This document shows positions 1 through 64,000 of a DNA stretch of 64,000 nucleotides, piece by piece; the first letter of the stretch is position 1; each line of letters starts with the position of its first letter. The notes beneath the pieces were generated by a model. That model saw nothing but the letters and a program-made list of their open reading frames with translations. It had not been told where the DNA came from and made no database searches. Location: contig CBDDKZ010000001.1 of assembly GCA_965230415.1 (NCBI GenBank), positions 77,184 through 141,183 of the forward strand, written 5' to 3'. Origin of the DNA: Cytophagales bacterium. Lineage in GTDB: Bacteria; Bacteroidota; Bacteroidia; Cytophagales; JAAEPT01. Made by a program: the position numbers and the translations under genes.

Positions 1-677
1 GACAAATGGTAGCCCAATTGATAATGATTTGGTACCAGGTGATTAAATGAACCAAACTGCGCTTTATTGTAGCTAAAGACACCTAAATCATACAGCTGCG
101 CACGTAGTCCCATATCAAAATGAGGCAACCTGCCCCTCCCGCCTTCGCTCAATAGTGTTTCTGTTAAGGTAGCATCCCCCTCCAAAAACCAAATAGGAGT
201 CGTTAATCCTAAAATGGCTCCGGTTCCCTGTTCCCCCAATAACCAGTTAATCACCTTGGTTAGTCCCTTATTTAAATTACTTATTTGTACAATATGTCTG
301 TATTCATGAATCGCCAATAAGTCGATCCATGGTACCACATCATTATCCTGAGGCGGAGTCATAAAGAACTCGCTGCGGCGTGGAGCCCAAACGACAAAAC
401 CATTGGAGCTTACCGTTTTAGTTTGCAAAATAATCGATATCTTCTTAGGACTTTCCCCCATCGAAAAAGCAGCGGTATCGTATACCTGTTCGAGTTTATG
501 CGTCACATACTGCGCTGCATTTTCATGGTCCTTTGGAAAAATGACCTGAAAATGCATGGTATTTATCTGACTCCATTTCGTTTTCGAGGGATTTTGTCCG
601 AGCCGGTAATATTGCGACCACAGCTTATTGCCTGCCGAAAAAAGTGTTAATAGAATACAAATTACTACATATCTCAT
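1..677 (-). CDS. Secreted HExxH-motif protein (peptidase MA-like N-terminal domain), runs off the left window edge
   Basis: Not in the ORF track. The ATG at 677-675 overlaps the recQ stop (ATGA). It translates MRYVVICILLTLFSAGNKLWSQYYRLGQNPSKTKWSQINTMHFQVIFP...SNGFVVWAPRRSEF...WIDLLAIHEYRHIVQ...WFLEGDATLTET, giving a signal peptide, HExxH and a downstream E. Confidence 0.75.
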   Translation of the reverse strand, partial: MRYVVICILLTLFSAGNKLWSQYYRLGQNPSKTKWSQINTMHFQVIFPKDHENAAQYVTHKLEQVYDTAAFSMGESPKKISIILQTKTVSSNGFVVWAPRRSEFFMTPPQDNDVVPWIDLLAIHEYRHIVQISNLNKGLTKVINWLLGEQGTGAILGLTTPIWFLEGDATLTETLLSEGGRGRLPHFDMGLRAQLYDLGVFSYNKAQFGSFNHLVPNHYQLGYHL

Positions 678-2578
678 TTAAGCACTTTTATTTTTCCCGT
701 GTTGTCCTGCTCAATTATTCCCTGATCCATAAACTCTCGCAATACATAAACTACCATCGTCGAATCAACATTGCCCAGGCCTTCAGCAATATCGTTAATC
801 TCATAAACTTTGTCTGCTTCCAGTTTATTCAAAATCAGCGCTCCCACTTGCTCAACTGATAGCTCCTTTTTACTGTTCACGCAACAGTCGCAAATGCCAC
901 ATTCAACAGTGGATTCTTCTCCAAAATACTGATTTATTGTATTAGCTCTGCATGTGTCATTGTTATTAAGGTAATTCATAACAGCCTTTAGTCGCTCTTC
1001 ATCACGTTGCTTCAGATTCTTCCATCGCAAAACGTCCAGCGGAATTTTTGATTTATCTGTGCGCGGAATTAGAAAAGTGAGCTGGGGCATGCTCTTTCGT
1101 TTAATGTAATAAATCACTTCATGTTCATGCAGTCTATTCAATACATCTACCACCTTATTCCCTGAGAGATTGAGTCCCCGGCCTAATTTCTCCTCAGATA
1201 TTGTGGTAAAGTGTCCATAGAGTTGCCCTCCGTAAGTGCGCAGTAATAACTTAATGATAGTGTCGAAAGAGCTATTGGCTACTTGATATTTATACAATTC
1301 TTTGTGGTCTACTAAAAGTTTTAGTTTGGAAGGACTATGAAAAGATTCATTAAACTGAAGAATTTCGGACTCTTCCAAGCGCTTCAAAGCATAGTAGCAC
1401 TCAATAGGTTTGAAATTGTAAACGGCGCTGAACTTTTCTATGTCAAAATCGACACTTTCATTAGACAGGCTTCCCAGCGCCAGATTGAAGTAATTACCTA
1501 GCGCTTGATAAATATTCTGAATAGTCTCTTTTACGGGGTAAGACCTTTCTATATTATTTTTCAGCAGTTCAATATCCTGATTATGGTAAAGCAACAAGGC
1601 ATAAGATTTGACACCATCTCTCCCTGCCCTACCGGCTTCCTGATAATAAGCTTCCAAAGATCGCGGCGGTGAATAATGAATGACGAATCGTACATCTGGT
1701 TTATCTATCCCCATACCAAAAGCATTGGTAGCTACCATAACACGTGTCTTATTATTCAGCCAATTCTCCTGTTTCAGGTCTCTTATATCTGGAGACAACC
1801 CGGCGTGATAATAATCTGATGACACATTACGTCGCTTTAAAAAATCGGCCAGCGTCACAGAATCTTTCCTTGAATTAACATAAATAAGCCCGGGCCCCTC
1901 CACTTTTTGTATCACCGCTTCAATTTTATGCAGTTTATTCTCACCGTGATAGACCGAAAAGGAAAGATTGGGTCTTAGGAAAGATTGCCGGAATACCTGT
2001 ACATCTTTGAGCGCTAGTTTTTCTATGATGTCGGTTTGTACTGCCGGAGTTGCTGATGCTGTGAGCGCGACCATTGGCACATTTTCATGAACTTCCCGCA
2101 GCTGTGCCAATTGCAAATAAGGTGGTCTGAAGTCATATCCCCATTGCGACACACAATGAGCTTCATCGATGGCTATGAGTGCCACCTTCATGGACTGAAA
2201 ACGTTGCTGAAATAATTCTGTCTGAACGCGTTCCGGTGAAACATACAAAAACTTGTAATCACCATATAAACAATTATCGAGAGTGACATCAATTTCCTTG
2301 GCACTCATACCGGAATAAAGGGCTCCGGCCAAAATAGTTCTTTTGCGTAAGGCATCCACCTGGTCTTTCATAAGCGCTATAAGAGGAGAAACGACAATAG
2401 TCACCCCTTCAAGCATGAGGGCAGGAACCTGATAACATAACGATTTGCCGCCACCAGTGGGAAGTAAGGCCAGGCAATCTTTTTGATCTAATATGGATTG
2501 AATTATTTCTTCTTGTTGAGGACGAAACGACTGGTACCCCCAGTACTTTTGCAATATTTCGTGCATGCCACCTTGCAT
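674..2578 (-). CDS. recQ: RecQ-family ATP-dependent DNA helicase (Bacteroidota form without obvious HRDC)
   Basis: Motifs PTGGGKS, DEAHC, VATNAFGMGIDKPDVR, QEAGRAGRDG and Zn-binding CR...CGICDCC. An alternative ATG start lies at 2566. Confidence 0.93.
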   Translation of the reverse strand: MQGGMHEILQKYWGYQSFRPQQEEIIQSILDQKDCLALLPTGGGKSLCYQVPALMLEGVTIVVSPLIALMKDQVDALRKRTILAGALYSGMSAKEIDVTLDNCLYGDYKFLYVSPERVQTELFQQRFQSMKVALIAIDEAHCVSQWGYDFRPPYLQLAQLREVHENVPMVALTASATPAVQTDIIEKLALKDVQVFRQSFLRPNLSFSVYHGENKLHKIEAVIQKVEGPGLIYVNSRKDSVTLADFLKRRNVSSDYYHAGLSPDIRDLKQENWLNNKTRVMVATNAFGMGIDKPDVRFVIHYSPPRSLEAYYQEAGRAGRDGVKSYALLLYHNQDIELLKNNIERSYPVKETIQNIYQALGNYFNLALGSLSNESVDFDIEKFSAVYNFKPIECYYALKRLEESEILQFNESFHSPSKLKLLVDHKELYKYQVANSSFDTIIKLLLRTYGGQLYGHFTTISEEKLGRGLNLSGNKVVDVLNRLHEHEVIYYIKRKSMPQLTFLIPRTDKSKIPLDVLRWKNLKQRDEERLKAVMNYLNNNDTCRANTINQYFGEESTVECGICDCCVNSKKELSVEQVGALILNKLEADKVYEINDIAEGLGNVDSTMVVYVLREFMDQGIIEQDNTGKIKVLK

Positions 2579-2590
2579 ATCAATACATGC

Positions 2591-3907
2591 TTAAACTTTT
2601 ACTTCCACACTTTCGCAAAACTCCACCACCGCATCTTTGATTTTGTTAAATGTTGCTACCAGCAAATCTTCATCTTCCTCCAAAAGAGTTACCCGAAAAC
2701 CTTTCAGGTCAGAATGAAATGAGGATAGAGGTACCACACACACGCCTTTTGAAGCGAGCAGGTAATAAACGAAACGCTTATCGAGCTCTGTATCATCATT
2801 GATCCATTTGTCGACCAGTACCTGAATGCGTGAATCTTCTATTTCAAGAAACTGACCTTGTTTCAAAGCGTCATCTTTAAAGACTATCGTATTGTAAAAG
2901 GCACCAAAAGTTTCGTTGAAATGAACCTGAGGTAGTTCGCTCAAAATTGAAGCAATCAGCTTACTCCGACGACCTATTTTCTGATTTAATTCCTGACGAT
3001 AAGGCATATAACGATCGTCTCCCAATATTTTAGGAATAGCCAATTGCGGCAGCGTGGTGGAACATACCTCAATCATCTTTGCATCCTCCAGTGTGGCGCA
3101 TAAACGACTAAATTCCGGATCTTCGAAACGATTGTAAAACTCCATCCAGCCACAGCGGGAACCTGGCCATGGCACCTGCTTCGATATTCCTTTCATCGCA
3201 ATTCCGGGAACATCACCTATTACTTCGGCCAAAGAATAAGCCTTTGCCCCATTATAGGTTATCACATTGTATATCTCGTCGCTTATCAGAAAAAGATCAA
3301 ATTCTCTGGCAATTTCAACAATACGCTGAAGCGTCTCCAGAGGGTAAACCATTCCTGTAGGGTTATCCGGGTTGATAATCAGAATGCCTACAATATTGGG
3401 ATTGTATTTTACTTTAAGATAGAGTTCATCGATATCGGGAAACCAATGATTGTTTGGGTTCAATTCATAAGTCACAGGCACTTTATTAGCATGTGCCGCT
3501 TCAGCAGATGAATGCGTTGAATATGCCGGAGATGGCCCAATTACCCTCGATGACGCGTTTAGGTACTGATAAACTTTGTGGATAGCGTCGCCTAAACCGT
3601 TAAAGAATAAGATATCGTTTGCCGTTATTTGACTTCCACCCAGTTTATTAGTTCTTTCTGCAATGAACTGTCGCGTCTCAAGATCACCTTTAGAATGTGT
3701 ATAGCCATAAGACACATCCTGATTGATGAGCTCTGCCACAATGTTTTTGATCCAATCAGGTATTTTAAGGTTTTTCTGAATCGGATCTCCAATGTTTTCC
3801 CAATAAATAGGCCTGCCTATCTCTTGTAAAAGCTCTGCCTTCTTTACAATGTCCCTTATTTCGTATTCTAATTCTTCAACCCCGTCTTGTAATAACTTTG
3901 CCCTCAT
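2591..3907 (-). CDS. PLP-dependent aminotransferase class I/II (AlaA-like)
   Basis: NIGDP, INPDNPTG, SDEIY and the PLP-lysine region GISKQVPWPGSRCGW. Confidence 0.9.
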   Translation of the reverse strand: MRAKLLQDGVEELEYEIRDIVKKAELLQEIGRPIYWENIGDPIQKNLKIPDWIKNIVAELINQDVSYGYTHSKGDLETRQFIAERTNKLGGSQITANDILFFNGLGDAIHKVYQYLNASSRVIGPSPAYSTHSSAEAAHANKVPVTYELNPNNHWFPDIDELYLKVKYNPNIVGILIINPDNPTGMVYPLETLQRIVEIAREFDLFLISDEIYNVITYNGAKAYSLAEVIGDVPGIAMKGISKQVPWPGSRCGWMEFYNRFEDPEFSRLCATLEDAKMIEVCSTTLPQLAIPKILGDDRYMPYRQELNQKIGRRSKLIASILSELPQVHFNETFGAFYNTIVFKDDALKQGQFLEIEDSRIQVLVDKWINDDTELDKRFVYYLLASKGVCVVPLSSFHSDLKGFRVTLLEEDEDLLVATFNKIKDAVVEFCESVEVKV

Positions 3908-4087
3908 TGGTCCTCATTTTTTGTATCAACACTCAATTACATGATGAATGTGAATCACGATAGCTCAAATTTACATATTTTTGACAAATAACCCTTATTA
4001 ATCGAGGTCCAACCCTTATTGCGGATAAACAAGTGAATAAATATTGGCACTGATTTTGTATTATAATCATAACTTACAATAACTATT

Positions 4088-4702
4088 ATGACCGCTCAGA
4101 CTTACAATTATTTGCCTGCCAATTACAATATGAGGGATGGAAAACAATCAGAATACACCATTCTTGTTAACATCGGCGCATTCGTCGTATCAGCACTTGT
4201 CGCGAACTTTATACCGGCATTTGGTTTTTTCCTCTTTTGCCTGTCATTTGTCCTGGCTGCTTTTCTGGAGATAAGAAGTCGCAAACAACTACTACCGCGA
4301 ATGGTAAAACATTGTATTGGTCAAATTACTTTTGACAACAACTTTGCCCTGGATTTAAATAATCGACAAAAAATCCATTTTGATCAGGTGAAAAGAGTGC
4401 AAATAAAATCAAATTATATATGTGGCGAGCGGTTTTATTCTAAAGACGTTCAACATAACGGCTTGAATAAAATCACTTTTGTATTCAGCGATAATACTTT
4501 AAGTGCGTATTTATTATTGATAACTAACAAAAATGAATGGAATGCTTTAATACAGTTACTCACGCAATTTTACAAACAGGATATAGAGGTTAAAGAATAT
4601 ATGTTCAACCACGAGCTGAGATCAATCCTGCTTAATCCCGATTTAAGCTATGAGGAAATCCAGGAGTATAAAAAGGTTTTGGGTATCACTAAATTATACT
4701 AA
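4088..4702 (+). CDS. Hypothetical membrane protein (2 N-terminal TM helices plus soluble domain)
   Basis: 204-aa ORF with two hydrophobic stretches at about aa 25-60; no family recognised. Confidence 0.7.
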   Translation: MTAQTYNYLPANYNMRDGKQSEYTILVNIGAFVVSALVANFIPAFGFFLFCLSFVLAAFLEIRSRKQLLPRMVKHCIGQITFDNNFALDLNNRQKIHFDQVKRVQIKSNYICGERFYSKDVQHNGLNKITFVFSDNTLSAYLLLITNKNEWNALIQLLTQFYKQDIEVKEYMFNHELRSILLNPDLSYEEIQEYKKVLGITKLY

Positions 4703-4803
4703 ACGGATACAGACAAATAATAAGTTTACCGAAAAAATCGGAGCACTCATATGGTACGTTAGTCTCATTATCGAATAAGAAACGCTGATGCAGTTAAAAA
4801 AAT

Positions 4804-4811
4804 TACCTTTG
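4804..4811 (+). promoter_or_regulatory. Bacteroidota -7 promoter element TACCTTTG
   Basis: Exact match to TAnnTTTG, with no plausible CDS before the downstream terminator. Confidence 0.6.
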
Positions 4812-4815
4812 TGCT

Positions 4816-4943
4816 GTCCTTTTCGTAACTGTTAACGTTTCCACTGGTTTGGTTTGGTTACAAGGAAATATTTCAGAAGAACGCGATAGGATTGTGATTA
4901 GATTGTGTTAGTTAAAGAGCCCACACCCGTGGGCTCTTTTTTT
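4816..4943 (+). ncRNA. Candidate small RNA (~125 nt)
   Basis: Lies between the -7 promoter and an intrinsic terminator. Contains G/U-rich repeats (GGTTTGGTTTGGTT, GATTGTGATTAGATTGTGTTAG) and no credible ORF. Confidence 0.45.
4914..4943. terminator. Intrinsic terminator, probably bidirectional
   Basis: AAAGAGCCCAC-accc-GTGGGCTCTTT followed by a T run, adjacent to the stop of the minus-strand UXS gene. Confidence 0.8.
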
Positions 4944-5880
4944 ATTCTTTTAATAAGGTATCGAAGTACGATATGGTCTTTTCCAGCCCTTCTTCAAGTG
5001 CAACTGTCGGTTCCCAATTTAATTCTTTTTTGGCTATATCAATCTCTGGTTTACGCTGCATCGGATCATCTTGTGGTAGCGGTTTATGGACCAATTTTGA
5101 CCCTGCCCCTGTTAATTCGATTACTTTCTCTGCCAGTTCTTTGATGGTAAACTCCGATGGATTTCCAACGTTAACAGGACCGATGAATCCTTTTTCCTTA
5201 TTCATCAACTTAATCATGGCCGCTAAATTATCATCAACATAACAAAAACTTCTGGTTTGATTGCCTTCACCATAGATGGTTAAATCCTCTCCTTTTAAAG
5301 CCTGGACAATAAAATTTGAGACTACTCTTCCATCCTGTGGGTGCATCCTTGGTCCATAGGTATTAAAAATCCTCATTATTTTTATATCCACCTTATTTTG
5401 GTTATGGTAATCCATAAACAGTGTTTCAGCACATCGCTTTCCTTCGTCATAACAACTTCGCTCTCCTATTGTATTCACGTTTCCCCAATAAGATTCTGGC
5501 TGTGGATGTATCTTTGGATCACCATAAATTTCACTGGTACTTGCCTGCAAAATGGTCGATCTGGTTCTTTTAGCTAAGCCTAGCATATTAATAGCCCCCA
5601 TAACTGAAGTTTTTATTGTCTTTATGGGATTGTATTGATAGTGGATAGGTGAAGCCGGACAAGCCAAATTATAGATTTGGTCGACCTCTGCATAATAAGG
5701 TGAAATAATATCGTGACGTACCAATTCAAAATTTTTATCATCCATCAAATGCCAAATATTTCTTTTTGAACCTGTAAAAAAGTTATCCAGACAAATAACT
5801 TCGTTTCCTTGCTTCAATAGGATTTCACAAAGATGAGAGCCCAAAAAACCGGCCCCCCCTGTTACTAGTATTCTTTTCAT
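4942..5880 (-). CDS. UDP-glucuronic acid decarboxylase (UDP-xylose synthase) family
   Basis: [51 protein letters not shown]. Confidence 0.95.
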
Positions 5881-5881
5881 G

Positions 5882-6346
5882 CTAAAAGTTTTTTTCTTTA
5901 ATCGTTTCCAAAGCTTGGTCTATGCCTTCAATATGAGCATTAATATTGGCAAGTGCTCTTACCTGATAGACTAATTTTCCGCCCTTTTCTATTACGAAAG
6001 TTTCCCTTCCGGGTATAAAAAATAGTTCATTTTTAACATTATACATTTTCCTGACGCTGTTTTCGCGATCTATTAAAATAGGAAAGGGAATTTGGTAAGA
6101 TTGCGAAAATTTTCTATGACTCCGGGAGCTATCATTATTTATCCCTAAAACCTTCACTTCCCGAGATAGAAAATCCTCATACCTGTCACGTAATGCACAG
6201 ACCTGAGCGGTACATCCTTTTGTAAAATTTTTGGGATAAAAAAAGAGAATTACAATATGATCTTTGTTAATGTCACAAAGTGTATAATTTCGACCTTCAG
6301 CATCACTTAAAGTAAAATCTGGCACAAATTGTCCAATGTCCAACAT
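5882..6346 (-). CDS. bcp: Peroxiredoxin Bcp/PrxQ
   Basis: [15 protein letters not shown] (PxxxTxxC plus resolving Cys) and GRETFVI. The ATG at 6346 is preferred over the GTG at 6352. Confidence 0.88.
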
Positions 6347-6471
6347 AAACACTTTTTTTTAATCAATCCTAAGTTATAACATATCACAAAGGTTAGATAT
6401 TTCTAAACAATTATATATATTAGACAGTATATAATTATACAAAGTAATTTATCTAATTGCTGAGACAGGAA

Positions 6472-6945
6472 ATGAACAATAAGAAGAATTATCATAAGTC
6501 ACTTTTGGCACTTACTAATGTTGTAGCGTGGGCAGATGGTGTGAATCATCCGTCGGAAGTAGATACCGTTGTAACCATGATTTTGCACGAAGGTATCGAA
6601 AATGATACTATCTCTGAATTCAAAACGCAATTCGAGGCGGCAGATAGTCTTGAAGATACTTACACCGACGCAATAGAAACCCTTAAAGCTGAAGATGAGC
6701 AATTGCAATCTAACGCTGTTGCCTGGATGTGGCAGGTAGCCAACGTTACGACGAATAAAGAAGACGAAGAAATAGACTTAGGGTACATTGAAGATCACTG
6801 GGTTAACAAAACGAAATATGTAGATCTGGAAGAGTTGGTATGGATAAACCGAGCCAGAAAGGAATTGGGTTTATCACTGGAGGCAATCAAGGAAAAGTTT
6901 AAAAACTTACCTGAAACGAAAAGAATCTACGACAGTCCGGTTTAA
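6472..6945 (+). CDS. TerB-like acidic helical protein
   Basis: VAWADGVNHPSE resembles the TerB ADG-x4-E motif, with a second WQVAN...EELVWI segment. ATG at 6472. Confidence 0.55.
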   Translation: MNNKKNYHKSLLALTNVVAWADGVNHPSEVDTVVTMILHEGIENDTISEFKTQFEAADSLEDTYTDAIETLKAEDEQLQSNAVAWMWQVANVTTNKEDEEIDLGYIEDHWVNKTKYVDLEELVWINRARKELGLSLEAIKEKFKNLPETKRIYDSPV

Positions 6946-6968
6946 TACAACTATTAATAAAAGTATAG

Positions 6969-7001
6969 AAAGGGCTGCCTCTTAATTGAGACAGCCCTTT
7001 T
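6969..7001. terminator. Bidirectional terminator between convergent genes
   Basis: AAAGGGCTGCCTC-ttaatt-GAGACAGCCCTTT. Confidence 0.75.
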
Positions 7002-7007
7002 ATTTTG

Positions 7008-7814
7008 TCACTGTATTACAATTTCTCCGTGCCATACGTCCAAATGGGCTAATGCGGCGTCTTTGTCCGCACGTATTTTCGCATAATCTTTCGATGCGAA
7101 AAAAGCATCATTGCTTGCTTTATCTTTCCATATTGCCAAGCCAAAGCTTTGAGGCACATAAGAATCCGGGCCAAAGTTTACCGGTGTGAACTGAACAGGA
7201 AATTGCACGTCGTATTTATTACCCCTGCCAGTTATAAGTGGCATGACATTCTTGAAATAGGTTTGCATTCTGTGACCTTCGATAGGGTCAAACCACATTC
7301 CAAATAATTCTACGAGTTTTCCTGATTCAAATTCAACCTCAGTATCTTCATCAACCTTCATGTATGAAAGTCGCAAGGAAGATAAAGCGTCGTTGCGAAT
7401 TCCCCGAATTTTCAAAAACCGTGGATCTTTTGTAAATGCGGCTCGCTTTTCCTCACTGGGCCACTCGAAAAACCCAATGATTTGTGGCTTAACGAAATTG
7501 GAGTAAGTATATTCGACTTTTATTTTGCCCAAAGGTTTCATACCATACTCTTGTGCAATGGGCATTACCTGGGCAAAATATTCTTCACTGAGTTGCTGCT
7601 GCTTACCTTCTTTGATACTCAAAAAAGCAACTTCAATCAATTTATTCTTCCTAAAAGAAATCTGTAGCCGCTTCGCGGACGCTTCTTTTTTAGCACTTAC
7701 AAGGTGTTTTTCATGTGGCACATGTAATTCGTTGCTTGCATGGATTAATGTAAACGATGTTGCGATTACAACAGCTGCTACAGCCATTGCGATTAAAATT
7801 GTTGTTCTTTTCAT
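7008..7814 (-). CDS. Secreted tandem DUF1330-like (dimeric alpha/beta barrel) protein
   Basis: N-terminal signal-like helix followed by two similar halves (YFAQVMPI...EWPSEEKRAAFTKDPRFLKIRGIR; YFKNVMPL...WKDKASNDAFFASKDYAKIRADK). Confidence 0.65.
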   Translation of the reverse strand: MKRTTILIAMAVAAVVIATSFTLIHASNELHVPHEKHLVSAKKEASAKRLQISFRKNKLIEVAFLSIKEGKQQQLSEEYFAQVMPIAQEYGMKPLGKIKVEYTYSNFVKPQIIGFFEWPSEEKRAAFTKDPRFLKIRGIRNDALSSLRLSYMKVDEDTEVEFESGKLVELFGMWFDPIEGHRMQTYFKNVMPLITGRGNKYDVQFPVQFTPVNFGPDSYVPQSFGLAIWKDKASNDAFFASKDYAKIRADKDAALAHLDVWHGEIVIQ

Positions 7815-7828
7815 TTTTTATTTAATTT

Positions 7829-7846
7829 AATATGACCAGTCGTACA
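7829..7846. promoter_or_regulatory. Putative TetR operator copy 1 (AATATGACCAGTCGTACA)
   Basis: Identical 18-mer at 8451-8468; near-palindrome TATGAC-CA-GTCGTA; lies just upstream of the DUF1330-like gene. Confidence 0.75.
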
Positions 7847-7863
7847 TTATTTATTTAAAATTT

Positions 7864-8448
7864 TTAATTTAACAGTAAATCGAGTGTAAAAAGAAATGCA
7901 TTAAAAGCATCCTGGTTTCGCGACGATTTTACCCGCATCAAAGCACCATTCCAACTATTGACTATGGCTTCGGCCATCAATGTGGTGTTTTTTTCCGCAG
8001 CAAGCTCATTGCTGCTCTTCGCCCGGTCCAGGCACTGAGCTATAGCCTTAGTCATTACCGTGAAAGCCTGATCCACCGATTCTGCAATGACCTCGGACTT
8101 ATCAGCAACCTCCTGACAGAGGTTAGATACCACACAGCCGTTTTTATAGGCGTTGACATGAATGACCGTATCAATTTTTTGTTCATAGAAGTTCCTGATT
8201 TTCTGCAACGGAGAACCCGGAGCTTTAATTAAAATCTCCTCATATTCTTTTTCCAAAGTCGATGCAAAATCCTCCAATACTGATTGTGCAAACAGTTCTT
8301 TGTGCTTAAAATGATTGTAAAACGATCCTTTAGACACATCCGTATTATCAGTAATTTCCTGAATACCGGTAGCGTTATACCCTTTTTCCAGAAAAAGCTG
8401 AAATCCATTTCTAATCAGATTGTGCTTCGTATTTTTCATTTCATTCAT
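7864..8448 (-). CDS. TetR/AcrR family regulator (NemR/AcuR-like C-terminus)
   Basis: KGYNATGIQEI...VSKGSFYNHFKHKE HTH, GCVVSNL and WNGALMRVK. Start is at ATG 8448 or 8439. Confidence 0.92.
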   Translation of the reverse strand: MNEMKNTKHNLIRNGFQLFLEKGYNATGIQEITDNTDVSKGSFYNHFKHKELFAQSVLEDFASTLEKEYEEILIKAPGSPLQKIRNFYEQKIDTVIHVNAYKNGCVVSNLCQEVADKSEVIAESVDQAFTVMTKAIAQCLDRAKSSNELAAEKNTTLMAEAIVNSWNGALMRVKSSRNQDAFNAFLFTLDLLLN

Positions 8449-8450
8449 TA

Positions 8451-8468
8451 AATATGACCAGTCGTACA
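8451..8468. promoter_or_regulatory. Putative TetR operator copy 2, overlapping the tetR -7 promoter
   Basis: Same 18-mer as 7829-7846; the minus-strand TATATTTG element abuts it at about 8467-8474. Confidence 0.75.
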
Positions 8469-8618
8469 AATATACTTTTTGTCGGCAACAAATCAATGAT
8501 GAATCGAACTATTTTTTGTAATTGTCAATAGAAAGACAATTGTTATAACAAAGTGAATTTCCATAAACAGTCGCGCGGTAGTATTTATTTCATTATATTC
8601 CTTATAAATACTTTTATT

Positions 8619-10043
8619 ATGTACCGATTTGTTCTCATAATCATCTGCACTGTCGGCGTATCGGGTCTCTACGCACAGACTAACAAAAAGGGAGTTGGTT
8701 ACAATGGGAATAGTGTTTATTCGAGCAATACACCCGAGCTCATCGATTCTTTTGGTTTGAGTTGGTACTACAATTGGTGGATTGAAGGTGAAAACGCAGC
8801 GGAAACCGAATTTGTTCCGATGATTTGGAATGACAGCCCCAATTACATTTCAGCTAATGCACTGGCTATAGCTGCGGGCAACTCCTCCCCCTACCTACTC
8901 GGTTTCAACGAACCCGATCATGAAGACCAGGCGAATATGACTGTGGAACGGGCCCTGGAAGTATGGCCTTTGCTCATGCAAACCAACAAGCTCCTGGGAA
9001 GCCCTGCTGTAGCCGGAATCGCCTATGAGGATAATGGCTGGCTCGACCGCTTTATGCTTGAAGCAAATGCACGTGACTACCGGATCGATTTTATCTGTAT
9101 ACACATTTATCAGCCCACGCACAATCTTGACTGGGTTTTGGATTATTGCAGAAATACACATGAAAAATACGGTTTACCTATCTGGATTACCGAATGGTCT
9201 CTTGTGGACTGGACCGGTAACAACATGCCTTCAGAACTTACTCAAGCCAATTACCTACGACAGGTTGTAAGGGCTTTGGACACTATTGATTATGTACATC
9301 GCCACGCCTGGTTTGCGTTCTACGACAGCGGTGAATTAACTACCAAATGGGACATGGGACTGGTAGATGATGATGCATCCATCACTTTGACAGGAATTGC
9401 CATGCAACAGAGTCCGGAGCATGGATGGCATAAAGTTGATGACCGACATCCCATGGTCAGTCATGACGATAACTGGAGTACCTACGAATATCCAGGCTTG
9501 GGTTACAAAGGCACATTCACCTACAGCGAACAAATGAACAGTGCGTTAACTTTTACATGGACGGGAACACAAGTCCGTTGGTTTGGCTACTTACGGGACG
9601 ACCTGGGAATAGTAGCCATTTACCTAGACAATGAATACATCACTTCCGTCGACTGTTATGCACCCAGCCTGTCCACCGATTGTTTATTATTTGAATCCGA
9701 AGTATTAAATATGGGCAACCACGTTCTTACATTGGTGGTATCGGGCAACAATAATACTTCAAGCAGCGGCTTCGAAATTATCTGCGATGCCTTTGCTTAC
9801 CGTGAAGATTCCATTCTTACATCGACCTTAGCACCACCACACCAACTAATTTCTATGTTCCCCAACCCCGCTTCCACACAGGTACGACTAACGCAGGCAA
9901 GCCAATGGAATGTTATAGATATGCACGGTAAATTATTATTGTCAGGTTTTGGCTCCATTATTGATTTACGGGGTTTAAAACCCGGAAATTACTACGTAAA
10001 GGCCGGTCTCAACACCTTCCAGCTTATCAAAATACCGCGTTAA
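8619..10043 (+). CDS. GH128-like beta-1,3-glucanase with C-terminal beta-sandwich and T9SS type A sorting domain
   Basis: SWYYNW, FVPMIW, LGFNEPD, PIWITEW (two catalytic Glu) and CTD MFPNPAS...LKPGNYYVK. Signal peptide from ATG 8619. Confidence 0.85.
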   Translation: MYRFVLIIICTVGVSGLYAQTNKKGVGYNGNSVYSSNTPELIDSFGLSWYYNWWIEGENAAETEFVPMIWNDSPNYISANALAIAAGNSSPYLLGFNEPDHEDQANMTVERALEVWPLLMQTNKLLGSPAVAGIAYEDNGWLDRFMLEANARDYRIDFICIHIYQPTHNLDWVLDYCRNTHEKYGLPIWITEWSLVDWTGNNMPSELTQANYLRQVVRALDTIDYVHRHAWFAFYDSGELTTKWDMGLVDDDASITLTGIAMQQSPEHGWHKVDDRHPMVSHDDNWSTYEYPGLGYKGTFTYSEQMNSALTFTWTGTQVRWFGYLRDDLGIVAIYLDNEYITSVDCYAPSLSTDCLLFESEVLNMGNHVLTLVVSGNNNTSSSGFEIICDAFAYREDSILTSTLAPPHQLISMFPNPASTQVRLTQASQWNVIDMHGKLLLSGFGSIIDLRGLKPGNYYVKAGLNTFQLIKIPR

Positions 10044-10251
10044 ACCACGCGATGTTCTTACAAGTACAGAAAGCTCTTTTCTACCTTCACTATCAATTTG
10101 AGGGCATTTTTTTGCATTTATTAGTCCCAGTAGCACCTACTACATCAGGCACTCACAAATAACAGATTCTTATTTGATATTTCATTTTATTAGTTTAAAT
10201 TATTAGGTAATTGTCAATCACCCCCATTCGCACTTTATCTATTCAACTTAA

Positions 10252-10740
10252 ATGAAAGTATTACTTTTTATATTTTTCACCCTTGTTTTAATCAGCACCA
10301 AAGCGCAAGAATTTGATGTTCCAAATAATTATAATTTTAAAAATGACGCTGATTTGGAAAAATACCAATCCGCTATTATTGATTGCATCAAATGGTTAGA
10401 AAAAACACCACCACAGGAAGCCCCCAATAAAAGAAAATTGGCAGAAGCTTTTTTGGTTCAATACATAGAAGCAAACCCGAAAATTAATTTAAGTCTCGAC
10501 AAGTACATACTCGATTTATGTAAAAAAAATGATCATTTGCTTTCTATATTTATTGGAGGGTGGGCCAAATATTGTATTGAAAACAACTATGACACCAACG
10601 ACATCTCCTCAAACTATGCCGGAATGAATTCCCTTATAAACTATTACCGGGTACATCAGCTTAAGAAGAATAAAATGCTCGATGAGCTCTCCCAAAAGAG
10701 TAAACAAGAACTCAACGACTGGCTTAAAGAGGAGATCTAG
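10252..10740 (+). CDS. Hypothetical secreted protein
   Basis: Signal peptide ending TKA-QE (N-terminal Gln typical of Bacteroidota); predicted helical. Confidence 0.75.
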   Translation: MKVLLFIFFTLVLISTKAQEFDVPNNYNFKNDADLEKYQSAIIDCIKWLEKTPPQEAPNKRKLAEAFLVQYIEANPKINLSLDKYILDLCKKNDHLLSIFIGGWAKYCIENNYDTNDISSNYAGMNSLINYYRVHQLKKNKMLDELSQKSKQELNDWLKEEI

Positions 10741-10760
10741 TTTAATATGCCTCTATTCTT

Positions 10761-11783
10761 TTACCCCCTTGACTTGTCAAAATAAACATTTGTTAACGTG
10801 AGGAGCAACAATAACGCTGCCCCAAACTGATGCAGCACACCTAAACCTACCGGAACGGCATTCACCAATGTTAGTACTCCTAAAACAAATTGAAGCACTA
10901 CCATGCCAATTAGCCACCATGCAGCTCTTTTTTGAATGATCGTAGCACCTTGCATTCTTTTCACCACATACCAAATAATCAAAATAACTACGACGAGGGC
11001 CAGCCATCTGTGTATAAATTGCACAGCAACAGGGTCATTCACCAAATGGCCCAAACCATTACTGCCCAAGCCTTCCAATATGCTCGCCGGAACCCAGTCG
11101 TTGGTCATTTTTGGGTAAGTTGTATGATATAACCCCGCCTTGAGACCTGCCACAAAGCCTCCGTAGATTATTTGCAAACCCAGTAAAACCAAAATTATAT
11201 TAAGAATTCTGCCGAGTTTGACCTGGCCCGACGAATGATTTGGAAAGTAAACGGACATAGCTACCCACCAAAGATAGCTTACCAAAAACAAGGCAGTACA
11301 AAGATGCAATGCCAGTCTAAAATGGCTTACATCCGGACGATCGACAAGGCCACTTTTCACCATATACCACCCTATTAGCCCTTGCAAACCTCCTAAAAGA
11401 AACACAAACAGCAATTTTCTCAACAGACCTTTACGGCCCAGGTAGCCTTTAAAAAAGAAAATGACAAAGGGCACTACAAAAAGCAGCCCCAAAAGTCTAC
11501 CTAACAGGCGATGTATATATTCCCAGAAATAAATACCTTTGAAGTCGGATAGCGTAAAATCGAAATTTCGCTTTATATATTCCGGTGAGGATTTATACTC
11601 ATCAAATTCTGTTAACCAGTCCTGTTCTGATATCGGTGGTATAATGCCTGTAACAGGTTTCCAGGTAACCATTGACAAACCTGAATGAGTAAGTCTGGTG
11701 ATGCCACCAACAACTACCATCAGTAAAACGAATAATGCCCCTAAAACTAACCAGTGGGCAACAACCTTAGGCGTATTGAACAT
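10761..11783 (-). CDS. ctaA: Heme A synthase (COX15/CtaA)
   Basis: GGITRLTHSGLSM, WEYIHR, GWYMVKSGL, RLALHL, QFIHR, LHQ. A TATATTTG promoter lies at 11805-11812. Confidence 0.95.
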   Translation of the reverse strand: MFNTPKVVAHWLVLGALFVLLMVVVGGITRLTHSGLSMVTWKPVTGIIPPISEQDWLTEFDEYKSSPEYIKRNFDFTLSDFKGIYFWEYIHRLLGRLLGLLFVVPFVIFFFKGYLGRKGLLRKLLFVFLLGGLQGLIGWYMVKSGLVDRPDVSHFRLALHLCTALFLVSYLWWVAMSVYFPNHSSGQVKLGRILNIILVLLGLQIIYGGFVAGLKAGLYHTTYPKMTNDWVPASILEGLGSNGLGHLVNDPVAVQFIHRWLALVVVILIIWYVVKRMQGATIIQKRAAWWLIGMVVLQFVLGVLTLVNAVPVGLGVLHQFGAALLLLLTLTNVYFDKSRG

Positions 11784-11981
11784 TTAAACTATTCTTTTGT
11801 TATGCAAATATACTAGGCAAAATACCTGTTATCAAATCATTCGGCAGACAGGCCTTAAATAGATTAACTAATTAAACTTAAACTCGTAATTAAGAACATG
11901 TTAACTAACTAAATTTATTATGATGTTTTTTTCACTTTATGAATCTTTCATTTCCTGATTCATCATTAACTTCGTACAGTT

Positions 11982-12296
11982 ATGTCTACTATTCAAACTA
12001 AATTTGTCTACCACCTCCTAAGTGCTAATAAGTGGCAGCAACAGTCGGATCAGCTCTATTACACTCCACATGACCTGGAGCGCGTTGGTTTTATTCACTG
12101 TTGTTACGAAAATCAAATCGATTACGTACAACGCACCTATTTTTCAGATAAGCAGGATGTTGTGATATTAAAAATTAACCCTGAAAAGGTTGAAGTACCC
12201 GTAAAAGTTGAAGAATCGCAGCCTGGTATGAAATTCCCGCACCTCATAGGCTCTCTTAATACTGACGCTATAGAGCTTGTGAAAAGCTTGTATTAA
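11982..12296 (+). CDS. DUF952 domain protein
   Basis: VYHL, GFIHCC and FPHLIGSLNTDA motifs. Confidence 0.85.
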   Translation: MSTIQTKFVYHLLSANKWQQQSDQLYYTPHDLERVGFIHCCYENQIDYVQRTYFSDKQDVVILKINPEKVEVPVKVEESQPGMKFPHLIGSLNTDAIELVKSLY

Positions 12297-13663
12297 CCCG
12301 GTCGGTTTTCTTCACTGCTTTGTTCCTCCCCGCTGCTTTCAAAATCGTTATTCGTTTCAACGGTATTATGACCATTGCTTTCTAATGCCACTTCATTTTG
12401 CTCCCCGGTGTTTAAAACAAGTTCCGGACTGAGGGAATCGGCTACTTCATCCCTGGTGTCGTTATCCATATATTGAGCCAATACTGAACGGTTTTTGATC
12501 AAAGCGACCATCATAATAATACTGGTGGACAGGATGACCATCAGGAGTATCCCGGTATCAAAATGATCGGTCCTCAAGTCACTCGGAATGGCATAAAACA
12601 ACAGCACGGTAATCAAACCTCTGGGGGCTACAAATATCTCCGGAAATATTTTCGGGGAACGGGTAATAAACTTGAGGTTAATGTAGCGTACTCCATACAT
12701 TATGGCAAGCAGCACCACGCTGATAATAAAGACATTCCACCTGAGCATGGAGCTTAGCTGTATCGACATACCGAATACCACGAAGAAAAAGGTTCTGATA
12801 AGAAAGGCGCTCTCCTCAATGACAATTTTAAAATGATCGTACATGTGCTTAAAAGTCTTTTCTTCAATCCATTTTTCCAGACGCCCCTTAAAAATCAACT
12901 CTTTATTGTTTAACAGGAGTCCGAAGAAAAGTATGATCAATAGCGATGACAGGTGGAACATTTTTGCAAAGGCATACACAAATACTAATACCGATATCAG
13001 GAAAAACAGTCCTACAGTAGCTTTAATACGCTGAAAGACCCAAATCATCGCAAAGCTTATCAAAATGGCCGCCAGCAAGGTTATAATAATATTCAGGCTT
13101 ATATTAGCCATAATAGGTCCTGCTCCTTCCAGCTTATAGCCATCTTTCAGAAAATAGAACAACATGATCCCAAGTATATCTGAAAAAGTGGATTCATAGA
13201 TCAAAAATTCTTTTTTGTGCGCTCGCAAGCTTCCTACACTTGGAATTATGATAGCACTACTCATTATAGAAAGTGGTACGGCATGAATAAGCGATTCTAT
13301 AGCCGACATATCTAATATGAATGCCAACACACATGCCACCAGGAAGGTGGTAACAAGTAAAATAACCAGGGCGGCAAAAAATGATTTTATTATAAGCCCT
13401 GATTTCTCGCGCTCCAATTTAAGATCGAGGGCAGCCTCCAGCACAATCATAATCAAACCGACAGTTCCCAAAATCGGTAATACCCCCTTTAGCAGGGTTT
13501 GCGTCTCTTCGTTCTGTATGTCAGCCCAGGCAAGGCTTATACCTATTCCTAAAGCGATAAGCAGTAAAACACTTGGTATACTGAATCTTTTACTCACAAA
13601 ATTGAAGAGGTAACTTAACATCACAATTCCCGTTACCCCCATGATCAGAATATAAGTATCCAT
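12293..13663 (-). CDS. Cation:proton antiporter (CPA family) with acidic C-terminal tail
   Basis: About 13 TM helices; IPSVLLLI, YESTFSDILG, APRGLITVLLF. Confidence 0.88.
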   Translation of the reverse strand: MDTYILIMGVTGIVMLSYLFNFVSKRFSIPSVLLLIALGIGISLAWADIQNEETQTLLKGVLPILGTVGLIMIVLEAALDLKLEREKSGLIIKSFFAALVILLVTTFLVACVLAFILDMSAIESLIHAVPLSIMSSAIIIPSVGSLRAHKKEFLIYESTFSDILGIMLFYFLKDGYKLEGAGPIMANISLNIIITLLAAILISFAMIWVFQRIKATVGLFFLISVLVFVYAFAKMFHLSSLLIILFFGLLLNNKELIFKGRLEKWIEEKTFKHMYDHFKIVIEESAFLIRTFFFVVFGMSIQLSSMLRWNVFIISVVLLAIMYGVRYINLKFITRSPKIFPEIFVAPRGLITVLLFYAIPSDLRTDHFDTGILLMVILSTSIIMMVALIKNRSVLAQYMDNDTRDEVADSLSPELVLNTGEQNEVALESNGHNTVETNNDFESSGEEQSSEENRPG

Positions 13664-14159
13664 AAATATATTTGGCCTGTTTTGAACTAAATTACGAGAA
13701 TTCGTCTAAAAATGATCTCAGAACTTATTTTTAATTATCCCCAACTATATTCTTAAGTATTTTCGAGCAGTCATAAAGCGATCAGCTTAACACCTCATTC
13801 ACATTAAAACAGCCAATTATCCACTAAAATTATGCTTAAGGTGCATTTGAGTTAACTGAACTCATTGTTCCCGCCTCTTGATTATTCCAAATGAGATTGT
13901 TTCTTTACTCGAGTAAATTTACAAATAAGTGTTTGTTGCAAATTTTGCAGCCATCTGAATTTTTACTGACTCTTTCCCTGTCTTCGGATAAACTAGGGCT
14001 CATTTATTAGCTATTAGCTGGAGGTCTTTTTTGGGCGAAATGCACTACTGCCACTTCTTTTGCCTCGCCTTTTAATATTACTGGCAAGTCAACAAAAATC
14101 CGCAATCGCTTTCTTTACGATGAACAGGACAAAGCTCAAAGAACTTTGTCCTTCAATTA

Positions 14160-14654
14160 TCAGGCAGTTATATGTTGAACTGATTCCATGTATTTTGATA
14201 AGCGATAATGTAAACTGGTATCAGTTAGCAAACCGGAAAGGAACAGCACAATCAATCCAATGGACAATCCTTTCCAATAATGTCCTGAAACCAAAAAATA
14301 CATGATTGCAGAAGCCAAAATTAGTGCAACCCAAATTGGTTTTAGAGTGGAATAGGTTTTATTCTCTTGCTGTAATCTTGCTAATTCATTATTAGCCGCT
14401 TGTACTTGGTTTTCCTTGAAGCTTTGTTCGAGTTTCAGGGAAAATGATGACCGACTGGCCATCAAGTAAGCACCATAAGCGAACATCACACAAATTACAA
14501 TACCTAAAGGAATCATTGTTCCACGTAATACTTCATGGTTGCTTTTCCATATGAAAACAAAACTGACGAGCAACAAAATTCCATAAAAGAGCATGATACG
14601 CCCTTGAAGGACTTCCCCTTTTGCCCAAACGTTTGAATGTTCGATCAGGTCCAT
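14160..14654 (-). CDS. Hypothetical 4-TM membrane protein
   Basis: Four hydrophobic helices; 1 bp from the upstream SRPBCC gene, consistent with an operon. Confidence 0.75.
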   Translation of the reverse strand: MDLIEHSNVWAKGEVLQGRIMLFYGILLLVSFVFIWKSNHEVLRGTMIPLGIVICVMFAYGAYLMASRSSFSLKLEQSFKENQVQAANNELARLQQENKTYSTLKPIWVALILASAIMYFLVSGHYWKGLSIGLIVLFLSGLLTDTSLHYRLSKYMESVQHITA

Positions 14655-14655
14655 C

Positions 14656-15255
14656 CTATTTTTGGTTCGATTCGGTATATTCTTTCAATCCTTCAAGTGC
14701 CCCTTTCCAGATTTTAGTAATCTGTTTGGTCATCATCCCATCCATCTGTTTGTACATGCCTTTGTATTCATAACCACCTTTGTAGGTGACTTTGGTTGTA
14801 TTGGCGTCAATGGCTTCAAGATATATGACTTCTGTTATACTTTGACAAGCTCTTGAGTTTGATTCAATCATGGTGAAGCCCCAAGCCTTATTTGGCTCAT
14901 AGGCAATGATTTCTTCATAATATTTGAAATTGTTCAGGTGCGCCAACCGCTTTGAGCCCATCCCTTTTTCATTAGGATTTAGCATGCTCCCAGACTTCAC
15001 ACCCGGAAACCACTTTGAAAAATTGGGGGTGTCGTCAATTACTTCCCACACCTTCTCTACAGGCACCTTTATTGTTACCGAATAGGAATTGGTTACAGGA
15101 GCAGTGCTTACATAGTTTTCACCTTGTGGAATCAGCTTCTTACTGTAATAGATTTTTTCCTTTTGCTGACTTTGATTCATCGCTTCCTGAGATTGAGAGA
15201 ATCCTAGCATGCTTTGCAAGAGTAGGATTCCTAAAGATAATGTGTAAATTTTCAT
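14656..15255 (-). CDS. SRPBCC/polyketide cyclase-like protein with signal peptide
   Basis: Start at ATG 15255 (MKIYTLSLGILLLQSMLGFSQ). SVTIKVPVEKVWEVIDD...WFPGV...GMGSKR...EEIIAYEP...ALEGLKEYTE is the SRPBCC pattern. Confidence 0.8.
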   Translation of the reverse strand: MKIYTLSLGILLLQSMLGFSQSQEAMNQSQQKEKIYYSKKLIPQGENYVSTAPVTNSYSVTIKVPVEKVWEVIDDTPNFSKWFPGVKSGSMLNPNEKGMGSKRLAHLNNFKYYEEIIAYEPNKAWGFTMIESNSRACQSITEVIYLEAIDANTTKVTYKGGYEYKGMYKQMDGMMTKQITKIWKGALEGLKEYTESNQK

Positions 15256-15268
15256 TGCTATTCGATTT

Positions 15269-16864
15269 TTAAAAGTCCTTACCTCTAAAGCTGTCAGCCA
15301 CCATGGCTCCGGCCAATTTTGCGAAATGACCCCAACTCTGATCAATAGAATAATAGGAAGCGTTTTTAAGCATGTGTTGCACTCGTTTTCTATTGGTCAA
15401 TTCAAAACTTGTGGAATGGAAGTCATCGATCAATACAGATTTTTCGATGTTTTCGTAGTTCAAGGCATTACCAAAATTGCCTACACCCGAAACAAAATCT
15501 TCCGTTCGCTCACCATTTCCGCCCCATGTTAAATAGGCATTAAGCCAAATATTAGGAGGTACAGTATTCACTGCGACACCACCGTACTTCAATTCTCTTG
15601 TAGCCTGTAGTATGCGTTCTTCGTTGCTTGTAAACGTATGGTTATCCACCAAAATCATGCAGCCAAGTGAGCCTAATAACTTGTTGTTGCAGAATGAAGT
15701 GGCCGCCTTTAGAAAGTCGCCTACATCCTCCTTCGTATCCAAAGGAACTTCGCTGTAAATCTGGCAAAATGCTTCATTGACTACTGCAAAGTCATCTTCT
15801 TTTACATTGGGAATGAGCACAAATTCACTGTTTTTATGCTTACCTCCTTCAGGTTTCAAAATTTCCGCAGTAGCTTGGTTTTTCAGGAACTCCTCTTTGG
15901 TTTTATCAACACCTGGATAGTAGGTACCGGTAGCAAAAGTGTCTTCCACAATCGCTTTTCTCAAAGCCGCTATAAATTGTTCACGTTGTGCCCAGTTTTT
16001 AGATGTGACGATGGTTTGTGGTCTTCCACAAATAGCACCACCGTTGAGTTTACCAATAGAAGCAAGTTGCACAGCCTGATGCTCAATTTCTTTGTCTGTC
16101 CACTTACCGGGAACAATGATGCATGGGTTGTTTCCGCCACATTCTGAAACCAAAGGAGCGCTTGCTGCATTTTGAATATTGTGGGCAACCGGTGTCGATC
16201 CGGTGAAATAGATGGAATGGAGGCCTTCCAGCTTTGGCAATTCCCTTCCCTGGTCTGAACTACAAAAAGCGAGCGCATTTACATCTATTAGCGGTTGGAA
16301 AATCTTCTCCCAAACCCTGTCTGATTCATCATTCAATTTGTGAGGTTTATGAATGACGGCTTTGTTTTCCAGAAACAAAGCCATAGCCATCTCAATGGAT
16401 GAACTATAGTTTCCTGCCCCGGAAATTGCTATTACTCCGGCAGGTTTGTCAAGGGGACTCACTTGCTTTGGCTCTCCATTTACATGGATAAAACCTCTTT
16501 GCTTGCCAGCAGCTAATTTGTCCTTTCTGTGAATAGGATAAACTTCAATTTCATATATACCCCCAGAAAGTTCTTTCGTGCTGACAGCCTTAGGCATTTC
16601 GCCATGAACCATTGATTCGTAGGTGTGATGAATACCCATTAATGTATTGGCCATAGCCATAATGGTTGCTCCCATGCCTTCTTCCAGGCTGGTAAGTTCT
16701 TCACCAATTAAGGCGTTTTTCATATTGGCATCTGCCCCTCCAAGTTCTTCGGCATAGGTTTTCATATTGTGCTGCACTTGCTCCAATAAAGCCAAACGAT
16801 CAACGGCTGATGTTTGAGCCCATTTTTCAGGGTTTAAGTAGTTGTATGCTTCTAGTGCTGTCAT
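15269..16864 (-). CDS. Aldehyde dehydrogenase family protein (divergent)
   Basis: GAGNY, YFTGS, SECGGNNP (catalytic Glu), NGGAICGRPQ (catalytic Cys), NEAFC. Confidence 0.85.
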   Translation of the reverse strand: MTALEAYNYLNPEKWAQTSAVDRLALLEQVQHNMKTYAEELGGADANMKNALIGEELTSLEEGMGATIMAMANTLMGIHHTYESMVHGEMPKAVSTKELSGGIYEIEVYPIHRKDKLAAGKQRGFIHVNGEPKQVSPLDKPAGVIAISGAGNYSSSIEMAMALFLENKAVIHKPHKLNDESDRVWEKIFQPLIDVNALAFCSSDQGRELPKLEGLHSIYFTGSTPVAHNIQNAASAPLVSECGGNNPCIIVPGKWTDKEIEHQAVQLASIGKLNGGAICGRPQTIVTSKNWAQREQFIAALRKAIVEDTFATGTYYPGVDKTKEEFLKNQATAEILKPEGGKHKNSEFVLIPNVKEDDFAVVNEAFCQIYSEVPLDTKEDVGDFLKAATSFCNNKLLGSLGCMILVDNHTFTSNEERILQATRELKYGGVAVNTVPPNIWLNAYLTWGGNGERTEDFVSGVGNFGNALNYENIEKSVLIDDFHSTSFELTNRKRVQHMLKNASYYSIDQSWGHFAKLAGAMVADSFRGKDF

Positions 16865-16902
16865 GATTTCTTTTTTTATTTTGTTGAAAAAAAATTGAGT
16901 AT

Positions 16903-17733
16903 TTATTTAACCTGACTCATGATAATATTGTCAAACATGCTGTCACCAAGATAAATTCGCATCCATACCATGGGTTTTGCCCACTTACCAACACGATAGC
17001 GCGTCTTAGGCTTCCTGGCATTGACAATTTTAGAAACTGTGTTGGCGATTACTGCGGTAGGAGAAGTCGCATTTGGCTTATCGTAAGTAGCTTTTGTGGC
17101 TTCAGCAATCTTATTGGCAAGATCGGCATAAGCTCCATTTCCGGAATGATCAAGCATAGGCTGGTATAGTACATTGGCAAATTCTGTTCGAATAAGACCA
17201 GGCTCCAGCACTACAACATTGATATTAAATTGCTTTGTCTCCAGTCTCAGGCAATCACTCCATCCTTCTACAGCATGTTTTGAAGCATGATACCAAGCCC
17301 CAAGGGGAGTGTACATTTTTCCGCCCATTGAAGAAGTATTTAGAATAGTACCACTTTTGGCTTTCCTCATGTGAGGCAGTACCTTTTTGGTCAGGTTGGC
17401 CATCCCAAAAAGATTGACTTCAAATTGTCTCCTTGCTTCATCAATTGTCACGTCTTCAACTGCACCATAAAGTCCAAATCCTGCATTATTCCACAAAACA
17501 TCTATTTTGCCTGACTCATTGATAATTCGGTTTACGGCATTTTCTACATTTTCGTCATTTGAAACATCCATCTGAATGGGGTGTCCTCCCATTTGTTCCA
17601 AATCTTTCATCTTTTCGATTCTTCGGGCAGCCGTGTAAACCATATGCCCTTCTTTTATGAGCTTTATAGCGGCTTCTTTACCCATACCGGAAGAAGCGCC
17701 TGTAATTAGAATTGTCTTTTTTGATTTTGACAT
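16903..17733 (-). CDS. Short-chain dehydrogenase/reductase
   Basis: TGASSGMG, NNAG, SSMGG, YHASK. ATG at 17733. Confidence 0.93.
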   Translation of the reverse strand: MSKSKKTILITGASSGMGKEAAIKLIKEGHMVYTAARRIEKMKDLEQMGGHPIQMDVSNDENVENAVNRIINESGKIDVLWNNAGFGLYGAVEDVTIDEARRQFEVNLFGMANLTKKVLPHMRKAKSGTILNTSSMGGKMYTPLGAWYHASKHAVEGWSDCLRLETKQFNINVVVLEPGLIRTEFANVLYQPMLDHSGNGAYADLANKIAEATKATYDKPNATSPTAVIANTVSKIVNARKPKTRYRVGKWAKPMVWMRIYLGDSMFDNIIMSQVK

Positions 17734-17836
17734 GATTCGATAAAAATTGTGACAAGTCAAAATTGCTTAAGTCTATGAGGAATAATCAACACTTATCGCA
17801 GAGATAATAACACGAATCACAGGGGTACTCAGAAAT

Positions 17837-17867
17837 AAAAAAAGGGAAACCTTTTGAGCTTCCTTTG
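17837..17867 (-). terminator. Intrinsic terminator after the AraC gene
   Basis: Minus strand reads CAAAGGAAGCTCAAAAGGTTTCCCTTTTTTT. Confidence 0.55.
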
Positions 17868-17887
17868 AAGGCCTTATTAAGTACTGT

Positions 17888-18799
17888 TTAATTGGTCGTT
17901 TCTCTGTATTTCTGGGGTGTTATCCCTGTTTTGGTTTTGAATAACCTGCTGAAATAATGGGGGTAATTAAAGCCTAAAGAATAGGATATTTCGGCTACAG
18001 AATCTTCTGTGCTTAGCAATAAATTCTTGGCTTTATCAATCAAGAAATCATTGATGTGTTCTTTGGCACTTCTTCCTGTTTCATTCCTTAGCAAATCACT
18101 CAAATAGGTAGGGGACAGATTCACTTTTTCTCCCAGATACATCAATGACGGTGGACCATATTCGGGTAACTGACCTGTTTGATAATATTCCTTGAGTAGA
18201 TTATTAACGCGTGTAACAATGTCTTTGTTTTGCGAAAATCGTGTATGAAATTGCCTTTCATAGAAACGCAGGCAATAATTCAGAAGTAGTTCCAAAGAAG
18301 ATACAATTACCCTTTGACTATGGCTATCAATGCTTTCGCTGTATTCTTCCCGTATCTTCTGAATACAATCATTAAGCGTCTGTTTCTCCTTTTCTGAAAG
18401 ATGCAAAGCTTCATTAGCTTCATAATTGAAAAAGCTAAAATCTTCTATGTTTTCACCCAACGGAGTATTTCTAATGAGGTCTGGGTGAAAGAACAACATC
18501 CAACCGTGCTCTTTATCAAAGTCGTTTGTCGATTTGGCAGCTATGATCTGGTTGGGTGCCGTAAATGCAAGTACCCCTTCTTCAAAATCGTAATTGTTGC
18601 GGCCATATTCAAAGCCACAAGCAGCATTCTTAAGACCTATATAATAGAAATTGGCAGAAACTTTTGTTTTGGCAAACTCTTCAGTGATTATCAGTTTTGA
18701 GACATCAATAACACTAATGAGCGGGTGTTTTGGTTTCTCATACCCCAACATTTCATGTAGTTGGGTGATGGATTTTATTTCAATGATATTGTTTGTCAT
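17888..18799 (-). CDS. AraC-family transcriptional regulator (Bacteroidota type)
   Basis: PKHPLISVID, YGRNNYDF, LSPTYLSDLL, LGFNYPHYFSRLFK. A minus-strand TACCTTTG promoter at 18825-18832 supports the ATG at 18799. Confidence 0.93.
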   Translation of the reverse strand: MTNNIIEIKSITQLHEMLGYEKPKHPLISVIDVSKLIITEEFAKTKVSANFYYIGLKNAACGFEYGRNNYDFEEGVLAFTAPNQIIAAKSTNDFDKEHGWMLFFHPDLIRNTPLGENIEDFSFFNYEANEALHLSEKEKQTLNDCIQKIREEYSESIDSHSQRVIVSSLELLLNYCLRFYERQFHTRFSQNKDIVTRVNNLLKEYYQTGQLPEYGPPSLMYLGEKVNLSPTYLSDLLRNETGRSAKEHINDFLIDKAKNLLLSTEDSVAEISYSLGFNYPHYFSRLFKTKTGITPQKYRETTN

Positions 18800-18895
18800 C
18801 CCTACTAAGTTTATTTTTTTGGTGCAAAGGTAAGCACAAGCATACTTTTCACTTAACATACATCCCTTTTTTGATGGCACTAATCAAAGAATACT

Positions 18896-18985
18896 GACTA
18901 ACGTAGGTCAAAATACAATTTTCATTTTAGAAATATTCAATTCTTTCAATATCTCCAAATTCACACCACCTATCCTACGTTAGCC
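18896..18985 (-). repeat. attC-like site 1
   Basis: Minus strand reads GGCTAAC-GTAGG...CCTAC-GTTAGTC, an 11/12-bp terminal inverted repeat bounded by AAC/GTT. Confidence 0.6.
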
Positions 18986-19058
18986 TCTGATTTCAATTTG
19001 GGAAGCTGTAAATGCTTATCTTCAACTTTCAGAATTTCCGGCCCGAATCTGGGGAAAG

Positions 19059-19113
19059 ACACACAAGTTTTAATGTAAAATGTGCTTATAATGCATTTTA
19101 CATCGAGTTGGCC
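19059..19113 (-). repeat. attC-like site 2 (short, degenerate core)
   Basis: GGCCAAC starts 4 bp after the stop of 19118..20143. A perfect ATGTAAAATG/CATTTTACAT arm pair follows, ending in CTTGTGTGT where GTT is expected. Confidence 0.5.
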
Positions 19114-19117
19114 AATG

Positions 19118-20143
19118 TTATTCATTAGCTTTTAAGAGAAAAAAGCCCGTATGTCTCCCAATTATTAGTAAAAAATCATCTTTCAAAACAAAACCTTTTA
19201 CTGGTCCAGCCATTTTTCCACTCAAGCTAAAAGCCTTTCGCATTTCATATTCAAGTTTTGGTTTATGTGTTAGTGTAACCCCTTTTTCGTTGGGTGTTAG
19301 TACAGCCACAACAAATTTGTCCATACCTCCAGTATTTCCAACAATTAATAGTTCTTGATTCCTTTCAGCGAATGCTCCGTGGATCTCGTTTGTTTTTATT
19401 TTGGCTGCTTTATATCTTTTTAGTTTTTTGAGATTGGTTACATCATATTGTACCGTATTATCATTACCAATTAATAGCATTTGTTGATCAGGCACGAGCC
19501 ATTGCATGCTAGTTGGTAAGTAGCCATTTGCAGGTTGGTGCTTGCTTTGAAATTCGTATTTATTTCCATCTGATTTAGAATACACATGAAAACCTTGATG
19601 TCTTGATGCAATAAATAGGTTGTTTCTGCTTTTAACAATATTTGTTCCGGTATCGAAGAACATGGTTTCGTCTTCATTTGATAAATCAATTATTTTAGTT
19701 GCTTTATCATTTTTATCAACTGTCATAACTGCTTTTTCAGTACTTGAAATCAAATAAATGATCTCTGAATCGATAAAAAAATTAAGATATTCAGGAACTT
19801 TGATTGTTCTAACGCCAATAGGATTACTCAAATCGGAAATGTCAAATACTAAGATTGTATCAAGATCGTGTTTTTCTGAATAGGATAAATAGAGAAAATT
19901 TCCTTCTTTTTCCATTTGACTTGATCCACCAAAGCCCAGCTGGATTGTTGAGATTAAATTGATGGCGACTATATTCGTAATATCCCAAATCTTTATTCTA
20001 TTTGCATGACGAGTGATCAGTGTATTATCAAAAGACAATGATTCACCAAAATCTCTTTCTATGTCACGTTCTATGACTTCTTCAGGTTCATTTAGTTGGA
20101 TAGGTGTTTCTGTATAGCTATTTATATTACTTAATTTAATCAT
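19118..20143 (-). CDS. Hypothetical protein, probable beta-propeller (LVIVD-like repeats); cassette-like gene
   Basis: Repeated IWDITN, VFDISDLSNP and YDVTNLKK strands. No signal peptide; flanked by attC-like sites. Confidence 0.6.
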   Translation of the reverse strand: MIKLSNINSYTETPIQLNEPEEVIERDIERDFGESLSFDNTLITRHANRIKIWDITNIVAINLISTIQLGFGGSSQMEKEGNFLYLSYSEKHDLDTILVFDISDLSNPIGVRTIKVPEYLNFFIDSEIIYLISSTEKAVMTVDKNDKATKIIDLSNEDETMFFDTGTNIVKSRNNLFIASRHQGFHVYSKSDGNKYEFQSKHQPANGYLPTSMQWLVPDQQMLLIGNDNTVQYDVTNLKKLKRYKAAKIKTNEIHGAFAERNQELLIVGNTGGMDKFVVAVLTPNEKGVTLTHKPKLEYEMRKAFSLSGKMAGPVKGFVLKDDFLLIIGRHTGFFLLKANE

Positions 20144-20168
20144 ATTGATATTTTTTATTTAATATAGT

Positions 20169-20277
20169 TGCTAACGCCACTGTATAAATCTGTGGCTGTC
20201 TTTTCTTGTAATTTACTTTCGATCTGCCACAAAGTCAATCCACAAACCAGCCATGATTTCATACAGCGTATTTTAGC
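20169..20277 (-). repeat. attC-like site 3
   Basis: Plus strand reads TGCTAAC..CTGTAT-AAATC..TGGCTG ... CAGCCA..GATTT-C-ATACAG..TTAGC, paired arms with one unpaired base. GTTAGCA on the minus strand sits 25 bp before the next ATG. Confidence 0.6.
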
Positions 20278-20531
20278 TAGTATTATAATTCAATATATTT
20301 TCTGAATACGTTATTTGTAAATATTTAAAACCTATCTTTATCTCAAGATTTTATCTTTCATATTTCAGTTGAGCTGAGTTTATATGTTGTTGTGCTGGAT
20401 TCAAGCGCTATAATTCAACTTATTCATTTTCTTTCTTGGGGCAAGGACTATAAATCTTCTAGTTGATTTTTCAATTTGAGTAATAATCGCTGAGAATTAG
20501 ACTCTCAGGTTAATATAAAATGCTTTAGGAT

Positions 20532-21128
20532 ATGAGGGAGGATTTTGAATCATTAATTGATGACTTTTTGGAAAACCGAGTAGGAGTTTGTGAAGATTTT
20601 ATAGATTATAAATTATCACATGATTTAACTAGTAACCTCGTCTTTCTTTATAGAGAAGAGGAACTAAAACATGCTGGAGTAGGGAATAGAGATAGATCGG
20701 TTGTAGATCCCAATATTAGAAGTGATAAAATTTTTTGGTTAGATAAAAATAAGCTTCAAAAATCTGAAGAGTTATTCTTTGCTTTAATCGATTCATTTGT
20801 CCTTTACTTAAATAGAACCTGCTTTGCAGGTATTAAGTCTTATGAATTTCATTATGCGTTATACGAAAAAGGGACTTTTTACAAGAAGCACATTGATCAA
20901 TTTAAAACTGATCATGGTCGAGCATTTTCAATGATAATTTATCTAAATGAAGAGTGGATTAAGAAAGACGGGGGAGAGCTTAAAGTTTATAAGAAAGCTG
21001 AAGTACAATTAGTCTCTCCTGATAATAGAAAATGTGTGTTTTTTAAAAGTGATGAATTGCCTCACGAGGTACTGATGGTAAATAAATCGAGGATGAGTGT
21101 TACTGGTTAGCTAAAAACGACTGAATAA
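20532..21128 (+). pseudogene. 2OG-Fe(II) oxygenase (prolyl-hydroxylase/SM-20-like) with late nonsense codon
   Basis: IRSDKIFW, YKKHIDQF, IIYLN, GGEL, PHEV. RMSVTG is followed by TAG (21108-21110) then LKTTE-TAA, where the family ends RxSxTGW. Confidence 0.7.
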
Positions 21129-21243
21129 TACAGCTGTTTTTATACATTCTACCTCTAAAGTAAATGATTATATTAGTTACAACGACCCGGCTAATAAATC
21201 ATTCAATCCCCATAGCAAACAGCATTACAATAAGGAGGTAAGG

Positions 21244-22484
21244 TGTAATAGCCACTACTTGATCTGACATATGAGAGTTATCGGACATCTTGTTGATGCC
21301 CCATATTATTGGTTAAATTTAACGATTTTTCCTGATCAACCTCCCTTTTTTTATTGAGGGAGGATTGGTCAGAAAAAATTAATTGCTCTTGATTGATCAA
21401 CTTCTCTCTTGCTATTCGAATACTATCCTTAAAAGTTTGTATTGGAGTTTTACCAAAACAGAACTTTCCGCTATGAGTTCGTTGGTTATTATAGTAATCT
21501 ATCCATTGATCCAAATCTGTCTGTAACTGATCTATCGATTCATAAATTTTCTTGCGAAAAGCTACCCAAAAAAACTCTTCTTGCATAGTTCTATGAAAAC
21601 GTTCACAAATACCATTTGTTTGAGGGCTTTTTGCTTTGGTTTTTGTATGTGCAATATCCTCTATGGTTAAGTAAAGTTGGTATTCATGATGTTCTCTTTT
21701 TCCGCAATACTCAGTACCTCGATCTGTCAATACCCTTAATAGCTTTAGCTCATGTTGTTCATAAAACGGTAAAACCCTATCGTTAAGTAAATCAGCTGCA
21801 ACGATTGCATTCTTACGATCATAAAGTTTTACAAAGGCCACTTTACAGTAGGTATCTATAAATGTTTGAGCGTATATTCTCCCAATTCCTTTTACTGTTC
21901 CCACATAATAAGTGTCTTGAGAACCCAGATAACATGGGTGATGAGTCTCTATTTCTCCATGAGCTTGCTTTTCTTCCTTTGCTTTTTCTAAAGCTTGTAA
22001 CTGAGCTTCTGTTAAAATAAGATCCTCTTGAGCAGCTTTAGCTTCTAATGCCTTTAATCGCTTTTTTAGCGTCTCTAAATCATGACGTAGCCATACTGAT
22101 CTTACCCCTCCAGGTGATATGAATATACCTCGCTTTTTTAGTTCATTACTTGAACGTTGTTGACCAAAAGCAGGGAACTCTATAGCTATTGCAACTACTG
22201 CCTTTTCCACCTCCTCACTAACTCTGTTCTTTAAAACTGGTTTCTTACGACTAATTTCTTGAAGTGCTAGTTCTCCACCTTGCTCGTAGAGTTGTTTGAA
22301 TCTGTAAAATGAATCTCGACTATAGCCCATCACTTTACACGCCTGTGAAACACTTCCTAGTTGTTTACTAAGCTCTAATAATCCTAATTTGGTCTTGATG
22401 ATTTTGTCTTCACTTGTCATCACTTAATCTGTTTTAATATTATACAATTTAATTAAAATGTCAGATTAAGTCTTAACTAATACA
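21244..22484 (-). mobile_element. IS481-family insertion sequence, complete
   Basis: TGT...ACA ends; 27-bp imperfect TIRs (TGTAATAGCCACTACTTGATCTGACAT / TGTATTAGTTAAGACTTAATCTGACAT, 21/27 identical); direct repeat GGTAAGG at 21237-21243 and 22485-22491. Confidence 0.92.
21278..22423 (-). CDS. IS481-family DDE transposase
   Basis: [21 protein letters not shown] and rve core SQDTYYVG...LTDRGTEY...[10 protein letters not shown]. Confidence 0.95.
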
Positions 22485-22549
22485 GGTAAGGGCTCCAATG
22501 AACTGCGCCCTCAGCGCACTGCATTAGAGCTTAATTGTTGTGTGCTGGC

Positions 22550-22906
22550 TTATTTTTTCCAATGTTTTACTCTAAAATTTTGAACTAAAGAATCTGCGGT
22601 CAATTGAATCATTAGCGTCTTTGTTTCAATTGGGTCAATGTCCAAACCATAATCTTCCATCAAAGTGTAGCCGATGGTATTCTCTTTTAAGTTGGCAAAA
22701 TTTTCTGGTTGTCCAATTAAGTCTGTTAATTCCAGATATGTCATTCCTTTTTTTAAGTGATTTTCCATCAGGTCTTTGGCCATAGATTCTCTGTACTTGT
22801 AAAAACCGTCCACGCTATCATTCCATTTAGATTTTTCAAAATCCAGTTGATCAGTCCCACATGAACCTAAGAAGCAAAGGCACAAAATTGCGAACAGCTT
22901 TTTCAT
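22550..22906 (-). CDS. Small lipoprotein (SmpA/BamE-like LKKGMT...LIGQP motif); cassette-like gene
   Basis: Lipobox LGSC; the stop is followed after 4 bp by GCACACAAC. Confidence 0.7.
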   Translation of the reverse strand: MKKLFAILCLCFLGSCGTDQLDFEKSKWNDSVDGFYKYRESMAKDLMENHLKKGMTYLELTDLIGQPENFANLKENTIGYTLMEDYGLDIDPIETKTLMIQLTADSLVQNFRVKHWKK

Positions 22907-23199
22907 CCTTCTTCAGTCCATTTTTTTGTTAAAGACCTGTAAACTTTAGATTCTCCAACACTAAGCCCATACCAAACCATATAAGTTGAGTCGGTCTGTT
23001 TTTGATAGAACGCCAGACTATCCATTTTTTCAGTAAGTCCAAGTTCAGATACATCTTTAGGCAGTCTATTATTTTCCTTCCGAAAAGTCTCAACCTTTTC
23101 AATTAGCATTTCGGCATACTCTTGTCGTTCATTATTGAATTCACAACTATAAAGTTCGAATAGTAGTACAATGGTCAATATTATAATTAGTGGTTTCAA
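22903..23199 (-). CDS. Small lipoprotein; cassette-like gene
   Basis: Likely TTG start at 23199, just after GTTGTGTGC, giving MKPLIIILTIVLLFELYSC (lipobox). ATGA overlap with the next gene. Confidence 0.65.
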   Translation of the reverse strand: MKPLIIILTIVLLFELYSCEFNNERQEYAEMLIEKVETFRKENNRLPKDVSELGLTEKMDSLAFYQKQTDSTYMVWYGLSVGESKVYRSLTKKWTEEG

Positions 23200-23210
23200 T
23201 TTTTCTGCTT

Positions 23211-23406
23211 GCACACAACGCCAAAATAAAAGCTGTAGGGCGTTCAACTACCAATATAGTCTCAATTTAAGACCAAGGCAACTTTGCGAGGGGACATTTT
23301 AAATTCCCGAAAAACAAATGGCAATTTGCAAAGTTGCAGGTGATTCAGACTGCCACTTCCCTTTCCAACTCACGGCTTACCTATGGATTTTATTTAATGT
23401 TTCAGC
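23211..23406 (-). repeat. attC-like site (long)
   Basis: AAC..AAAATAAAA..TAGG pairs with CCTA..TTTTATTT..GTT. There is an inner perfect IR GCAACTTTGC/GCAAAGTTGC. The site starts right after the stop at 23409. Confidence 0.6.
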
Positions 23407-23408
23407 AT

Positions 23409-23951
23409 TTAATATTGTTCTTTGATTTGATGACCCGCATGGATTAGATGTTTTTTCATATTATCAAATGCATCAGCATCAACCGCTAAATCTTCCTCTT
23501 TTTCATTCTTCATCCATAAACATCCAAAACATATATGCAGTATTCCTTGAACTTTATTTTCTCTAGAATAGAAGACTATTGAATCCCTGAAGACAGGAGC
23601 ACACATAGCAGCAACTTGATCATTCAATGGTTGCGCTAGAATTTCGATAATTCCCCTTACAAATTCATCATCTTTGTTCCATTCGCCAATAGGTACAGTA
23701 GACTTATGAAGATCGCCATCATTGTTTATTATTCGGGAACTGTAAATGTTAATTTCTTCATTCAGAAATTCAATTTGCTTTTTCAATTTTGGTCGTTGCA
23801 TATATCGAGCAGTCTTTATGTCTTGCTTAATTTGATCTATCTGCTCATTGTTCTTCTTTACCAAGGATTCATAATTATACCCTCTTAACCCTGAATATGA
23901 TTTAACATAGACATATTCCAAATTTTTAATCTGTTCTGCCGCTGTTTTCAT
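23409..23951 (-). CDS. Hypothetical protein with C-x-P...ICFxC motif; first cassette-like gene
   Basis: 180-aa ORF containing MCAPVFRDSIVFY...LHICFGC. Confidence 0.65.
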   Translation of the reverse strand: MKTAAEQIKNLEYVYVKSYSGLRGYNYESLVKKNNEQIDQIKQDIKTARYMQRPKLKKQIEFLNEEINIYSSRIINNDGDLHKSTVPIGEWNKDDEFVRGIIEILAQPLNDQVAAMCAPVFRDSIVFYSRENKVQGILHICFGCLWMKNEKEEDLAVDADAFDNMKKHLIHAGHQIKEQY

Positions 23952-23982
23952 TAGTACATATGTACTTTACTCCCATTTTAGA

Positions 23983-24023
23983 AAGCGTAGAATTATCCGT
24001 ATAATTCTACGCTTATGTTTTAT
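23983..24023. other. Candidate tyrosine-recombinase attachment site
   Basis: Perfect IR AAGCGTAGAATTAT-ccgt-ATAATTCTACGCTT overlapping a Xer-like TATCCGTATAA-N8-TTATGTTTTAT, between the array and the integrase. Confidence 0.45.
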
Positions 24024-24133
24024 TTTTCAGTATTAATACACATAAACTTTAGAATATGTTGCACTAAACCGCTACCGCGGTAGTGTGTGGTGAAAAATAC
24101 GTCTAAGAATTCATAACTAAAAAAAATACCCTT

Positions 24134-24640
24134 ATGAATTCTAAAAACAGTAAAGGAGGCGTTTACACGCTTAGCGACAAAAACATCAACCAAATAGAGG
24201 ACTTATCCTCATTACTTAATCACCTGTTAAAACGTGTTTCTATTGAACAAGCCTATAGTACGGTACGGATTTACCGCCGTAGTTTGCGTGACATTAGCTT
24301 GTTTCACGGAGCATTACCCGATAGCCTGGAGCTGGATGAGATTCTAGATTACCTCAGCTTTTTATAAGAAAGAGGCAATGGCTGGGCCAAGATAAAATTG
24401 GATGTGGCTGCGTTGCGTTATTTCTATCGAGAGATCTGTCACGACCCGTTACCAGCAGCAGGTATTCCCTATCCTAAAGAAGAAAAATCCTTGCCTAAAA
24501 TTTTAAGCAGGGAAGAACTTGTCCGCTTATTTGATGCAGCAAAGAACCCCAAGCATCGGGTGATGCTTAGACTGATCTATTTGCATGTTAGTGAGGTGCT
24601 TTTGAAAGGAGCCTTTAGCCCTTTGGATAACATTGAATAA
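24134..24640 (+). pseudogene. Tyrosine recombinase/integrase pseudogene
   Basis: The two track ORFs share a frame and are split by TAA at 24365. It has a SAM-like N-terminus (STVRIYRR...AALRYFY) and IPYPKEEKSLPKILSREE...NPKHRVMLRLIY fused directly to C-terminal LHVS...SPLD, so the catalytic core is missing. Confidence 0.85.
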
Positions 24641-24821
24641 TAAACATCAAGGGCTTGCTTTAACGATACAGCAACTACTGGCGAGGCATTTTACACCTTT
24701 ACAAAAGCAAGGGCTGTTCAATAGCCGGCAAACGCGTGTGTCTAATGCCCTTCGGCAATGCAAAACCGAAAGCCTGGGCGGTCATTGGCAGGCATGCACA
24801 CATTGTGGCCGTTTAAGCTGA
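24633..24821 (+). pseudogene. IS91-like transposase N-terminal zinc-binding fragment
   Basis: ALRQCKTESLGGHWQACTHCG matches the CRT..LGG....C..CG motif; truncated immediately after. Confidence 0.8.
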
Positions 24822-24968
24822 CATTACCTTGTTTACCTTACAGTTGAGTTAAAAATTGTCGGAAAAGAAAAATAGGTACGAAGAAGTGCTCTTTCTTAGA
24901 ATCAACTATATTAGAGGCACTATCTTCGTTACTTTTAGAAGGTACTATCAGCATAAAAAACATAGCAA

Positions 24969-26088
24969 ATGAATATCAAAAAGGTAATAAGGAAAATTTT
25001 AAAAGTGATCATGTACATTTTTGCGGCATTGATCTTTTTAGTTGTCTGTACACTTCTTTATGTCAACATACATCCAACCTTTGGTGATAGCCCTAATGAA
25101 GAAAGCATGAAAAAAATTGAAAAGTCCAAGCATTACCACGATGGAAAATTTCATAACCTGGTACCTACATCGCTTATAACTTCTGAAGAAGGAGCAGACT
25201 ATTCCATTTCTGATTTCTTTTTCCCACCGGATGACAAGAATCCTCTGAAGCCTTTGCCATCAGAAAAACTGGATACGAACAAGGTTAAAGATGGAACTTT
25301 TACCTGGATGGGGCATGCATCAATACTGATGAAAACTAATGGCATGACTATTCTCACAGACCCCGTTTATCACAATGCCTCTCCTGTTGTTATTGGGGGG
25401 AAACCATTTGAACTTGAACATCCTTTTGATTTAAAAGACCTTCCTAAAATAAATGTAATCGTTATTTCACACGATCATTACGACCACCTGGAGTATGAGG
25501 GAATCCAGGAGTTTGCGAGCAAGGTCGATCAATTTTTTGTACCATTAGGCGTAAAGGCCCATGTTATGAAGTGGGGGGTGGCTAAAAACAAAATTGTGGA
25601 GATGGATTGGTATGAGAGCACCACCTACAAAGGGGTGGAGTTCACATTGGTACCTTCAAGGCATTTTAGCGGAAGAGGGATCACAAATGGTCATTCTACA
25701 CTTTGGGGAGGTTGGATATTCAAATCGGATAGGCGTAACATCTATTTCAGTGGTGACTCCGGCTATTTTGACGAGTTCGAAAAAATCGGTGAAAAGTATG
25801 GTCCCTTTGATATTTCATTTATTGATAGTGGTGCCTATGATGAAGCATGGGCAACGGTTCATATGTGGCCCAAGCAAAGTGTACAGGCAAGTATTGATCT
25901 AAAGTCAGCCGTGTATTTACCCATAGGATGGTCGAGGTTTGATTTGGCACCTCATTATTGGGACGACCCTCATCAGAGCTACGAAAGAAGCTGAAAAGCA
26001 AAACGTAACAATCACGACTCCATTGATTGGACAAACGTTTACATTGGATGAATTGCCTCAAACGAAATGGTGGGAAGCGATGAGGTAA
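24969..26088 (+). pseudogene. MBL-fold metallo-hydrolase (RomA/NAPE-PLD-like), frameshifted near the 3' end
   Basis: WMGHAS, SHDHYDHL, RHFSGR, SGDSGY. After WDDP (~25970) the family-like tail IRATKEAEKQNVTITTPLIGQTFTLDELPQTKWWEAMR continues in another frame to TAA 26088. Confidence 0.8.
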
Positions 26089-26125
26089 ATGGTTAATTCA
26101 AACGACCGCGGCAAACATAACCTAT

Positions 26126-26542
26126 TTATTCTTCTTTGTTGTTAGGCATTCGTTTTTTCGATTTTATTAACATATATAGGGCATGAGGTAACATTAAAAA
26201 TGTCATTCCGGAAAGTGGTATCATGTACACACCAACAAGTGTAACCAATAAATAGACATAAATCAGGGCAGAGGGAATGAACTTACTCGTCTTTTCAATG
26301 TAATCGATTGCCATCCCAAACGGAATAAGCAGTAAGCCAAAATAAACGAACCAAAAGGCTGCAAAATGTTCGTAGTTCATCTGCCCATTGAGAAGCGAGA
26401 ATTCCAAGAGTCCATCACTTATTTTAAAGAACAATTTCTGAGAAAATACGCTAAACTGTTTCCCAAAAGCCCAAGGTGATATACCTAACAAAAAATGTGA
26501 ACCACCAAGAAATACCAGGATTTTTCCGTTGCTTATTGTCAT
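26126..26542 (-). CDS. Small membrane protein (DUF6463-like)
   Basis: GGSHFLLG, AAFWFVYFG and MIPLSG; 3-4 TM helices. Confidence 0.65.
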   Translation of the reverse strand: MTISNGKILVFLGGSHFLLGISPWAFGKQFSVFSQKLFFKISDGLLEFSLLNGQMNYEHFAAFWFVYFGLLLIPFGMAIDYIEKTSKFIPSALIYVYLLVTLVGVYMIPLSGMTFLMLPHALYMLIKSKKRMPNNKEE

Positions 26543-26609
26543 AATATAACGATTTTGATTTCAATTACTTTTTGTCCGAGTTTTTCATTCCTATATTTTC
26601 GTTATTCGG

Positions 26610-26948
26610 CTATAAAATTCGTTTTAATTTTTGCTCAAAATGAGTGTTCGTAAGCTTAGCTACACTGAAAAACTTGAACAAGATGAAGACAGCAGGAATA
26701 GTTAAGAAAATGATACAGATGGCGAATGTACCGACGCTACAAAATACGTTTAGGATTTGAGCGCCTATCGCTCCAATATATATCGAAATACGTTCTTCTT
26801 GCGTTGTAAAATAGTGGTTGACAGCAACAGCATATTCATAAAAACGAACAAGGGTTTCGTAGCCTAACCACATACCATAAAACCATTTTCTTATCGAGTC
26901 CCACCATTTGCCCCAAATTGAGTGCCCTTGTGTGCTATTTTTTTTCAT
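26610..26948 (-). CDS. Hypothetical membrane protein
   Basis: 112-aa ORF co-oriented between the Crp gene and the DUF6463-like gene. Confidence 0.55.
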   Translation of the reverse strand: MKKNSTQGHSIWGKWWDSIRKWFYGMWLGYETLVRFYEYAVAVNHYFTTQEERISIYIGAIGAQILNVFCSVGTFAICIIFLTIPAVFILFKFFSVAKLTNTHFEQKLKRIL

Positions 26949-26992
26949 TGTTCAAAGGTCGAACAATGAAGGAGTAAGTCATTTGATATAGA

Positions 26993-27571
26993 TCAAATTC
27001 GATTTTTAGGTTTGCGAATTCGGCTTAACGTTTCAAGTGTAATTCCCAAATAAGACGCAATATGGGTTAGTGGGATTCTTTCCGTTATATTGGGGTAAAT
27101 ACTTAAAAGATGCTCGTAGCGCTGTTCTGCCTTGTTAAACTGAATACTATGTAATCTTTCGCACAAGCCCAACATCGTTTCGGTAACTACTCTACTTATC
27201 AAACGCTCAAAATCATGGTATTTGTTTGAAAGCAAATCTACGCTTGTCTTATTAAATTCATATACTGTAGCATCTTCAATAAATTCCACATAATGAGGGC
27301 TTGGCTCTTCACTAAAAAAACTCACTATTGATGCCATAAACTGGTTCTCAAACGTAAACCAATCTGAGATGTCTTTTCCGTCTTTTAAATAATAGGCCCG
27401 AGCACAGCCATCTACTATTAAATAAGCTTTTTGAGCATATTGCCCCTCACGAATAACGACGGTACCCTTTTTAAACGTTTTTAATGTGGAATTTGCAAAG
27501 AAATCTTGTTGACATTCAAAAGACAGCGGCGCATAGAAGTCGCCAATTATAGCTAAGATTGTTTCGTTCAT
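26993..27571 (-). CDS. Crp/Fnr-family transcriptional regulator
   Basis: cNMP-binding domain (GCARAYYLKDGKD) and HTH IASYLGITLETLSRIR. Confidence 0.93.
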   Translation of the reverse strand: MNETILAIIGDFYAPLSFECQQDFFANSTLKTFKKGTVVIREGQYAQKAYLIVDGCARAYYLKDGKDISDWFTFENQFMASIVSFFSEEPSPHYVEFIEDATVYEFNKTSVDLLSNKYHDFERLISRVVTETMLGLCERLHSIQFNKAEQRYEHLLSIYPNITERIPLTHIASYLGITLETLSRIRKPKNRI

Positions 27572-27644
27572 TTTAGGCCAAAATAAGCGCTCTAAGGTAT
27601 TTGATTAGCAATATAGTAATAATTCTCAATAGCAGCTTGTAGGC

Positions 27645-27705
27645 TATGCAAAAGGATCGCAGATCCTGTGATATGAGCGCCGGATTACAAATCCGGAGTA
27701 GTTGG
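27645..27705 (+). repeat. REP-like double-hairpin repeat, copy 1
   Basis: 61 bp, 59/61 identical to 28941-29001; hairpins AGGATC-gca-GATCCT and CCGGATT-aca-AATCCGG. Confidence 0.85.
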
Positions 27706-27729
27706 ATTCTTAGTTAATGTTGGTAAAGC

Positions 27730-28797
27730 TTATTTTGGCACTCCATCAAAAACAATATTTCCTGAATGTTGATCACAATACTCTTTTACGTATTTGTAAG
27801 TTTGAATTCTGTTTTTTTCAACTTCCCACAAATGATGTTTTGTTAATATTTTCATGCAATCTAATAACCCTTGAAAGTCATGTTTTTCTATTTTATTGTT
27901 ACATTCACAGAAATATTCACCTAATTCTGTTCCATTCTTTGCTGGATATTCTTTTGATAATTCTTCATCCAATTTGTTTCTTAATTCAATTGGAAATATT
28001 TCTTTCATGATAACAGACAGGGCATTCAAACTAGTATAGTTAATGTTAAGCAAATTCCATGTCTCCCCTTCATCTAATGAAATAACCAACACTTCATGTC
28101 TAATCATTTTATGCACTTTACCAACTGAATATGAAACATTTACAACTATAAGAGACATTAGCGTTTCCCCATACTTAATCAAGGATGGAATTCTCTTTAC
28201 CACTTGCTCTTCTATTTTTAAATTCAAACTATCTTTAATCTGCTGTTGGAACAAAATGTTGGACTTCAAATAATTTGTACCATAAAAATTTATATAATCA
28301 GATGGAAAGTTGGATAACAAGTAATTAATATCTCCATTGTGTTGCGACACCATGAATTTCTTGACGCGAATCATTAAATCAGAAACAAGAGCCGTATCTA
28401 TTAACCTTTCAAACTCAGACATTAATTGACGTTCCTCAATTTCTTTCTCTAGATCAAAATTCATATCAAGAATAATCGGGCCTTGCTCTATCCACCAAGC
28501 AAATTCGCGAGAATTCGAACAAGTACCTGTCTGGTAAATTACACGCAATTTACCCTTTGTCCACATATTATAGGCTAATGAAAAATAATCTGAACATTTT
28601 TTAAACTCAGGACTTGTGGTCTTAAGACGATCATATATATTCTGGATATATACTTCCTTATCTATGATGTCAGCGGTATCTACCTCTAATAATGCTGAAT
28701 TTAAAAGATTCAAACATTTACACTTTGGGTCCTCACTCGCCTTTAAATTAGAAATAACAGAAATAAGCAGAAAAAATAGAATTATTTTTTTAATCAT
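27730..28797 (-). CDS. Hypothetical secreted Cys-containing protein
   Basis: Signal peptide, very AT-rich, with a central DUF4440/NTF2-like segment (ISLDEGETWNL) and a C-terminal FCEC; bracketed by direct repeats. Confidence 0.65.
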   Translation of the reverse strand: MIKKIILFFLLISVISNLKASEDPKCKCLNLLNSALLEVDTADIIDKEVYIQNIYDRLKTTSPEFKKCSDYFSLAYNMWTKGKLRVIYQTGTCSNSREFAWWIEQGPIILDMNFDLEKEIEERQLMSEFERLIDTALVSDLMIRVKKFMVSQHNGDINYLLSNFPSDYINFYGTNYLKSNILFQQQIKDSLNLKIEEQVVKRIPSLIKYGETLMSLIVVNVSYSVGKVHKMIRHEVLVISLDEGETWNLLNINYTSLNALSVIMKEIFPIELRNKLDEELSKEYPAKNGTELGEYFCECNNKIEKHDFQGLLDCMKILTKHHLWEVEKNRIQTYKYVKEYCDQHSGNIVFDGVPK

Positions 28798-28940
28798 CCC
28801 ATAAGATTTTACCTAAGCCCAAAATAAAATTTCCTGACTGTTTAGCTACCAATATAACATCTTTCCGATAAAAACCGGAACAGCCTCACTCTTCCGGATT
28901 AACAAATTGGAATGGTAATAAGTTAGTTTATCTTGTGGGT

Positions 28941-29001
28941 TATGCAAAAGGATCGCAGATCCTACGATATGAGCGCCGGATTACAAATCCGGAGTAGTTG
29001 G
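28941..29001 (+). repeat. REP-like double-hairpin repeat, copy 2
   Basis: Direct repeat of 27645-27705. Confidence 0.85.
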
Positions 29002-29247
29002 TGAATATAGCTACAGGCGGATAGTATTCGATTCGTCCAACATCGCTTCGTTATTGGCTTAGGGCTTCTATTATTAAGACATCTGCAAGCACTGTTAAAA
29101 AATTAGTCGCTTACTTATTATTGAAATTCACCTCCGGGTAGTATACATGTCCCCGTTTTCAACATTGAACAAACCCTTGCACAATATAAAAGAAGAAATA
29201 ACACCAAACATTAGGTCGTTTGACGTTACTTCTTAAATGCTTTAGAA

Positions 29248-32115
29248 CTATTCTACTACTATTTTCTGACTCCAATAACGGCCGTCTGCAAAGGCCTTGA
29301 GCAAGTACATCCCTGTGTTTAGCTTACTTACAGGAAACTGAAAACTGGTAGATTCGGGTTTAAGGGAAGCAACTACCTGGCCTCTCTGATCAACCAGCTC
29401 TACGCGCTCTAACAGCTCTTCGCTATCAAAAACGATACTTTCTCCTGCGCGCACCGGGTTTGGAAAGGTCCTGATTTCAAAGTTGATGATTGGCAGCACA
29501 CCAACACAAATATCCGCGCAAGAGCCACCGCAGTCAACGCCGTCTTCATCGCCACTTTGTACACCATCCACACAATGTTGCGCCTGGATGTATTCAAATA
29601 TTACTTTGTCAATATGTAATGTATCTTCCTCAGCTAGTATCTTGAGAACGGCGTCTTCCATCGCATTTAAATGAACTGCTTCCAATTCAACTTTTGCAAA
29701 CGAACTTACGGAATTGGTGTTTTCCACTTCTACCTCGTCTATCAACTCATCATCAAGATAGAAGCTTAATTTTGCACCACTGCTCACTGTACTACCTACA
29801 TAAAATTCAATATCATAAATTCCTTCTTTTACATCCACTGTATATTCCATCCACTCGTCTTTGGCAAAAGTACCTACCGCGTATCCATCTGTCAGTTTAT
29901 AGATATCGACAGTTTCGCTTGCCCGGTACACCGTGTCACCTGCTCTGATAGTATCGTCATGGTATGCCACGGATTCGCCTCCTTCATCAAAATATTCTGC
30001 TTCTATAATACCTGGAATTTGTAATTTCCATCCATTGAAAGATAACTGCATAGCATCTTTTTCCACAAACACTGCCGTGATATTCAAATCTTTATACAAA
30101 TAGGTCTTAAACACTTGTTCTTCGGACTCAATATCGCCCGTCCAGTGCGAAAAGCGATAGCCGCTGGCTGCCTGAGGAATTAATGTCAACAAAGTACACT
30201 CTCCATAGACTCCATCGGCTGTATTTACAGCCCCCTCTCCTACTACATCAACTGTTAACTCAAAGCTGCTGCCACAATAGGCAAATCCACTTACTGACCA
30301 ATCAAGTACGTTCTCTCCAACAACTAAGTCTTCGATAGGTCCCACAGTAGGGGTACTATCCCTCATACTAAGATCATAGTCACCATTGACCGTAATTGGA
30401 TTTCCAAATTGATCTTCAATTCCCTGTCTGGGCAGTGGTATTCTACCGATAAGCTCATTAGTAACCAAAGGAGTATTCATATCCTGGAAAGAATCATCCA
30501 TCGTAAATGACACCGTCGCGCTGGTTGGCGTCTCACTAATATTAAAGTCGATAGATGCGTCACTTTCAGTGGCATCTGTACCTCCCGGGCTCAAAGGAGC
30601 ACCCTCCATATACAGGTTATTATTGATAACGCCCCCTTCATCACTATAAGCGAAAAAATTGCTGGATGTTGAAAACCCTGCTATAATATTGTTATACACT
30701 TTATTATATACGTTTTGAACATTGGTAAATAAATAGATCTCAGCCGTATGTGGATTTACCACATAAGCGCCTCTACCTTCTCCGCCACTTACCTGATCAA
30801 AATATTGAATACCGTAGTTTATATGGCAACGGTATAATAGATTATGTGCCAGAATCGTTCCTCCCGAATGACAATCGATTCCCCGATCTGAGCCATTACC
30901 TACAAAAATGTTATTATCCAGGAGATTTGGTCCAAAATTCGCCTCCAGCCAAATGGCATCGCCACTATTATCATATACAATGTTTCTGGTAATACGAGTA
31001 CCCTGGTTTGCATAGTCGATCCACATACCAAAAACAGAGTAATTGCTCTTATATACCCTTCTAATTACGTTACTCTCTATCGTTAAATCCGTACAATTCC
31101 ATACTTTCAAACCAGCTGTTTCAAAACCACCTAACAGTCGATCGGTGTTAATATCTTCGATCAGGTTACCTTTGATTAAGGATCTGGAAAAGCCTTTTTG
31201 ACCCGCAATACCATATTCTCCACAATTGGTAATAATATTATTTTGAACAGTATGCCCTCCATATAAATCCAGGTTAGAATGCGCTACTCCTGCCGTAAAA
31301 GATTCTCCCATCATTATACCTGCAGTTTTGGAAAAGCTTACCTCACAGTTTTGAATAACCCAACCTTTTCCCATTTTAGAACCAACAGCACCTACCTGGG
31401 TTATATTGGGAGTAGCTCCTCCGTCATTCGGTGCCTGCCAGTTTGGTGCAGCGTGGTAAAAGTGTAAACCATCCACTACGATATAGTCTATTCTTCCTTT
31501 TGTCGGAAAAAACAGGAGTTCCCGCACATTGATCTCAGTCATATTGATATTTGGATCCAAACCTGCAAAATTGGCGGTAATAAGTACTGAATCAACAAGG
31601 TCATCTACTTTCCAAAAAAAGTTCGATTCACTAAGATCACTTGATCTTGTCTCTTTTAACTTCTTATGATTTATATAAACTTCTCCTCTGTGGTATTGCT
31701 GCCCTTGTAATTGAAAATCTCCATCGACATTCAATAAATAAGGGTTATAGTCACCAAAAAAACTATTAGGAATTTTGACTTGCCATAATTCGGTATTAAT
31801 GCGTTTCCAGTTTTCAATGACCTCCGAACCTTTTATGTATACAATGTCGTTTTCAAAATTCTTATATACAATGGGTAATCCGGCTTCACCTGAATTCTGA
31901 GGATTTACATACTCCCTATAAGTTCCTGAATGAATCAGCACCGTATCACCTGCAACAGCTACTTCTGCGGCTTTAGAAACGCTTAGAAATGGCGAAACCT
32001 CTGTGCCATCATTACCATCATCACCGTCCTTGGACACATGATATACCATGGCCTTCACTAATAAGCTACTTAACAAGAACGAAACCAATACTACCTTCTT
32101 CAACGAATTCATCAT
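29248..32115 (-). CDS. T9SS-secreted right-handed beta-helix glycosidase (GH120-like) with bacterial repeat, CBM6-like module and Cys-rich repeat
   Basis: YHVSKDGDDGNDGT...HSGTYREYVNP (DUF1565), EINVR, GSKMGKGWVIQNC, IPGIIEAEYFDEGGESVAYHD (CBM6), CVDGVQSGDEDGVDCGGSC and CTD FPNPV...GMYLLK. Confidence 0.8.
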   Translation of the reverse strand: MMNSLKKVVLVSFLLSSLLVKAMVYHVSKDGDDGNDGTEVSPFLSVSKAAEVAVAGDTVLIHSGTYREYVNPQNSGEAGLPIVYKNFENDIVYIKGSEVIENWKRINTELWQVKIPNSFFGDYNPYLLNVDGDFQLQGQQYHRGEVYINHKKLKETRSSDLSESNFFWKVDDLVDSVLITANFAGLDPNINMTEINVRELLFFPTKGRIDYIVVDGLHFYHAAPNWQAPNDGGATPNITQVGAVGSKMGKGWVIQNCEVSFSKTAGIMMGESFTAGVAHSNLDLYGGHTVQNNIITNCGEYGIAGQKGFSRSLIKGNLIEDINTDRLLGGFETAGLKVWNCTDLTIESNVIRRVYKSNYSVFGMWIDYANQGTRITRNIVYDNSGDAIWLEANFGPNLLDNNIFVGNGSDRGIDCHSGGTILAHNLLYRCHINYGIQYFDQVSGGEGRGAYVVNPHTAEIYLFTNVQNVYNKVYNNIIAGFSTSSNFFAYSDEGGVINNNLYMEGAPLSPGGTDATESDASIDFNISETPTSATVSFTMDDSFQDMNTPLVTNELIGRIPLPRQGIEDQFGNPITVNGDYDLSMRDSTPTVGPIEDLVVGENVLDWSVSGFAYCGSSFELTVDVVGEGAVNTADGVYGECTLLTLIPQAASGYRFSHWTGDIESEEQVFKTYLYKDLNITAVFVEKDAMQLSFNGWKLQIPGIIEAEYFDEGGESVAYHDDTIRAGDTVYRASETVDIYKLTDGYAVGTFAKDEWMEYTVDVKEGIYDIEFYVGSTVSSGAKLSFYLDDELIDEVEVENTNSVSSFAKVELEAVHLNAMEDAVLKILAEEDTLHIDKVIFEYIQAQHCVDGVQSGDEDGVDCGGSCADICVGVLPIINFEIRTFPNPVRAGESIVFDSEELLERVELVDQRGQVVASLKPESTSFQFPVSKLNTGMYLLKAFADGRYWSQKIVVE

Positions 32116-32260
32116 ATTAAACACTAGTCTTTATTAACTATAAAGTTAACCATTTTAAAAAAAATAGTTTCACTTTCACAAATGTAAGCATTGCCATTTG
32201 TATCGTTAATTTTTTATCTATTATTATCAGCTCTTTTATATATTTAAGAAGTATATTTAA

Positions 32261-33031
32261 ATGATGCCCATGTGCCTTTTTAGACTAGCCATTTTTTTTA
32301 TTATCATACTCCATAACGCTGCATACCTTTACGCACAAAGTCCGGTTTCGGATATAAAAGAAGAGGTAAAAAAAGACAAAACAAGCAGGACCGAATCTTC
32401 CGGCACTGACGATTCCGGAGATAACGATTTGGGAAGTAGCTTTATAGGTTTCCTCATTAGTGATGTATTATTCGAATTAATTGCGCCGGCACAATCCCTG
32501 GCATTAGCGAAGGACTCTATCTATAAGGAACGAAGCTCTTTACTATTGCCGGCGACTTTTGGCCTTGACAACCACGATTTATATTCAAACATAACTATTG
32601 CTTTAAGAGGAAATTGGGGTTTGTTTTCTTCCGAAGTTCGTTTTCATCAATTTAACGACCGGTTTGAAACGTTAAATAGCATCGATTACCAGATTGCCAT
32701 ACTCCGAATTCCTGTTTTAAGTGTAAACCTGGAAGCCGGCTTAGGTCTCATCCGGCTTCTGGACCCCGAGTATACTTATGGAGAATACCTCATCGGGATT
32801 CAATGGAGGCTAGCCAATAAGCTTACAAATCTTTCAATCCACCGAAGAGGCTCGTTTAATAATGAAAGTGACATTAAGTTCAGAAAAGAGACTTCTATAG
32901 AATTATATCACATTTTAGACAATGCTCCTGTCTTTAAAATAGCACCTATGGTGCTCTACAGACACCAGAATTATTTCAATAAATTCTCCTATCATTTTTT
33001 TGGAGTCGGAATTAATATTATTTTCGAATAG
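32261..33031 (+). CDS. Hypothetical outer-membrane beta-barrel-like protein
   Basis: Signal peptide, S/D-rich linker, amphipathic strands and C-terminal FFGVGINIIFE. Confidence 0.6.
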   Translation: MMPMCLFRLAIFFIIILHNAAYLYAQSPVSDIKEEVKKDKTSRTESSGTDDSGDNDLGSSFIGFLISDVLFELIAPAQSLALAKDSIYKERSSLLLPATFGLDNHDLYSNITIALRGNWGLFSSEVRFHQFNDRFETLNSIDYQIAILRIPVLSVNLEAGLGLIRLLDPEYTYGEYLIGIQWRLANKLTNLSIHRRGSFNNESDIKFRKETSIELYHILDNAPVFKIAPMVLYRHQNYFNKFSYHFFGVGINIIFE

Positions 33032-33098
33032 AATTAAGAAAGAGAGTGCTTATGATCACTTGCTATCTCAATTATTTCCATTTTCAGCTCATAATGTG

Positions 33099-33818
33099 AT
33101 GAAAATATTCTACACCAGTGTTATTATTTTCCTGTTGTTAATTCCCCCCTCCTTGTCGCAACAATATGAACGGGGAGACAAGTTATATATTTGGGATATT
33201 TATGGCACGGAACTTATTTCCTCTTTGAATAACCCTAAAATTGACACGCAATATTTAGCGCACGGCGAATCTATTGAATTTATAGCGCTTGCGAAATCTT
33301 CTAATTTGACTAAAACCTACCAAGGTGTTCTTAATTATGAAGGAAGTTACCTGAAAGTAAAATCGTCGAAGGGAGTAGGCTTCATATTCAGCGGTGCCAT
33401 CTCATCGGTAGATATTAATCCAATAATAGTAAATAGATACGATTACTTCCCTGAACATATATTGGGTAGCAAACTCGAAGAGCATGAAAATGATAAAACA
33501 ATCCAAGTGGACAATGAACAAATGGTGATGAAAGAAACGGTCACCGTTTATGAAAACGGCAACCACGTATTCACCCCATTCGATGGCTGCTACCTCAACT
33601 CCTACCAATTCAAAACCTTATCGCTGATTGAGACTTATCATTTGATGATGAACTTATACAGCTGGGATATTGACAATTACTCAGTAACGCCCAAATTTAC
33701 CGGAACTATAGAAAACGGCTTTACTTTTACCGAAGGTACCATTGCCATCGAACTAATCGAGTTGGACGGCATCTATGAAATACATACTTCCGACTGTGAA
33801 CAGGCAAAGAAACGCTAA
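33099..33818 (+). CDS. Hypothetical secreted protein (SH3-like N-terminus)
   Basis: ATG 33099 gives a signal peptide; GDKLYIW...LAHGE...YLKV...GFIFSG resembles bacterial SH3 domains. Confidence 0.6.
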   Translation: MKIFYTSVIIFLLLIPPSLSQQYERGDKLYIWDIYGTELISSLNNPKIDTQYLAHGESIEFIALAKSSNLTKTYQGVLNYEGSYLKVKSSKGVGFIFSGAISSVDINPIIVNRYDYFPEHILGSKLEEHENDKTIQVDNEQMVMKETVTVYENGNHVFTPFDGCYLNSYQFKTLSLIETYHLMMNLYSWDIDNYSVTPKFTGTIENGFTFTEGTIAIELIELDGIYEIHTSDCEQAKKR

Positions 33819-33884
33819 TCATTGAACTTTGCTCATAGCCATGGTGTTTTCACGCTATCACTATTCGAACACAAAAGGACTGAG

Positions 33885-34559
33885 ATGAAAAAAGAAGAAT
33901 TAACAGAAGATGACCTGCGCCAAATTGCAGCCCAGTTAAGAACCCCAACAGGTGAGGCGGGCATTGAAGTTGGCAATATGATGAATGTTTCCAATTCCAC
34001 AATGATTGCACCTACAATTGATCTTTTAAAGGCAGAACCCGGTCATAAAGTATTGGAAATTGGTCATGGCAATGCCAAACATCTAAGTGATCTGTTTGAG
34101 TGTTACCCGGAAATCGAATATATGGGACTGGATATTTCAGAGATTATGCACAAAGAAGCGCAGCAATATGCTGAAGCAACATTCCCTGCTAAAAATGTCA
34201 GTTTTGAACTTTACGAAGGAGAGAAAATTCCTTTTCCGGATGCTTCTTTTGATCGTATATTCACTGTTAACACCCTTTACTTTTGGGCCAAACCCGAAGA
34301 ATTTGCACAAGAGCTATACAGGATTGCACGTCCAAATGGCCTTGTGTTCATTACATTTGTACAAAAGAGCACCATGCTGGAGCTAGCAGTAGCGAAATAT
34401 GGGTTTCAAATTTATGATGACGATGAGGTGAAGTCACTTTTTGCTACTACCAATTTTAGTCAAGTAGCATTTAACGACATGCAAGATACTTTCAAAGGTC
34501 TGGCCGGTGAATTCAAAAACAGGGATTTCACTATAGCGGTGTTTAAAAAAGAAAAATGA
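33885..34559 (+). CDS. Class I SAM-dependent methyltransferase
   Basis: AAQLRTPTG, VLEIGHGNA, GLDIS, FDRIFTVNTLYFW. Confidence 0.9.
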   Translation: MKKEELTEDDLRQIAAQLRTPTGEAGIEVGNMMNVSNSTMIAPTIDLLKAEPGHKVLEIGHGNAKHLSDLFECYPEIEYMGLDISEIMHKEAQQYAEATFPAKNVSFELYEGEKIPFPDASFDRIFTVNTLYFWAKPEEFAQELYRIARPNGLVFITFVQKSTMLELAVAKYGFQIYDDDEVKSLFATTNFSQVAFNDMQDTFKGLAGEFKNRDFTIAVFKKEK

Positions 34560-35678
34560 TTATTGAACGGAGGTGAGCTTAATCTCGAAAAGTTTAGGCC
34601 AGTTTTTACCAGTTACAAACAATCTATCTTCGTTTTGCAGGTAAGCGATTCCGTTTAACACATCGATATCAGTATGCCTGTCCTCCGGTCTTAATAGACC
34701 TTTAAGGTTAATTAGTTCTATAACAGAAGCTTTATCCGGGTCTATGATAACGATATTATCTGTCTGATAAACATTGGCATAGATTAAACCATTAACAAAT
34801 TCCAATTCATTTAATTGATTGACAGGGCCCTTATCGTCATAAATATTAATTTCCTTCTCAAGCGTAAAATCCTTAGGATTGATATAAAAAAGGGTATTGC
34901 TGCCATCGCTCATTATTAAAGATGTACCATCGTATGTAAGTCCCCACCCATCCATAACTGTCGGATAGGGCCAAACAGCAATTTCTTTGAAGGAATTTTT
35001 ATTATAAACATGTACTCTTTGCGATTTCCAGGTCAATTGAAAAATGGAATCCCCTACAATCGCCACACCTTCTCCAAAGTGTTCGTAGGGAAGCTTTTTT
35101 TCTTTAAGAACCTGCCCTGATTCATAATCGAGCTTTTTTAAAACAGACCGACCACGCATGCCTGTCCCTTCATACATATGCCCTTTGTCAAAAAGCAAAC
35201 CTTGTGTATAAGACTTTACATCATGGTTGAATACATTAACTATTTTAAATGAACGTTGCTTTGGTGTATTCCCCGCCAATAATTTTACGGTAAGGTCTTT
35301 CGTGTAAAATACCTTACCATCTTTATACAAGCTGCTCACCAAGTAATAGTTTCCGGGTAACATGGCTTTTGTATCCAATACAATAACACCACTTTCACCC
35401 TTAAGTGGTTTAACTATTGTATTATTAAACAAATAACGTACACTATCAACTTCACTGCTATCTACAGATAAATCTACTTTTACTTCAATTTTTTTACCTA
35501 CGTTATATTTGTGACCTCCGGACAAAGTCATATTTACCAGCCTTTTAGCAGGACGATTAATTTCGGATATAGCTGTAGAATTGTTTTGTTGGATATTGTT
35601 TGAATCCTTACCATCTGTACAAGACAAGATAAAAACAACTATGCATAGGTATAATGCATGACGCAAGCAGATTCTCAT
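34560..35678 (-). CDS. Glutaminyl-peptide cyclotransferase (type I, lipoprotein)
   Basis: Lipobox LSC; YTQGL, FGEG, QLTWK, GWGLT, LNELE, VLNGIAY, TGKNWP. Confidence 0.93.
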   Translation of the reverse strand: MRICLRHALYLCIVVFILSCTDGKDSNNIQQNNSTAISEINRPAKRLVNMTLSGGHKYNVGKKIEVKVDLSVDSSEVDSVRYLFNNTIVKPLKGESGVIVLDTKAMLPGNYYLVSSLYKDGKVFYTKDLTVKLLAGNTPKQRSFKIVNVFNHDVKSYTQGLLFDKGHMYEGTGMRGRSVLKKLDYESGQVLKEKKLPYEHFGEGVAIVGDSIFQLTWKSQRVHVYNKNSFKEIAVWPYPTVMDGWGLTYDGTSLIMSDGSNTLFYINPKDFTLEKEINIYDDKGPVNQLNELEFVNGLIYANVYQTDNIVIIDPDKASVIELINLKGLLRPEDRHTDIDVLNGIAYLQNEDRLFVTGKNWPKLFEIKLTSVQ

Positions 35679-35683
35679 AAAAC

Positions 35684-36115
35684 TCAGGAATTACAATTTT
35701 TACATATCCCTTTGATGTTCACTTCAACATCTTTAACGGTAAAGGAATCAGGGATATTGAAGCTAGGCACCAAATAATCCTCCAAACAAAAAATATTGTC
35801 ACACTTTTCACAATGAAAATGCATGTGCTTATGATAATGATCGTGCTCTGAACATACACCTACGCTAAGTGCGTACTTAGCCACACCATCTCCTGCCATC
35901 AATTTATGCGTCAAGCCCTTACTCTCAAAAGAATTAAGCGTTCGATACAATGTTACCCGGTCAAAGTCGGAAGGAAGCGCATCTTCCAGGTCTCCATGTG
36001 AAAGTGCATAATCCTTTTCCAGAAAAATTTTCAGCACTTCCTGTCTGGCTTTGGTAAGCCTTAAAGACTTGCTCTTCAACAAAGTATTTGCTGTATTACT
36101 TAAATCTTTCATCAA
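35684..36115 (-). CDS. Fur-family transcriptional regulator
   Basis: LRLTKAR, DRVTLYRTL, HMHFHCEKC, GICKNC. Confidence 0.92.
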   Translation of the reverse strand: MMKDLSNTANTLLKSKSLRLTKARQEVLKIFLEKDYALSHGDLEDALPSDFDRVTLYRTLNSFESKGLTHKLMAGDGVAKYALSVGVCSEHDHYHKHMHFHCEKCDNIFCLEDYLVPSFNIPDSFTVKDVEVNIKGICKNCNS

Positions 36116-36247
36116 AAACGAAAATAGACATTTCTCTTAAAAAAACTTAATAATTAGAGAGATGATTCAAAAATTATCATAATTTGTTAAAATGACCGTT
36201 TCTTGCCAAAGATTTTAGGATCCTGAATTTAATCATTAAATTTGCAC

Positions 36248-37282
36248 ATGGCTTCTAAGAACAAACCTTTACATAATCGTGTAAACGGAAAAGAATTAAA
36301 AGAACGATTAATAAATTCTACAGAGAAACGAACCACCATCTCTTTTTACAAATACCATCACATTGATGAGCCACATGATTTTAGGGACGAGCTTTTTCGC
36401 CTCTTACAGGATATAGATGTATTTGGAAGGATTTACCTGGCCAATGAGGGCATTAATGCACAAGTCAGCGTTCCTACTGATAAACTGGAGCAGTTTAAAA
36501 CCACATTATACAATATTCCATTTCTAAAGGGTGTTCGTCTAAACAATGCTTTTGAGGATAATGGCAAATCCTTTTTCAAGTTAATGATAAAAGTACGTAA
36601 GAAAATTGTAGCAGATGGATTGGACGACAGTACTTTTGACCCTTCTGATACGGGAGCTTACTTAACTGCCGAGAATTTCAATGAACTTACAGACAAAGAC
36701 GATACGATTTTAGTGGATATGCGTAACCACTACGAATCGGAAGTCGGACATTTTGAAGGGGCCCTACTTCCCGAGGCTGATACATTTAGGGAAGAGCTGC
36801 CGATGGTAGAAAAAATGCTTGAAAATGAAAAAGACAAACACATTGTAATGTACTGTACCGGAGGCATTCGCTGTGAAAAAGCCACCGCTTATTTTAAACA
36901 CAAGGGTTTCAAAAATGTATATCACCTGGAAGGAGGTATTATTAAATACGCTCAGGACGCAAAGGCCCAAGGACTAAAAAATAAATTCAAAGGAAAAAAC
37001 TTCGTTTTCGACGAAAGACTCGGAGAACGTATAAGTGATGAAATCATTAGTAGATGCCATCAATGCGGTATTCCATGCGATACACACGTTAATTGCGCGA
37101 ATGACGCCTGCCATCGTCTTTTCATTCAATGCGAAAAATGTAAACAAAATTTCGATGAATGTTGTTCAATTGAATGTAAAGAATTAAATTTAGTTTCTTC
37201 TTACAAAAAGAATGAATACAAAAACAAAATACAAAATGCTGGTTTCTTCAGAAATAGTCGAAAAAGACAATTAGACGACTAA
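36248..37282 (+). CDS. trhO: tRNA uridine(34) hydroxylase TrhO (rhodanese-domain, UPF0176)
   Basis: [42 protein letters not shown] and a Cys-rich C-terminus. Confidence 0.93.
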
Positions 37283-37359
37283 ATATTCCTATAAAAATCA
37301 GTTTATTGTATGATCAAAAATTCCATAATTTACTTAAGTTTCATTAAATCCCGCACAAA

Positions 37360-37920
37360 ATGAAAAAAGAAGATTATTGGGGTGAAATCTGGATGGACTA
37401 TCGTGAAAGCGATTGGCGTGAAGATGAGCTTTTTAAAATTTCTAACTTCGGTAGAATAAAAAGCTTTAAAGTCAATAAGACAGATGGCAAATTGATGCCT
37501 GGTTCAAATTTGAACGGTTATTTGACACTTAACGCCACACGTAAAAACGGTAAGAACATATCCAGGTATATCCATAAGATTGTAGCGGAGCTTTTTCTTA
37601 CAAAAGGTCCCGATGCAAAGTATGTGCTTCACCTCGACTACGACAAGAGCAACAATCATGTTGACAATTTAAAATGGGCAACACTTAAAGAAAAAACCGC
37701 CCATCATTCTCAAAATCCTGAACGTTTAAAGTTTATTGGCAATCCTACCAATGCCAAATTAACCGAAAGTAAGGTAAAGCTAATTAAGAAAAAGCTCAAT
37801 GATCCGAACAGAAAAACCCGTATGAAAATGATTGCAAAGCAATTTGGAATCTCAGAAATGCAGCTTTGGCGCATTAAATCCGGGGAAAACTGGGGATATG
37901 TAAAAGCTGATGAAGATTAG
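37360..37920 (+). CDS. NUMOD4 plus HNH-like plus HTH protein
   Basis: EIW...KISNFGRIKS (NUMOD4), IHKIVAELF...VLHLDYDKSNNHVDNLKW (HNH_3-like), AKLTE...IAKQFGIS..QLWRIKSGENW. Confidence 0.85.
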   Translation: MKKEDYWGEIWMDYRESDWREDELFKISNFGRIKSFKVNKTDGKLMPGSNLNGYLTLNATRKNGKNISRYIHKIVAELFLTKGPDAKYVLHLDYDKSNNHVDNLKWATLKEKTAHHSQNPERLKFIGNPTNAKLTESKVKLIKKKLNDPNRKTRMKMIAKQFGISEMQLWRIKSGENWGYVKADED

Positions 37921-37937
37921 AGACTAATTTATCCTGG

Positions 37938-37966
37938 CACTGCGTAGCTAACTAACCTATGCAGTG
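37938..37966. terminator. Hairpin between convergent genes
   Basis: CACTGCGTAG-N9-CTATGCAGTG. Confidence 0.5.
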
Positions 37967-37978
37967 ACAGTGATATTT

Positions 37979-38638
37979 TTATATAATTCCGGCTTCCAGC
38001 GCTATTCGTACCAATTCAGCAACATTATTGGCATTCATCTTTTTCATCATGTTCAAACGATGTGACTCAATAGTTCGTACACTGATCCCAAGATTATCTG
38101 CTATTTCTTTATTGCTTAAGCCATTAGAAATCTGAGACAGTATATCTATCTCACGTCGTGACAGTTCTACATCTAAAGTCCTGACAGGCTTGGTACTACC
38201 CCCGTCTTCTGTACTATTGAGGTACCTGTCTATGATAAAACTGGATATATCATGGCCATAATACCTTTTCCCCTTGGCAACAGTTCTAATCGCATCCAGG
38301 AACTTGTATTTGTCTGCGTCTTTTAACACATAGCCAAGTGCCCCATACTCAACGGCCTCCAATACATACTCTTCAACATCAAACATGGATAAAATGAGAA
38401 TCTTAGTCCGGAGCCCAAGCTCTTTGATACGTTTCACACTTTCTATACCTGTCATCTCAGGCATCGAAACATCCATCACTAACAAATCGGGAGCTAATGT
38501 CGAAACCAGATCTATGGCTTCTTTGCCATTAGCGCCTTCTCCTATTACCTCAACATCGTCTTCGTTTTCCAGAAGTTGTTTAATACCATTTCTTACTATA
38601 TCGTGGTCATCGACCAACACAATCCGAATTTTAGACAT
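37979..38638 (-). CDS. NarL/LuxR-family response regulator
   Basis: LVDDH, MDVSMP, GYVLK and LuxR HTH LSRRE...ISVRTIESHR. Confidence 0.95.
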   Translation of the reverse strand: MSKIRIVLVDDHDIVRNGIKQLLENEDDVEVIGEGANGKEAIDLVSTLAPDLLVMDVSMPEMTGIESVKRIKELGLRTKILILSMFDVEEYVLEAVEYGALGYVLKDADKYKFLDAIRTVAKGKRYYGHDISSFIIDRYLNSTEDGGSTKPVRTLDVELSRREIDILSQISNGLSNKEIADNLGISVRTIESHRLNMMKKMNANNVAELVRIALEAGII

Positions 38639-40457
38639 AACAGTCTGCTATTAATGGAAGTTGAACAGAAATTATTACACCCAAATCTGGAAGAGATTCA
38701 ATAACAAAATGAGCATTAATTAATTCAGCTCTTTCTTTCATGTTAGATAACCCGTTACCAGTATTTTTATCGTGAACTTTCTTTAAAGCAACAGTTTGAT
38801 CAAAGCCAATACCATCGTCTTTAACAGTCAAAGTTAAGAACTCTTTATCATTTTTTAAATTTATTTGTATAAGATTGGCTTCTGCATGCTTAATTGCATT
38901 GTTCACAGCTTCCTGAGTAATTCTATAAAGTGATACCTCTATCTGCTTGTTTAGGCGGCTTGGTAGTTTTAATTCGTCTACAAAATTGATCTCGGTAACA
39001 ACAGATCTTGACAGCGATTTCACCATTTCCTTAATTGCCGGACCAAGTCCATAATTATTAATAGCACGTGGCAATATGCTGGAAGAAATTCGCCGGGCTT
39101 CTTTTATAGTGTCATAAATAACATGTCGTATGTGTTCAAATTGGTTTTCCTGCTTATCATCCTTTGAACTCAAAGCCTCCACGCTGAACTTAAGGGCAGT
39201 AAGTTGTTGGCCCACCCCGTCATGTATTTCCACAGCCATGCGTTTTCTTTCTTTTTCCTGACCTTCAATGATTGCATAAGAAGCTTTTCTTTGCTCTGAC
39301 AGTGCTTCCTTATGCTTTTCCTCATTGATGCGTTGCAATTCCAGCTCAGCCTCTTTTCTTAAAGTAATGTTACTTGATACAACCAGGTATTGATACAGTT
39401 TACCTTTCGCATCTTCTATAGGAATCATGGTGACATCCAGCCAAAAATTCTTCCCGGTCTTAGACTGATCCAATACCTCCCCCTGCCACACGGTACCTTT
39501 TATTTTCTCGTTCCTGATGTGCTTATAGATGATACTTTCTTCTCCTCCCTGATTATTGAAAAACAAAGGTTTACCAATCAACTCATATTCCTTGTACGTT
39601 GTTATTGCCTGGTATTTGTCATTAGCATATAAAATATTTCCCCACTCATCAGTTCTTATCATAACTGTGGCTTTGTCTAAAGCAAAATTTATATCACGGT
39701 TCTGACGGATTATTTCTTCCAGTTCCAAATTAGTAGCATTCAATTTTTCAGCTGTACGTATCGTTGTTAATTCAGACTCTAATAAACTATTAATAAACGT
39801 CCTTATCCTTCTGGCAGCAGGCTGAAAAATAAAGATCACTTCACATAGAAGTACCCCCAATACTACTACCATCAAATAATACTCAGTGCGTTTCAAACTT
39901 CGCACTTTGTCTGCCGACAACCGATCGTACTCGTCAACAATGTCATCCATCAATATGAGAAAATGGTATTCCGCATCCACAATGGAATTCAATATTGTAT
40001 GGATATTGTTTAATGAATCTTTGCCTTCTTTTATTAGTAATAATTTGTTAGCCGAGCTGATTATTACCTTAAAATATTCTTCTAATTCTGAAAAATAATG
40101 ATCTACTTCTTTTGTATTACCCTGTTTTACAAGCAAGCCCTCCCGTAAAGTGGCATGACTCCGTTCAAAAGAGGCGATATCTCTTATAAGCACTTGCTTA
40201 ATCTGGTCATTCCAGGTACCTGAAACAATTTGCAAACAGGTTTTAGTTATTTTTTGACTATACATACGTTGTTTACCAGCCCTGTTCACAACATGAGAAT
40301 CTGTTAATTGATTACTCAACGAATTTTGAATCAACACCTGACTGGTAATGGTTACCAAGGCTATAATTGTTAATGCAAGCGCATAGATAATATTGAAGTA
40401 GCGAAACGTATTCACCTTCGCTTCCTGCTTTCTCAATATGTCGTCTTTTTCAAGCAT
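38631..40457 (-). CDS. NarX-like nitrate/nitrite sensor kinase (P-box periplasmic domain, PAS, HisKA_3)
   Basis: VVNRAGKQRMYSQ P-box, 2 TM helices, PAS (VWQGEV...FWLDVTMIP), EIHDGVGQ, YRITQEAVNNA. A TATCTTTG promoter at 40467-40474 supports ATG 40457. Confidence 0.88.
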   Translation of the reverse strand: MLEKDDILRKQEAKVNTFRYFNIIYALALTIIALVTITSQVLIQNSLSNQLTDSHVVNRAGKQRMYSQKITKTCLQIVSGTWNDQIKQVLIRDIASFERSHATLREGLLVKQGNTKEVDHYFSELEEYFKVIISSANKLLLIKEGKDSLNNIHTILNSIVDAEYHFLILMDDIVDEYDRLSADKVRSLKRTEYYLMVVVLGVLLCEVIFIFQPAARRIRTFINSLLESELTTIRTAEKLNATNLELEEIIRQNRDINFALDKATVMIRTDEWGNILYANDKYQAITTYKEYELIGKPLFFNNQGGEESIIYKHIRNEKIKGTVWQGEVLDQSKTGKNFWLDVTMIPIEDAKGKLYQYLVVSSNITLRKEAELELQRINEEKHKEALSEQRKASYAIIEGQEKERKRMAVEIHDGVGQQLTALKFSVEALSSKDDKQENQFEHIRHVIYDTIKEARRISSSILPRAINNYGLGPAIKEMVKSLSRSVVTEINFVDELKLPSRLNKQIEVSLYRITQEAVNNAIKHAEANLIQINLKNDKEFLTLTVKDDGIGFDQTVALKKVHDKNTGNGLSNMKERAELINAHFVIESLPDLGVIISVQLPLIADCYV

Positions 40458-40740
40458 GAGCTCGAGCAAAGATACGGGTTAATACTTAATTACTGAATGA
40501 ATTTGCTATAATCTTAATAAAGTCAACGCTTTCAAACAGCGCTGGAAGCATCTGTTATGGTCTGTTTACCTCTGAAATGAACAAAAATGCTACAACTCAG
40601 AATGACTAAGACACAAAAAGTATCAATAATACCATTTTACAACAAGATAAAGCAGATTTTTTAGGTACACGCATGGATTACCTCTCATTAAAAATGGCCA
40701 TGTTTCGTAATTTGCATTTCGGATAGCCATCAAAAAATTA

Positions 40741-40791
40741 AGTATTTTTACTCAGTATTTTTACGATATTAGATAATTATGGCTATATTTG
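40741..40791 (+). promoter_or_regulatory. nirB promoter with tandem AGTATTTTTAC repeats and -7 element TATATTTG
   Basis: 11-bp direct repeat at 40741-40751 and 40754-40764; TATATTTG at 40784-40791. Confidence 0.6.
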
Positions 40792-40818
40792 CACCGAGCA
40801 GAAACAAAGAAACAAATC

Positions 40819-43314
40819 ATGAGTACTACAGGATCAAAGATAATAGTAGTCGGTAACGGGATGGTCGGCTACAAATTTTGCGAAAAGTTAGTAGCTAAAG
40901 GAATGCATACTACTAACGAGATTGTTGTTTTCGGAGAAGAGCCCTGGGTGGCATACGACCGTGTTCACCTGTCTGCTTATTTCTCCGGTAGTACGGTTGA
41001 AGATCTGGAAATGGCTCCAAGAAGCTGGTACGAAGAAAACAATATCCAGCTTTTGACATCTTCTCCTATAACGGAACTTGACCCTGGCAAAAAAGAAGTA
41101 AAAACATATAAAGGCGAAGTTCATTCATACGATAAGCTCGTACTTGCTACCGGATCTTCGGCATTCGTCCCACCTATTGACGGCGTTGATAAAGACGGAA
41201 TATTTGTTTACAGAACTATTGAAGATTTGGAACAAATTACCAGCTATGCAAAAAAAGCCAAAGTAGGGGCTGTAATAGGCGGTGGTCTACTAGGCCTGGA
41301 GGCTGCCAAAGCTTTATTGGATCTGGAAGTTAAAACACATGTAGTTGAATTTGCTCCGAGGTTGATGCCTCGTCAACTAGATAACAAAGGTGCAGATTTT
41401 TTAAAAGAAAAAATCGAGCACATCGGTGTATCCATCCACTTAAATAAAAACACTAAATGCTTTGCCGGAAATGGTTCTGTAGATGAAATGCAGTTTGCCG
41501 ATGGAGACAAACTTCCTGTAGATATGGTGGTAATCTCTGCCGGAATTAAACCTCGTGATGAGTTAGCAAAAAAGGCGGACATAGAAATTGGGCCACGGGG
41601 AGGAATAGTTGTAAACGAGAAAATGGAAACGTCGGCAAAAGACATTTATGCCATCGGTGAGTGCGCCCTCTTTAACAACATGATCTTTGGTCTCGTTGCT
41701 CCGGGCTACGATATGGCCGACGTGGTGGTCGAACAGCTCAATGAAGGCTCAAAGGTATTTATACAGCCCGATATGTCTACAAAACTCAAGTTAATAGGTG
41801 TTGACGTTGCAAGTTTTGGAGACCCTTTTGGTGAACTGGCTCCCTTTAAGTCAATTGTTTATGAGAACAGTTCTTCTGGTGTATATAAGCGTATTAACAT
41901 ATCACCCGATGGTAAACACCTACTCGGCGGGATCCTGGTCGGTGAAGCAGAAGAATATAACATGCTGTTACAAATGACTTTAAACAGCATGAAAATTCCC
42001 GAAGAACCTGAATCATTGATTATTAAAACCAGTGGCAGTGATGATGGCGGAAGTGGCGTAGAAGCCCTACCGGATAGCGCAATGATTTGTTCCTGCGAAA
42101 ATGTTTCCAAAGGAGACATTATACAGGCTGTGAAAGACGGCAACCAGGACCTGGCATCGCTCAAAGCCTGCACAAAGGCCGGAACGGGATGCGGAGGTTG
42201 CCTGCCACTCATAAAAGACATTCAGACACTGGCATTAAAAGAGCTAGGTATAGAAGTTAAAAAAGTACTCTGCGAGCACTTCGATTATAGTCGTCAGGAG
42301 CTATATGACATCATTAAGGTACGAGGTTACAAGACTTACAAAGAGGTACTTGAAGGGGTCGGTTCCGGTTGTGGTTGCGAAATATGCAAACCAGCTATAG
42401 GTTCTATTCTTGCAAGTCATTGGAACGACCTTGTGTTGAAGCAAGACACCATCCAGGACACTAACGATCGTTACCTTGCCAATATCCAAAGAGGTGGTAC
42501 CTATTCGGTGGTTCCTCGTGTACCAGGCGGAGAAATTACCCCCGAAAAACTGATTGTACTTGGAGAGGTAGCAAAAAAATACAATTTATACTGTAAGATA
42601 ACCGGTGGTCAGCGTATCGATTTATTTGGTGCACATGTAGGCGATCTACCTGATATTTGGGAGGAATTAATCGAAGCAGGATTTGAAACAGGACAGGCTT
42701 ACGGTAAATCGGTAAGAACTGTTAAAAGTTGTGTAGGTTCTACATGGTGTCGTTTTGGTGTTCAGGATTCTGTAAAGATGGCCATCGACATCGAAAACAG
42801 GTACAAAGGACTTAGAGCTCCGCATAAGTTAAAGTTTGCGGTATCGGGATGTACAAGAGAATGTGCCGAGGCCCAAAGTAAAGATATAGGTGTTATTGCG
42901 ACCGAAAAAGGATGGGCGCTTTACATATGTGGAAATGGTGGTACAAAGCCACAACATGCTGCATTGTTTGCTACAGACATCGATACTGAAACATTAATAA
43001 AATACATTGACAGAATACTTTCTTTCTATATTCGCACAGCAGATCCATTAACACGTACGGCCACATGGTTTAATAAGCTGGAAGGTGGCATGTCTTACTT
43101 AAAGGACGTAATTATCAATGACAGCCTGGGTATTTGTGACGAATTGGAAGCGCACATGCAAAACCAGGTAGATACATTTAAATGTGAATGGAAGGATGTT
43201 GTTGAAGACCCGGAAAAACGAGCAAAATTTACTCATTTTGTTAACGATGAAGAAAAAGATCCTAATATTGAATTTGTAGATATGCGTGGACAGATTATGC
43301 CTAAACCCTGGTAG
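40819..43314 (+). CDS. nirB: NAD(P)H nitrite reductase large subunit
   Basis: GNGMVG FAD site, GGGLLGLE, BFD-like Cys clusters, and siroheme/4Fe-4S ligands CVGSTWC and SGCTREC. Confidence 0.97.
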   Translation: MSTTGSKIIVVGNGMVGYKFCEKLVAKGMHTTNEIVVFGEEPWVAYDRVHLSAYFSGSTVEDLEMAPRSWYEENNIQLLTSSPITELDPGKKEVKTYKGEVHSYDKLVLATGSSAFVPPIDGVDKDGIFVYRTIEDLEQITSYAKKAKVGAVIGGGLLGLEAAKALLDLEVKTHVVEFAPRLMPRQLDNKGADFLKEKIEHIGVSIHLNKNTKCFAGNGSVDEMQFADGDKLPVDMVVISAGIKPRDELAKKADIEIGPRGGIVVNEKMETSAKDIYAIGECALFNNMIFGLVAPGYDMADVVVEQLNEGSKVFIQPDMSTKLKLIGVDVASFGDPFGELAPFKSIVYENSSSGVYKRINISPDGKHLLGGILVGEAEEYNMLLQMTLNSMKIPEEPESLIIKTSGSDDGGSGVEALPDSAMICSCENVSKGDIIQAVKDGNQDLASLKACTKAGTGCGGCLPLIKDIQTLALKELGIEVKKVLCEHFDYSRQELYDIIKVRGYKTYKEVLEGVGSGCGCEICKPAIGSILASHWNDLVLKQDTIQDTNDRYLANIQRGGTYSVVPRVPGGEITPEKLIVLGEVAKKYNLYCKITGGQRIDLFGAHVGDLPDIWEELIEAGFETGQAYGKSVRTVKSCVGSTWCRFGVQDSVKMAIDIENRYKGLRAPHKLKFAVSGCTRECAEAQSKDIGVIATEKGWALYICGNGGTKPQHAALFATDIDTETLIKYIDRILSFYIRTADPLTRTATWFNKLEGGMSYLKDVIINDSLGICDELEAHMQNQVDTFKCEWKDVVEDPEKRAKFTHFVNDEEKDPNIEFVDMRGQIMPKPW

Positions 43315-43354
43315 ACCCCGAAACGATCGTTAAGAGAATGACAATTTAGAAATT

Positions 43355-43717
43355 ATGGAAAACAAAGATTTAGACACTAAAAATATTACTTGGTTTAAAG
43401 CCGCATCGGTAGACAAATTCCCACAAGACGGCGGTGCATGCGTAAAATACAAAGATGAACAAATAGCCGTATTTAACTTCACTTCAATGGGCGAGTGGTA
43501 TGCTACACAAAACCTATGCCCCCATAAGCAGCAAATGGCATTATCGAGAGGTTTAATAGGTGATGCCAAAGGTGAACCGAAAGTTGCATGTCCATTTCAT
43601 AAAAAGCAATTTTCCCTTAAATCAGGAGATTGTCTTGATGATCATGATTGTGAGTCTATAAAAACATATCCAATAAAAATCGAAGAAGACATGGTTTATA
43701 TTGGAATTAGTGAATAA
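43355..43717 (+). CDS. nirD: Nitrite reductase small subunit (Rieske)
   Basis: QIAVF, NLCPH, LSRGLIG, VACPFH. Confidence 0.96.
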   Translation: MENKDLDTKNITWFKAASVDKFPQDGGACVKYKDEQIAVFNFTSMGEWYATQNLCPHKQQMALSRGLIGDAKGEPKVACPFHKKQFSLKSGDCLDDHDCESIKTYPIKIEEDMVYIGISE

Positions 43718-43738
43718 ATAGAAGCATGAAGTAAAATT

Positions 43739-43761
43739 AGAGGTTGTATTATACAGCCTCT
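43739..43761. terminator. Inverted repeat between convergent genes
   Basis: AGAGGTTGTAT-t-ATACAGCCTCT. Confidence 0.5.
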
Positions 43762-43788
43762 TGATTTACAGTTCTCTCTTTCCCGTTT

Positions 43789-44451
43789 TTATATACCCTC
43801 GTACAAATTATGACTGTAGGCATATTTGACAAGCCCGGCAACATTCCTTGCTCCTGTTTTTTCCAGTAAGTTTCGTTTGTGTGCATCAACGGTTCTCAAG
43901 CTTATAAACAATTTGTCTGCTATTTCCTGATTGGAGTATTCCTTGACAATTAATTCGAGTACTTCTTTTTCTCTCTTCGTCAAACTTACCGATTCATTCA
44001 AATTGGAGGTAGGTTTAGCTACTCTATTGCTCAGGTGGTTTAGAATGTTTTTAGTTACTTCAGGACTGTAATAACACTCCCCTCGAAGCACCGCGGTAAT
44101 CGCTTCTTTAACCTGGGTTGCCCCACAATTCTTTAGTAAATATCCGCGCACACCGACGTTTAACATTTGTTTGATATGCAGCGTTTCGTTCAGCATCGTC
44201 AAGGCAATCATGGCTATTTCTTCATCTCGCTCACGAACTCTTTTAGCGAGGGTAATCCCGTCCATTTCATCCATATTTATATCTAACATAATTAGATCGG
44301 GATGCACTCTATCCATAATATCAAGTGCCTCTTTACCATTTGGAGCCTCGCCCACTACCTGAAATTTTTCAGGATCCTCACTTAGGTAATTCCTGACGCC
44401 GTCACGTATCACCTTGTGATCGTCTACAAGCAATATTTTGACTGGTCGCAT
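43789..44451 (-). CDS. NarL/LuxR-family response regulator
   Basis: LVDDH, LDINM, GYLLK, LTKREKE...ISLRTVDAHKRNL. Confidence 0.95.
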   Translation of the reverse strand: MRPVKILLVDDHKVIRDGVRNYLSEDPEKFQVVGEAPNGKEALDIMDRVHPDLIMLDINMDEMDGITLAKRVRERDEEIAMIALTMLNETLHIKQMLNVGVRGYLLKNCGATQVKEAITAVLRGECYYSPEVTKNILNHLSNRVAKPTSNLNESVSLTKREKEVLELIVKEYSNQEIADKLFISLRTVDAHKRNLLEKTGARNVAGLVKYAYSHNLYEGI

Positions 44452-44452
44452 A

Positions 44453-46288
44453 TTATTTATCCTTTTTTATAGGAACACTAATCATAATCGATGTTCCTCT
44501 TTTTGGTTTACTATCCAGACTAAATATTGCAGCCATTGACTGAGCCCTGTTCCGCATACTATTTAGTCCGAAATGACTATTTACATCTTTTATTTCAAAT
44601 CCATCACCATCATCTTCGATGGTTAGAATTAACTCATCTTCATGTTGTATTAATTGAATTGATACCTCACTGGGATTGGCATGTTTCAATATGTTATTGA
44701 TTGCCTCCTGGGTAATGCGGTATAAATTCATCTCGACAGCCTGATCTAAGCGGCTATCAAAATTGCTGTAAAAGGAGAAACTAACAGTAGAAGCCATCCT
44801 TAAACCTTCCAACATACTTTCGACTGTCGGAATATAGCCGAAATCTTCAATCGACTTTGGCATTAAATTATGCGCAATCCCCCTGCTTTCATTGATGGCA
44901 TTATTCAAGAAATCGAGTCCCTTCTCAAAGCACAATTTACCTTTATCAGAAAGTTGCGCTAAATCTTTTGCAATACCTTCAAAACTCATTAAAGCGGAGG
45001 TCAGGTTTTGTCCAAGGCTATCATGAATTTCCTTAGCAATCCTTTTCCTTTCTTTATCTTCTGTTTCGAGTATAGTCGATATTATTTTTTCCTGCGCCTT
45101 CTTTCTATCCGTGACATCATAGAGAAAACCTTCAAAAGCAACCGCTTGTCCATCTTCACTAAATACCGGGCTCCCCTGCTCTATTACCCATCGTTCTTCT
45201 CCCATTTTTGTTTTAATTGGGTACGTAATTTCATACTGCCTTTTATTAGCCACAGCAATTTGAACATCATGCCATATTCTTTCGATATCCGAAACATTAA
45301 TTAAACTTCCCCAGCTGAGTGGGCTTTCCCCAGCATAAAACTCCCTGCCATAAAATCCGGTCAGATCTTTACATCGATCACTAATATATTCTACAGGTTT
45401 GTTTTTATCCAGGCCCCATCTAAAAACCACCCCCGGCAAACTACCAATTAAAGAGGTGTAGCGCCTGTTGGTTTCTATGAGAGAATCCTCCGTTTTTAAT
45501 TGCTGGTCTATATCTATAATTACCCCATAAAGTAACTTAGGGTTACCAAATCCATCGAATTCCACTACTTTTCCATGATCCTGAACCCATTTCCAGTCTG
45601 CATCCTGCGTCAAAACCCTGTAAATCACACTATATACAGGTGTTTCTCCATTTAAATGCCTTTTCAAGGCATTACTCGCATTTTGTATATCATGCGGGTG
45701 CAATACATTATCCCAGAAACTCAACTTATTGGGCACCAGCACCAGTTGCTTGGCTAGCTCGTCATGAGAAAACATCATAATCTGCGCCAGCCTTTTATTA
45801 AATGCCAATTTATTTGCTTGCACATCCCACTCCCATACTCCTAATTTCCCACCTTCTTCTGCAATATCCAGCTTATCACCTATAATTTCGATCTCACTCT
45901 TCTCTTGTAAAGTATCGTTTTCCCCTTTTAATTTATTATATATAGGTTTAATCCTATTGAGTTCATCATTTGGAATTATCATGACCGAATCATTAAAATA
46001 AGACGCTTCTTGCTTTTCAGTATCGTATTTTTTTAGCAAAACCATAGGAACTTCAGGGTACTTACGTTTAGCACTATTCAATATTTGCTTTAAGAAAAAC
46101 GCTTCATGATGCTCTTCATTAAAAATAAGCAGGTCGGGATAGTCATAGCCTAACTCAATCACAGAATCGTTCACTTCCTTTATTACAGACTCGTATGCCT
46201 CACCTACAACATCCTTTAGACGATCATTTAATTCTAACAATTTAGACTTGTCAGACCCTACAATAAATATCTTTTTTACATCGCTCAT
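44453..46288 (-). CDS. Cytoplasmic PAS-PAS sensor histidine kinase (HisKA_3) with degenerate receiver-like N-terminus
   Basis: No TM helix; GVWEWD and LHPHD PAS motifs; EIHDSLGQ; YRITQEAINN; DDGDGF; GLNSMRNR. Confidence 0.9.
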   Translation of the reverse strand: MSDVKKIFIVGSDKSKLLELNDRLKDVVGEAYESVIKEVNDSVIELGYDYPDLLIFNEEHHEAFFLKQILNSAKRKYPEVPMVLLKKYDTEKQEASYFNDSVMIIPNDELNRIKPIYNKLKGENDTLQEKSEIEIIGDKLDIAEEGGKLGVWEWDVQANKLAFNKRLAQIMMFSHDELAKQLVLVPNKLSFWDNVLHPHDIQNASNALKRHLNGETPVYSVIYRVLTQDADWKWVQDHGKVVEFDGFGNPKLLYGVIIDIDQQLKTEDSLIETNRRYTSLIGSLPGVVFRWGLDKNKPVEYISDRCKDLTGFYGREFYAGESPLSWGSLINVSDIERIWHDVQIAVANKRQYEITYPIKTKMGEERWVIEQGSPVFSEDGQAVAFEGFLYDVTDRKKAQEKIISTILETEDKERKRIAKEIHDSLGQNLTSALMSFEGIAKDLAQLSDKGKLCFEKGLDFLNNAINESRGIAHNLMPKSIEDFGYIPTVESMLEGLRMASTVSFSFYSNFDSRLDQAVEMNLYRITQEAINNILKHANPSEVSIQLIQHEDELILTIEDDGDGFEIKDVNSHFGLNSMRNRAQSMAAIFSLDSKPKRGTSIMISVPIKKDK

Positions 46289-46557
46289 TAATTGTTAATT
46301 TGAAAATCTCTTCAAAAAAGCATGAGTAGCTTCCATATCCTTCCTGGCCTTATACGTCCCCATAACGTGAAAATGGCGCGCTGAGATTTTCTGTACGATG
46401 TAGTACGTAACAAACGAAATTTTGATTCTTTTTTTTCCGGGATTTTGAGATAATTTCGATCAAAATAGCTTCCTATCGAAAAAATAGGCAATTTTGTAGG
46501 ATTACTTAATAATTCTTTAATAGAAAGAATCTTACTTTATACCAAACGATAGGACGT

Positions 46558-48975
46558 ATGATTTCAGCAGTACTTAATAAGCTGTTAACTATTCTAAAAT
46601 CCATGCTCCGGTCTATTATAGCGATTAAAGACCTGTCTATAAAAACGATCATTAAGCGAACACTTATTACGTTGTCTGTATGCATCGCCCTAATTATTGT
46701 CGCTTCCGTCTCATTTTTCTATGCTGTCAAGGCTGGATTTTTTGGAGAAATTCCTAACAAAGAAACATTACAGGACATTCAAAACTATGAAGCTTCCGAG
46801 GTTTACTCAAGCGATGGTGTATTATTAGGGAAATTCTTCTTAGAGAACAGAACCAATATAAAATTTGACGATTTAAGTCCTCATATAATAAATGCACTCA
46901 TTGCCACGGAGGATGCACGTTTCTATGAACACAAAGGAGTAGACAGACGTAGCATGCTTCGCGTAATATTTAAATCCATACTATTAGGAGACAAAAGTGC
47001 AGGGGGCGGTAGCACAATTAGTCAACAATTGATCAAAAACCTGTACGGACGCAAAAATCATGGAGCTCTTACAATGCCCGTAAACAAAATCAAAGAGGCG
47101 ATAATAGCTCAATTATTGGAAGAGTGCTACTCAAAAAACGACATCCTCGAACTTTACCTGAATACAGTTTCATTTGGAGAAGATACCTACGGGATTGGAG
47201 CTGCTTGCCTGCGTTTTTATAATACCACACCAGACGCAATATCCATTGAACAAGCGGCGGTACTTATCGGCTTATTAAAGGCTCCTACTACTTATAACCC
47301 CAGAATCAACCCGGAAAAATCAAAAACCCGAAGAAATATCGTATTAAACCAACTTTTTAAATACGAATATATAGACAAGGAAACTTTAGAGATTAATGTA
47401 AAAAAAGAAATAGTACTCAATTACACGCACATTACAAAAAATTCGGGCATTGCTACCTATTTCAGGGAACACATTCGCAAGGAATTGGAGAACTGGAGCA
47501 AAACTACTAAAAACGAAGATGGTGAACCTTATAACATTTACACGGATGGATTAAAAATTCATACAACCATCAATTCAAAAATGCAGACCTATGCAGAGGA
47601 AGCTGTTCTTGAACACCTGGGTACTTTACAACCCTTGTTTAAGAAACATATAAGACGAAGTAAAATCCTCAGATCGAGCTCCAAAGTGCTTTTAAGCAAC
47701 CTAAAAAAAACACCTGATTACAAAGAACTCAAAGCACAAAACCTGAGTGATAAAGAAATAATTGCTAAGCTTAAAACAGTGAAGCAAATTGAACTTTATA
47801 CCCCTAAAGAATATATTACGATTGAGGGTAGCGCCCTCGATTCGCTGCGACACTATATGGCTTTTTTACATGCAGGCTTTTTGGCAATAAACCCTGGCAA
47901 CGGAGAAGTATTGGCCTGGGTTGGAGGACTAAACCACAAAATATTTGAATATGATCATGTTCTAAGCAAGCGACAGGTAGGTTCAACTTTTAAGCCTTTT
48001 GTTTACGCCAATGCGCTGGAACATGGGATGAAACCCTGCAAATACATCAAAAACAATCGTGAAATTTATGAAGAATACGATAACTGGTCCCCCAGAAATG
48101 CCGACGGGAATTATGAAGGCTTTTACACTATGAAGGGAGGCTTAACAAATTCTGTAAATACTATAAGTGTAAAAGTACTTTTGGAAGCCGGACTGGAAGA
48201 AACGTTAATATTTGCCCGAAAAATGGGAATAGACAGTAAACTTCCCGATGGACCTTCTGTGGCTTTAGGAACGGCAAATTTGTCATTGTTGGAGTTACTG
48301 GGAGCTTATACCTCATTTGCCAATGAAGGGGTAAAAGTAAAACCTCAACTGATCAAAGAAGTCAAAAATAAAAAAGGCAAAGTTATCTATCGAAAAAAAG
48401 GCAACGAAGAAAAGGTACTGAGCAAGAAAAATGCGCATTTAATGGCCAATATGTTGCAAAGTGTTGTTAAGAACGGAACCGGACGACGATTAGCTTCCAC
48501 TTATAACATTCGAGATCAAATTGGAGGAAAAACAGGTACTACTCAATCTTATGCTGACGGCTGGTTTATCGGGTTTAATCCATCTTTATTAGCCGGAGTA
48601 TGGGTTGGTGCTGATGATCAACGTCTTCATTTTAGTTCTGGTAAATTAGGGCAAGGAGCCAATATGGCATTGCCGATATGGGCCAAATTCTGGAATAAAA
48701 TGAAGAAAGACGATGAGTTTAGTTCTTTAACAAAAACTCCCTTTCCGCGCATGAGTAGTCGTGAAAAAGAAATTTGTGATTGTGAGCTTTATGCAGACAA
48801 AAGGCCGGGACTTTTTAATCGTCTGTTTGGTAAGAAACATCATGATCATGATGATGATGAGCACATAGAATCAATGACCGAACTGAGCCACAGAAGAGCA
48901 AATACTCCACCCAAGAAGTACGTTCCCCGAAAAAAGACAAAAAAGAAGAAGTTCAGGCTTTTCAAAAGCCGTTGA
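46558..48975 (+). CDS. Class A penicillin-binding protein (PBP1A family)
   Basis: EDARF, GGSTISQQ, RQVGSTFK (SxxK), SVN, KTGT. Confidence 0.95.
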   Translation: MISAVLNKLLTILKSMLRSIIAIKDLSIKTIIKRTLITLSVCIALIIVASVSFFYAVKAGFFGEIPNKETLQDIQNYEASEVYSSDGVLLGKFFLENRTNIKFDDLSPHIINALIATEDARFYEHKGVDRRSMLRVIFKSILLGDKSAGGGSTISQQLIKNLYGRKNHGALTMPVNKIKEAIIAQLLEECYSKNDILELYLNTVSFGEDTYGIGAACLRFYNTTPDAISIEQAAVLIGLLKAPTTYNPRINPEKSKTRRNIVLNQLFKYEYIDKETLEINVKKEIVLNYTHITKNSGIATYFREHIRKELENWSKTTKNEDGEPYNIYTDGLKIHTTINSKMQTYAEEAVLEHLGTLQPLFKKHIRRSKILRSSSKVLLSNLKKTPDYKELKAQNLSDKEIIAKLKTVKQIELYTPKEYITIEGSALDSLRHYMAFLHAGFLAINPGNGEVLAWVGGLNHKIFEYDHVLSKRQVGSTFKPFVYANALEHGMKPCKYIKNNREIYEEYDNWSPRNADGNYEGFYTMKGGLTNSVNTISVKVLLEAGLEETLIFARKMGIDSKLPDGPSVALGTANLSLLELLGAYTSFANEGVKVKPQLIKEVKNKKGKVIYRKKGNEEKVLSKKNAHLMANMLQSVVKNGTGRRLASTYNIRDQIGGKTGTTQSYADGWFIGFNPSLLAGVWVGADDQRLHFSSGKLGQGANMALPIWAKFWNKMKKDDEFSSLTKTPFPRMSSREKEICDCELYADKRPGLFNRLFGKKHHDHDDDEHIESMTELSHRRANTPPKKYVPRKKTKKKKFRLFKSR

Positions 48976-49012
48976 CAATTTTTATTGTCACCACTTCAAA
49001 TTGAATACCTGG

Positions 49013-51037
49013 TTAGATCTTCGTTATAATATATTCGACACGACGATTGAGTTTTCGGGTCGCCTCACTTTTATTGGAAGCTATTGGTTTTTTTCCTCCA
49101 AAGCCTTCAAACGTCATCCTTTTTTCCTGAACGCCCTTATCAACTAAATAGTTTTTAATGGCTCCGGCCCTATCCTTAGACAGGCGCAAATTCTCTTCAG
49201 GTGCCGTCCCCGTATTATCGGTATGTCCCTGAAGCTTTATTTCCATTGTAGGATAGTCTTTCATAATTTGTGCAAGCCTGTTAAGCTCTGGAAAGGAATG
49301 CTCAAGGAGTTCACTTTTACTGCGCACAAAACCGACATTTTGCAACAACATACGTTGCCCCATCACAACAGGTACTACAAAAAGCGTTTTTTCTATTTCT
49401 TCATAGCCACCTTCCCCTTCGTCGCGCTTTAAATCGATGCGCTCGCTAACGGGAATAAAGTTTTTGAGAACAGCGTGAAATGCATACTCGTTATCCTGAG
49501 GAAGTACAATTTTATATTGTCCGGTCGCCGCATTCGTTTGGGCTACTCCCACCTCTATTCCTTCCGGAAGTATCTCATAGGCAATATTGGCTTGTAGCTC
49601 CTGTTTCGTTTTTACGTTAATCACCTTTCCGGATACCAATGTTACCGGTTGAGGTTTTATTTCAGCCGGAAGTTTTACACGAAAAATATCGCTCATACCT
49701 AATGTTTGTTTACTAGAAACGAAATAGGCATAATTTCCCGATGCCGGCATGGAAAAGTAAAGTTCATTTTCATCACTATTTATGGCCTCACCCATATTAA
49801 TTGGCTCGCTCCAATTTTCCCAGGTATCGTCCAGTCTTTTGGTAATATAGATATCATTTTTACCGTAGCCCGAAAACCCTTCCGAAGCAAAAAACAGCGT
49901 TTTGTTATCAGCAGCGAGAAATGGTGCAGCTTCGGCCCCGGCAGTATTTAAGACAGGTCCCAAATTCTTGGGTTTGGACCATTTTTTATCTTTCTTCAAA
50001 AAGCTGACATACAAATCATTGTCTCCATAACCCTCAGAAGTGCCAATATCTGTTGTCATCATCAATATTTTTTTGTTTGCTCCAAGAAAGAATTCGTTAT
50101 AAGCACCTGCATTGAAGAAACCTTCTATTTCCTGGGCTACAGGGTAACTCCAACCGTCTACAGTACGATAACTCTTAGACACACCCGGTAGGGGCTGTTC
50201 ACCTTTCTTATATTCGTTTCCTAAAAGCAACGAGGAACCATCGGGTGTTATGTTGTAAACATAGTTGTCATATTCATCGTTAAGAGGTGCAGGTAACTTC
50301 ACCGCCTCTTCCCATGAGTTGGAACCGATTCGCTGAGACACCCAAATATCATCGGCGCCTTTAGAACCCGTATTTTGAGGGTGCTGTCTTCTGGCGAAAT
50401 ACAAGGTTTTACCATCCGGCGAAATTTGAGGCAAATATTCAGCATATGCCGAGTTAATTTGCTCACCTACATTCTCTCTTGAGCCAAAATCGGCTTTCAC
50501 TTCATTCACGCTCGGGGTAAACGGCTTCTCAGATTCGGATACACCAATAGCATCGATAGCATTAAATCCATCAACCTTATCGGTTCGTAGCACGACTTTA
50601 ATATCTCTTATTTTGTATTTGGTAGGCGCATCAAAAACATGAGACCACACCCTGGTAGCTGATCCGGCATGAGCAGGGTCTTCATTTTCAAAAATTTTAT
50701 GTTCTTCCCCGGCACTACTATAAACATAAACTTCGCTGATAGCACCCGGATTCAGGCTTTCGCAAACTATAACCTGTCTGGCAAATACGGGGTGATTCAC
50801 CCGAACTTTTATATACTCTTCTTTTTTAGAATTGTTGGGTTTTGCCGGAGACCAGGCACATGGCGTATCACCACCTTGAGGTAACACATTAGGTTTTTCT
50901 AATGCCTGTTTAGCTGAATATTGCTGATCACCACGCTGGCTCGAGTATTCTTTAACTACTGTACCCCACTCCACCTTAATTGCTCGCGCAGATATAGAGA
51001 TTAAAATAGTGAAAAATAAAAGCAAACTTCTTTTCAT
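49013..51037 (-). CDS. OmpA-family protein with PD40 repeats and an N-terminal discoidin-like domain
   Basis: PD40 repeats (PQISPDGKTLYF, PFLAADNKTLFF) and OmpA_C (GHTDN...LSKDRA...LNRRVE). Confidence 0.9.
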   Translation of the reverse strand: MKRSLLLFFTILISISARAIKVEWGTVVKEYSSQRGDQQYSAKQALEKPNVLPQGGDTPCAWSPAKPNNSKKEEYIKVRVNHPVFARQVIVCESLNPGAISEVYVYSSAGEEHKIFENEDPAHAGSATRVWSHVFDAPTKYKIRDIKVVLRTDKVDGFNAIDAIGVSESEKPFTPSVNEVKADFGSRENVGEQINSAYAEYLPQISPDGKTLYFARRQHPQNTGSKGADDIWVSQRIGSNSWEEAVKLPAPLNDEYDNYVYNITPDGSSLLLGNEYKKGEQPLPGVSKSYRTVDGWSYPVAQEIEGFFNAGAYNEFFLGANKKILMMTTDIGTSEGYGDNDLYVSFLKKDKKWSKPKNLGPVLNTAGAEAAPFLAADNKTLFFASEGFSGYGKNDIYITKRLDDTWENWSEPINMGEAINSDENELYFSMPASGNYAYFVSSKQTLGMSDIFRVKLPAEIKPQPVTLVSGKVINVKTKQELQANIAYEILPEGIEVGVAQTNAATGQYKIVLPQDNEYAFHAVLKNFIPVSERIDLKRDEGEGGYEEIEKTLFVVPVVMGQRMLLQNVGFVRSKSELLEHSFPELNRLAQIMKDYPTMEIKLQGHTDNTGTAPEENLRLSKDRAGAIKNYLVDKGVQEKRMTFEGFGGKKPIASNKSEATRKLNRRVEYIITKI

Positions 51038-51210
51038 AAGTTTATCTTCAGTTTTTTATGAAATCTTACCTTAAAGATTTACATTTTTCTAATCACAAAT
51101 AAAATTTTATGGTTCTAAATAAAACCATATACGGACATACGAATTTTACAATAACATGTTATAGAAATGGTGATTTAAATTGTATTAACCGAAAAAAATC
51201 TTCCGTTCTC

Positions 51211-52293
51211 TTATTCGATATATATGTTTGGACAAGGAATCCTTTTCATAACCCGCTGTTTCTTATACTTACTTAAATTCACAAAAGTAATATTTATCTC
51301 ATGTGCACCACCTACCGTTTCCATTGCTAATTTAGATACTACCCAATCAAAACTGTAGGTAAGAGACCATCTGTGGTATCTCCACCCTGCTGTAAAAACC
51401 ATGGACTCATTATTGTGAAATTCGGGTTTAAACTTCTTAAAAGGAATACCCCTGTACCAAAAACCTGCCAATAAGTGATCATAATGCATGTAAATTCCAA
51501 TATCTATCTGATCATTTTTACCTTGGGACTTATAGTGAAAAGTCGGAGTGATACTCGCTTCATGCTCCATGTCAGAGAATGTTATATCACTAATTTTTTT
51601 AAGGCGTATTTTATACCCCCCTACAAATGTATGCCTCATGGGCAGTTTACTGCCATCGACAAAAACAGCCTGATCGGGTCTATTTAGGTGATGGCCAAAA
51701 TAGCCTATCCAAAACTCGGGTGTATAAACGATACCTCCGCTGGCAAAATCAAAATAAGTAGTGAGTGCATCCCCATAACTGTGGCCGCCAACAAAATCAT
51801 CCGAATCCGGGTCGTACTGACTGGGCACTGTTAAGTTTGAATAATTGGAGCTTCTAAATACATATCCTGCCTGCAAACCTGGCCTAAACGATAAATTCTC
51901 ACTAATATGCACCTCGTAAGCATATTGCAAATCAATAGAATAAGACACAATTTCACCAGTCCCTTGTTGATCCCTTAGCAAAACGGCACCAAAACCGCTG
52001 TTGTATTTTGAAAAATATTTATCAAATGAGAATAATGAAGTAATATACTTGGCATCTAGTCTGGGCCATTGAAGACGTTGGTGTGCCATAGCCCTCGTTT
52101 GGTGCGTACCACCTGCAAAAGAAGGACTTAAATATGTTTGAGCCGCATAGAACTGGGCTAATTGAATATCTTGTGCATACAGACCTGTGACTTTGAACAA
52201 GCCAACAAAAAGAATCACAAACAGTATTTTAATTTCCCTAAAGTGTACCAAATGCGTAAAATACAAATCCAAATTTAATTTTTTTCCTGACAC
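51211..52293 (-). CDS. PorP/SprF-family T9SS membrane barrel
   Basis: AQDIQLAQFY..YLSPSFAG...RLQW...YSFD...GGAHEI...CP. Confidence 0.9.
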   Translation of the reverse strand: MSGKKLNLDLYFTHLVHFREIKILFVILFVGLFKVTGLYAQDIQLAQFYAAQTYLSPSFAGGTHQTRAMAHQRLQWPRLDAKYITSLFSFDKYFSKYNSGFGAVLLRDQQGTGEIVSYSIDLQYAYEVHISENLSFRPGLQAGYVFRSSNYSNLTVPSQYDPDSDDFVGGHSYGDALTTYFDFASGGIVYTPEFWIGYFGHHLNRPDQAVFVDGSKLPMRHTFVGGYKIRLKKISDITFSDMEHEASITPTFHYKSQGKNDQIDIGIYMHYDHLLAGFWYRGIPFKKFKPEFHNNESMVFTAGWRYHRWSLTYSFDWVVSKLAMETVGGAHEINITFVNLSKYKKQRVMKRIPCPNIYIE

Positions 52294-52400
52294 TTTCTAA
52301 TAAAATAACAAACATTTTAATTAGATTTAAAATGTTGCCCGATTGAGGCAACACAAACGTACAAAATTTCGTTTAAAGAGCTATTTATACCTTTATAGAT

Positions 52401-54014
52401 ATGAGTCAAATGCGTCAGGTACTACCGGGAGTTATCGTCTTCCTATTTTCACTATTTATAAAACCCGCAGCAATTGGTCAGTCTCATCATCAGGTTTTGG
52501 AACTTGAAAGTAAAGCTAATGATAGCTTTAATAGTATGCAGTTTTACCTGGCCATTCAATATTTCGGGGAACTTTTAAAGAACGATCCGAATAACGGCAA
52601 TTACCTGTACCCTTACGGTGTAAGCCTTGTTCAGGAACGCAACGACGAAGCACTGCCTCCTTTAAAGAAGTGTTATGAGCAAGCCGAAAATCACCCAAAA
52701 GCACTATTATTTTATCTCGCAAAAGCTTACCATTTAAACAATGATTTTGAAACGGCAAAGCAGTTTTATCAACAATACAAAGAACATTTGTTGGAGGCCA
52801 CCAACAGGAGCGAAATCAAACATAACGAAAAAGTAATCAGGGAACTGGAAAGAGAAATTGCTGCCTGCAACTTTGGATTGGAAATCAGTCTAAACCCGCT
52901 AAAGGTAGAAATTAAGCAACTTGGTGGTAAAATAAACACGCCCGACCCGGAATACGGTCCACTTATTTCCGCCGACGAAAAAACACTCATCTTCACTGCT
53001 GAAAAAGCTTCTACAACCGGCGGACACCACAACCATGATGACGGCAGATTTGATGAAGACATCTACATAAGTCATAAAAAAGAAGACGGCAGTTGGACAA
53101 GTCCTCAAAATATGGGTAACCACATCAACACCACCCACCAGGATGCTGCAATATCGCTTACTGCCGATGGTTTATTCCTTCTTATTTATCGTTTTGATAT
53201 TCATGGACATGGCGACATATATTATAGTAAATTTAACAATGGTATCTGGACACAGGCTAAAAAATTCCCTGATGTAATCAACACCAAATACTGGGAACCC
53301 AGCGCGTGCTTCTCGGCAGATGATAAAACCCTGTACTTCGCCAGCAACCGCCCTGGTGGCTATGGAGGAACAGACCTTTATTTCTCCAAACAAGATGAAC
53401 GCGGAAAGTGGAGTAAAGCAATCAACCTGGGCCCGTTAATCAACACACAGTACAACGAAGATGCCCCTCACATTTTACCAAATGGTAAAACACTGTATTT
53501 TAGTTCGGATGGCCATCAAACTATGGGAGGATACGACATATTCGTTACTCACAAAGACGACCACACACACCATTGGTCCTTACCAGAGAATATAGGATAC
53601 CCGATTAATTCTGCTCATGATGACATCTATTGTACATGGACAGCTGATGGCAAGCGCATTTATTTTTCATCGGTCGGACATAAATCAAACGGACACGAAG
53701 ACATCTTCTATGCCGAAATGTTTCAACTGAGTGAGGCTAAAACATTATTGAGAAGCGGACATATATTGGATTCTAAAATGGAGAAACCCGTAAAAGCACT
53801 CATCCAGGTAAGAGACAAAGATTCAGATGTTATCATCGGTGAGTATTACTCAAACGGAACTAATGGGTCTTACCACATCATACTATCTGAAAAAGGGAAC
53901 TATGATATCAATATCGTCGCCGAAGGTTACAAAGAACTTCATTTCGAAATTCCACATGCCAGTGATCACAATCTTTCTGTCATCCCGAAAGAAATAATTC
54001 TAACACCGAAATAA
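52401..54014 (+). CDS. TPR plus PD40 plus carboxypeptidase-regulatory-like protein (PorE-like, no OmpA domain)
   Basis: TPR helices, five PD40-type repeats (SNRPGGYGGTDLY, MGGYDIF) and a C-terminal beta-sandwich. Confidence 0.85.
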   Translation: MSQMRQVLPGVIVFLFSLFIKPAAIGQSHHQVLELESKANDSFNSMQFYLAIQYFGELLKNDPNNGNYLYPYGVSLVQERNDEALPPLKKCYEQAENHPKALLFYLAKAYHLNNDFETAKQFYQQYKEHLLEATNRSEIKHNEKVIRELEREIAACNFGLEISLNPLKVEIKQLGGKINTPDPEYGPLISADEKTLIFTAEKASTTGGHHNHDDGRFDEDIYISHKKEDGSWTSPQNMGNHINTTHQDAAISLTADGLFLLIYRFDIHGHGDIYYSKFNNGIWTQAKKFPDVINTKYWEPSACFSADDKTLYFASNRPGGYGGTDLYFSKQDERGKWSKAINLGPLINTQYNEDAPHILPNGKTLYFSSDGHQTMGGYDIFVTHKDDHTHHWSLPENIGYPINSAHDDIYCTWTADGKRIYFSSVGHKSNGHEDIFYAEMFQLSEAKTLLRSGHILDSKMEKPVKALIQVRDKDSDVIIGEYYSNGTNGSYHIILSEKGNYDINIVAEGYKELHFEIPHASDHNLSVIPKEIILTPK

Positions 54015-54017
54015 TCG

Positions 54018-55082
54018 TTATTTATCCAGTTGATAACGAGGCTGTAGGTAAAGGCTTCCATCGTTACGTGGTGTATAAAGTGAAATTTGCATAGAAAGTT
54101 CAATAGAACCCGTTCCCGGAATCTGCCCACCTAAAGAAGTACTAACATCATAACTGAAGCCAATATTATAAAACTCATTCCCAAACCCAATCAATGGCGC
54201 TATGGCATCCTGATGTCGGTAATAAAAACCAATTCTTAATTTATGTGGTATTAACACCGTGTGCTTGTCCAGGAAAATATAATGCACCAACATTCCTGTA
54301 TTTAGGAACACATTGCCATCCTGGAGTGAGGATAATACGTGTGGCTGAATGTAAAAGCGTTTACTTGTATGCCATGATAAGCTCCCATAAATATTGATCA
54401 ACATCGGCAACTCATGCGTTTCTGAAGTCAATGATAAATTGACGGGCAATAGATGATATACGCCTAATCCCAAATCGGCACTAATATCTGATTTGGAAAA
54501 ATCTTTATCCGGATTAAAATAATACATCAAGCCTGCAGCAAGTTCATTGCCTGATGCAGATTGGCTAATAATTGGAAGTCCACTATTCAGTGTACCATCA
54601 AATCCTACTCCTGTACTGTACTGGTTTCCGGTCTGAACATTATTATTTAAGGAAAGACGTCTTTGAAAGAAGCCGCCCTGCAAACCAAAATCGAGATGAT
54701 GCAGGTCATCTTTAGATAGCCTCAAATTGTAGGCGAGACTAAGTGTCAAACCTGTTGTTTGCAACCCGACAATACCGGTTTCATCGTTAAAAAAAGTTAA
54801 ACCTATACCACCAATATTTGAAATTCTGTGTTTTCGCAAAAATATGGGCAAAATAGCACTTACCTGATTCGAGCGATAAGGTACGGGTAAATTAAACCAT
54901 TGCTCCCGCGCATTAAACTCCATCGTAAAATGGTTTTCACTAGCGGCAAAGCTGGGGCTTAAATACAAGCCGGTAACATCATATTGAGTAAACTGAGGGT
55001 TCTGAGCTTGAGATGTGATGCAAATACCTAAGCTGAAAATTATGGCAGTTACTGTGATTAACTCTCTTAAATTTAGCAACAC
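54018..55082 (-). CDS. PorP/SprF-family T9SS membrane barrel
   Basis: AQNPQFTQY..YLSPSFAA...REQW...GFSYDVSTS...GSIELS. Confidence 0.9.
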   Translation of the reverse strand: MLLNLRELITVTAIIFSLGICITSQAQNPQFTQYDVTGLYLSPSFAASENHFTMEFNAREQWFNLPVPYRSNQVSAILPIFLRKHRISNIGGIGLTFFNDETGIVGLQTTGLTLSLAYNLRLSKDDLHHLDFGLQGGFFQRRLSLNNNVQTGNQYSTGVGFDGTLNSGLPIISQSASGNELAAGLMYYFNPDKDFSKSDISADLGLGVYHLLPVNLSLTSETHELPMLINIYGSLSWHTSKRFYIQPHVLSSLQDGNVFLNTGMLVHYIFLDKHTVLIPHKLRIGFYYRHQDAIAPLIGFGNEFYNIGFSYDVSTSLGGQIPGTGSIELSMQISLYTPRNDGSLYLQPRYQLDK

Positions 55083-55659
55083 GAAATAAACGATCTAGTC
55101 GACAGTGGGAACAATTTAGCTGAAATTTCGAAATAATGAAAAAATAAACCGAATAATAAAGGTTTAATCTACCAATATCTGTTATTACTAGAAGCTGTTT
55201 GGCTAAAAAAAGGACTCGCAAATTCAAAAGTCACGTAATATTTTTAAAAAAAAATTACTTTTATTAAATTGACAGTTAAATTTTATTGAATTTTTTTTAT
55301 TCGTTTTTTAACTATTTTAATAAAATAACTTCATACGCCTTAAAAACGATAAAAACAATACTTGGTATATTTTTATTTACTTTTAGTACACTTTCCTAAC
55401 AAGTGTTCAACTCAAAATCCACTTCCGGTAAATTGACAAAGTGAAAAAAATAATTATATTATTCTATGTACACCAATCACCAATAATACAAAAGAGTTAG
55501 TATCAGAGTACTATGTCACGAACAAAAAGAAATATCCTGTAACAAAACTCGCTAATGTTTAATTAATTTTCTCAGTCTCTTTATTTCTAATAATAGATGA
55601 TTACCATTTGTTTTTTATTAGATTTATAACTGGATTGGATCATTGTAATGCATAGAATT

Positions 55660-58600
55660 ATGAATCGAGCTAAAATAACCCTGATAACAAGCTTATTATC
55701 TGTGTTATGGACCCTATCCGTTTTTGGTGAAGGAACGAAACAATTAACACCAAACTTCGGAGATAACGGGTTTCTTCAAATTTTTGCCAGAAGCTCCACA
55801 GCCCAAATCTTTGCTACATACCTCGCAGGGCCGGAGCAGCGTCTTTACTTCACGGTTTGTGATACTTCCGAGCGTGTTTTTATCGGTATGCGTCAAAACG
55901 ACGGTGACGTTTATGTCAGAATAAAAGATCCTAATGACAATGTCATCTTTGGCCCTGTCCTCATTCCTGCGGCCGGAGATGGGTTTATTAACACTTACAA
56001 CGAAGCAGTGAGCGGCCCTCAGGAGATTGTTGGATTAGGAGGTTATGACGGATTGGAAATCGACCCTCAAATTGCAGGCGACTACTATATTGAATTCAAC
56101 CCCGTTACTCCTGATTATCAAAATGAAGCTACTAATGCTGTAAGGAGAGTTCTGCAATATTTTGATCTCACGGTAACAGATCAGAATGACAATATTATCG
56201 AAGGAAGGTTATGGTCACGCGAATGGGATATCACTTGCGAAAGCTTCGAAAATCGATTCCAGGGAACCATGTTTGTTTATTCGAACGATAGTATTGTCAC
56301 TTCAATAGATTTCAATGGTATCCAACCTTTTTACTTCACCATTTCATGTAATCTGTTTGGTTTAGAAAATACCGGTAGCGCATTCTTAGACAGACAGTCT
56401 CGCGACGGCAATATTACCTCACCCAGTTACAGGATATTCCTCAATGACCCCGATTCCAACTGTTATCCAACAGGAAGATTTGGTGCGCTTACCGGAGATT
56501 TATCCATTTCGGGTTGTGATCCTTTCAACAGGACAATACACGTCCCGGTAGATAAAGCCGGTTCGGCAAGCATTATTCTAGACCTCAATGGCATACCAGG
56601 CTACCAACCCGGGACGAGTGACCGGATCATCTCTTTGGAACTCGTAGCAGGAAACAACGAAATCCCGTGGGATGGCCTGGACGGCCTTGGAAACCCGGTA
56701 GTCGGTACGGGAACAATACCTGTTCAACTGGACTATTTCAACGGATTGACGCATTTACCCATTTATGATGTTGAAAACCACGAAAATGGTTTCACAGTAG
56801 AACTTATCAGACCTTCCGGGCCACGCCCTCAATTATTTTGGGACGACTCCCGAATCCCTGATGGCACCATTGAATTAACAGGTTGTGATGACCCCAATGG
56901 TTGTCATAGCTGGTCAGACAATAATCCATCCTTTCACTGGGGTGACCGACGAACAATTAACACCTGGTGGTATGCAAATATCCTCAGAGACTCTGCTGAA
57001 TTCCAAAATCAGCAAGTAATTACGGCTACCGGTCACTTCACTTCTATTAGTAATGGCGGTGACACTACGGTATGCTCATCTGAAAACACCATCGATCTCA
57101 TTGGTGAAATTTCCGGTGCTACCGGTGGTATTTGGTCTTCATCAGGTACAGGTTCTTTCGCCCCTAATGACACAACGCTAACCAACGTATATAACTTTAC
57201 GGCAGCGGACAAAACACAGGATTCCATTAATTTCTTTTTAGAAACAACAGGAAACGGAAACAACTGTACAGCGTCTTTTGACACCATTTCTTTACGCTTT
57301 GCCGAGCCCCCAACAATTGTTACAAGCAACGACACCGCTCTTTGTGCCAACAATGCCATATTTTCACTAAACGCCGGTTTCACGAATGCAACGGGTATTA
57401 CATGGACAGGCGGGAGTGGTAACATTACTCCAAACGACAGTTCTCTAAGTATTTTATATCAACCCACTGATGCCGAAATCAGTAGTGGAAGCATCATTTT
57501 AACGGCTACGACAAGGGGCCAGGTATATTGCCCTGCCGTTAATTCATCCACTACGCTCTCCATTTTGGACGAACCTACGATTGATGCAGGAAACAATATC
57601 TCGGTATGTACAGACAACCCTACCGTAACCCTTTCAGGGTCTTTCTCCAATTCAAGTGGAGCTTATTGGTCCGGAGGCTTGGGTACTTTTTCTGATTCTA
57701 CTGATATGAATGCTACCTATACGCCAGACCCATCAGAAGTTATCGCAGGAGATTCGCTGGTGCTCACACTCCATTCGATTGATGCACTTTGCTTAGAAGT
57801 CACAGATCAAATGGCTATTCTATTTACTGGGCCAGCCACCGTTTCTGCGGGCAACAGCCAAATAGTTTGTGAGGACGTGACTTCTGTTCAACTGGATGGC
57901 TCTTTTACAAACGCAGGATTTGCTCAATGGTCTGGTAATGGAACGTTTTTACCGAACGACACGACTATGGATGCAACATATGGCCCCACACAAGCTGAAA
58001 TAAACCAGGGTTTTGCTGATGTAATCCTGACATCACAAGATAATGGTACTTGTAATCAAACAAGTGATACCGTCAGAATAACATTTGCACCGGAGCCCGA
58101 AGCGCTGGCAGGCAACAACCAGTTTATCTGCTCTAATAACGCCATCGCTACGATTAACGGTTCGGCCAACAATAGTAACAATCCAAGTTGGAGCGGGGCA
58201 GGAACGTTTTTTCCCGGAAACACTTCTCTTAATATTACCTATATACCAACTCAAAGCGAAATAACTAATGGGGTTGCCATTCTAATCCTAAATGCTCCAG
58301 GAACAAATGGATGCCCATCAGACGCAGACACCATGCGCGTTGTTATCGCTCCTCCTCCGACCGTAGATGCCGGACTTGACGATACCGTTTGCGCAAACAA
58401 CCCTCTTGTTAACCTTTCCGGATCTCTGACAAACGGCACCTCCCAATTCTGGACTGGAGGCAACGGAACATTTTCACCAAATCCACCAATAAACACAGAC
58501 GTAGATTATACACCCACACAGACGGAAATAGATAACGGTGTGGTCCAACTCTATTTTCAGGGAGTAAGAAGTGGTTGCCTAAATGTAATTGATACTGTGA

Positions 58601-61600
58601 ATGTTTATTTCTCAGCTATTCCCGAAGTCGATGCAGGTGCTGACCTGACTGCCTGTGAAAACCATCCCGATTTTTCGTTACAGGGCTCAGTAATAAGAGC
58701 TACAGGAGGCACTTGGTCCAATGGAAGCGGGACATTCTCGCCATCTCCTAACGATTTGGTTACTACTTATACCGCCAGCGATGCTGAAGTAACCGCCGGC
58801 AGTGTAGACTTGATTTTAACCACTACCGGAAACGGAAATTGCCTTGCAGTTGCAGATACGGTAAACCTGAGTTTCACCCCCGCACCCACTATCGACGCAG
58901 GTAATAATACCAGTGTTTGTGCCAATGTACTTCCGGATTCCTTGACCGCTACCTTTACCATCGCGGGAGGTGTGCAATGGTCAGGAGGCAGTGAAAATTT
59001 TGGTCCAAGTAATCAATCAAATCCTGTTTTGTATACACCAAGCGCTGCAGATACTGCCACTGGAAGTGTTACCTTGTATGCCACCACAACAGACACCCTG
59101 AATTGCCGAGCAGTATCGGACTCTATTATTATAACCTTTACTCCCGCACCTGTTGCAATTGCCGGTGACACCATTACGATATGCCTTGATAACCCCACGG
59201 CTCAGTTAAATGCTTCCACAACCATCGCTACAGGCGGTGTATGGACCGGCGGGAATGGTACCTATAACCCTCATGATTCTTCTCTAACAGCAACGTACAC
59301 TCCATCTCCCGATGAAATAGCTGCCAGAACGCTTACTCTTACTTTAAACACCATTGATAACCAAGGGTGTAATGCGGTAACAGACGAGGTAGTTATTAAT
59401 ATGGTAGAAATCCCGGTCGCTTTACCGGGTAACGATATGGTTGTTTGTAGTAACTCTGGTGGTTTTCCGCTTAGTGGTCAGGTTTTCAATGCGGGCGGAG
59501 GCATATGGACCACAAGCGGTTCAGGTTCCTTCTCCCCCAATGACAGCTCGTTAAATGTAACCTACACTCCATCTGCACCAGATATTGCTATGGATTCCAT
59601 TTACATTACGCTGACCACTACACAAAACGGTCTGTGCGGGGCTGTAGACGACAGCATCAAAATAGTCTTCCAGCCGGCTCCATCAATTGATGCCGGCGAC
59701 GATCAAACCGTTTGTACAAATGATCTCCCGGTACAATTAAATGGTACGGGCTCTCCGGCTCAATGGAGCGGAGGTACGGGCACCTTTTCCCCCTCGCCCT
59801 TAGCCTTAAATGCCACATACATGCCATCTTCTGCTGATACTCTGGCAGGAAGTGTGCGTTTATTTTTAATTACTTTCCCCGACGGTTCCTGTTCTTCTAT
59901 TCAGGACACAGTAGATATTACGATTTTAAATGGTCCAAGAGCAGATGCCGGGAGCGATCAGACGGTATGTGCCGACGCCGACTCGGTATTTTTAGGTGGT
60001 ACAATAATAAATGCCGGCGGGGCTACCTGGACCAGCACCGGCAATGGTAATTTTAGCCCTAATGATACCGACCTTAACGGAACTTACCTCTTCACTCAAG
60101 ACGATATAGACGATGGAACAATTTTTCTACTATTAACCACTGACAACCATGCCCCTTGCCCGGCCTCTGTAGACAGCCTTGAGCTGACTATAACACCGGC
60201 TCCTACGGTTTTCGCCGGGCCAAATCAGGAATTTTGTTCGGATGAAGATAGTATTCAACTCGATGGTCAGGTTACTATTGCTTCCGGAGGTATCTGGACA
60301 ACAACCGGTAGTGGTTCCTTCACTGATAGCACCGACCTCAATGGTTTTTATTTACCTAGCCCTGCAGATACCCTGGCCGGCAGCATTACAATTACTTTGA
60401 CAACGTCGGGTTCAGGTAACTGTCAGGATCTATCACATACGATGACTATCTCATTTACTCCTACACCAACAGTAGCAGCCGGAAACAATTTCGCAGTTTG
60501 TGCCGACACTAATTTCTTCAATTTGAACGGAGCAGTCACCATAGCTACCGGCGGGATCTGGAATACAAGCGGTACAGGTATATTCAGTGCTAACAATGTT
60601 TCATTAAATACTAATTATTTCCCTTCCGCAGCTGATACAGCAGCGGGTCAGGTTCAGTTTTTCCTCACATCTACGGGTAACGGAACATGTAATGCTGTAA
60701 CAGATACTATTACGGTGACTATTGATCCCGCACCGGTAGTGGATGCCGGCCCCGATTTTAATATCTGTGCCGACAGCTCGGGAACGCCTCTAAGTGGAAC
60801 TGTACTCAATGCCTCGGGCGGAACATGGACAAGCTCCGGAAGTGGAACTTTCAGTCCATCTACCGATTCACTAGACACTTTTTACAACATTACACAAGGC
60901 GATATTAACAACGGCTTTGTTAGCTTCACACTTACATCTACAGGAAATGGCCTATGCAATGAAGTGAGCGATCAGGTAATTGCGCTCATTGGCCCTGCAC
61001 CCGAAGTTGATGCAGGTCTTGACAGAACTGTCTGCGCCAGTGAAGATTCAGTAATTCTTAATGGAGGAATCTCTAATGCGGGTGGTGGCGAATGGAGCAG
61101 TGACGGTACCGGAACATTCATAGATATCAACGACCTGAACACCTACTACCTACCATCAGTTAACGATGTAACTAATGGAAGTGCTACCATTTACTTAACA
61201 TCGATTAACAACGGAAATTGTAAAGCTACACCAGACACTGTTGTGTTGTTCTTCGACCCTATTCCTGCAGTAGATGCAGGTAATGATGTTACCGTATGTG
61301 CAGATACTACATCCATTTCATTAAATGCCAGTTCCAGCAATACACAGGGAATTAGCTGGTCGACATTGGGATCAGGAAGCTTCTTTCCAAGCACCATATT
61401 TCCGCTCACTCAATACGTACCAAGTACCACAGACATTGCTAACGGGAGTGTTGAAATTGTGCTTTCATCGGTTGGTACAGGGCAATGCCCGACGGTTACC
61501 GACACCATAAACATTTTAATAAATCCGGAACCTACGGTTGACGCCGGTGATGATGTCATCGTTTGTGCAGACACCTCTTTTATTAACCTAAGTGGTATCG

Positions 61601-64000
61601 TAACAATAGCAACGGGTGGGATATGGTCTTCGAATGGTTCGGGCACATTTTCAGATAGCACTGATTTAAATGCCACATACACTCCTTCTGCTGTTGATAC
61701 AGCCACAAGAAGTGTTGTCTTAACGCTTACCACAACCGGAAACGATCTCTGTAATGCTGTAAGTGACCAGGTACTCCTTACCATTCTGCCAGCACCGATT
61801 CTTAACACACCAGGAAATATTATTATCTGTGAAGACTCTTCATTGGTTCCATTGAATAGTTCATTTGCCAATGCCGGCGGCGTTTCCTGGAATTCTGACG
61901 GAAATGGAATTTTCAGCCCTAACTCCTCGAGTGTAGACGCGGGATATATACCTTCCGGAGATGATATTAACAGCGGCACAGTACTTCTAACTGTCCAAAC
62001 CACAGACAACGGCCTTTGCCGCGCCATAACTGATTCCATCCGCTTGGATATAGATGCGCTTCCGGTAGTGAATGCCGGTGATGATACCGAAATTTGTGCT
62101 GACCTGAACGGAGTGGCTATTTTCGGAGATGTCCAAAATGCAACAGGACTTATCTGGACTTCTTCGGGAACGGGCAATTTCTTCCCAAATAGTACCACTG
62201 CAAATGCTACGTACTCACCATCACAAGCCGACGTGGACTCCGGGGGTGTTGTGCTTCACTTAAGCTCTCAGGGAAGTGGAGGTTGTCCCGATGCCAGTGA
62301 CAGTATTGAATTAACCATACGCCCACTACCAAGTGTCGACGCAGGGCCAGACATTGAAGTATGTGAAGGTTTTGACCTCATTCAGCTTAACCCCGTCATT
62401 TCAAATGTAGATTCCGTGAGCTGGACCTCCTCCGGAATAGGTACATTTACCGATTCCACTCAATTCGACGCTATTTATAATGGAGGTGACCCGGCTGGCT
62501 CTATTGTAACTCTGACGCTAACAAGCACATCTGCAGGAACATGTGCCCCTACCACAGACCGTTTGATACTTACGGTTATGCCTGAAGTAGTAGTAGATGC
62601 CGGTCCTGACCAAATAATGTGTCCCGATAATGACACTTTGTTTTTAAACGGTACTGTCTTGAATGCAGGAGGAGCACATTGGCAATCGGCGGGTAATGGC
62701 ATATTTACACCTTCAGAAGATTCAGCAGTAACAGGTTATATACCTACAGCCGATGATCGTAATTTTGATACTTTGTTCTTGCAACTTTCTGCAACTAACG
62801 TTGGTGTTTGTAACGCTGCGCATGACATTATCGCAGTTACTTTCGCTGATATTCTGGTGATCGATGCAGGCCCCGATAGCATTACTGTTTGTACAAATGA
62901 CTTGCCGGTACGATTAGAAGGAACAGGGTCTGCCGGTATTTGGTCAGGAGGTCTTGGCAGTTATTCACCGAATAACACATCACTTAATGCCGATTACTCA
63001 CCAGACACTTCAGAAATTGTTTCGGGTTCAGTCGTTCTTACATTATCATCTATCAACAATGGTTCTTGTAATGCTGTATCGGACTCTGTACGTATAATTA
63101 TAGAAACAGGACCAACCGTATTTGCCGGTGACGATGTCGCTGTTTGTGCAGACACCTCAGGTATTGAGCTAAACGGAATTATCACCGTAGCCAGCGGAGG
63201 CTTCTGGTCTACGTCAGGAACAGGTACATTTACTCCGGATACTAATTCACTAAATATTGTCTATACCCTCTCAAATGCTGACATTGTAGATTCCCTGGTT
63301 ACTTTGGTGCTTACATCAACAGGTAACGGAAACTGTAATGCGGTAAGTGATGCTGTAAATATTTCCATTAGCCCTGCACCATCTATTGATGCAGGATTTG
63401 ATCAATCGCTTTGTGCTGACAGAGACACTGTTGATTTGACCGGATTCAGATCTGTTTTGAATGCTTCGAGATGGTCTGTGCTTAATGGTGGTGATGGATC
63501 TTTTATTCCCAATGACACCAGTCTCAGCGTTTCATACCTGATCGGTTCCGGGGATTCTACCAATGGAGGTGTTTCCATTCTCATTAGCTCTATAGATCAT
63601 GGATTGTGTAAACCGGTGTATGATACTGTTGATATCACAATAACTCCAACGGTAGTTGCTACAATCACACCTTTACCTCAAATATGTGAAGACGCGGACG
63701 AAATTGACCTGGATGCTACTTTGCAAGTCGCCAATGGAATTGAATGGACCAGTACTGGCGACGGTTTCTTCATTCCAAGTAATACAGTTGAGGACCCTAC
63801 ATATGTATTATCAGATAATGACAAAGCAAATGGGGAAGTTACGTTCAATATTCGCTCTATTGATAACGGAGATTGCCAGGAACGACAGGATTCGCTGAAC
63901 CTGATCATTAACCCTGCTCCCGAAGTCGATGCCGGTGAGGATCAAATGGTTTGTATCAACACCAGCGGTATAGATCTAAACGGATCCGTTTCAATTGCAG
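55660..64000 (+). CDS. Giant Ig/PKD-like repeat surface protein (probable T9SS type-B cargo adhesin), runs off the right window edge
   Basis: Not in the ORF track because there is no stop in the window. It starts MNRAKITLITSLLSVLWTLSVFGEGTKQL and the same frame still reads LIINPAPEVDAGEDQMVCIN at 63901. About 27 repeats of ~88 aa begin at ~57040. Confidence 0.9.
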   Translation, partial: MNRAKITLITSLLSVLWTLSVFGEGTKQLTPNFGDNGFLQIFARSSTAQIFATYLAGPEQRLYFTVCDTSERVFIGMRQNDGDVYVRIKDPNDNVIFGPVLIPAAGDGFINTYNEAVSGPQEIVGLGGYDGLEIDPQIAGDYYIEFNPVTPDYQNEATNAVRRVLQYFDLTVTDQNDNIIEGRLWSREWDITCESFENRFQGTMFVYSNDSIVTSIDFNGIQPFYFTISCNLFGLENTGSAFLDRQSRDGNITSPSYRIFLNDPDSNCYPTGRFGALTGDLSISGCDPFNRTIHVPVDKAGSASIILDLNGIPGYQPGTSDRIISLELVAGNNEIPWDGLDGLGNPVVGTGTIPVQLDYFNGLTHLPIYDVENHENGFTVELIRPSGPRPQLFWDDSRIPDGTIELTGCDDPNGCHSWSDNNPSFHWGDRRTINTWWYANILRDSAEFQNQQVITATGHFTSISNGGDTTVCSSENTIDLIGEISGATGGIWSSSGTGSFAPNDTTLTNVYNFTAADKTQDSINFFLETTGNGNNCTASFDTISLRFAEPPTIVTSNDTALCANNAIFSLNAGFTNATGITWTGGSGNITPNDSSLSILYQPTDAEISSGSIILTATTRGQVYCPAVNSSTTLSILDEPTIDAGNNISVCTDNPTVTLSGSFSNSSGAYWSGGLGTFSDSTDMNATYTPDPSEVIAGDSLVLTLHSIDALCLEVTDQMAILFTGPATVSAGNSQIVCEDVTSVQLDGSFTNAGFAQWSGNGTFLPNDTTMDATYGPTQAEINQGFADVILTSQDNGTCNQTSDTVRITFAPEPEALAGNNQFICSNNAIATINGSANNSNNPSWSGAGTFFPGNTSLNITYIPTQSEITNGVAILILNAPGTNGCPSDADTMRVVIAPPPTVDAGLDDTVCANNPLVNLSGSLTNGTSQFWTGGNGTFSPNPPINTDVDYTPTQTEIDNGVVQLYFQGVRSGCLNVIDTVNVYFSAIPEVDAGADLTACENHPDFSLQGSVIRATGGTWSNGSGTFSPSPNDLVTTYTASDAEVTAGSVDLILTTTGNGNCLAVADTVNLSFTPAPTIDAGNNTSVCANVLPDSLTATFTIAGGVQWSGGSENFGPSNQSNPVLYTPSAADTATGSVTLYATTTDTLNCRAVSDSIIITFTPAPVAIAGDTITICLDNPTAQLNASTTIATGGVWTGGNGTYNPHDSSLTATYTPSPDEIAARTLTLTLNTIDNQGCNAVTDEVVINMVEIPVALPGNDMVVCSNSGGFPLSGQVFNAGGGIWTTSGSGSFSPNDSSLNVTYTPSAPDIAMDSIYITLTTTQNGLCGAVDDSIKIVFQPAPSIDAGDDQTVCTNDLPVQLNGTGSPAQWSGGTGTFSPSPLALNATYMPSSADTLAGSVRLFLITFPDGSCSSIQDTVDITILNGPRADAGSDQTVCADADSVFLGGTIINAGGATWTSTGNGNFSPNDTDLNGTYLFTQDDIDDGTIFLLLTTDNHAPCPASVDSLELTITPAPTVFAGPNQEFCSDEDSIQLDGQVTIASGGIWTTTGSGSFTDSTDLNGFYLPSPADTLAGSITITLTTSGSGNCQDLSHTMTISFTPTPTVAAGNNFAVCADTNFFNLNGAVTIATGGIWNTSGTGIFSANNVSLNTNYFPSAADTAAGQVQFFLTSTGNGTCNAVTDTITVTIDPAPVVDAGPDFNICADSSGTPLSGTVLNASGGTWTSSGSGTFSPSTDSLDTFYNITQGDINNGFVSFTLTSTGNGLCNEVSDQVIALIGPAPEVDAGLDRTVCASEDSVILNGGISNAGGGEWSSDGTGTFIDINDLNTYYLPSVNDVTNGSATIYLTSINNGNCKATPDTVVLFFDPIPAVDAGNDVTVCADTTSISLNASSSNTQGISWSTLGSGSFFPSTIFPLTQYVPSTTDIANGSVEIVLSSVGTGQCPTVTDTINILINPEPTVDAGDDVIVCADTSFINLSGIVTIATGGIWSSNGSGTFSDSTDLNATYTPSAVDTATRSVVLTLTTTGNDLCNAVSDQVLLTILPAPILNTPGNIIICEDSSLVPLNSSFANAGGVSWNSDGNGIFSPNSSSVDAGYIPSGDDINSGTVLLTVQTTDNGLCRAITDSIRLDIDALPVVNAGDDTEICADLNGVAIFGDVQNATGLIWTSSGTGNFFPNSTTANATYSPSQADVDSGGVVLHLSSQGSGGCPDASDSIELTIRPLPSVDAGPDIEVCEGFDLIQLNPVISNVDSVSWTSSGIGTFTDSTQFDAIYNGGDPAGSIVTLTLTSTSAGTCAPTTDRLILTVMPEVVVDAGPDQIMCPDNDTLFLNGTVLNAGGAHWQSAGNGIFTPSEDSAVTGYIPTADDRNFDTLFLQLSATNVGVCNAAHDIIAVTFADILVIDAGPDSITVCTNDLPVRLEGTGSAGIWSGGLGSYSPNNTSLNADYSPDTSEIVSGSVVLTLSSINNGSCNAVSDSVRIIIETGPTVFAGDDVAVCADTSGIELNGIITVASGGFWSTSGTGTFTPDTNSLNIVYTLSNADIVDSLVTLVLTSTGNGNCNAVSDAVNISISPAPSIDAGFDQSLCADRDTVDLTGFRSVLNASRWSVLNGGDGSFIPNDTSLSVSYLIGSGDSTNGGVSILISSIDHGLCKPVYDTVDITITPTVVATITPLPQICEDADEIDLDATLQVANGIEWTSTGDGFFIPSNTVEDPTYVLSDNDKANGEVTFNIRSIDNGDCQERQDSLNLIINPAPEVDAGEDQMVCINTSGIDLNGSVSIA

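Follow-up and report, generated by a model that had tools for sequence, protein, structure and literature searches.

Between 18.9 and 24.06 kb of the window, the 64-kb stretch of DNA analysed here, lies a series of orphan genes with imperfect hairpins, bounded by AAC and GTT, between them (Table 1). The genes are short and nearly all on the minus strand, as originally described, with a 2OG-Fe(II) oxygenase gene as the sole plus-strand exception; open reading frames were called by a rough script that accepts ATG starts only. A paralogue search of the available data returned none elsewhere for the cassette proteins of the window, including the 341-aa orphan (searched in its own genome and in 80 loci with homologues of a 375-aa recombinase discussed below), apart from the AraC-family regulator. 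Paralogues of this regulator lie within both of two larger arrays in the same genome (C5:4261631-4262529 and C3:555313-556212; hereafter the C5 and C3 arrays), and a homologue in the relative G022 (locus L012) adjoins a 44-bit match to our attC covariance model; the regulator gene is probably the array's final cassette-like gene. An insertion sequence (IS) does split one hairpin site, as had been claimed: it belongs to the IS481 family, has a 7-bp target duplication (GGTAAGG) and occurs elsewhere in the genome as four more full copies (100% identical) and one partial copy.

Table 1. Features of the locus (window coordinates).
Feature	Position	Strand	Details
AraC-family regulator gene	17888..18880	-	Pfam HTH_18 E = 8.9e-21
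Hairpin site 1	18896..18985	-	R''-like GGCTAAC 18985-18979; R'-like GTTAGTC 18902-18896
80-nt repeat unit, no ORF	18977..19056	.	C3:548425 90%; C3:567671 82.5%; C5:1965100 82.5%
attC-like site 2	19058..19116	-	model R1 11.6 bits, E = 0.22; G of GTT missing
Orphan cassette gene, 341-aa	19118..20143	-	no Pfam family
attC-like site 3	20167..20277	-	stem arms CTGTATGAAATCATGGCTG, CAGCCACAGATTTATACAG; R' GTTAGCAAC 20175-20167; R'' degenerate
Lone R''-like half-site CCAGCACAACAAC	20386..20398	-	read from sequence
2OG-Fe(II) oxygenase gene, inverted vs array	20532..21110	+	Pfam PF13640 E = 3.9e-20
IS-split site, 3' part	21176..21243	-	R' GTTGTAAC at 21183-21176
IS481-family IS, 1241 bp	21244..22484	-	NF033577 278.6 bits vs cut-off 224
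IS-split site, 5' part	22492..22545	-	R'' GCACACAAC 22545-22537; 9-nt complement of R' 23219-23211
Cassette with intact boundary signature, 114-aa and 118-aa ORFs	22537..23219	-	GTTGTGTGC/GCACACAAC 683 bp apart
Lipoprotein-like ORF, 118-aa	22550-22906	-	ORF listing
Lipoprotein-like ORF, 114-aa	22903-23247	-	ORF listing
attC-like site 5	23211..23406	-	71-75% identical to C5:4276505-4276666, C3:572243, 550512, 536180
Orphan cassette gene, 180-aa	23409..23951	-	no Pfam family, no paralogue
Resident attC body, holds 14-bp palindrome 23983-24014	23953..24058	-	three-way alignment, occupied and empty copies
Recombinase+IS91 cassette-like element remnant	24059..24821	+	starts TTGCACTAAACC after G24058; truncated at 24821; own 3' attC absent
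Tyrosine recombinase pseudogene	24134..24640	+	NF040815 47.9 bits; TIGR02249 37.7 bits
IS91-family HUH transposase, N-terminal zinc-binding fragment	24633..24821	+	PF14319 E = 8.2e-7; NF033538 31.9 bits

The earlier description of these sites is largely real and confirmed in part: several of the claimed inverted repeats have fold signals or relatives in arrays, and one half-site has no fold signal. Site 1, whose ends form a perfect inverted repeat of 10-11 bp (GCTAACGTAGG/CCTACGTTAG), folds as single-stranded DNA with z = -3.36 (0 of 200 shuffles as good) and has an 81%-identical copy at C3:567748-567914; it pairs perfectly up to AAC/GTT and therefore has no unpaired spacer of the kind found in the site family, and it was missed by the covariance model trained on sites of other genomes. 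That model matched one of the five or six sites claimed in the window, namely site 2, and weakly so: this is the second-best R1 match in the window, with an E-value that is not significant alone, and its 10-bp hairpin (19059-19113) has a weak fold (z = -1.44; 11 of 200 shuffles). By eye, its architecture and stem sequence are those of C5:4283994-4284078 and of a site in an Aquimarina array (L058:19999-20056). Site 3 (z = -3.42; 1 of 200 shuffles as good) belongs to an eight-copy family found in arrays only, the other seven copies being 89-98% identical and located at C5:4.26-4.31 Mb and C3:548-555 kb. The site split by the IS has an uninterrupted, 96%-identical relative at C3:462540-462649 and, with the IS excised in silico, forms mostly an internal hairpin, not an end-to-end fold (z = -2.33, mononucleotide shuffles), while site 5 reaches z = -2.69 in its 3' part and -0.27 in its 5' part. 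The half-site at 20386-20398 gave z = +0.49, and its likeness to the 5' half of the site at 22537 is by eye only.

Copies of the window hairpins, 71-98% identical, cluster in the two larger arrays; paralogues of the sites occur only at C5:4.26-4.31 Mb and C3:0.46-0.57 Mb, except for one extra copy of the 80-nt unit. This near-confinement to arrays within 6.5 Mb of genome makes an origin as ordinary terminators or REP-like intergenic repeats of a variable island, with AAC/GTT ends by coincidence, highly improbable. Such an origin would suit the heterogeneity of the window sites and the failure of the model to find most of them, and 8-nt GTT/AAC complements are frequent by chance in A+T-rich DNA; it is opposed by the exact 7-10-nt boundary complements of the arrays and by the occurrence of matching site types in the arrays of other genera. 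A terminator-pattern scan returned 8 sites against 4.6 expected, which would favour such an origin, but only one of its matches falls on a claimed site, the palindrome at 23983-24014.

These boundary complements are the integron cassette signature, present in both large arrays and in those of dozens of further Bacteroidota genomes. In a cassette that shows it, the 7-10 nt following the initial GTT are exactly complementary to the 7-10 nt preceding the terminal AAC, so that the crossover maps to G|TT. The first four cassettes of the C5 array read GTTGTGTGGC/GCCACACAAC, GTTAGCGG/CCGCTAAC, GTTACAA/TTGTAAC and GTTGGCATT/AATGCCAAC, and about 12 cassettes follow in succession with 9-10-nt matches in locus L039. 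A single cassette of the window shows the signature cleanly (GTTGTGTGC at 23219-23211 versus GCACACAAC at 22545-22537, 9 nt); the chain is interrupted at the remaining ones, and that of the C5 array also ends past cassette four. In the 80 loci with a homologue of the 375-aa recombinase, consecutive intergenic regions are joined by 197 links of at least 8 nt in 337.7 kb of downstream sequence, against 56 in 629.6 kb upstream. Within sites, complementarity outside AAC/GTT is near random (27-52% per position, 163 sites). A set of 57 sites has a 12-bp stem with compensatory changes at all 12 pairs and an invariant unpaired A in its 5' arm; because these sites, from which the covariance model was built, were picked by their chain signature, covariation counts and model are not fully independent of it. 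For one L039 site, end-to-end folding is seen in the bottom strand (-22.1 kcal/mol, z = -3.9) and not in the top strand.

Scanning Bacteroidota genomes with a covariance model built from the window sites had been proposed as a check. With the model from the 57 sites, at E <= 1e-6, all 138 matches, which include the 57 training sites, lie downstream of the 375-aa recombinase and on its strand (40 loci of other genomes), and the six matches in the present genome at E < 0.005 all fall within the two large arrays. As had been noted, the cores depart from GTTRRRY; this is a lineage trait, the motif being matched by only 12 of 165 sites in other genomes. The reading of the locus as integron-like cassette biology in a member of the Bacteroidota is supported, with attC-type relatives, a G|TT crossover and the cassette signature, as is the view that the window sites are relatives of true attC-type sites.

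The enzyme heading these arrays is an Xer/IntI-like tyrosine recombinase of ~375 aa. In other genomes, arrays lie directly downstream of its gene in the same orientation and begin 17-137 nt past its stop codon, the first linked GTT being at most 137 nt away in 28 of 41 loci. In the present genome, an intact copy stands at the head of the C5 array; the only paralogue fragments, two in number, are within the C3 array. Relatives are encoded on 560 stretches of the genome collection, and a patchy 38 of 301 sampled Bacteroidota genomes match at E <= 1e-70. The protein aligns with residues 13-181 and 244-318 of VchIntIA and has 19 residues where IntI has 62; it lacks the IntI-specific insertion and has an extra N-terminal domain of ~105 aa. 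Judged from position alone, it is likely the integrase of the arrays. It is unlikely that the protein is only a conserved neighbour (e.g., Xer-like and housekeeping) of integron-type arrays recombined by another enzyme. Its patchy occurrence, the two further Xer-like genes of the genome (326 and 307 aa), degraded paralogues found only within the second array, and array starts that are close to its stop codon and always on its strand speak against such a role, as does the lack of a canonical IntI in the genome (0 of 43 TIGR02249 matches reach the cut-off). In favour of it are an identity of 60-67% across genera, high for an accessory gene, and the lack of the insertion that IntI needs to bind extrahelical attC bases, described as essential for integron function (PMC8138268).

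No gene for the 375-aa recombinase occurs in the window, whose array is therefore decayed and integrase-less. The 18.9-24.06 kb region would be a worn outpost of an integron-type cassette system common to this genome and many other Bacteroidota. In this system, cassettes have imperfect hairpins of the form xxxxxxxAAC-stem...stem-GTTxxxxxxx as their boundaries, and the crossover falls at G|TT, so that the bases after GTT at a cassette start complement those before AAC at its end. The window array has lost its recombinase head, one of its sites is split by the IS481-family element, and several carry mutations.

The recombinase and IS91 genes at 24059-24821 were originally placed at the centre of the system. 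They overlap as described, the recombinase ending at 24640 and the zinc-domain ORF starting at 24633, and both are broken. The recombinase, 63% identical to residues 6-153 of an intact 305-aa relative, has an in-frame TAA (24365-24367) and a deleted catalytic core, a C-terminal LHVS...SPLD tail being the sole remainder of its catalytic domain; the transposase is cut after ~60 residues, covering positions 1-50 of 356 in NF033538. The recombinase is also divergent from the array, with a perfect 14-bp palindrome between them (23983-24014; fold z = -5.6). This geometry, as in classical integrons, would fit a platform that builds and drives the array, with the palindrome as attI and the HUH transposase supplying single strands. 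The recombinase belongs to an IntI-like group (best NCBIfam models NF040815 and TIGR02249), IS91-element recombinases have been described as the closest homologues of IntI (10.1101/542381), and it could also move other cassettes in trans.

We consider such a platform quite unlikely. The palindrome is no attI but belongs to a resident attC, as part of its body: this attC type has an occupied copy at C5:2.68 Mb and an empty one, palindrome region included, at C5:5.03 Mb. Their alignment places the junction at AAC, where the conserved element end meets the attC body, whereas an attI would meet a cassette 5' end at G|TT. The resident attC no longer has its R'', lost to the inserted element, and also lacks its 3' end (the last ~13 nt and R'). 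Furthermore, the two large arrays carry the 375-aa family instead of the IS91-linked recombinase, and an intact recombinase+IS91 pair is absent from the genome, where IS91 is represented by two fragments only. Arrays with a 375-aa recombinase at their head are also far commoner than close orthologues of the element recombinase, of which 400 sampled Bacteroidota genomes contain none (best non-self match 41% identical).

Intact relatives of the element measure ~2.45-2.49 kb (2447-2492 bp in the eight with both ends on a contig) and encode a ~300-aa IntI-like recombinase and a ~400-aa IS91 HUH transposase (426 bits to NF033538 in an intact relative). They lie on short metagenome contigs (1.4-5.8 kb), so that surrounding arrays are visible at the edges only. 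All 17 relatives start with G|TTGCACTAAACC, and the motif ...GGTTTAGTGCAAC is present in 17 of 17 and in the C5 copy, differing attC bodies then following in most; an attC-like body visibly abuts this end motif in most relatives and is complete with terminal GTT in at least eight. The elements are inverted within diverse resident attC sites. Each of the eight with both ends carries an attC of its own, conserved at the 3' end in all nine loci that reach 330 nt past the transposase (three were folded, with z = -4.0 to -6.5). In the eight, 12-14 of the 15 positions at the 5' start are complementary to the R'' that the element itself carries, and the right flanks all differ. The element, which brings an attC at its far end and is flanked by variable DNA on either side, is therefore a passenger. 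The suggested association of recombinase+IS91 pairs with folded AAC/GTT sites is thus borne out, unexpectedly as insertions. Since relatives abut attC-like DNA, the element recombinase very probably acts on attC sites. The IntI-specific insertion that was to be looked for is absent from it, 17 residues replacing 59 of IntI.

The remnant is therefore a mobile, cassette-shaped element inserted in inverted orientation in a resident attC, and not the driver of the array; the original interpretation stands for the cassette biology and falls for the platform. Insertion took place at the R'' end of the resident attC. The element's own recombinase would recombine the element attC with resident attC sites, and the single-stranded circles needed for this may come from the rolling-circle transposase. 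To the explanation as a whole, a decayed integrase-less array plus a separate recombinase/IS91 insertion, we assign a probability of roughly 0.78.

The arrays resemble the sedentary chromosomal integrons and CALINs of Proteobacteria (IntegronFinder definitions) in their short, mostly co-oriented orphan genes and imperfect AAC/GTT hairpin sites, in the G|TT crossover with cassette starts complementing their own R'', in sites that are alike within an array, in the unpaired base of the 5' arm and better-folding bottom strand, and, for CALINs, in integrase-less clusters elsewhere in the same genome. They differ in a recombinase that lacks the IntI insertion, carries the ~105-aa N-terminal domain and is co-oriented with the cassettes instead of divergent, and in a core of GTTR followed by variable bases. 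For Bacteroidetes, 10.1101/2022.02.28.482270 names integrase genes that lack cassettes, from an earlier study, and one complete integron, in Salinibacter ruber. An integrase gene and cassettes pointing the same way recall the reverse integrons of Spirochaetota. Spirochaetota reverse-orientation integrases keep the IntI additional domain, however, which the 375-aa protein lacks. Typical Spirochaetota IntIs are described as generally in reverse orientation, and the additional domain as a defining characteristic of IntI (10.1101/2022.02.06.479319).

In having a recombinase ORF just upstream of, and overlapping, the HUH transposase ORF, the element resembles IS91 elements such as ISShvi3. ISShvi3 carries an integrase gene. 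The present element differs: both of its boundaries are at G|TT, it carries a conserved attC, whose R'' complements 12-14 of the element's first 15 nt, and it lies inverted in attC sites that belong to an array lineage without IntI. The literature searched holds no description of this G|TT-bounded architecture with its own attC, nor of the array lineage, bar one passing note on ISShvi3. Specific insertion into attC sites is shared with the IS1111-attC group and with group IIC-attC introns, the latter usually inserting opposite to the cassettes (PMC9229058). Those elements use a DDE-type transposase or retrohoming, whereas the one described here encodes a tyrosine recombinase and a HUH transposase, and its junctions coincide with the attC's own recombination crossover points.

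Within 17.9-24.0 kb of the window, five of the six genes outside insertion sequences lie on the minus strand. The original prediction had described mostly minus-strand orphan genes, an intergenic site split by an insertion sequence (IS), and an overlapping recombinase/IS91 remnant, and these observations stand (see table). Overall the observation is confirmed in part: the half-site at 20.39 kb gave no single-stranded DNA (ssDNA) fold signal relative to shuffles, and only one cassette is clean. No Pfam family was found for the 341-, 118-, 114- and 180-aa proteins, and the oxygenase and these four small or orphan proteins have no paralogue in the source genome (6.47 Mb, 5 contigs) or in 80 related loci. 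A DNA search of 30 relatives with positions 17800-25100 matched nothing beyond the IS, the genes for AraC and the oxygenase, and 60 nt of one intergenic site (site 3), so the array is not conserved among these relatives. Both enzymes of the recombinase/IS91 pair are broken, as had been proposed: the recombinase pseudogene has no catalytic core left, and the transposase fragment covers only positions 1-50 of the 356 in the IS91-family model NF033538 and scores 31.9 bits, where the cut-off is 125. The other transposon belongs to the IS481 family, with a DDE transposase that scores 278.6 bits on NF033577 (cut-off 224), TGT...ACA ends of ~27 bp as judged by eye, and the short duplication. Four further full copies, 100% identical, and one partial copy lie at C5:1043252, C5:5430374, C5:5599646, C5:5613600 and C3:352935 (C3 and C5 being other contigs of the genome); since the other full copies are identical, this IS was recently active. 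The window holds a decayed array with two dead mobile elements, and the practical result for the window itself is modest.

Genes and mobile elements in the array region of the window
Feature	Position	Strand	Remarks
AraC regulator gene	17888-18880	-	
Small or orphan genes: 341-aa orphan, 118-aa ORF, 114-aa ORF, 180-aa orphan	within 17.9-24.0 kb	-	
2OG-Fe(II) oxygenase gene	within 17.9-24.0 kb	+	
IS481-family IS	21244-22484		splits one intergenic site; 7-bp duplication GGTAAGG
Tyrosine recombinase pseudogene	starts 24134		in-frame TAA at 24365; catalytic core gone
IS91 transposase zinc-domain fragment, 62 aa	ends 24821		start overlaps end of recombinase pseudogene

Folded as ssDNA, 18896-18985 and 20169-20277 lie far beyond shuffled sequences (z = -3.4 each), the 23.2-kb site falls in between (one part has z = -2.7) and the signal of the 19.1-kb site is weak (z = -1.4). 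The placement of paralogues is more telling than these scores: all intergenic sites of the window have copies, 71-98% identical, at C5:4.26-4.31 Mb and C3:0.46-0.57 Mb, and outside these two stretches only one extra copy was found, of an 80-nt unit, on C5. This ORF-less unit (18977-19056), which contains a small CCC...GGG hairpin, recurs at C3:548425, C3:567671 and C5:1965100 with 82-90% identity; at C3:548425 it directly precedes an attC of the site-3 type. Homology to array sites extends to 19058-19116, 20167-20277, 21176-22545 and 23211-23406, which, as no integron integrase lies nearby, makes the region a CALIN (at least two attC sites in a cluster lacking an integrase) in which attC is understood in the sense of this lineage, not of IntegronFinder. 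One window cassette keeps complementary boundaries, GTTGTGTGC at 23219 versus GCACACAAC at 22537, and the complement is broken at the remaining window junctions. An Rfam scan of 17000-27000 returned no relevant match.

The C5 array was read from the intergenic regions downstream of a gene for a 375-aa Xer/IntI-like tyrosine recombinase (C5:4286166-4287293, minus strand). At the start of every cassette, GTT is followed by 4-7 bases that exactly complement those preceding AAC at the other end of that cassette, as in the pairs GTTGTGTGGC/GCCACACAAC, GTTAGCGG/CCGCTAAC, GTTACAA/TTGTAAC and GTTGGCATT/AATGCCAAC, which is what integron crossover at G|TT yields. The pattern recurs in another array, which lies right of the recombinase gene (e.g., GTTATGT/ACATAAC and GTTGTGG/CCACAAC). 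Matches to the 375-aa recombinase at E <= 1e-10 in this genome occur on C5 and C3 only, with none on the contig of the window; paralogue fragments (63% and 73% identical) lie within the C3 array only, and the recombinase remnant of the window is just 26% identical to the 375-aa protein. The ~190-nt attC sites of this genome (e.g., C5:4284823-4285016) contain internal GTCAATCC...GGATTGAC hairpins, which recur once or twice in each site. Divergent from the 375-aa gene, at C5:4287317-4287778 (plus strand), is a gene for a 153-aa cysteine-rich protein that weakly matches DUF2116 (annotation: probable treble clef).

Thousands of relatives of the 375-aa protein were found, the best 120 listed being 60-67% identical, and among the listed relatives with a named organism most are Flavobacteriaceae. 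Because the family is matched at E <= 1e-70 in only 38 of 301 sampled Bacteroidota genomes, the gene is accessory rather than housekeeping. From a genome collection we took 80 loci with homologues. In many of them the contig stops less than 1 kb past the recombinase gene, as expected if repeats follow. We scored as a link any complement of at least 8 nt between a GTT word and an AAC word of successive intergenic regions, applying the same rule to both flanks, and counted 197 links per 337.7 kb downstream of the recombinase versus 56 per 629.6 kb on the upstream side. Nearly all downstream genes share the strand of the recombinase, and in 28 of the 41 loci with enough sequence the distance from its stop codon to the first linked GTT is 17-137 nt. 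The arrays keep a strict position and strand relative to the 375-aa gene. One locus (L039) has ~12 successive cassettes of 0.45-1.1 kb, with complements of 9-10 nt and sites of ~130 nt. Within single sites, complementarity outside AAC and GTT does not rise above chance (27-52% per position, 163 sites), as it should be if the sequence that follows GTT is part of the neighbouring cassette downstream. Some contigs with a recombinase of this type carry labels of other groups, namely Rhodobacteraceae (L083, where an array is present as well), Chromatiaceae and Patescibacteria metagenome-assembled genomes (L083, L080, L096); these labels reflect either binning errors or spread beyond Bacteroidota.

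We aligned 57 sites of the 130-145-nt class from 26 loci. RNAalifold predicts a 12-bp inner stem with compensatory changes in every pair, and an invariant A remains unpaired in the 5' arm; in one L039 site the bottom strand folds end to end and the top strand does not. A covariance model trained on the 57 sites, none of which comes from the source genome (R1), gave 138 matches at E <= 1e-6 in 40 of the 80 loci, 57 of them the training sites, and every match lies downstream of the recombinase and on its strand. In the source genome R1 has six matches at E < 0.005, all within the C3 and C5 arrays, so attC-type structure is found there as well as in the arrays of other genomes. The misfit of the cores to GTTRRRY that had been pointed out in the window is general: only 12 of 165 sites conform, and 151 of the 165 have a purine at position 4.

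The window sites share this structure only in part. In the array region the sole R1 match is 19058-19116 (11.6 bits, E = 0.22), a site that resembles by eye the type at C5:4283994 and in an Aquimarina array; otherwise the relationship is one of sequence homology. Given this single weak match, the window sites are divergent or decayed members, tied to the system by homology to array sites, one intact cassette and shared site types. Two further weak matches outside this region, at 12122-12204 (minus strand, 16.8 bits, covering only the loop part of the model) and 30621-30700 (minus strand, 10.5 bits, inside a 958-aa ORF), are probably due to chance. Other search strategies were discarded. A genome-wide hairpin heuristic was too noisy (1860 matches, ~5.8 per 20 kb); chain links between its matches numbered 24 versus ~10 expected, with seven in the C3:550-600 kb bin and eight in the C5:4.30-4.35 Mb bin. 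A chain-only search drowned in chance pairs (13172), automatic chain walkers left the true path within 2-3 steps, and half-site position-weight matrices were powerless, with 190 real pairs versus 363 in reversed sequence.

The textbook example of gene capture is the integron, whose defining protein feature is taken to be the IntI insertion. None of the 43 matches in the source genome reaches the cut-off of the integron integrase model TIGR02249. For the 375-aa protein the best model is NF040815 (223 bits, cut-off 220), followed by TIGR02249 (198 bits, cut-off 265); aligned with VchIntIA (2a3v) it forms two blocks, with 19 residues in place of the 62-residue additional domain that IntI has around patch III. 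An intact recombinase of the IS91-associated element, for which a test for the insertion had been proposed, likewise lacks it, scoring 169 bits on TIGR02249 and having 17 residues versus 59 in IntI. A structure model of the 375-aa protein (pLDDT 76) contains an extra N-terminal beta/alpha domain; XerA and IntI4 are the top Foldseek hits in the PDB, which did not illuminate this domain. The archaeal-integron paper (10.1101/2022.02.06.479319) names the additional domain as a defining characteristic of IntI, and Smyshlyaev et al. (10.1101/542381, PMC8138268) place recombinases of IS91 and IS3 elements next to IntI and report that the insertion is absent from them. The array system would function as an integron does, yet it departs from current definitions in one respect, the IntI additional domain.

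The original prediction had cast the recombinase/IS91 pair as the driver of the array. This interpretation is supported in part: the region is indeed integron-like, but the pair is not the driver; it is a passenger that is itself built as a cassette. The genome contains only two IS91 fragments, that of the window and a C-terminal one at C5:2682998, which abuts a 97% identical copy of window 23953-24163. Relatives of the window recombinase were found on 15 metagenome contigs and in two genomes of the class, the latter being the yield of 250 class genomes searched and both on short contigs; 400 sampled genomes of the phylum contain no close orthologue of an intact element recombinase. On most of the 15 contigs an IS91 transposase ORF overlaps the recombinase gene. 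This ORF spans 342-413 aa on ten of them (L108-L111, L114, L116, L117, L119, L120, L122) and 355 aa, without overlap, on L118; the four remaining contigs have a partial ORF or none. The two intact transposases that were scored are full-length HUH (Y2) rolling-circle enzymes of the IS91 family (NF033538, 426 and 400 bits).

An IS91-family element is recognized by its ends, called ori-IS and ter-IS, and by a tetranucleotide target. The elements described here end in attC-type G|TT junctions. On the opposite strand, upstream of the recombinase gene, all 17 relatives and the C5 copy carry ...GGTTTAGT(G/T)CAAC, in most cases followed directly by differing attC-like bodies; the association of recombinase+IS91 pairs with array-type repeats that had been proposed is borne out. 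These bodies continue to a spacer and GTT in at least 8 loci, and R1 scores two of those abutting the element at 30 bits. At the other end, ~230-280 nt past the transposase stop codon, a conserved site of the form GCGGTTCAGTGCAAC-ACT-stem...stem-ATT-GTT, followed by variable bases, is present in all nine loci that reach 330 nt past the gene; its folding gave z = -4.0 to -6.5 in the three loci tested. In the eight loci with both ends on the contig, the first 15 nt of the element are complementary at 12-14 positions to its own R'', the AAC-side end of the site, the length is 2447-2492 bp, and all eight right flanks differ. The element is therefore built like a cassette, and since the ORFs to its left and right are encoded on the other strand, it is inverted relative to its host arrays. 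Three contigs (L118, L119, L120) share identical sequence downstream of the transposase and have three different right flanks, which suggests that the element moved recently.

The palindrome beside the window recombinase had been given the place of an attI. We aligned the window junction with the copy at C5:2.68 Mb and with C5:5.03 Mb, where a site of this type is unoccupied. The element joins at the AAC of the resident R'', and the resident site of the window lacks its last ~13 nt and its R', the GTT-side end; at C5:2.68 Mb the next cassette keeps the pair GTTGTACCGC/GCGGTACAAC. With the junction at the resident AAC, 23953-24058 and the 14-bp palindrome in it are not an attI but the body of an attC that was invaded, and the element proper starts at 24059.

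The position and strand of the arrays make the 375-aa protein a candidate integrase. The integrase of a Bacteroidota lineage would be a Xer/IntI-like recombinase of ~375 aa that lacks the IntI insertion, has an additional N-terminal domain and is encoded in the direction of its cassettes. Inside the arrays, a self-mobilising cassette would combine a rolling-circle transposase of the IS91 family and an IntI-like recombinase: the HUH transposase would supply the single strands by producing a single-stranded circle, and the element's own recombinase would presumably carry out insertion by integrating that circle at folded attC sites. We hold the joint reading, a widespread integron lineage of the Bacteroidota's own with a 375-aa integrase plus a self-mobilising recombinase/IS91 cassette linking HUH transposition to integron recombination, only tentatively, at a probability of roughly 0.4.

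Surveys report almost no integrons in Bacteroidota. The IntegronFinder 2 preprint (10.1101/2022.02.28.482270) gives for Bacteroidetes only integrase genes without cassettes and one complete integron, a review lists Bacteroidota among the phyla with integrons detected, and a 2024 preprint counts them with clades earlier found without integrons. In the literature searched, Bacteroidota arrays headed by a recombinase of this kind are not described, nor is the recombinase+IS91 cassette architecture apart from a remark on ISShvi3, the nearest precedent. Two features appear to be undescribed: an integron lineage in Bacteroidota whose non-canonical recombinase is co-oriented with the cassettes, and an element that joins recombinase and IS91 transposase, is built as a cassette and invades attC sites. 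If true, the joint reading would explain the almost integron-free appearance of the phylum and connect HUH transposition directly, at the level of mechanism, with integron recombination. If the 375-aa recombinase drives the arrays, the canonical IntI insertion would be dispensable for integron-type recombination, and a large cassette pool in marine Flavobacteriia and relatives would have been overlooked by standard tools. The recombinase+IS91 cassette offers a natural test case for whether a rolling-circle transposase feeds ssDNA to an attC recombinase.

The source genome also contains many near-identical tyrosine recombinase genes, encoding 308-315 aa and spaced ~8-10 kb apart, at C5:5.54-5.63 Mb, C5:0.88-0.91 Mb and C3:0.64-0.65 Mb. 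Some adjoin in twos or threes, and the clusters may represent recombinase-trio elements or a repeated island.
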